From assembly GCF_009914755.1 (NCBI RefSeq), contig NC_060947.1: a stretch of 64,000 bases of DNA. One strand, written 5' to 3'. The stretch comes from the human T2T-CHM13v2.0 reference genome, Homo sapiens. Within the stretch, counting starts at the first letter, position 1, and each line of letters begins with the position of its first letter. Positions 1 through 64,000 of this stretch are shown here, piece after piece. A program made the translations under genes and the position numbers. The notes under the pieces are model-generated. The model was not told the origin of the DNA and searched no databases. It saw nothing but the letters and a program-made list of their open reading frames with translations.

Positions 1-1050
<1,050 letters not shown>

Positions 1051-1270
1051 TTCTTCATCTTTTTTTAGTATTCATGATATGTTTCTGCATTGTTTGAATT
1101 TCTTTACAATTTAGCCATATATATTCATCATTTATCTCTCTGTGTGTACACTCAGCTCCTGGCTACGTCTTTGGACGTGTCTTCCTAAGGACTAGTATGA
1201 GAACATATGAGGTGTACACCTAGGAGTGGGGTTTCTGGTTCCTTGGGGTGCTCATTCTTGATTTCCTTGA

Positions 1271-1817
<547 letters not shown>

Positions 1818-3597
1818 TAGTGATCATTCAGCATATGATAGAGCCATTATAGTATTTATACAATAATGATAACAATAATTATTCTTTGTTTGCCAACATC
1901 TATCTTCAAATCAAAATAGTGAGATACTCAATTTCTCTATAAATAGACCAGCCTAGTTTTGATAATGCATATAATGAAACATTTAATTATGTATTGTACT
2001 TTTTAAAGATTATTTAGAGTATTTTTTATTTCAGTAGTTTTTGGGGAACAGGTGGTGTTTGGTTACATGCCTATGTTCTTTAGTGGTGATTTCTGAGATT
2101 TTGGTGTACCCATCACCGAGCAATGTACACTGCACCCATTGTGTAGTCTTTTATTCTTCACCCACCTCCCAACCTTCCCCTTGAGTCCCCAGAGTCCAAT
2201 ATATTATTCTTATCCTTTTGCACCCTCATAGCTTAGCTCCCACTTATAAGTGAGAATATAAAATGTTTGGGTTTCCATTTCTGAGTTACTTCATGTACAA
2301 TAATGGTCTCTAACTCCATCCAGGTTGCTGTGAGTGCAATTATTTCATTTTCTTAGGGCTGAGAAGTATTCCGTGGTATATATATATGTATATATAAATA
2401 TATCACATTTTCTTTATCCACTCGTGGGTTGATGGGCATTTAGGCTGGTTTCATAATTTTGTAACTGTGAATTGTGCTGCTATAAACATGTGTATGCAAG
2501 TGTTTTTTTCATATAATGACTCCTTGTTCTCTGGGTAGATACTACAGTAGTGGGATTGCTGGATCAAATGGTAGATGTACTTTTTGTTCTTTAAGAAATC
2601 TCCATATTGTTTTCCATAGTGGTTGTACTAGTTTACATTCCTACCAGCAGTGTAGAAGTGTTCCCTTTTCACCATATTCATGCCAGCATCTATTTTTTTT
2701 TTTATTTTTAAATTATGGCCATTCTTGCAGGAGTAAGGTGGTATCTCATTGTGTTTTTGATTTGCATTTCTCTGATAATTAGTGATTTTGAACTTTTTTT
2801 TAATGTTTGTTGGCCATTTGTGTATCTTCTTTTGAGAATTATCTATTCATGTCCTTAGCCCACTTTTTGATGGGGTTATTTGCTTTTTTCTTGCTTATTT
2901 GTTTTGAGTTCCTTGTAGATTCTGGATATTAGTCCCTTGTCAGATACATAGTTTATGAGTATTTTTTCCCACTTTGTGGATTTTCTGTTTACTCTGCTGA
3001 TTATTTCTTTTGCTGTGAAGAAGCTTTTTAGTTTAAGTCCAATCTATTTATTTTTGTTTTTGTTGCATTTGCTTTTGGGTTCTTGCTTATGAACTCTTTG
3101 CGTAGGCCAATGTCTAGAAGAATTTTTCCAAAGTTATCTTCTAGAAGTGATCAAAATATATACATTTAAAATAAACCATACAATTTTACTAGTAAGAAGC
3201 CTGTAGTTAAGTTTAATTCAAATTGAATTTCACAAGTTAGTAATCTAAATCCTTAGACAAAGTTACAGAAAGTGCATCTTCTTGTTTTCCATCTGCATAC
3301 AATGTTAAATTTTTCTCTTCGGTGTTTATACCATTTAAAAAATAAACACAGCCTAATACTTAAGCAATATGTACATTTAAATTTTTGGTGGTGGTTTGTA
3401 TTTTAAAATAAACAGCTTTCTTAGAATTTGCCTCAATTTCTGGTAGAAATGCTTACAGGAACTAGCTAATTAAAACTAAGAAAAGCACATTCAAAGTATT
3501 GATTTACTTTTAGCAAATGGTTGTTCTTTGAATACTAATGAAGATAGACAAGACCGATTAAGGTGAAGTGGGCTATTTCAAATATTCAACAGTTTAC

Positions 3598-3923
<326 letters not shown>

Positions 3924-3974
3924 TAAATATTAAAAAAAGTTTTTTTATCTTTGCCTAGAAACTGCTATTTTTTA

Positions 3975-4649
3975 AAAAATTTTATTATTATACTTTAAGT
4001 TTTAGGGTACATGTGCACAATGTGCAGGTTTGTTACATATGTATACATGTGCCATGTTGGTGTGCTGTACCCATTAACTCGCGATGTACATTAGGTATAT
4101 CTCCTAATGCTATCCCTCTCCCCTCCCCCAACCCCACAACAGGCCCTGGTGTGTGATATTCCCCTTCCTGTGTCCATGTGTTCTCATTGTTCAATTCCCA
4201 CCTATGAGTGAGAACATGCGGTGTTTGGTTTTTTGTCCTTGAGATAGTTTGCTGAGAATGATGATTTCCAGCTTCATCCATGTCCCTACAAAGGACATGA
4301 ACTCATCATTTTTTATGGCTGCATAGTATTCCATGGTGTATATGTGCCACATTTGCTTAATCTAGTCTACCATTGTTGGACATTTGGGTTGGTTCCAAGT
4401 CTTTCCTGTTGTGAATAGTGCCGCGATAAACATACGTGTGCATGTGTCTTTATAGCAGCATGATTTATAATCCTTTGGGTATATACCCAGTAATGGGATG
4501 GCTGGGTCAAATGGTATTTCTAGTTCTGGATCCCTGAGGAATTGCCACACTGACTTCCACAATGGTTGAACTAGTTTACAGTCCTACCAACAGTGTAAAA
4601 GTGTTGCTATTTCTCCATATCCTCTCCAGCACCTGTTGTTTCCTGACTT
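3975..4649 (-). mobile_element. 5'-truncated L1PA (L1PA4/5-like) 3' end
   Basis: L1 3'UTR plus ORF2 C-terminus ([31 protein letters not shown]). Confidence 0.92.
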
Positions 4650-5474
4650 AAAGTTTTTAAGAGCTAAGCTTCTGTATCCACTGACAGAAATGCAATACCT
4701 AGTTTATGATGACTTGAAACAAAACAAATACCCATAAGGAAAAAGCTGTATTTTATCTAAATTTACTTTCAGTCAATAGTTAAGTAGCGTTTTCCTCCCA
4801 GTACTATATATAAGGCTGTTCTTGGGAGCCAGACGGTTTAGGTAATAAGGTAGCCAAGAAGGTAACTGCTTGTAGTTATAAATCGACAATAACTTTTTGC
4901 TTTTCTCTTAATTTGCTAATAGTTGTGTCTAAAAAATGCAATTCTTAAAAAGGTATCATTTCTGATTTTGTTGTCATCTGTAACCTGTGGAAACTAACCA
5001 CATGAAACTACAATATTAGCAAATTTCTTGAAATCCATATAGAAAACATAAATTATCACTAATTTCAAACTCTGATTTATTAGTGTATCACTCAATCTTT
5101 AAAAAAAATGGAAAAGAAAAAGAAAAGCAGCTCCAAAGATAGTCTTATACCAGTCTTTAAAAAGGAAACTGTTTCATTTAACTTTACACCCACCCCACAC
5201 TGCAGTTTCAAAACAGAGTATTTAATTGTCGTAGTCATGGGCATTACACCAAGATGAGGTTTTATATTTTGCTCCCATAGCTTTTGGTTAACAAAAAACA
5301 CACGCTTCTTTTATTGAAGGAGTTTGGTCCAGCTGATGTTAATGTATTTCTTCCAATATTTTTAATCCTCATCTTTGCTTCTGGAGGCATTGCCTCAGGT
5401 TGACTACCTTCATCTTCATTAAAACCTGCTGCTACCAAAAGAATTTTTGAAGCAAGAGTTGGAACAGGTTCTTT

Positions 5475-6085
5475 TTTTTTTCTTTTATTATTATACTTTA
5501 AGTTTTAGGGTACATGTGCACATTGTGCAGGTTAGTTGCATATGTATACGTGTGCCATGCTGGTGCGCTGCACCCACTAACTCGTCATCTAGCATTAGGT
5601 ATATCTCCCAATGCTATCCCTCCCCCTTCCCCCCACCCCACAACAGTCCCCAGAGTGTGATGTTCCCCTTCCTGTGTCCATGTGTTCTCATTGTTCAATT
5701 CCCACCTATGAGTGAGAACATGCGGTGTTTGGTTTTTTGTTCTTGCGATAGTTTACTGAGAATGATGATTTCCAATTTCATCCATGTCCCTACAAAGGAC
5801 ATGAACTCATCATTTTTTATGGCTGCATAGTATTCCATGGTGTATATGTGCCACATTTTCTTAATCCAGTCTATCATTGTTGGACATTTGGGTTGGTTCC
5901 AAGTCTTTGCTATTGTGAATAATGCCGCAATAAACATACGTGTGCATGTGTCTTTATAGCAGCATGATTTATAGTCCTTTGGGTATATACCCAGTAATGG
6001 GATGGCTGGGTCAAATGGTATTTCTAGTTCTAGATCTCTGAGGAATCGCCACACTGACTTCCACAATGGTTGAACTAGTTACACA
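5475..6085 (-). mobile_element. 5'-truncated young L1PA2/3-type insertion splitting the PCNP CDS
   Basis: ORF2 C-terminus ending ...HRMFSLIGGN. Perfect 13-bp TSD gaacaggttcttt at 5462-5474 and 6086-6098. Confidence 0.96.
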
Positions 6086-7566
6086 GAACAGGTTCTTTAG
6101 GCTTACTTAATCTAAGTTTGATGGATATGGCTGATGCTTTCTTTGTCATGTGACTACCTGTGGTAGATCTAAACTTGATCTTTGTAGGCTTTGTTGGGAG
6201 GACTGCTGCTTCTTTTTCGGCTGATGGCTTCTCAGTGCTGCGACCAGAAGTTTTCCCTCCATTACTGGAATAAACAGCCTTAGTTTTCACCGTTTTTTCC
6301 ACTTCTTCTTCAGGTCCTCCAGTGGCTCCAGCTCACTGCATCTTTTCAGCCTTCTCCTTCCCACCTTCCCATCTGCCATTTTGTGTGCCGTGGACTACCC
6401 TGCAACCAAGCCAAGCTCTTTCAGACTTTTTGCCGTAGGCATTTAATGCTATGAAGTTTCCTCTTAGCACCACTTCTGCTGTATCTCAGATGTTTTGATA
6501 GGTTGTGTCACTATTATCATTCCGTTCAAAGGATTTTTAAATTTCTATCTTAATTTTATTGTTGATCCAAAGATTATTCAGGAGCAGATTATTTAATTTC
6601 CACATATTTGTAAAGTTTTGAACATTCCTTTTTGTATTGGCTTCCAATTTTTTTCCACTGTGGTCAGCAAGAGTACTGATATAATTTTGATACTCTTAAA
6701 TTTATTGAGACTTTTTTGTTGCCTATCTTATGGTCTATCTTGGAAAGTGTTCCATGTTCTGATAAAAAGATTATATATTCTGCAGTTGTTGGGTAGAATG
6801 TTCTGTAAATGTCTGTTAAGTTGATTTGTTCTAAGGGTATAGCTTAAGTCAATTGTTTCTTATTTGACTTTCTGTCTTGATGACCTGTCCAGTGCTGTCA
6901 GTGGAGTATTAGTTTCCCACTATTACTGTGTTGCCATCTGTCTCATTTCTTAGGCCTAGTAGTAACTGTTTTATTGTTTTTTAAAATTGTTTTATTAATT
7001 TGGGAGCTCCAGTGTTAGGTGCATATATATTGTGATATTTTCCTGTTGGCTAATTCTTTCATCATTATACAATGTCTCTCTCTGTCTTTTTAAACTGTTG
7101 AGGCTTTAAAATCTATTTTGTCTGGTATAAGAATAGCTACTCCTGCTTGCTTTTGGTTTTCATTTGCATTGAATATCTCTTTCCACCCCTTTACCTTATG
7201 TTTATGTGAGGCCATATGTGTTAGGTGAGTTTCTTGAAGACAGCAGATACTTTGTTGGTAGATTTTTATCCATTATGTCATTCTGTATCTTCTAAGCGAA
7301 GCGTTTAGGCAACTTACATATAACATTAGTATTGAGATGTGAGGTACCATTCTATTCATTGTGCTACTTGCTGCCTGAATATCTTTTTTTCCTTGTGTAA
7401 TGGTTTATAGGCCCTGTGAGATTTATGCTTTAAGGAGGTTCTATTTTGCTGTATTTCAAGGTTTTGTTTCAAGATTTAGAACTCCGTTTAGCATTTCTTG
7501 TAGTGCTGGCTTGATAGTGGCAAATTCTCTAAGCATTTGTTTGTCTGAGAAAGACTTTATCTTTTC

Positions 7567-10436
<2,870 letters not shown>

Positions 10437-12977
10437 CCTTCACTTATGAAGCTTAATTTTGCTGAATACAAAATTCTTGGCTAATAATTACTTTGTTTAA
10501 GAAACCTAAAGATAGGACCCCAATCCTTTCTGGCTTCTAGGGTTTCTGCTTACAAATCTGTAGTTAGTCTGACAGATTTTCTTTTATAGGTTACCTGATG
10601 CTTTTGTCTCACCGCTCTTAATATTCTTTCCTTCATCTTGACTTTAGATAACCTGATGACTATGTTCCTAGGTGATAATCTTTTTGCAATAAATTTTCCA
10701 GGTGTTCTTTGGGCTTCTTATATTTGGATGTCTAGATCTCTAGCATGACGAGGGAAGTTTTCCTTGATTATTCCCTGAAATAAGTTTTCCAAACTTTTAG
10801 ATTTCTTTTCTTTCTCAGGAAGAACAATTGTTTTCATGTTTGATTATTTAACATAATCCCAAATTTCTGGGAGGCTTTATTCATTTTTAATTTTTTTCTT
10901 TGTCTTTGATAGATTGGGTTAATTCAGATGCCTTTTCTTTGAGCTGTGAAATTCTTCTATTCATTTAATTATATTTTTTTAACATTTTCAGTGTATTTTG
11001 CATTTCTCTAAGTGTGTCTTTCACTTCCAGAAGTTGTGATTATCTTGTCTTTATGATAGCCGTTTCTCTGGAGGCTTTTTTATCTATATCCTATATTTTT
11101 AAAAACATTCTCTAAGTTGGTTTTCACTTTTCTCTGGTGCCTCCTTGAGTAGCTTAATAGTCATCCTTCTGAATTCTTTGGCAATTCAGATTTTTTTTCC
11201 TTGGTTGGGATCCATTGCTGGAGAGCTAGTGTGATCTTTTGGTGTTGTTATAGAACCTAGTTTTGTCATATTACCAGAATTACTTTTCTGGTTTCTTCTC
11301 ATTTGGGTAGACTGTTTTGGTTGAAAAATCTGGAACTCAAGGGATGCTGTTCAGATTTTTTTGTCCCATGGGGTGATCTTTGATGTGGTGCTATCCCCCT
11401 TCACCTAGGGATAGGACTTCCTGAGAGCCAGACTGCAGTGATTGTGATTGCCCTCCTGGGTCTAAACACCCAGCAGGGCTACCTGACTTTTGGCTGGTGC
11501 TGAGGAATGTCTGCAAAAAGTCCTGTGATGTGACTCATCTTCAATCTCCCAGCTGTGGATACCAGCACCTGGTCCAGTGCTACAGTAGTAGCTCAGGAGT
11601 GTAGTGGACTCTGAGCGTCCTTGGTTGTAGTTTTGTTTAGTGCACCAGTTTTCTCAAATGCTTGTCATGCTGACAGTGAAGTTATGACATGGATGGATTC
11701 AGGACATCTGATTAGCCAGGGTGTTGCAGGCGGGGGAATTAGCTGTTGTTTTCTCCTTTGGAGCAGAGGTGTTCTGTTAGGAGTTGCTGTAATGGCTTGA
11801 GTTGGTTGGCCTCCAGCCAGGAGGTGGTGCTTTCAAGGACCACTAGCTGTGGTCGTAGAAGGAGGATACAATCTTGCCCTACATTGGCCAGGACAAATAC
11901 TCCAGTTTCTTGGGTGATGGGTACAGTCATGGAACTCCCAAGAGCTTATGTCTTTTTCCTTTGGCTGCCAGAGTGCATAGAGAAAAACCATCAGGTGGGT
12001 GCAGGGTTAGACGGGTCTGAGCTCAGACTCTCCTTAAGTGGGGCTTGCTGTGGCCACTGTTGGAGATGTAGGGTGGTTATCAGGCCAATGAAGTTATGTT
12101 CCCAGGGGAATTATGGCTACCTCTACTGCATCATGCAGGTCACCAGAGAAGTGGGGAAAAGCCGGCAGTGACAGGCCTTCACCCAGCTTTCATGTAATCA
12201 GCAAAGCCAATCTCATTCCTGCTGTGCCCCACCAACAGCACTGAGTTTACATCCAGGCAACTGGTGAGCAGGGCAGGGACATTACCCCAGGCTTCAAGCA
12301 TCCCCCTTGAGAAAGCAAGCAGGGTTCTCAGGCCTCATCCCTCCCTTCCTGCCTGCACCTTCAGCTGAGGCTTCTGTGCTTGTATGTGCACTTCTGGTTT
12401 GCCCCTGCCCCACCCCCCCACCCCCGCCACCCAGATTCTTCTCAGGAAAATTTGTGCTCAATAGAAATTATTACAAGCTTCAGCTATGAGCTTCCTTCAC
12501 CCTGTGAGCCCTGCTCAATTCTTTCTGGCTGCTTTTCCTTCCCCAAGGACCTCTGTTAGATAAGGAATGGCTTCCCTAAGCTTGAGCTGGGGACCAAGAG
12601 TGCCTACAGGTTTCTTCCTGCTCCTCCTTCTACTTTCGTATTTTGCTCAGCTCTCTAAATCCACTTCAGCTCTAGGTAAGGTTAAATCCTTCTCCCAGAT
12701 CTGGATTTTAAGGTTTCTCAGTGGTTATGTGTGTTCGGAGGCAGACTTCCTTTCTCTCACTTTGGGAACTCATAATTTTTTGGCTGTCTTACAGAGTTTT
12801 CAGCAGCAAGCTGCTTCTTTCAAAGGGGCTGTGAATTATTTTGATCTTCCTGGTGTGTTCCTGTGGTGGTTCTTGGAGCAAAAGTTTACAGTGTGAATCT
12901 TCAGACACTGTTCTGTTCATCCAAGCGAGAGCTGCACTCTGGTTCTGTCTTCTATCTGCCATTTTTTAACCACCTCC

Positions 12978-15945
12978 TGTTTTTTCTTTAAAATATCTAT
13001 CTCTTTAGACATTTTTCATTTATATCCCAAATTATTCTTAATTTTTTTTATGTTGGTGTTCACCTTTCTTTTGTATCTTCATGAGTAACTTAATCATTAA
13101 CTTTTTGCATTCTTTATCTGACATTTCAAGGATTTTATCTTGGTTTGGATCCATTGCTGGAGAGCTAGTGTGGTATTTTTGGGACCTTATAGAACCCTGT
13201 TTTTTCATTTTGCCAGAATTAGTTTTTGGCTTCTTCTCATTTTGATAAACTGTTTCTTCTGTTTTGAATTTATTTTTTTATTTGACTACATTTTTAGAAA
13301 TTTCTTTTTTTCTCCTTAGGGATATGACTTAAATGTTTATGGTTCATTGTAACCTAATTTGACTCTGGATGCTTTTAGTGGTGAAGACTCTGTATGAGTT
13401 CCTTGGTTACAGAGAGTCTTTGTATGATGGCTTTCTCAGAAGCTGGTTATAGTAGCGATATACTTGGTGTGTGAGCAGGTTCACTGTCTCTTCTGGGGTT
13501 TGAAAGGCAGAAGTCTCATGAAGTTTATCTTGCTCCCAGTGGTGTGCACTGTTATTTATTTGTTTTTCTTTCCAGTATTTTTTTCTCTCATTTGAACAGT
13601 TCAGGCTTCAGGCCAGTAAGCAGTGTCTATGGGTAAAAACTGTGCATGGCTAAGGCAAATGGGTAAATACAATACCTAAAGTTGCACAGAGGTCCCAGCC
13701 TTGATAGAAGTGGCTGTGGGAGCTCTCAGTGAAACATACTGTCTTTTCAGGGGGAAGGGAGGGAGCCACCTCAGCTCCCCTGCCAGGCCAGCAGGAAAGC
13801 GATCTACCTCCAAGTCACAGTCCTGACCCAGTGTTCCAGCTATACAGATTAGACAGGCACCCTTTTCACTAGCAGAAATGCTGATGTTTCACATAGAAAA
13901 GGATCGTTACTCTACCCTTCATGCAAGCCTGAACCTGGAGGGTGCTCCTCCTCTGGGGATGCAGTCACCCTGAAGTTCTCTAGAAAGGCTGTCTACAGGT
14001 TTACCCACCACTGAGCTCTTATGGGAGAAGCCTCAGCTATGTCAGCATTGGTGGGCAAGGGGAAGAAGTCACCTTCTCTAGCACCCTTCACAAGTACCAG
14101 GGCTGCTTGTTTGGGTAGAGCCACAGACTTTCTCCACTGAGTCTAGTACTGCTCCTGTGCCTGTGCTTAAAGAAACTTTTCACAAGCAGAAAGTTCTGGA
14201 ACTCAAAGCCAGCTGTCTGGATTCTTTTGTCCCACAGGGTACTTTTTTGATGTGGTACACTCTCCCCTCCCCTAGGAGTAAGAGTCCCTGAGGGATGAGC
14301 TACTGTGAATCATGCTGCTCTTCTGGGCCTACCCACCTAGTGGAACTGCCACACTTAGGGATGGTGCTGGGGCATGTCTGCAAGGGATCCAGTGATGTGA
14401 CATTTCCTCAAGTCTCCCAGCAGCAGGTATCAGCACCAACTCTCACTCTCCTGTCACTGCCATCAGTTAGATTTCCTTGGTTATAGATAGTCTTAGTGTG
14501 TTGGCTTTCTCAAGTGCCAGTTGTAGTAGTAATGAGCTAGTCATGTGGACAGACTCAAGACTTCCTGGTTAACCAGGGTGCTGCAAGCAATGGTGATAGC
14601 TGAGGTCTTATACAAGTTTTCTTGTTCCTGGACACTGTGTTACTTTGCTTACATATACTGTATTGGACCATATTGATTGGCCTCCAGCCAGGAGGTGGTG
14701 CTTATAAGAGAGCACCAGCTGCAGTGGTGGCAGTGGGAATTGTGCCTGCCTTATATTACCCAGGGAAGGTAATCTGGTGTCTCAGACAATGAGCAGGGCC
14801 ATAGAGCTCCCAAAAGTTTCTGTGTTTTGTACTAAGCTACCAGGGCAGGTGGAAGGGCAAAGCCAAGTGGGGGTTGAGTCAGTCAAGTCTGCACTCTGAC
14901 TCCCCATGTGCAGTTGTAAGCAGCAGCCCCAGTGGGGATCAGATGGCAATTATTTGGTCACTGATATAATGTTCCATGGAGGAGTACAGCTGCTTCCGCT
15001 GCACGGAAGAATCTGCATTTAGGGGAGGGAGTAGCAGGGAGCAGTAAGCCCCACCCAGCTCCCACACAATTGGCAAGGCATGTTTCACACACCACAGTGT
15101 TCCACTAGGAGCAGCTAGATAGATTCTAGGCAGTCTACACTCAGAACTCAAAACTGCCCCAGGCCATAAGTCTTCTCCCTCAAGACAGAAACCATGGCTT
15201 TCAGGCCAGGGCCCACCCACTCCACACTTGCACCTGTGGCTATAGCACTCTTCCTCCTTGCCCCTCGGTTCTGGTTAAGGGGGTTTGTCCCACTCGAGAT
15301 TATATTATGAATCTCAGTTGGGAGCTTCTATCAACCTGGGACTGCCATCTGAGTTATCCAGCTGACTTGTGCAAGGTCCCCTATGAGGTAGGATCAGGAA
15401 TGGCTTCCCTCCATTCTTTCTGGAGTCTGGGAGTGCATGCAAAGTACATGCTGATGCTGCTCCTCCTCATGTACTCTCACCGCTCACAGCTCCAGAACTG
15501 GATAGGGTTAAGGCCTTCCACTGTGGGCTGTTTGCCAGGTTCCCCAGTGGAGACTATATCTTGGAGGCAGTCTCTCCCCTTATTGCACTCTGAGGACTTA
15601 ATAGCTTTCTGCCTGGCTCACGGTGTAGGCTGCAGCCCGCTGCTTCTTTCAAAGGATCTGTGGTTTCTTTCTGTTTCCCTGTTAAGTTCCTGTGTTGCTT
15701 CTTGGAAAAAAGTTCACAGCTTGTTGCTACATAACCATGTTGGTTGGCCTCCAGCCAGGATGTGGTGCTTGTAAGAGAGCACCAACTGCAGTGGTAGCAG
15801 TGGGAATTGTGCCTGCCTTATATTACCCAGGGAAGGTAATCTGGTGTCTCAGGCAATGAGCAGGGCCATAGAGCTCCCAAAAGTTCTGTGTTTTGTGTTA
15901 AGCTACCAGGGCAGGTGGAAGTGCAAAGCCAAGTGGGAGCTGACA
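12978..15945 (-). mobile_element. 5' part (ORF1 start and long 5'UTR) of an old L1PB/L1MA-like element
   Basis: Shares motifs with the 5' region at 11200-12900 (ggatccattgctggagagctagtgtg, ggcctccagccaggaggtggtgct, aaaagttcacag). Confidence 0.65.
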
Positions 15946-16098
15946 GTGTTTTGTGAGGGTTATCCATGTAGTTCATTCTTTTCATGGCTGAATAACATTT
16001 GACTGTATGGATATACTACATTTTGTTGTAGTTTGGTAGACATGTGGGTTGTTTCTACTTTTTTGGCTATGTACATTGTGTGTATGTCTTTTGTGTGA

Positions 16099-21067
<4,969 letters not shown>

Positions 21068-21069
21068 TA

Positions 21070-21452
21070 GTTTACAGTATAGTATTGTTAACAATGCTGT
21101 ACATTAGATCTCCAAAACTTATTTATCTCAGATAAATAAAACTTTGTACACTTTGACCATTTCCCCATTTCCCACTCCACGCCTGCTGCCCACCCCCCAA
21201 CCCTGGCCCCACCAAGCCCCCTGGAAATCACCATTCTACTTTTTGCTTCTATGAGTTTGGCTATCTTTAGATTCCACATATAAGTGATTGTGCAATATTC
21301 ACTTATATATGTTGTTTTGAGCCTGGCTTATTTCACTTACCGTGTTGTACAGGTTCATCCATGTTGTTGGGAATGGCAGGAGTTTCTTCTTTATAAGGCT
21401 GAGAATATTTCTACTATACACACATACACTCACACACAAATACATATATATG

Positions 21453-21490
<38 letters not shown>

Positions 21491-22801
21491 ACATTTTTTT
21501 AATCCATTCGTCTGTTATGGACATGTATATTGTTTTCATATCTCGACTATTGTGAATAATGCTGCAGTGAGCATAGGAATGCAGATATCTCTTTGAGGTG
21601 CTGATTTCACTTCCTTTGAGTATGTACCCAGAAGAGGAATTGCTGGGTCAAATGATAGTTCTATTTTTATTTATTTGACGAGCCTCTATGCTGTTTTCTG
21701 TAATGGCTTACCAATTTACATTTTTATCAACAACGTATGAATGTTTCATTTTTTCCACATCCTCACCAATGCTTATTATATTTTGACTTTTTGGTAATAT
21801 TTATTTTAACAGGTATGAGGTGATATCTCATGAATATTTGATTTGCATTTTCATATACCTGTTGCCTATTTGTATGTCTTCTTTGGAAAAATGTCTATTC
21901 AAGTTTTTTGCCCATTTTTAATCTGGTTTTCCTTATTTGCTTTTGAGTTGTGTGAGTTCCTTATATATTTTGGATATTAACACTTTACCAGATGTATAGT
22001 TTCCAAACAGTTTCTCCCATTCTGTAAACTGCCGTTTCACTGTGTTATTTCCTTTGCAGTGCAGAAGCTTTTTAGGTGGATGTAATCCCACTTGTTTATT
22101 TTACTTTTATTCTCACTGTTTTTGTGTCCGATCCAAGAAATAACTGTGAAGACCAATGTCACGGAGCTTTCACCAGAATTTTATGTTTTCATTTTTTATG
22201 TTTAAGTCTTTAATCCATTTTGAATTGTTTTTGGTGAATGGTGTAAGATAAGTGTTCAATCTAATTATTTTGCATGGAGATAATCTAGATTTCCTATACC
22301 TCATCTTAGCCAAAAGGCTGAAAAGCAATATATTAAGTTTTTCTAATACAGTGTATTGAGACTGTTCTTTGAACATTTTGTATTCTTGGCAATCTTGTGG
22401 AAGAGCAGTTGGCTGTGTATTTATGGGTTTATTTCTGGGCTCCCTATGTTTTTCCATTGTTCTTTGTGTCTGTTTTTATGGCAGTATCATACTGTTTTTA
22501 TTACTATAGATTTGTAATATACTTTGAAATTTGAAATCAAGAAGTGTGAGGCCAGATTTGATATACTTTTTCAAGATCATTTTGGCTATTCAGAGTCTTT
22601 TGTAGTTTCATATGACGACTAAGATTGGTTTTTCTCTTTCTGTGAAAAATGCCATTGGAATTTTGATGGGGAACACGAATTTGTAAACATCTTAAGGTGG
22701 TATGGACAGTTTAACAGCATTAATTCTTACATTTCATGGATATGGAATATCTTGTGATTTATTTGTGCCTGCTTTAATTTCTTCATTGTTTTGTAGTTTT
22801 C
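21070..22801 (-). mobile_element. Old L1MA 3' region (host of the tandem L1s), containing a (CA)n at ~21456-21487
   Basis: L1MA-type 3'UTR (gctgtacattagatctccaaaacttatt) and degenerate ORF2. Resumes at 28874-28928. Confidence 0.75.
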
Positions 22802-23053
22802 TTTATTTTTATTTTTATTTTTTTTTATTTTTTTTTCTTCTTTTTTTTATTATACTTTAAGTTTTAGGGTACATGTGCACATTGTGCAGGTTAGTTACAT
22901 ATGTATACATGTGCCATGCTGGTGTGCTGCACCCACTAACTCGTCATCTAGCATTAGGTATATCTCCCAATGCTATCCCTCCCCCTTCCCCCCACCCCAC
23001 CACAGTCCCCAGAGTGTGATATTCCCATTCCTGTGTCCATGTGATCTCATTGT

Positions 23054-26751
<3,698 letters not shown>

Positions 26752-28406
26752 TTACGGAATACAGCACACTGATGGGTCTTGACTCTATCCAATTTGCCAG
26801 TCTGTGTCTTTTAATTGGAGCATTTAGTCCATTTACATTTAAAGTTAATATTGTTATGTGTGAATTTGATCCTGTCATTATGATGTTAGCTGGTGATTTT
26901 GCTGATTAGTTGATGCAGTTTCTTCCTAGTCTTGATGGTCTTTACATTTTGGCATGATTTTGCAGCGGCTGGTACCGGTTGTTCCTTTCCATGTTTAGCG
27001 CTTCCTTCAGGAGCTCTTTTAGGGCAGGCCTGGTGGTGACAAAATCTCTCAGCATTTGCTTGTCTGTAAAGTATTTTATTTCTCCTTCACTTGTGAAGCT
27101 TAGTTTGCCTGGATATGAAATTCTGGGTTGAAAATTCTTTTCTTTAGGAATGTTGAATATTGGCCCCCACTCTCTTCTGGCTTGTAGGGTTTCTGCCGAG
27201 AGATCTGCTGTTAGTCTGGTGGGCTTCCCTTTGAGGGTAACCCGACCTTTCTCTCTGGCTGCCCTTAATATTTTTTCCTTCATTTCAACTTTGGTGAATC
27301 TGACCATTATTTGTCTTGGAGTTGCTCTTCTCGAGGAGTATCTTTGTGGCGTTCTCTGTATTTCCTGAATCTGAACTTTGACCTGCCTTGCTAGATTGGG
27401 GAAGTTCTCCTGGATGATATCCTGCAGAGTGTTTTCCAACTTGGTTCCATTCTCCCCATCACTTTGAGGTACACCAATCAGACGTAGATTTGGTCTTTTC
27501 ACATAGTCCCATATTTCTTGGAGGCTTTGTTCATTTCTTTTTATTCTTTTTTCTCTAAACTTCCCTTCTCGCTTCATTTCATTCATTTCGTCATCCATCG
27601 CTGATACCCTGTCTTCCAGTTGATCGCATCGGCTCCTGAGGCTTCTGCATTCTTCACGTAGTTCTCGAGCCTTGGTTTTCAGCTCCATCAGCTCCTTTAA
27701 GCACTTCTCTGTATTGGTTATTCTAATTATACATTCTTCTAAATTTTTAACAAAGTTTTCAACTTCTTTGCCTTTGGTTTGAATGTCCTCCCGTAGCTCA
27801 GAGTAATTTCATCATCTGAAGCCTTCTTCTCTCAGCTCGTCAAAGTCATTCTCCATCCAGATTTGTTCCGTTGCTGGTGAGGAACTGCGTTCCTTTGGAG
27901 GAGAGGCACTCTGCGTTTTAGAGTTTCCAGTTTTTCTGTTCTGTTTTTTCCCCATCTTTGTGGTTTTATCTACTTTTGGTCTTTGATGATGGTGATGTAC
28001 AGATGGGTTTTTGGTGTGGATGTCCTTTCTGTTTGTTAGTTTTCCTTCTAACAGACAGGACCCTCAGCTGCAGGTCTGTTGGAATACCCTGCCATGTGAG
28101 GTGTCAGTGTGCCCCTGCTGGGGGGTGCCTCCCAGTTAGGCTGCTCGGGGGTCAGGGGTCAGGGACCCACTTGAGGAGACAGTCTGCCCGTTCTCAGATC
28201 TCCAGCTGTGTGCTGGGAGAACCACTGCTCTCTTCAAAGCTGTCAGACAGGGACATTTAAGTCTGCAGAGGTTACTGCTGTCTTTTTGTTTGTGCCCTGC
28301 CCCCAAAGGTGGAGCCTACAGAGGCAGGCAGGCCTCCTTGGGCTGTGGTGGGCTCCACCCAGTTCGAGCTTCTGGGCTGCTTTGTTTACCTAAGCAAGCC
28401 TGCGCA

Positions 28407-28643
28407 ATGGCGGGCAACCCTCCCCCAGCCTCGCTGCCGCCTTGCAGTTTGATCTCAGACTGCTGTGCTAGCAATCAGCGAGACTCCGTGGGCGTAGGAC
28501 CCTCCGTGCCAGGTGCGGGATATAATCTCGTGGTGCGCCGTTTTTTAAGCCGGTCCGAAAAGCGCAATATTTGGGTGGGAGTTATCCGATTTTCCAGGTG
28601 CGTCTGTCACCCCTTTCTTTCACTTGGAAAGGGAACTCCCTGA
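28407..28643 (+). CDS. L1 antisense ORF0 of copy A, intact ATG, 78 aa
   Basis: MAGNPPPASLPPCSLISDCCASNQRDSVGVGP...RFSRCVCHPFLSLGKGTP matches primate L1 ORF0. Confidence 0.6.
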   Translation: MAGNPPPASLPPCSLISDCCASNQRDSVGVGPSVPGAGYNLVVRRFLSRSEKRNIWVGVIRFSRCVCHPFLSLGKGTP

Positions 28644-28928
28644 CCCCTTGCGCTTCCCAAGTGAGGCAATGCCTCGCCCTGCTTCAGCTCGCGCATGGTG
28701 CGCACACCCACTGACCTGCGCCCACTGTCTGGCACTCCCTAGTGAGATGAACCCGGTACCTCAGATGGAAATGCAGAAATCACCCGTCTTCTGCGTCGCT
28801 CACGCTGGGAGCTGTAGACCGGAGCTGTTCCTATTCGGCCATCTTGGCTCCTCCGCCCTGTTTTGTAGCTTTCATTGTATCATTTTTTTCCCATCCTTGG
28901 TTAGGTTTTCCCTAAGTATTTTATTTTT

Positions 28929-34987
<6,059 letters not shown>

Positions 34988-35039
34988 TTTTATTTTTTAA
35001 GAATATTTTTGATAAATAGAGAGACAAGGCCAGGTTTAG

Positions 35040-36780
35040 TTATAACTGCTATATCTTCCTGTCAAGTTGATCCTCATCATTTTATAGTGACCTTTTTGTT
35101 TCTTGACAAAAAGTGTTTTGAATTGAAGCCCATTTTGTCTGATTAAGTGTAGCTACCCCTACTTTCTTTTAGTTACTATTTACATGGGATATATATTCCT
35201 ATCTCTTTGCTTTCATTATATGTGTCCTTAAGACTAAAGTGAATCTCATATATAGCATTTCACTGGATCTTACTTTTTAAAATTCATTCAGCCAGTCTCT
35301 GGCTTTTGTGAATTTGTAATGAGTATTTTTGGAATTATTTTTGGGAATTTCATAGATCTCCATTTGTTTTGAGTTGTTTACTGGAAATTTATTATGTTCC
35401 TTTGGTGGCGGGGGATCATGTTTTCTGATTTTTCATATTCCTTGTAGCCTTGCATTGTGTTCTGTACATTTGAAGAAGTCACTTCTTGAAGCCTTTACAG
35501 AGTAGATTCTATAGGGAAAGATTTTCTCCTGCAAGTGGGTATGAGGGTACTGGTTGGGTAGGGTGCATATCAATGCCAGATTAGAACCAGGTCTGGGTTT
35601 GCAAGGGGACATCAATTATGGGGGTGTGCAGGGGCACCAGGTGCAGGAGCATACAGAGGCAACAGGTCTGAGGTGTGGGTGTGGGTGCATGTGGTGGAGC
35701 CAAGGCTTGGGACAGGTGTTGTGTTACTGACTCTAGAAGAGTGCACACCAGCTGCAGCTCTAGGAGTATGCAGTGGTGTAGAGTCCAAGCAACTCTGGAT
35801 GGTGGGGTCTGCATTGGCAAAGACTGTAGAAGTCCTCGGCAGTGAATGCTGCAGAGGTCCTTGGTAGTGGCAAGGGCTGCTGAGGTTCTCTTGCTTTCAT
35901 TTCCCCTCTGGGAGACCTTATGGTTGAGGTGATTACTCTTTGTACTGAGCTATGCTAGCCTGGGGTACAGGAGGACAAGGATAAAATTCTTCCTACCCTT
36001 TTCTATGTGGCCATCCTTAGTTTTTGTGTTCCGCTGGTTTGCTACAGATTTGTTATTGTACTCAGGAGCACTCCCAGAGATATTTTTGTCTATGGATATT
36101 TACATTATTGTTTTTGTTAGAGGATGAGGGCTGGCACGTCCTAGTCTGCCTTCTTACTGACATCACTCCTGGTTCTATTATTGATAGAACAATGTTGAAA
36201 TCTCCAACTGTAATAGTAGATTCATCTATTTCTCTTTGTAATTCTATCAGTTTTTGCTTCACATATTTAGGCACATTTTTGTTAGGTACATGCACATTAA
36301 GGATTGTTATATCTTATTGGAGAATTGACAGTTTTATTATTATGTAATGCTTTTTATTATCCCTGACAGTTTGCCATACTTTGAAGTCTGCTGTGTCGGG
36401 AAATAATATAGCTACTTTCATTTTACTTTGATTAGTATGAGAGTAGTGTATTATTCTCTATTCATTTACTTTTAATCTATTTGTGTGTTTGTATTTAAAG
36501 TGCATTTATTTAGAGAATAAACAGGTTGGGTCTTGCTTTTTGATCTAATCTGACAATTTTTTAATCTTTTAATTGGAATATTTAGACTATTGGCATTCAA
36601 AGTTATTATTGATATATTCAGATTAATATTTACCATATTTGTTACTGTTTTGTGTTTGTTGACCCTGTTTTATTTTTCTATTTTTGCCTTTCACTTTCTT
36701 CTACATTTTATGGTTTTGATTGAGCATTTTACATGATTCCACTTTATCTGCTTTCTTAGAATATTAGTTATACTCTTTTT
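35040..36780 (-). mobile_element. Ancient L1M fragments (endonuclease and 5' regions)
   Basis: ORF 36062..36295(-) KYVKQKLIELQREIDESTITVGDFN resembles L1 EN. Similar EN-like DNA at 35040-35300. Confidence 0.6.
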
Positions 36781-37136
36781 AACTTCAGTTTGTTTTGCTT
36801 TTTACTTGTTCTTAGGACAGAGTGATGATTCTAACATTTTTACATGTTAGGCTGGATTTCCAAAGCCATTTTTTTTTTTACTATCAGATTTTTTATGGTT
36901 AGTTTGCCAACCCTGGTCTAGAAAAAAAACAAGATTCAAATTCCAAAGAGCACAACTATAAACATCAGCACTAGATGGTCAAAGCCTCTTCCATTCTTTG
37001 TAAGAAAATGGATGGATATTGGTGAGGCTGGCGGTGGAAGTCTCAGTGGGCCCAAGGTAGAAGCAGAGAGTTTTCATCCAAGGTACCTTGGGGTGACCAA
37101 ACCAGAGAACAGAATGAGTTGAAACAATGTAGGAAA

Positions 37137-37408
37137 GCCAGAGCGGGGGAGGCCAAGGCAGGCAGATCATGAGATCAGGGAATCGAGACCATCCTGGCTA
37201 ACACGATGAAACCCTGTCTCTACTAAAAATACAAAAAAAAAATTAGCCGGGCGTGGTGGCGAGCGCCTGTAGTCCCAGCTACTCAGGAGGCTGAGGCAGG
37301 AGAATGGTGTGAACCTGGGAGGCGGAGCTTGCAGTTAGCCAAGTTCACGCCACTGCACTCCAGCCTGGGCGACAGAGCAAGACTCCATCTGAAAAAAAAA
37401 AAAAAAAA
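37137..37408 (+). mobile_element. AluY-like element with a short deletion near its 5' end
   Basis: gagaccatcctggctaacac...ggcggagcttgcag and poly(A). 16-bp TSD gaaacaat(g/c)taggaaa at 37121-37136 and 37409-37424. Confidence 0.93.
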
Positions 37409-38639
37409 GAAACAATCTAGGAAAAATGATGGTTAAGGAGGAGGGGGGATTGATTGAAGTTTATTACAACTCAAGGAAGGCTAGAGGCAGGAATTTGAAG
37501 CTGAGACAAAGCCAGACATCCAGAACCAGGGAGATTAAAAGATGAGAGCAAGAATAAATGCAGACAACTTGGAATCAATGGCAGCAACAACTGGAGTGGG
37601 TTGTTGGTGTAGTCGGAAAGAACGAGAGAATGAGAATATGCTTTTAGAGGTGGTGTGAGAGGTCTGAGGTGATTACTAAAATGCCTGTTAGTATATGTAG
37701 CTTAGGTTTATGAGTCAGCCAATGTATGATACTTATGTGGGTCAGTCAGATTAACAGAAAAATGGTAGACATAACCCTTTACTGAGTTGGTGCACACTGT
37801 TCCTAGATTTTCCTGAAGGAAAATTCCGACATATTTTAAAATGTTTTGTGGTAGCAGGAAAGCTCCTATAACTGCTCTTCTAGCTGATATTTGTCCAATT
37901 GTGCTAAGTATTGGAGCTGATTAGTATCAATGGCAGTCAAATACTTATTTCACTATGTATTCTGATTTCCCATATGAAGTTTCCTAGGCAGTTGGAGAGG
38001 CATGGGATGGCATTGATAGGTAGGACCTAGCAGGGAGTGGTGGAATAGATATTAATATAGTTTGGGTGGGAAGCAATTGGAACTTGAAAGGCTGGCATGG
38101 TTTTTCAATAGCCACAAATATTATTGTCAATGTTAGATAATGATGACAGGTCTGAAAAGGAGAAGGCAGCATGCCACACATTTATATCTCCCATGGAGCT
38201 ATTCAGCTGTCTTATAGTATATCTTCTTGGGTGGTTTTTATCCCTTCTGGGTACTATGGGGCCTGACAGGGTTGTAGTATTGCTTAATATTAAGTATGGG
38301 GGAAATTGTGGGTCAGTGTTATAGAAGTCTCTCAATAGTGCTTTTTAGAACCTGGATGTTAAGTGAGATCTTTGGTCAACTTTCAGGTTTTATGAAGTTC
38401 ATGGAAATGAGACACTTCTTTGATAAACAAAGTGGCAATACTAGTTGTGAATGGGAGTTCGGGAAAGGGGATAAAACCTATCATCTTAATGAGGATTCTA
38501 CCACTTCCAATATGGTATCATATCTTTAAGAAGGAGAAAGATCCATGTTGAAGTACAATGAAATGGTATTTAATGGAGAATTTGGTGGTCAAGATAGGAT
38601 AGAATAATACATTTGGGATTGCAGTGCCTGTCCATATAA

Positions 38640-38720
38640 ACACTCTGTGTCCTCAGTCTAAAAGAACCATGCCTGGCATATAGTAGGTGCTTGATAAATA
38701 TCTTTTGCACGAATGAATGA
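38640..38720 (+). mobile_element. L2 3' end remnant
   Basis: cctggcatatagtaggtgcttgataaatatc...gaatgaatga. Confidence 0.6.
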
Positions 38721-39008
38721 TTTTCTTTTCACTTACTAGCCATGTTAAGAGTTTTGAATGGGCTGCAGTGGCTTTTTAAGGTAGTGAAGAAGAACCACGT
38801 ACCTGAAGTTTAGGCTACTCTTTTTATGACATAGAACACTCTTTGAACATTGGGACTAGCTGCTAGTAGTTAGTTGAATAAGCATGTTATGTGAGAAGTT
38901 TCCAAGATTATCCCCGTGTTTTGTGATTTGCTAGAAAGACACACAGGGCTCTGCATATAGTCTTTTATAAATCTTTTTATTATTTAAAAAAAGTGGGGAC
39001 ATAGTGTG

Positions 39009-39048
<40 letters not shown>

Positions 39049-39660
39049 CACACACATATATGTATGCATGTATATGGTACATGAGATGTTTTGATACAGG
39101 CATGCAATGTGAAGTAAGCACATCATGGAGAATGGGCTATCCATTTACTCAAGCATTTGTCGTTTGAATTACAAACAATCCAATTACATTCTTTAAGTTA
39201 TTTAAAAATATACAAGACTTATATTGTGCTAAATATAGCAGGTCTTATTTATCGTATATTTTTTGTACCCTTTAACCATCCCCACCTCCTCCTCAGCCCC
39301 CATACCCTTCCCAGCCTCTAGTAACCATCCTTCTATTCTTTATATCCATGAGTTCAATTGATTTGAGTTTTAGATCTCACAAATAAGCGAGAACATGTGA
39401 TGTTTGCCTTTCTGTGCCTAGCTTATTTCACTTTACATAGTAATCTCCAGTTCTGTCTATGTTGTAAATGATTGGATCTCATTCTTTTTTATGGCTGAAT
39501 AGTACTCCATTGTGTTTATGTACCAAATGTTCTCTATCCATTCATCTGATGGTGGACACATGGGTTGCTTCTAAGTCTTAGCTAATGTAAAAAGTGCTGC
39601 AACAAAAAGTGCAGATATCTCTTTTATATACTGATTTCCTTTCTTTGGGTATATACCCAG

Positions 39661-40534
39661 TGTAGGGAGACCCCCTGAAACTATTGCTATGGAATAAAAG
39701 ATGAAATGCTCCTGATTATTGTAAATACAAAATTGCATGCAGGATTGTGTAAAGACAATGCCAGGTTGGACTGCCAGAATGAGCCAACAGCATGTGATGT
39801 GCTTCCTCCTGCAGAGAGCCTATGAATGGACGTGCAGTCAGGGAGGTTTCATATCACCAAGATTCCTATCCCAGAAAAGCAGATGTTCATAGCTCTGGGA
39901 ATGGATTGCGACCCTTGTGGAGGGCCTATAAATGGACACATGAGGGGTGCCTTTTCATATGGATAAGGTAGGGCTATAAACGCCTTCATCTTGCCATGGC
40001 TCTTCTAGGCCTCTTTAGGGTTAAGACATACTCCCTTCTGAGAATTTCTGGTCTAACCAGTTGTCTAGCTTCACGTCCTGTTTCTATGGATTGTTTGTAA
40101 CCAGCTTTTGCTGCAACTGTTACTGCTGATAAATATCTTGCTAATCATAGGTTATGGAAAGACTGTGTTTCAGTTTTAAGGTTCTGTTAGAAATTACTGA
40201 TACACACACTATATTGTAAATTCTTATCTCTGTATACTGTACTTCTGCATACAGATGTTATGTTAGAGAATTACTTCATCCCCATGTGACCATCTCACAT
40301 CATAATCAAATGACCCTAAATCTCTCACTAACCTACCCCCACCCTCACTAAACTTAATAATAAATGCTGGTATATCCAGTGCATTGGCAGCATCGTGGGA
40401 CCAGAAGGCGGTGACCCCCCTGGACCCAGCTTTCACTATCTTGTGTGTGTCTATTATTTCTTGACCTGCCGATCTGTCTGGGAACAAAGAAAGAGCCCCG
40501 TTGCATTGCGGGCTGCTGGCCCGATCCTGCAATA
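39661..40534 (+). mobile_element. Solo ERV LTR (LTR25-like)
   Basis: Starts tgtagggagaccccctgaaactattgc, contains AATAAA at ~40359, flanked by acccag at 39655-39660 and 40535-40540. Confidence 0.75.
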
Positions 40535-43500
40535 ACCCAGCAGTGGGATTGCTGGATTTTATGGTAGCTCAATTTTCAGTTTTCTGAGGAACCTCCAAAC
40601 TGTTCTCCATAGTGGTTGTGCTGATTTACATTCTCACCAACACTATATGAGGCTTTCTTTTTCCCCACATCCTCACCAGCATTTGTTATTGCCTGTCTTT
40701 AGATATAATTCATTTTAACTGGGATGTGATGATATCACATTATAGTTTTGATTTGCATTGCTCTAATGATCTTTTCGTATGCCTACTTGCCATTTGTATG
40801 TCTTCTTTTGAGAAAGGTCTATCCAAATATTTTGCCCATTTTTTGATGGGATTATTAGATTTTTTTCCGGTAGATTTGTTTGAGCTTCTTATATATTCTG
40901 GTTATAAATCCTTTGTCAGATGGGTAGTTTGCAAATATTTTCTCCCATTCTGTGGGTTGTCTATTCACTCTGTTGATCATATCCTTTACTGTGAAGAAGC
41001 TTTTGTCCATGTTTGACTTGGTTGCCTGTGCTTGTGGGGTATTGCTCAAGAAGACTTTGCCCAGACCAATGTCCTAGAGATCTTATTCAATGTGTTCTTG
41101 TAGTAGCTTCATAGTTTGAGATCTGAGATTTAAGTATTTAATCCATTTTGATTTGATTTTTGTATATGGCAGGAGATAGGGGTCTAGTTTTATTTTTTGT
41201 CATATGGGTATCCAGTTTTCCCAGCACCATTTATCAAAAAGATTGTCTTTCCCTCAGTGTATGCTCTTGGTAACTTTGTCAAAAATGACTTCAATGATGG
41301 GTGGGTGGATGTGTGCCTGGGTTCTGTATTCTGTTCCATTTGTCTGCATGTCTGTTTTTATGCCAGTACCATGCTATTTGGGTTACTATAGTTATGTAGT
41401 ATAATTTGAGTCATATAGTTATGTAGTATAATTTGAGTCAGATAATGTGATTCCTCCGATTTTGTTCATTTTTCTTTGGATAGCTTTGGTTATTCTGGGT
41501 CTTTTGTTATTCCATATAAGTTTTAGAATTTTTTTCTATTGCTGTGAAGAATGTCATTGGTAGTTTGATAAGGATTGCATTGAATCTGTAGATTGCTTTG
41601 GGTAGTATGAACGTTTAAAAAATACTATTTTTCCAATACATGAACATTGAATATCTTTCAATATTTTTGTGTCCTCTTTAATTTCCTTCATCAGTGTTTT
41701 ATAGTTTTCATTATAATAATCTTACACTTCTTTGGTTGAGTTAATTTCTGAGTATTTAATTTCATGTGTAGCTATTGTAAATGGAATTACTTTTTAAATT
41801 TCTTTTTCAGATCGTTCACTGTTGGCATATAGAAATGCTACTGATTTTAGTATGTTGATTTTGTATCCTGAAACTTTACTGAATTTATCAGTTATAACAG
41901 TTTTCCTGTGGAGTCTTAGGATTTTCCAAATATAAGATTATACCATAGCAAACAAGGATAATTTGACTTCTTTCTTTCTAATGTGGATGCTGTTTATATC
42001 TTTCTTTTGTCTGATTGTTCTAGCTAGGATCAGTATGATACTAGCTGTGTGTCTGTCATATGTGGCTTTTATTGTGTTTAGGTGTGCTGCTCCTTCTATA
42101 CACAATTTTTTAAGCGTTTTTATCCTGAGGAGATGTTGAATTTTATCAACTTTTTCAGCATAAATTGAAGTGCTCATATAATTTTTATCCTTTGTTATGT
42201 TGATATGATATACCATATTGATTCATTTGTGTGTATTGAACCATCCTTGCGTCCTAGGGATAAATCTCACTTGGTCATGAGGAATGATCTTTCTAATGTA
42301 TTGTTGAATTCAGTTTGATAGTATTGTTTGAGGATTTTTGCATCAGTATTTATCAGAGATATTGTCCGGTAGTTTTTTTTTTTTTTTTTTAATGTCTTTT
42401 TCTGGTTTGGGTATCATCGTACTACTGGCCTTATAGAATGAGTTTGGATGTATTTCCTCCTCCTCTGTATTTGGGAATAGTTTGAGTAGAATTAGTATTA
42501 GTTCTTCTTTAAACATTTGGTAAAAAACATTTGATAGCTTGTATGTATCTAGGAATTTGCCTATTTCTTCTAGATTTTCCAATTTATTGGCATATAGTTA
42601 CTCCTAGTAACCACTAACAATCTTTTGAATCTCTAACAATCTTTTGAATTTCTGCAGTGTCAGTTGTAATGTCTTCTTTTTCATTTGTGATTTAATTTAC
42701 TTTAATTCCTCTCTTTTTTTCTTAGTCTAGGTAAAACTTTGTCAATTTTGTGTAACTTTTCAAAAACAGCCACTTTTTGTTTCATTGACCTTTTGTATTG
42801 TTTTCTTTATTTCAATTTCATTTATTTCTGCTCTAATCTTTGTTATTTCTTTTTTTGTATTAGTTTTGAGTTTGGTTTGCTCTTTCTTTTCTAGTTCTTT
42901 AAGACGCATCATCAATTTTTTTGTTTGAAGTTTTTTCTCTGTTTTGATGTAGGCACTTATAGCTATAAATTTCCCTCTGAGTACTGCTTTTGCTGTGTCC
43001 CATAGGTTTTGGTGTATTGTGTTTCCATTATTATTTATTTCAAGAAATTTTTCATTTTTTTTCTTAATTTCTTCATTGACCCACTTGTCATTTAGGAGCA
43101 TATTGTTTAATTTCCATGTATTTGTATCATTTCCAAAATTCCTCTTGTTATTTATTTCTAGTTTTATTCCACTGTCTTCAGAGAAGCTACTTGATATTAT
43201 TTCAGTGTTTTTGAATGTATTATGATTTGTGACTTAACATATGGTCTGTCCTTGAGAATGATCCCTGTGCTGAGGAAAAGAATGTGTAGTCTGTAGTTAT
43301 TGGATGAAATGTTCTGTAATTATCTATTAGAACCATTTGGTCTATAGTGCAGATGAAGTTTGATATTTCTTTGTTGATTTTTCTGTCTGGAAGCTTTGTC
43401 CAGTGCTGAAAGTGGGGTGGTGAAGTCTTCAGCTATTATTGTACCAGGTCTTATCTTTCTCTATAGCTCTAGTAATATTTGCTTTATATATCTGAGTGTT

Positions 43501-44399
43501 CCAGTGTTGGGTGCATATATACTTATAATCATTATGTCCTCTTGCTGAATTGACCCCTTTATCATTATGTAGTGATGTTCTTTGTGTCTTCTTATAGCTT
43601 TTGTCTTGAAATCTGTTTTGGCTGACATAAGTATAGCTACTCCTACTTTTTTTTTTTTTTTTTCATTGACATGGAATAACTTTTTCCTCTCCCTTTATAT
43701 TCAGGCTATGTGTGTCTTTATACGTGAAGTGTGTTTCTTGTAGACAACACATCAGTGGGTCTTTTTACTTATTTATTTAGCTAGTCTGTGTCTTTTTGAT
43801 TGGATAATTTTGTCCATTTTCATTCAATGTTATTATTGGTAAGTAAAAACTTACTTTCACCATATTGTTATTTGTTTTCCAGTAGTTTCGTGGTCTTTTC
43901 TTCCTTCCTTCTTTCCTTTGTGTCTTCCTTTAGTGAAGGGGATTTTCTCTGGTGATATGATTTTGTTTCTTGCTTTTTATGTTTTATGTCTCCATTGTAT
44001 GTTTTTAGGTTTGAGGTTGCCATGAAGCTTGCAAATACTATTTTACAACCCATTGTTTTAACCTGATAACTTAACACTGTTAGCATAAACAAACAAATGA
44101 GCAAAATAAAACAAGTAGAAACCTTATGGTTGAACTTCGTCCCTCGCTTTTTAATATTTTGTTGTTTCTATTTATATCTTATTGTATTGGCTATGTCTTG
44201 AAAATTTGTTGTAGTCATTATTTTTGATGGGTTCATTATTTAGTCTTTTTACTTAGGATAAGAGTAGTTTACACACCACAGTTATAGTGTTATAATATTC
44301 TGTGTTCTTCTGTGTACTTACTACTACCAGTGAGTTTTGTGCTTTCAGATGATTATTGCTCATTATTGTCCTTTTATTTCTGGTTGAAATACTGCTCTT

Positions 44400-44908
44400 T
44401 TTATTATTATTATTATTATTTTTTATTATACTTTAAGTTTTAGGGTACATGTGCACGTTGTGCAGGTTAGTTACATATGTATACATGTGTCATGCTGGTG
44501 CGCTGCACCCACTAACTCGTCATCTAGCATTAGGTATATCTCCCCATGCTATCCCTCCCCCCTCCCCCCACCCCACAACAGTCCCCAGAGTGTGATGTTC
44601 CCCTTCCTGTGTCTATGTGATCTCATTGTTCAATTCCCACCTATGAGTGAGAATATGTGGTGTTTGGTTTTTTGTTCTTGCGATCATGCTGCTATAAAGA
44701 CACATGCACATGTATGTTTATTGCGGCATTATTCAGAATAGCAAAGACTTGGAACCAACCCAAATGTCCAACAATGATAGACTGGATTAAGAAAATGTGG
44801 CACATATACACCATGGAATACTATGCAGCCATACAAAATGATGAGTTCATGTCCTTTGTAGGGACATGGATGAAATTAGAAATCATCATTCTCAGTAAAC
44901 TATCGCAA
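44400..44908 (-). mobile_element. Short 5'-inverted (twin-primed) young L1
   Basis: 44400-44684 is the antisense 3' end; 44683-44908 is inverted. 14-bp TSD gaaatactgctctt at 44386-44399 and 44909-44922. Confidence 0.95.
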
Positions 44909-47900
44909 GAAATACTGCTCTTAACATTTCTTATAGGACAGGTCTGGTATTGATGAAATTCCTCAGCTTTTGTTTGTCTGGGAAAGTCCTTATTTCTCCT
45001 TTATGTTTGAAGGATATTTTTTCTGGATATACCTTTCTAGGGTAAAAGTTTTTTTCCTTCAGCACTTTGAATATGTCATGCTACTCTGTCCTGGCCTGTA
45101 AGGTTTCCACTGAAAAGTCTGCTGCAAGGTGTTTTGGAGCTCCATTGTATGTTATTTGTTTCTTTTCTCTTTCTGCTTTTAGGATCCTTTCTTTATCCTT
45201 GACCTTTGGGAGTTTGATTATTAAATGTCTTGAGGTAGTTTTCTTTGGATTAAATCTGCTTGGTATTCTTCAAACTTCTTTTACTTAGATATTGATATCT
45301 TTCTCTGGGTTTGGAAAATTCTCTGTTATGCCTTTGAATAAACTTTCTATTCCTGTCTATTTCTCTACTTCCTGTTTTAGGGCAATAACTCTTAGTTTGT
45401 CCTTTTGAGGTTATTATCTAAGTCCTGTAGGAATGCTTTTATTTGATTTTTCTCAACACAGCTATTTTGAATTCTTTGTCTGAAAAGTCACATATCTCTG
45501 TTTCTCCAGGATTCATCCTGGGCTCTTACTTAGTTCATTTGATAAAGTCATATTTTCCTGGTTGATATTGATGCTAGTAGGTGTTCTTTTTTGTCTGGGC
45601 ATTGAAAGGTTAGGTGTTTATTATAGTCTTCACTCTGGGCTTATTTGTAGCTGCCCTTCTTGGGAAGGTTTTCTAGTATTTGAAAGGACTTGGGTGTCAT
45701 GACCTAAGCTGCTTCTGCTCTAGGGGACACCCCAAATATAGTAACATTGTGGTTTTCACCGACTTATAGAGGTATCCTCTTCATGGTCTTGGACAAGATG
45801 GGGAAGAATTCTCTGAATTACCAGGCAGAGACTTGTTCTCTTCCCTTACTTTCTTCCAAAAAAGAATCTCTCTTTCTAAGCCACCTAAAGCTGGGAATGG
45901 GTGGCACAAGCAACCCTGTGGCCACCACCACTATGGCTATACTGGGTCAGACCTGAAGCCAGCCCAGTGCTGGATCTAGCCTAAGGCCTGCTGTGACCCC
46001 TCCCTTTCTATTTCCTGTGTTCACTCAAAAGTCCTGGGGCTCTACAATCACCAAGTGGCAAAGCTAGCCTGGACTGTGTCCTTCCTTTCAGGGAGGCAAG
46101 GTCCCCCAATTCCCTGGTGGGTCCAGAAGTGCTGTTTGGAATTCACGGACTACAGTCAAATTCCTTTGAAGTCTACCAAGTGTTCTATTGCTTTGTGACT
46201 GTGCTGGCAGTCAAACCACAAAACACATTTTTAAAAACTCTTCCCTCCCCTTTTCAAAGGCAAAGGAACCTCATTTCCTAGCTACTGCCACCCCAGCCCA
46301 CAAAGAGTACTGCCAGACTATTGCTTATACTCCCTTAACACCCAAAGTCTCTTAAGTCAGCTTGTTATGAATGCTCCCTGGCCTGGGACTCACCCTTCAG
46401 GACAATATTCTCACCTTTGGCCCAGGGCAGGTCCAGAAATGCTGTCCAAGATTCAAGTCCTGGAATTGCTCTACCCCACTGTGGCCATGCTGGTACCTAA
46501 TGTGAAAGACAAAGTCCCCTTTCCTTTTTTCTCTGCTTTTCTCAAGCAGATGGAGTTTTGCCCTGTAGCCACCACAGCTGGTCATGTGCTGTGAGTCTCA
46601 CCTGAAGCCAACAAGTCTTAGCCATTCACCCAAGGCGGGTGTCACTGCTCATTATTTAGGGTCGAAGGGCTCTTCAGTTGGCATGTGATAAATGCTGTCA
46701 GGACTGGGTCCTTTCCTTCAAGGCAGCAGGTTCTCTTCTGGCCCAGGGTGTGTTTAGAAATGTCTGGGATCTAGGGCCTAGAATGGGGCCCTTAGGACTC
46801 TGACCAGTGCCCTATCCTGCTGTGGCTTAGCTGGTATCTTAGATGTAAGATAAAGTTCTCCCCTCTCTTCTCTCTCTTCTCCTCAAGTGGAAGGAAGGAG
46901 TCTCTTTTGAAGCCATGAGCTGTGCAGCCTGAAGTTATGGAGGGGTGATGGCAATATTCCCTTGGCTGCCCCAGCTGATGTCTTAGTATGTCATGTGCTC
47001 ACTCAGTTCACTGTCTCCAGGCCTAATTTAGCACTAGAACTCACCTAAGAGTTGCAGTTCTTATGTCCTAGACTGCTTTTCAAGTTTACTTGGGGACACA
47101 GGATTCTATTGTCTTTAGTGGTGAGGTTTGCAGGCACTCAAGTTTGGACTTCTAGAATTGATAATTTTCCTCTGGCAAGGTCTGATTTAAATGCTCCCTT
47201 CGTAAGTGGGCATCAGCTGAGTTTGGTCTGGTTTTCCTTTCTGCTCTAACTGGACATCACTGAGTTCATTGGGTAATAACTGCTGTGTTCTTTTTCCCCC
47301 AGTGCCTAGAGAAGCTCTCTGCACCACTCTGTGGCTGCCAGAGTGGAGGAGGGGTAGCATCAGCAATTCAGGACTTTTGTCTCTTCAGTGCCTCTTTCAA
47401 CAATATGAAGTTAAATCCAGGTACTATGAATGCTCACCTGATTTTTGGTTCTTATGAAGGTATTTTTTTTCTTCTGTGTAGATAGTTGTTAACTTGGTGT
47501 CCTTGTGATGGGGATGATTGGTGGAGCTTTCTATTCCATCATCTTGCCTGCACATAGTTTTATGGACGGTTAAGAGTTATTCTAGTGATGCAATAAGGAT
47601 ACACAACTAGATTATAAAGGAAAAAGACACAGGTGAAGTCTAGAGAAATCCCTGTGCAAGCCTTGTATGCTCTCCTTCTCTAAGAGGGGTGACACAGAGT
47701 GCACATTTAGCCCAGCAATGAAAATGCAGCAACTTGTGTGAAATGATTTCTACCATGGAAGCACACTAGAGACTCAGGACCCAAGATTTTTACTGGGGAC
47801 TAATCACACAAGCACTCCCTGCCTGGCACATGCCAAATTGCCGGATTCAGCAGGAAGGTAGGTGTTCAGCAAAAATCATATAGCTTGCACATATAATCTA

Positions 47901-48939
47901 CAGTGTGCCTCCCTAATAAGTTATCTGTTGACTGAGAATACTCCAGAACCAAGGTTGAAGATGTCAGCTAAGGGCCAACCTTGTAACTAGGCCCTTCTAA
48001 GAATAGCAGTCTCAGGCCTGCTAAATTAAATCTTTATCGCTCACCATTTATCTAATGTGCTATAGCTGAAATTGATAATCAGAATGTTCTCAGGCCAGAT
48101 AATCTTTCAGAATCATATTCCTCTGCTACCTCCTAAGATTGGGGGCCTGTTTTAACTTCAGGATAATAGGAAAAGGGAAAGTTATCTATAAAAGAAAGTC
48201 TACCTCACTTGGTATAGACTGAGTTTTTCTGGCCTCTGATGCTGTAAGTTGTGATAGCTACATTAGACCTCCATGAAATTTTGGGATTTTTCAATGTGAT
48301 ATATTCATGTCTCAGTAATGGCCTTGATCATCAACTTTCTTTTCTCACATTGGGTAGCTGCCTTTAGCCATGACCAACTTTTTTTGAAAATTAGTAACAG
48401 AGAAATAATTTGCCTGGGTAAATGGTTGGATATTCATAGGCCAATATTATGAGATAAAAGTTTTTAGCTCCTGGAGTGCAAAACTATTTTCTGTATAACT
48501 CTTTCCTTTTCTGGAAAAGTAATTTAATGGAGTAGTCATTATGAAAGGATGATAAAGAGCTATCAGTAATATCTAGCAACTCCAGAGCTGCTAAACTTCC
48601 TTGATTGTCTGGAGGGCTTCTTGGTATAGAACTTCTGATGTTCTTTCTAGAATCATGTGGATGCCACGGCTCAACAAGGCATAATTCAAGAGCTTCTCTT
48701 TTATTCTTAAAAGCAAATTTCTCGAGGTTGACCTAGAAGGGAGAGTGGTATACCTGGTCTAAAATCAAGAGTGTCATTCACTTTTAAGGAGATGTGACTT
48801 AGAACTTCCCTTTCCCTGGGAATTTAGGTAAATATAGCTTGAATCCTCAATTTTATAACCTGTGCAAGTCTAGTATTCTCCCCATGATTGCTGTGAATGT
48901 TCAGTCTTATATCTTCCCATATGCCTCTCTGCTATTTAG

Positions 48940-49555
48940 AGACAGAAAGTAGGTATTAGTGGTTGCTCTCCCCACCCCAGTGATAGGGGTGGGGAGAGCT
49001 ATGAGGGGAAATGAGGAGCGACTGCTATTGTGAATGCAATTTATTTTAGAGGTGATGAAAATGATGTAAAACTGATTGTGGTGATGGTTACACAACTGTG
49101 AATTTATGAAAAATCATTAAATTGTGTGGGTGTATTCACTTTAAATGGGTGAATTGTATAGTAGGTAAATTTTATTTCAATAAAGGTGTTACTTTTTTTA
49201 AAAAAGTAAGGACATGTGTAGATTTATTAGGTATTGCAGATTTGCCACCAGAAGTGTTGTAGCAGTTTGCTTTCTCACCATGAACGTATGAGAGTGCCTG
49301 TTTCCTCGCAGCTTCACCAACAGAATATGTTGTCATTTTTTTTTGCCAGTCTGATAGGTGAGAAATTGTGTCTCAGTGTATTTTTACTTTGCATTTCTCT
49401 AATTCTGAGTTTGAACATCTTTTCATATGTTTGAGGATAGTTTTTATATCTTTTGTGTGAATTGTCTGTTTATGTATTTTCCCTATTTTTCTATTGGGTT
49501 TTTGGTTTTATTCTTTCAATTTTTAAGACTTCTTTGTATGTTAGGAATATCAGCC
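48940..49555. mobile_element. Ancient L1M 3' fragments in opposite orientations
   Basis: aaactgattgtggtgatggttacacaactgtgaatt...tcaataaag (+) and gagagtgcctgtttcctc...ctgataggtgagaaat (-). Confidence 0.6.
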
Positions 49556-50239
49556 ATAGTCTGTCAGTATCCACATCCTTAACCATTACACTCCATTGAC
49601 TTCCTGCTCTGGTACTTTATCCACTTAAACCCAATTTTTCTAACTTCTATACTTGTAAATGTCTCAAATACTTAACATAGAATGATTTAAATGTAGTATA
49701 GGCCCTTAAAACCTACTATTTAGGGGCATGTTTCAAGCCATGTTCTCCTGAAGCTCTACCAGTTCTGGGAAAATGGAGGTGGGTAGTACAGCTGGATAGC
49801 CTATTCTGGGAGATTTGGGGAAGTATTTGCTTCTAAGACTCTTTGCTATTTATTTTTCTCTGTAGCCCCAGCCCTACAAAATGAAGAACCTAATATCTCT
49901 CTGTTGCAGTCTGTTCGGCCATCCTTAATGCTATTAAGTAAAGGTGGAATCATAGTTACTGAGGTAGCAAGTCATCTTGCTTTGGTAGTCAGTGTATGGG
50001 GAGGAGCAATAAAGGAATTTCACCATTCTGTTTAACTTCACTCTTCTGGAGCTGCACTGTTGATCAGCATACGAAAAAAGCTATAAAGCTTTTATTTTGT
50101 CTTTTAGCTGTGCCATCTTAAGACCTTGTCCAGCATCCTTAGTATTCTCCCTTTTGGAGTGAGTCTGCCTTATCATTATTATTATTGTTATTGCTATTAT
50201 TGCTTTGCCCTTGACTGCCTTCACCTGCCTTGTCCTTGA

Positions 50240-50334
50240 CAGCTTGGAAGTTTCTTTAAAAAGTAAACATGCAATTACCACATGACACAGTAACTGAATT
50301 TGGGGGCATTTATCCCAGATAAATAAAAACATAT
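50240..50334 (+). mobile_element. Ancient L1M 3' region, left half of the BRAF retrocopy target site
   Basis: gggcatttatcccagataaataaaaacatat joins atccacacaaaactttgtacacaaatg at 63019. Confidence 0.75.
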
Positions 50335-50813
50335 GATAAGATGGCGGTGCTGAGCAGTGGCGGTGGTGGCAGTGCGGAGCCCGGTGAGGCTCTATTCAAC
50401 GGGGACGTGGAGCCTGAAGCCGGCGCTGGCGCCGCGGCCTCTTCGGCTGTGGATCCTGCCATTCCCGTGGAGGTTATCTTCTAAAAATGTAGAAACCAGA
50501 CTTTTAACTTTTAAACCAACAGAAGAGAACAAATGATTAATAAAAATTAATCCCAAAGAAGTGAAGAAAAGAAAGAACCAGTAGGACAAATACCACAAAG
50601 TATGGAATATCAAACAAATAATCAATTAAGTTGACACAGGAACATATAGAGGCCCTATTATACAAATTTGTTGGGGAGCATATTCCACCATCAATATATC
50701 TGGAGGCCTATGAGGAATACACCAGCAAGCTAGATACACTCCAACAAAGAGAACAACAGTTATTGGAATGTCTGGGGAACGGAACTGATTTTTCTGTTTC
50801 TAGCTCTGCATCA

Positions 50814-51548
50814 ATGGACACCGTTAAATCTTCTTCCTCTTTTAGCCTTTCAGTTTTTCTCTTTCAGTTTTTCAAAAAACCTTTATCTCTTTCAGTTTTC
50901 CGAAATCCCATAGATGTGACATGGAGCAACCCCAAGTCACCACAAAAACCTATTGTTAGAGTCTTCCTGCCCAACAAGCAGAGGACAGTGGTACCTGCAA
51001 GGTGTGGAGTTACAGTCGGAGACAGTCTAAAGAAAGCACTGATGATGAGAGGTCTAATCCCAGAGTGCGGTGCTGTTTACAGAATTCAGGATGGAGAGAA
51101 GAAAACAATTGACCAGGACACTGGTGTTTCCTGGCTTACTGGAGAAGAATTGCATGTGGAAGTGTTGGAGAATGTTCCACTTACAACACACAACTTTGTA
51201 CGAAAAACATTTTTCACCTTAGCATTTTGTGACTTTTGTCAAAAGCTGCTTTTCCAGGGTTTCCGCTGTCAAACATGTGGTTATAAATTTCACCAGTGTT
51301 GTAGTACAGTTGTTCCACTGATGTTTGTTAATTATGACCATCTTGATTTGTTGTTTTTCTCCAAGTTCTTTGAACGCCACTCAATACCCCAGGAAGAGGC
51401 CTCCTTAGCAGAGACTGCCCTTACATCTGGATCATCTCCTTCGGCACCCCCCTCAGATTCTACTGGGCCCCAAATTCTCACCAATCTGTCTCCTTCAAAA
51501 TCCACTCCAATTCCACAGCCCTTCCGACCAGCAGATGAAGATCACTGA
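50814..51548 (+). CDS. Residual 244-aa ATG-initiated ORF of the BRAF retrocopy (RBD + C1/CRD)
   Basis: First in-frame ATG at 50814 within ORF 50631..51548. Ends DEDH-TGA. Translation is not demonstrated. Confidence 0.35.
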
Positions 51549-51707
<159 letters not shown>

Positions 51708-51747
51708 TAACGTGAAAGCCTTACAGAAATCTCCAGGACTTCAGTGA

Positions 51748-52005
<258 letters not shown>

Positions 52006-52175
52006 TGAATATCCTACTCTTCATGGGCTATTCCACAAAGCCACAACTGGCTATTGTCACCCAGTGGTGTTAGGGCTCCAGCTTGTATTACCTTCTCCAT
52101 ATAATTGAGACCAAATCTGAGATGATCAAACTTATAGATATTGCACAACAGACTGCACAGGGCATGGATTACTGA

Positions 52176-52280
<105 letters not shown>

Positions 52281-52283
52281 TGA

Positions 52284-52772
<489 letters not shown>

Positions 52773-53274
52773 TGAAACAAATAAGTGAGAGAGTGCAGGA
52801 GAGTAGAAACAAAAGGAAAATAAATGAACATATGTTTGCTTATATGTTAAATTGAATAAAATATTCTTTTTTTTAAGGTGAACCAAAGAAAACCTGTGTG
52901 GTTAAAGACTAGATATAATTTTTCCCCAAACTAGTATTTCTACTTAACATCACATTTTTAACATCCAAGGATTAAAATACATAGACATTGCTAAAAATTG
53001 GCAGTGCCTCTTCTAGAGGCTTTACTTTCTATTCCGGGTTTGTTTCATTCACTTGGTTATTTTAAGTATTAAACTTCAGTTTTCTCATGCAACTTTTGTT
53101 ACTAGCTATCACATGTCCACTAGGGACTCCAGAAGAAGACCATACCTGTGCCTATGTTTGCAGGTGGGAAGTTGGCAGTAGGTTAACCTGGGTTAGATAA
53201 GGCAAACTGAATAGATCTAATTTAGGAAGTCACTAGAATTTAATAATTCTATTTTTATTCTTAATACTTTTTCT

Positions 53275-53597
53275 TTCTTTCTTTTCTTTTTTTTCTTCTT
53301 TTTTTCTTTTTTGAGACAGAGTCTTGCTCTGTCGCCCTGGCTAGGGTGCAGTGGTGCAATCTCGGCTCACTGCAAGCTCCGCCTCCTGGGTTCATGCCAT
53401 TTTCCCACCTCAGCCTCCAGAGTAGCTGGGACAACAGGCACCCACCACCACGCCCGGCTAATTTTGTTTTTGTATTTTTAGTAGAGATGGGGTTTCACCG
53501 TGGTAGCCAGGATGGTCTCCATCTCCTGACCTTGTGATCTGCTTGCTTAGGCCTCCAAAAGTGCTGGGATTACAGGCATGAGCCACCGCGCCCAGCC
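53275..53597 (-). mobile_element. AluY in the BRAF retrocopy 3'UTR
   Basis: Y-type diagnostics (gcaagctccgcctcc, gccaggatggtctc). Perfect 15-bp TSD cttaatactttttct at 53260-53274 and 53598-53612. Confidence 0.95.
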
Positions 53598-54201
53598 CTT
53601 AATACTTTTTCTATAGTGATTTTACAACAATTTGGAAAATGTGGATAACCTTTATTTCCTTGAAGCAATAAACTAAATTTCTTTTTATAAATTGTGAGTG
53701 CAGGTGACCAAAAATATTGCTGAGGAGTAGCATACTTGACATGAGTAAAATGTCTTAACTTTGGATTTTTAGTGGGAAAATGTTATAAATAGGAATTCCT
53801 TTTAAATAACTTTTTAAAAAATATATTAAGGATGTCTTGCTCATGGAGAAGTCAAATTTCATTGCAAATGCATTGCCCCCTTCACACCCACTTCCTCCAC
53901 TGCAAAAAATCTTCACAGAATTCTGTGAGAACTTTTAGATGTGTTTTTCTTTGAGATAACTCTGGTTTCCAAACACCAGGTAATAGATATTTTAAAGTTC
54001 TCTATTAGATTATTCTTACCTGTTATTATGCATCTTTTAGCAATCACCTTATCATTGTCTCATGAAATTTCGGTCCTCCTTATATTCTTTGCCCAGCAAG
54101 ATTCTACTTATGATGAATGAATGCTATTCTCCTTTTTGCATTCCATAGTATGAAGTATTTGTTAGTGTTCTCTAATACTTATACTTTGTTGTGTAGAAAG
54201 T

Positions 54202-60209
<6,008 letters not shown>

Positions 60210-60335
60210 AGAATACTCATGCACAATACAATACCACAATACAATACCTTTCGGACTTGTAAATGTATGAAAAAGAATGAATAATATTTCTAGAAGGATG
60301 CAGGTCAATATCATGATTATTCTTCTCTTTAAAAT

Positions 60336-60490
60336 AGAGTTTCTCAACCTGAGTGCTATTAACATTTAGGACTAGATAATTCCTTGTTGCAGGCTCTCCT
60401 TGCATTGCTGGATGATTGGCAACATCCCTGCCCTCTACCCACTAGATGACAATAGCACCCCCAAAACTGTCCTGGTTGAGAACCACTGCT
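60336..60490. mobile_element. MER20-like hAT DNA transposon remnant
   Basis: Inverted ends gtttctcaacc ... ggttgagaaccactg with MER20-like core ctctacccactagatg. Confidence 0.7.
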
Positions 60491-60752
60491 CTCTGCAAAA
60501 AGAGAAGATAATGTGTGAAGATGGTTAACATTAGTTTTTAAATCTACATTTGTAATATTTTTGTTCTTAAAAAATATTGTAAGAAAACATATGTCAGTTG
60601 TTCATTTGAGTGATAAAAATATAAGGGTTTGCTGTTTTGTTGAGTCTCATACATTTATAAAATAAAAACTACCATCTATGAGCACTATAATTTTGTGTAT
60701 TAAAAGGGTAATTTTTAAATCAAACCAGCAGGAAGGCTAGACTAAGATGAGG

Positions 60753-61199
60753 TGTTGTGGGCTGAGAAAGACATGTTGAAGTCTTAACACCTGGTACCTG
60801 TGAATGTGACTTTATTTGAATACAGGGTCTTTACAGATGTCATCAAGTCAAGATGAGGTCATACTGTAGTAGGCCGTACTGCAAATCTAATCCCTAGTGT
60901 CCTTAGAGAGATAGAGAGATGTGGACACAGAGACACAGGGAAGACAACCATGTGATGATGGAAGTGGCCACTGGAGTGAGGCCACTACAAGCCAAGGAAC
61001 GCCAAGGATTGCCGGTAACACCAGAAGCCGGGAAGAGGCGAGGAAGGAATCTTCCCTAGAGACTTCAGAGGGACCGTGGCCCTGCCAACACCCTGGTTTC
61101 AGACTTCTGGCCTCCAGAACTATGAGCTAATAAATTTTTGTTGTCTTAAGCCACCCAGTTGCTGGTACTTTGTTAGAGCTGTCCCAGGAAACTATTGCA
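60753..61199 (+). mobile_element. MLT1-type MaLR solo LTR
   Basis: tacctgtgaatgtgactttatttgaa...agatgaggtcatact...cttctggcctccagaactatgag..aataaattt..ttaagccacccagtt. Confidence 0.85.
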
Positions 61200-61444
61200 T
61201 AAAGCTATGCTCCTTTTCCAACTCGCTGCATTGCTGGGAAGGTCTTCATTCTCCTACCAACCAGTGAAAACATTGTCTCAAGCCAACTTGCCTTTGCCAG
61301 CCACAGGGAAGCTCAGGGGCTCTGGCCAGCTAGAGAACAAGGAACCCTGTAGCTTCCCCACTGCTGTGTTGTGTAGTGGTAGAACAAGATGGGAAAACAG
61401 CAGCATTCACAGCAGAGCTGACACTGATTCTGCGAGCTTTGCCA

Positions 61445-61560
61445 AGTGGTACCTCAGTTTACTCATCTGAGCAATGGAACAAAAAGAACAAACCACAGAG
61501 ACATCTGGAGGACAAAATGAGATCATGTATATGAAAAGGACTTACAAATGCAAACTATCA
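61445..61560 (+). mobile_element. MIR remnant
   Basis: cctcagtttactcatctg...gaggacaaaatgagatcatgtatatgaaa. Confidence 0.55.
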
Positions 61561-63009
61561 TTGGCACCAAGCTGTCATTTCACACCTGGACCAAAGAAAA
61601 GACAATTAGCCCCAGAAAAGACAATTAACTTGATACCTTTAGGAAGAAAAAAAAAATCTGTCTTTGAATATAATTACTTTTATACTTGCTTGGGAAATCT
61701 CTATCCAGTCTCAAGAGGGTTAAAAATGAGGAAGGGAGACAGATACACACTGAAAAATGACAGCAAAAATAAAACCAATTAAAGTTTTTATACCATGGTC
61801 CCTAAAAAAAAAGAAAAAAAAAATGACTGTAATGTGATGGTCAGTGTATTCTTACTCTGATTCGGGAAATCAAAAGTAGAAAGCAACAGCAGGTGGGCCT
61901 ATCAAAGATTTGGCCATCTCTCTACTTCATTGTCAGCCTCTTAACTCTATCTTCACTTACTCAATTTGGTTTTGTCATGATTTTTAAATGTAGCCAATGG
62001 TTCAAGATTTTTCCAGTGAACAGACATCTGTATAAATGCTTCCTTGAAGTCAATAAAGAAGAAAATTGTGAAGACTTTAAATTAATGATAATTTAGTTTT
62101 TAAGTACCCACAAATAAATTTTTGAAACATTATCTTTACTTGAAAGTTAGATGTCATCCAGGAAAATCACTCAATAATAATTATGGCAAACCGTTAACCC
62201 CTCATTTGGTTAGCTTAAGATAAGTAATGCCATTATTATTTCAGAATTGTTTCATGACTTTCAGTTTAGTTAAGAAAATAAAAAGGAGCATTTCTCATAT
62301 TTTAAAAAATGAGACTAAGAAAGGAATAAAGAAATGTAACTATTGGAAAATATCAAAGTGTATCATTTTTAAAGCCTTTGGTGGCACTGAAGATATGATT
62401 ATTAGTAATTGTTAGATAGGGTTTTACTCATTCAAAATAGAAGACTAGCAAGCATGTAACTAACAGAGTTTTTAAAAACTTTACTTTGTCTGTGGAATAC
62501 TCTGAAAGTTTGGCCATTTTGAGGCACAAGGTTTATTGATAGAGCTCTTTCTATAATTTCCCAGCATACCTGCCTCACTGTTATCTTCCTTCCATTTTTC
62601 ACTCTCTTTTTCTTCTCAGTGCCATCCTGCCTAGGCTCCCATCATCTGCATCTGATGCCTTTCCTTTCTTTCTTTGCTAGTCTCCTTTGCAGTGGGACAT
62701 GGCTAAGCTCTGTAGAGCTGCCCAAAAACTCATTGTCCCATCCTGTAGCCAGTAAAACATACCTCCAAAGTATCACAGGGTAATTCTACTCTCCCTTCCA
62801 AATTAAGCCCACCAGAAATATTAGTGAAAGGACATTAAAAATGTAACAGGTGACATGTTTAGCTAACATGGATCTGGAGAAATAGGAAGCAGTAGAATTA
62901 AATGTTTCACTTTTAGGTTTAATTGTATTTGTTCTTGGGTTTTGTTTTATGCTGAGTTTTAAATATATTCTCCAAATAAAAACATTATTTTTTCTAACCA
63001 AAAAAAAAG

Positions 63010-63520
63010 AAAACATATATCCACACAAAACTTTGTACACAAATGTTATACTGGCTTTATTCATAGTAGCTAAAAGGTAGGAAAAATCCAGATGCCTTTA
63101 ACAAGTAAATGAATAAGCAAATTACAGTACATTTATACCATGGAATATTACTCAGGAACAAATAGGAGTAAGCTATACATAGATGCAAGTTGGACAATTC
63201 TCAAAGGCATTATACTGAATGAAAAAAAGCCAGTCTCAAAATGTTGCATAGAATAATATTCCATTTATAGATCCTTCTCAAAAAGACAAAATTAAAGTGT
63301 CGAAAAACAGATTAGTGGGTCTCAGGAGTTAAGGGTGGTGATAGGATATGACTACAAAGTAATAGCATGAGGGAGTATTTTGGATACTGTAGCTGTCTTT
63401 TGTCATGATTATGATAGTGTTATATGAGCCTATGCCTGTGTAAAAATTCATGGAACTGTAGACCAAAAATACCATTTTGCTTTATTATAAAAACTGAATT
63501 TAAAATAAATTTAATATAAA
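63010..63520 (+). mobile_element. Ancient L1M 3' end, right half of the BRAF retrocopy target site
   Basis: atccacacaaaactttgtacacaaatg...ccatggaatattactcag...gaatgaaaaaaagccagtctcaaa. Confidence 0.8.
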
Positions 63521-64000
63521 AATACTAACCATGTAGTTAATTAAGTATGGATGCAAATCACTCAAAATAGTGGAATGGAGCTATATAGTGAACCTTAAGT
63601 ATTCAGCAGAGGAATTGGGGATTTGTTCATCAAGTAGTGGTGAGGAAATGAACATTTAAGTTGAGCAGTGAAAAGTCTATTGGGAGTTGATTTATACAAA
63701 TACCACTTTGAAAAGAATGGACGACAGATGGAAAGAAGTGAAACAGAAAACGGGAAATATTCTGTATGAGAGATAATAAACCTCTAAAAGGAAAAGGAGA
63801 GCAAGAAGAGAAAAGGTTTGGTGAGGTCTAGATTTGTTACATGTTATGATAAAATCTACAGGAATTCCTCACTGATTTCACTGGCAGGAAAAAAATGCTT
63901 TGTTAGTAAATTCTTTATTTGAAAGGACCCTTCCTTCCTTCGCTTTGACTAAGAGCCCAACTTTATAAAATTCTAGAACAGCGGGACTTTGTGTATACAT

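What the first reader, a model, noticed from the sequence alone, without database searches (positions are those of the whole stretch)
50473..50599. 127-nt insert exactly at the BRAF exon1/exon2 junction: probable fossil of an L1-derived poison exon
Seen: the exon-1 copy ends ...ATTCCCGTGGAG (50472) and the exon-2 copy starts GTATGGAATATCAAACAA (50600). Between them are 127 nt with no TSD and no poly(A). The insert reads GTT ATC TTC TAA in frame, stopping translation after 47 aa, and its length is not a multiple of 3. Knowledge: BRAF exon 1 ends GAGGAG and exon 2 begins GTGTGG. From recall, the insert (aacttttaaaccaacagaagag...aattaatcccaaagaagtgaagaaaag...ggacaaata.cacaaa) resembles the inter-ORF segment of ancient L1M(E) in sense, a family far older than this retrocopy. 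Inference: the copied mRNA contained a cryptic exon exonised from an old L1 in BRAF intron 1. The pseudogene would then have been dead on arrival and would record an NMD-type BRAF splice form, which may still act as a regulatory poison exon.
Basis: partly seen in the sequence, partly recalled or inferred. Interest (0 to 1): 0.8.

Follow-up and report, generated by a model that had tools for sequence, protein, structure and literature searches.

The report
Fossil L1-derived BRAF exon in BRAFP1
The 127 extra bases in the BRAF pseudogene on chromosome X are a copy of a piece of an old L1 repeat inside BRAF intron 1, so the pseudogene preserves an ancient, translation-stopping extra exon that the human BRAF gene probably no longer uses.

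Summary
Window 50473-50599 (127 nt) lies exactly between the exon-1 and exon-2 copies of BRAFP1 and gives an in-frame TAA after 47 codons.

The insert comes from BRAF intron 1. It matches one place in the genome at full length: 120 of 127 bases, no gaps, in BRAF sense, 18,779 nt below exon 1. All 17 other exon copies abut cleanly.

The parental segment is the spacer just before ORF2 of a decayed sense-strand L1.

Insert divergence (5.5%) equals the non-CpG divergence of the exon copies (5.2%), which fits one age.

The predicted ag|...|gt flanks are not met. Today's human parent reads aa|G...A|ga. An AG lies 1 nt inside, and the nearest GT is 5 nt further on. A young Alu now sits 17 nt upstream.

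Verdict: this is a real fossil of an L1-derived, stop-bearing cassette exon, a new example of two known phenomena. Present-day use as a poison exon is unsupported and looks unlikely in human. Other primates and RNA-seq could not be examined.

The parts
50336..50472 (+). BRAFP1 copy of BRAF exon 1 (5 nt of 5'UTR plus coding part; ATG at 50341)
   Evidence: Matches C7:142238766-142238910 on the minus strand at 85%. CpG decay explains most of the differences: 11 of 16 mismatches are at CpG sites.
50473..50599 (+). 127-nt insert: copy of an L1-derived segment of BRAF intron 1, read as a fossil cassette exon
   Evidence: 120 of 127 bases identical, no gaps, to C7:142219862-142219988 on the minus strand, which is BRAF sense. 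That place lies between exon 1 and exon 2.
50482..50484 (+). In-frame TAA, fourth codon of the insert; translation stops after 47 residues
   Evidence: The same TAA is present in the parental intron segment, so it was already in the source transcript.
50555..50577 (+). Purine-rich run (22 of 23 bases are A or G; GAA-type repeats) inside the insert, a possible splicing-enhancer tract
   Evidence: Read. It is conserved in the parent apart from the two differing bases just upstream. The enhancer role is an inference from recalled knowledge of GAA-rich enhancers and was not tested.
50600..50706 (+). BRAFP1 copy of BRAF exon 2 (starts GTATGG; parent GTGTGG)
   Evidence: Matches C7:142164302-142164404 at 91%.
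50704..53274 (+). BRAFP1 copies of BRAF exons 3-18, abutting without any other non-exonic insert
   Evidence: 17 consecutive exon matches on C7 at 87-99% identity. Their query ranges follow one another with overlaps of 0-8 nt.

Best explanation
The 127 nt are a molecular fossil of a cassette exon. An old L1 lies in sense orientation in the 74-kb first intron of BRAF. Around the origin of catarrhine primates, the last ~127 nt of its spacer before ORF2 were spliced between exon 1 and exon 2 in at least one germ-line BRAF mRNA. That otherwise fully spliced mRNA was reverse-transcribed and inserted on the X chromosome as BRAFP1. The extra exon carries an in-frame TAA at its fourth codon, and its length is not a multiple of 3. 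The transcript was therefore a nonsense (NMD-type) isoform, and the retrocopy could not encode BRAF from the canonical ATG when it arrived.

What is shown: the origin in intron 1, the orientation, the sharp boundaries at the exon junction, the L1 context, the shared stop, and a divergence equal to the rest of the retrocopy.

What is inferred: that spliceosomal inclusion made the junctions, and that the exon was a low-level, noisy or allele-specific product rather than a regulated switch. It is also inferred that the exon is no longer usable in human in that form, because today's parent has aa and ga at the fossil boundaries and a young Alu 17 nt upstream, where the branch point should lie.
For: Origin and placement:
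- the 127 nt have 3 matches in the genome. These are the insert itself, chr7 at 94% over the full length, and a chr8 L1 relative at 80% over 77 nt.
- the chr7 match is on the BRAF sense strand. It lies 18,779 nt below exon 1 and 55,457 nt above exon 2, in an intron of 74,363 nt.
- 7 mismatches, no gap, and homology stops sharply at both ends.
- the other 17 exon copies abut, so the template was a spliced mRNA and this is the only extra piece.
- the TAA is shared by parent and pseudogene.

Age:
- insert divergence is 7/127 = 5.5%. Pooled non-CpG divergence of the exon 1, 2, 3 and last-exon copies is 58/1114 = 5.2%. The insert is therefore not a recent addition.
- PMC6278865 (passages) places BRAFP1 orthologues in all catarrhines tested and nowhere else, with an origin 28-43 Ma.

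L1 context:
- window ORFs used as probes are confirmed as L1 ORF1 and ORF2 endonuclease by Pfam.
-, ORF1 (residues 141-374 used): frameshift-tolerant alignment places ORF1 residues 151-292 at sense 120-525 of the parental locus, score 88. The maximum over 200 shuffles was 61; reversed protein 49; opposite strand 38.
-, ORF2: residues 14-239 align at sense 1642-2299, score 111. Shuffle maxima over 400 shuffles in two runs were 52-70; reversed protein 43; opposite strand 29-31.
- The segment is sense 1501-1627, and an ATG follows at 1629-1631.
- plain BLASTP of the X-read parental frame against L1PA ORF2 gives E 2e-6.
- 14 further related copies exist. One of them (chr3) gives 47% identity over 85 residues to the ORF2 N-terminus, E 2e-21.
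Against: - The dinucleotides at the exact fossil boundaries in today's parent are AA and GA, not AG and GT.
- The nearest AG would start the exon 1 nt later. That leaves an unexplained G at 50473.
- The site 1 nt beyond the end reads AT. The nearest GT is 5 nt beyond.
- By my reading, related L1 copies suggest two things. The A of that AT belongs to the old ORF2 start codon, and CTAAG is old. If so, the present parental states may be ancestral rather than later losses.
- Every reconstruction therefore needs either 2 changes in the parental allele or 2-3 small indels or substitutions at the pseudogene junctions. I could not decide between them.
- Whether the insert is present in other catarrhine BRAFP1 orthologues was not testable.
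- Pfam found no L1 domain in 0 of 6 X-read frames of the parental locus. It also found none in 0 of 12 frames of four related copies.
- tblastn with L1PA ORFs gave nothing below E 0.002, and that single hit fell at an Alu border.
Confidence: 0.85

Rival explanations
1. The exon is still a working, regulated poison exon of human BRAF. It would be included at low level and removed by NMD, using today's AAG acceptor (1 nt inside the fossil start) and the GTAGAT donor 5 nt beyond the fossil end, or non-canonical sites.
For: An AG and a GT exist within 1 and 5 nt of the boundaries. The insert holds a 23-nt purine-rich run. The parental segment differs from the fossil at only 7 sites, where about 13 would be expected if both sides drifted at the exon-copy rate (P(X<=7) = 0.04-0.05); this is a weak hint of constraint. 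LINE-derived NMD exons are common, and old LINEs are the commonest source (10.1101/297853, passages).
Against: Those sites do not reproduce the fossil junctions without 3 extra changes in the pseudogene. AAG is the weakest of the usable acceptor triplets, and GTAGAT lacks the +5 G (recalled consensus, not scored here). A young Alu (23 CpG kept, pure 21-nt tail, perfect 14-15 nt target duplication) ends 17 nt upstream and pushes the old branch-point region about 300 nt away. An AG within 1 nt and a GT within 5 nt are not unusual by chance in A-rich sequence. No paper in five searches mentions such an exon.
Confidence: 0.1
2. The insert records a one-off aberrant transcript from a private allele. 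One or two splice-site-creating variants in an ancestral individual activated a pseudoexon, as in human disease alleles. The allele was later lost, so today's parent never had the sites.
For: By my reading, related L1 copies share the ATG context at the 3' boundary (chr12 copy) and CTAAG at the 5' boundary (chr3 copy). This suggests the present non-canonical parental states are ancestral. Pseudoexon activation by single variants is a known class (PMC8819188; only the abstract in the search listing was seen).
Against: It needs two variants on one haplotype for clean junctions, or one variant plus two 1-nt slippage indels in the pseudogene. The by-eye alignment rests on 2-3 copies at 63-80% identity, and MAFFT did not place those motifs in the same columns.
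Confidence: 0.3
3. The junctions were not made by splicing. Either reverse-transcriptase template switching on unspliced BRAF pre-mRNA or a later DNA-level patch (repair or gene conversion from chr7) placed the intron fragment there.
For: There are no canonical dinucleotides at the exact boundaries in the parent. There is 1-2 nt of shared sequence at both joints: GT after exon 1 and at the segment start, and G at the segment end and the exon 2 start.
Against: Both joints coincide to the base with the end of exon 1 and the start of exon 2, out of 74,363 intron positions, and the fragment is in sense orientation. All other junctions are clean exon-exon joints. Divergence equals the rest of the retrocopy.
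Confidence: 0.05

Closest known systems
Processed pseudogenes as fossils of ancestral splice variants (Shemesh et al. [quoted passage not shown]
   Same: A retrocopy keeps the exon make-up of the mRNA it came from, including variants not seen in today's transcript catalogues.
   Different: I saw only the title, in the reference list of PMC7290577; the paper itself is not held, so its content is recalled. I do not know whether BRAFP1 is in their set. Here the preserved exon lacks canonical sites in the present parent, so it may be extinct.
LINE-derived cryptic or NMD exons in long introns (Attig et al., bioRxiv 10.1101/297853, passages read)
   Same: An intronic L1 supplies an exon that brings in a premature stop. 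That paper reports old LINEs as the commonest source of such exons, with most triggering NMD.
   Different: That work rests on RNA-seq of living cells, and its repression model centres on antisense L1. Here the L1 is in sense, the only evidence of inclusion is a retrocopy tens of millions of years old, and present-day inclusion is untested.
Regulated, conserved poison exons (for example in SR-protein genes; recalled)
   Same: A cassette exon with an in-frame stop and a frame-shifting length, lying far upstream of the last exon junction.
   Different: Classic poison exons are highly conserved and have strong splice sites and autoregulation. This one is repeat-derived, its parental boundaries are non-canonical today, and no regulation is known.
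Pathogenic pseudoexon activation (PMC8819188; abstract in search listing only)
   Same: A deep-intronic segment becomes an exon, possibly after a single splice-site-creating change.
   Different: No variant is known here, and the event is ancient and preserved only as a retrocopy.
Recursive-splicing exons of long vertebrate introns (Sibley et al. 2015; reference seen, content recalled)
   Same: A long (74 kb) first intron, a cassette segment that begins with GT, and a stop on inclusion.
   Different: The defining AG|GT at the segment start is AA|GT in today's human sequence. The rebuilt donor GAG|GTTATC would be weak, and the site lies in a repeat rather than in conserved sequence.

Membership tests
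Retrocopy preserving an alternative exon of its parent | Intronless, colinear copy of the parent's exons | tested here: met
   Exon 1 and 17 further exon matches with abutting query ranges.
Retrocopy preserving an alternative exon of its parent | Extra segment maps to the corresponding parental intron, in sense, at near-unique identity | tested here: met
   120 of 127 bases identical, full length, BRAF sense, between exon 1 and exon 2. The next best genome hit is 80% over 77 nt.
Retrocopy preserving an alternative exon of its parent | Segment boundaries coincide with the exon-exon junction | tested here: met
   to the base, with a 1-nt ambiguity from the shared G.
Retrocopy preserving an alternative exon of its parent | Canonical AG and GT flank the segment in the parent | tested here: not met
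   One search shows aa|G...A|ga in the present human parent. An AG lies 1 nt inside, AT lies 1 nt beyond, and GT lies 5 nt beyond. The ancestral states are unknown.
Retrocopy preserving an alternative exon of its parent | Segment as old as the retrocopy (present in orthologous retrocopies) | tested here: inconclusive
   Divergence of 5.5% against 5.2% for the exon copies fits one age. No other primate genome could be searched. The supplement of PMC6278865 is graphics only.
L1-derived exon | Segment lies inside an L1 element, with orientation known | tested here: met
   ORF1 remnant upstream and ORF2 endonuclease remnant starting 15 nt downstream, both in BRAF sense. BLASTP gives E 2e-6 for the BRAF copy and 2e-21 for a related copy. 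Pfam alone found nothing. The subfamily was not determined because no repeat library was available.
L1-derived exon | Inclusion in mature mRNA | tested here: inconclusive
   The only evidence is the retrocopy itself. No RNA-seq was available.
Poison (NMD-switch) exon | Premature stop or frameshift on inclusion, well upstream of the last exon junction | tested here: met
   In-frame TAA at the fourth codon, length 127, 16 junctions downstream. The TAA is shared with the parent.
Poison (NMD-switch) exon | Present-day inclusion that rises when NMD is blocked; regulated use | not testable with these tools
   No transcript data. Five literature searches found no report.
Poison (NMD-switch) exon | Functional splice sites and branch point in the living gene | tested here: not met
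   Non-canonical dinucleotides at the fossil boundaries. A young Alu ends 17 nt upstream.
Recursive-splicing exon | AG|GT at the 5' end of the segment in a long intron | tested here: not met
   The intron is 74,363 nt, but the site reads AA|GT today.

The most novel reading that the evidence does not exclude
BRAFP1 preserves an extinct regulatory exon of an oncogene. On this reading, the L1-derived exon was a genuine NMD-coupled dosage switch of BRAF in early catarrhines. Its parental copy stayed under some constraint (7 differences where about 13 are expected). It was later disabled in the human lineage by changes at both splice sites and by a young Alu landing on its branch-point region, and it may still be used in other catarrhines.
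Probability: 0.1. Interest if true: 0.6.

Novelty: new member of a known kind. Interest (0 to 1): 0.35.

Why it matters
BRAF is a major oncogene, and BRAFP1 is one of the best-known pseudogene 'decoy RNA' cases. The finding has four consequences.

- BRAFP1 was copied from a nonsense isoform. It never carried an intact BRAF reading frame from the canonical ATG.
- The RefSeq gap in the BRAFP1 alignment is explained.
- The finding gives a dated example (28-43 Ma per PMC6278865) of an L1-derived exon in a long first intron that seems to have died since.
- If the exon were still usable in some primates, or could be re-activated, it would be a natural handle for lowering BRAF output. My evidence makes this unlikely for the human sequence.

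The phenomenon as such, a retrocopy that fossilises a splice variant or a LINE-derived NMD exon, is already known.

Tried and rejected
- **Pfam on parental frames.** Pfam on six X-read frames of the parental locus found 0 of 6 with an L1 domain.
- **Pfam on related copies.** Pfam on 12 frames of four related L1 copies found 0 of 12. The fragments per frame are too short for the profiles.
- **tblastn with window L1PA ORFs.** tblastn against the parental locus gave nothing convincing. The best ORF1 hit had E 0.34, though at the right place. The E 0.002 hit lay at an Alu border. I therefore wrote a frameshift-tolerant aligner with shuffle controls and checked it with plain BLASTP.
- **Fetching the whole BRAF locus.** Per-exon identities came from a search without loci instead. 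CpG-aware divergence therefore covers only exons 1, 2 and 3 and the last exon, that is 4 of 18.
- **Ancestral states from related copies.** I used related L1 copies to infer the ancestral states at the two boundaries. The copies are 63-80% identical, MAFFT's columns are unreliable at the boundaries, and my by-eye reading is only suggestive.
- **Reconstructing the exact splice sites.** I considered four models.
  - Clean junctions with two parental changes.
  - AG acceptor plus an AAG|GT donor, with +G and -G slippage in the pseudogene.
  - A 128-nt exon with one G lost.
  - Present-day AG and the GT 5 nt further on, with three pseudogene changes.
  - None is clearly best.
- **Supplement of PMC6278865.** It was searched for a primate alignment but holds only drawing code.
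- **Papers not held.** Zou 2009, Karreth 2015 and Shemesh 2006 are not held. They may describe the insert, and I could not check.
- **Recursive-splicing reading.** I considered it and set it aside, because the AG of the AG|GT motif is absent today.

Full report
**1. The observation**

One search shows the BRAFP1 exon-1 copy ending ...ATTCCCGTGGAG at 50472. It is followed by 127 nt (50473-50599), and the exon-2 copy starts GTATGGAATATC at 50600.

No direct repeat flanks the 127 nt, and no A-run ends it.

Translation from the ATG at 50341 stops after 47 residues, at a TAA that is the fourth codon of the insert.

BRAF exon 1 ends ...CCGGAGGAG|gtgagt, and exon 2 begins ttttttag|GTGTGG.

This is only because the G on either side of the insert can be assigned either way.

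**2. Where the insert comes from**

A search of the window's own genome with the 127 nt gave 3 matches:
- the insert itself;
- chr7 (C7:142219862-142219988, minus strand) at 94% over the full 127 nt, E 1e-48;
- a chr8 place at 80% over 77 nt.

A search with the first 565 nt of the pseudogene placed exon 1 at C7:142238766-142238910. It placed exon 2 at 142164302-142164404 and exon 3 at 142148886-142149066, all on the minus strand.

The insert therefore maps inside BRAF intron 1, in the sense of the gene. It lies 18,779 nt below exon 1 and 55,457 nt above exon 2, in an intron of 74,363 nt.

The pairwise alignment has 7 mismatches and no gap. Homology ends abruptly at both ends.

The remaining exons are all present as 17 abutting matches at 87-99% identity. 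The template was therefore a fully spliced mRNA, and this is its only extra piece.

**3. Age**

At non-CpG sites the exon copies I could align differ from the parent at 58 of 1114 sites, or 5.2%. These are exons 1, 2 and 3 and the last exon, that is 4 of 18; the rest could not be fetched. The insert differs at 7 of 127 sites, or 5.5%.

So the insert is not a recent addition.

It is, if anything, a little less diverged than expected if the parental intron drifted as fast as the pseudogene (expected about 13 differences; P(X<=7) = 0.04-0.05). I regard that as a weak, unexplained hint.

PMC6278865 (passages) reports BRAFP1 orthologues in all catarrhines examined and in no other species, with an origin 28-43 Ma. 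Its main text has no occurrence of 'insertion', 'intron' or 'exon'.

**4. The L1 claim**

Read in BRAF sense, the parental locus shows these features in order:
- A-rich sequence;
- an older sense Alu;
- a young antisense Alu;
- the segment;
- an ATG two bases after the segment.

Three standard approaches found no L1 signal:
- Pfam found no L1 domain in 0 of 6 X-read frames.
- Pfam also found none in 0 of 12 frames from four related copies.
- tblastn with L1PA ORFs from the window was not convincing.

I then took two window ORFs that Pfam confirms as L1 ORF1 (Transposase_22 and partner domains) and L1 ORF2 endonuclease. I aligned them to the locus with a frameshift-tolerant dynamic programme.

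| Probe | Residues aligned | Sense coordinates | Score | Shuffle maxima | Reversed protein | Opposite strand |
|---|---|---|---|---|---|---|
| ORF1 (residues 141-374 used) | 151-292 | 120-525 | 88 | 54 and 61 (100 + 100 shuffles) | 49 | 38 |
| ORF2 | 14-239 | 1642-2299 | 111 | 52-70 (400 shuffles, two runs) | 43 | 29-31 |

Plain BLASTP agrees. The X-read parental frame against L1PA ORF2 gives E 2e-6.

A longer query found 14 further related places at 68-85% identity. One of them (chr3) aligns to the BRAF element over 331 nt. Its ORF2 N-terminus is 47% identical over 85 residues to L1PA ORF2, E 2e-21.

The segment (sense 1501-1627) is thus the last stretch of the spacer before ORF2 of an old, sense-oriented L1. 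I could not name the subfamily.

**5. The splice sites**

Here the prediction fails in its literal form. Today's parent reads ...tatgttttaatttctaa|GTTATC...GCACAAA|gatgggtagattt.

- The dinucleotides at the exact fossil boundaries are AA and GA.
- An AG ends one base inside (aag|TTATC).
- The position one base beyond the end reads AT.
- A GT lies five bases beyond (atgg|gtagat).

Rows, read by eye, suggest two things. The A of that AT belongs to the old ORF2 start codon: the chr12 copy has the same AAGATGG context, and the chr3 copy has GTG there. CTAAG is also old (chr3 copy). The present states may therefore be ancestral. MAFFT did not align these motifs column by column, so this is only suggestive.

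Every reconstruction costs something:
- Clean junctions need two changes in the transcribed parental allele.
- Using the present AG needs an extra G in the pseudogene at 50473.
- A donor one base beyond the segment end needs A to have been G, plus loss of one G in the pseudogene.
- The GT five bases on needs a 5-nt deletion plus a substitution.

The pseudogene does carry many small indels: 6, 4 and 21 gap columns in the exon 1, 2 and 3 copies. Junction slippage is therefore not far-fetched. I cannot choose a model, and outgroup primates would decide.

**6. Why I still read it as an exon**

Both joints coincide to the base with the end of exon 1 and the start of exon 2, and the fragment is in sense orientation. 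All other joints in the retrocopy are exon-exon joints.

A repair patch or reverse-transcriptase jumps would have to hit two specific positions out of 74,363. I give those alternatives about 5%.

**7. Is it a poison exon?**

In the structural sense, yes. The TAA lies in the first 38 nt, which are identical in parent and fossil. The length is 127, and 16 exon junctions follow. The isoform was therefore a nonsense isoform, and BRAFP1 was non-coding for BRAF on arrival.

For a regulatory role I have no evidence. For present-day use in human I have evidence against:
- The boundaries are non-canonical.
- An Alu ends 17 nt upstream of the segment. It has a 281-nt body, 23 CpGs still intact, a pure 21-nt tail and a perfect 14-15-nt target duplication. 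It is AluY-like by eye, a label no tool gave.
- Before that insertion, candidate branch points (ttgac, ttgat) lay about 25-32 nt upstream. They are now about 300 nt away (read; inference).

The purine-rich run at 50555-50577 could have helped exon definition (inference).

**8. Comparison with what is known**

- Retrocopies that preserve splice variants are a known class (Shemesh et al. 2006; only the title was seen; the paper is not held).
- LINE-derived exons that trigger NMD, mostly from old LINEs, are described at scale (10.1101/297853, passages).
- Five searches found no mention of this insert or of an exon in BRAF intron 1. In the one candidate I opened, 'BRAF' matched only an author's surname.
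- The two primary BRAFP1 papers could not be read. A review passage says only that BRAFP1 is interrupted by many stops.

**9. Verdict**

The origin in intron 1, the L1 context and the dead-on-arrival inference are supported. The AG/GT prediction is not met in today's human sequence, and the living-poison-exon idea is unsupported.

This is a tidy new example of known phenomena in a well-known gene pair. Interest 0.35.

Noticed in passing
window 53275-54202 and 61820-62736: The BRAFP1 retrocopy runs well past its RefSeq end at 53599. Window 53598-54202 (89.5%) and 61820-62736 (88.5%) still match the parental BRAF last exon and long 3'UTR. The match reaches the edge of the parental locus I held, so the true 3' end, poly(A) tail and target duplication were not seen.
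   Followed up: partly
window 53275-53597: An Alu is inserted in the BRAFP1 3'UTR copy. It drew dozens of 85-90% hits genome-wide. The annotated BRAFP1 end coincides with the end of this Alu.
   Followed up: partly
window 54203-61819: A block of about 7.6 kb interrupts the BRAFP1 3'UTR copy. It opens with an L1PA-type 5'UTR and holds L1 ORF1 and ORF2 pieces on the + strand. The last ~1.6 kb (60231-61819) was not identified.
   Followed up: no
L002 (C7:142218362-142221488), sense 1182-1483: A young antisense Alu lies in BRAF intron 1. It has 23 CpGs, a pure 21-nt tail and a perfect 14-15-nt target duplication, and it ends 17 nt upstream of the fossil exon's parental copy. It probably arrived long after the retrocopy was made. 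An older sense Alu lies about 420 nt further upstream.
   Followed up: partly
window 50473-50599 versus C7:142219862-142219988: The parental intron segment differs from the fossil at only 7 of 127 sites. That is no more than the exon copies differ from constrained exons (5.5% against 5.2%). About 13 differences would be expected if the intron drifted freely (P = 0.04-0.05). This may be chance, low mutability of A-rich sequence, or mild constraint.
   Followed up: partly
window 50704-50992: The exon-3 copy is the most damaged of those examined: 87% identity with 21 gap columns, including a short local duplication around 50850-50900.
   Followed up: no
window 23054-27808 (minus strand): An L1PA copy has a 960-residue open stretch of ORF2 and a 288-residue ORF1 stretch. 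It was observed only.
   Followed up: no
C3:12608030-12608090 and C4:10230902-10231396: Two weak matches to the BRAFP1 kinase-region copies lie outside BRAF (80% over 61 nt and 64% over about 500 nt). They are presumably RAF paralogue sequences and were not examined.
   Followed up: no
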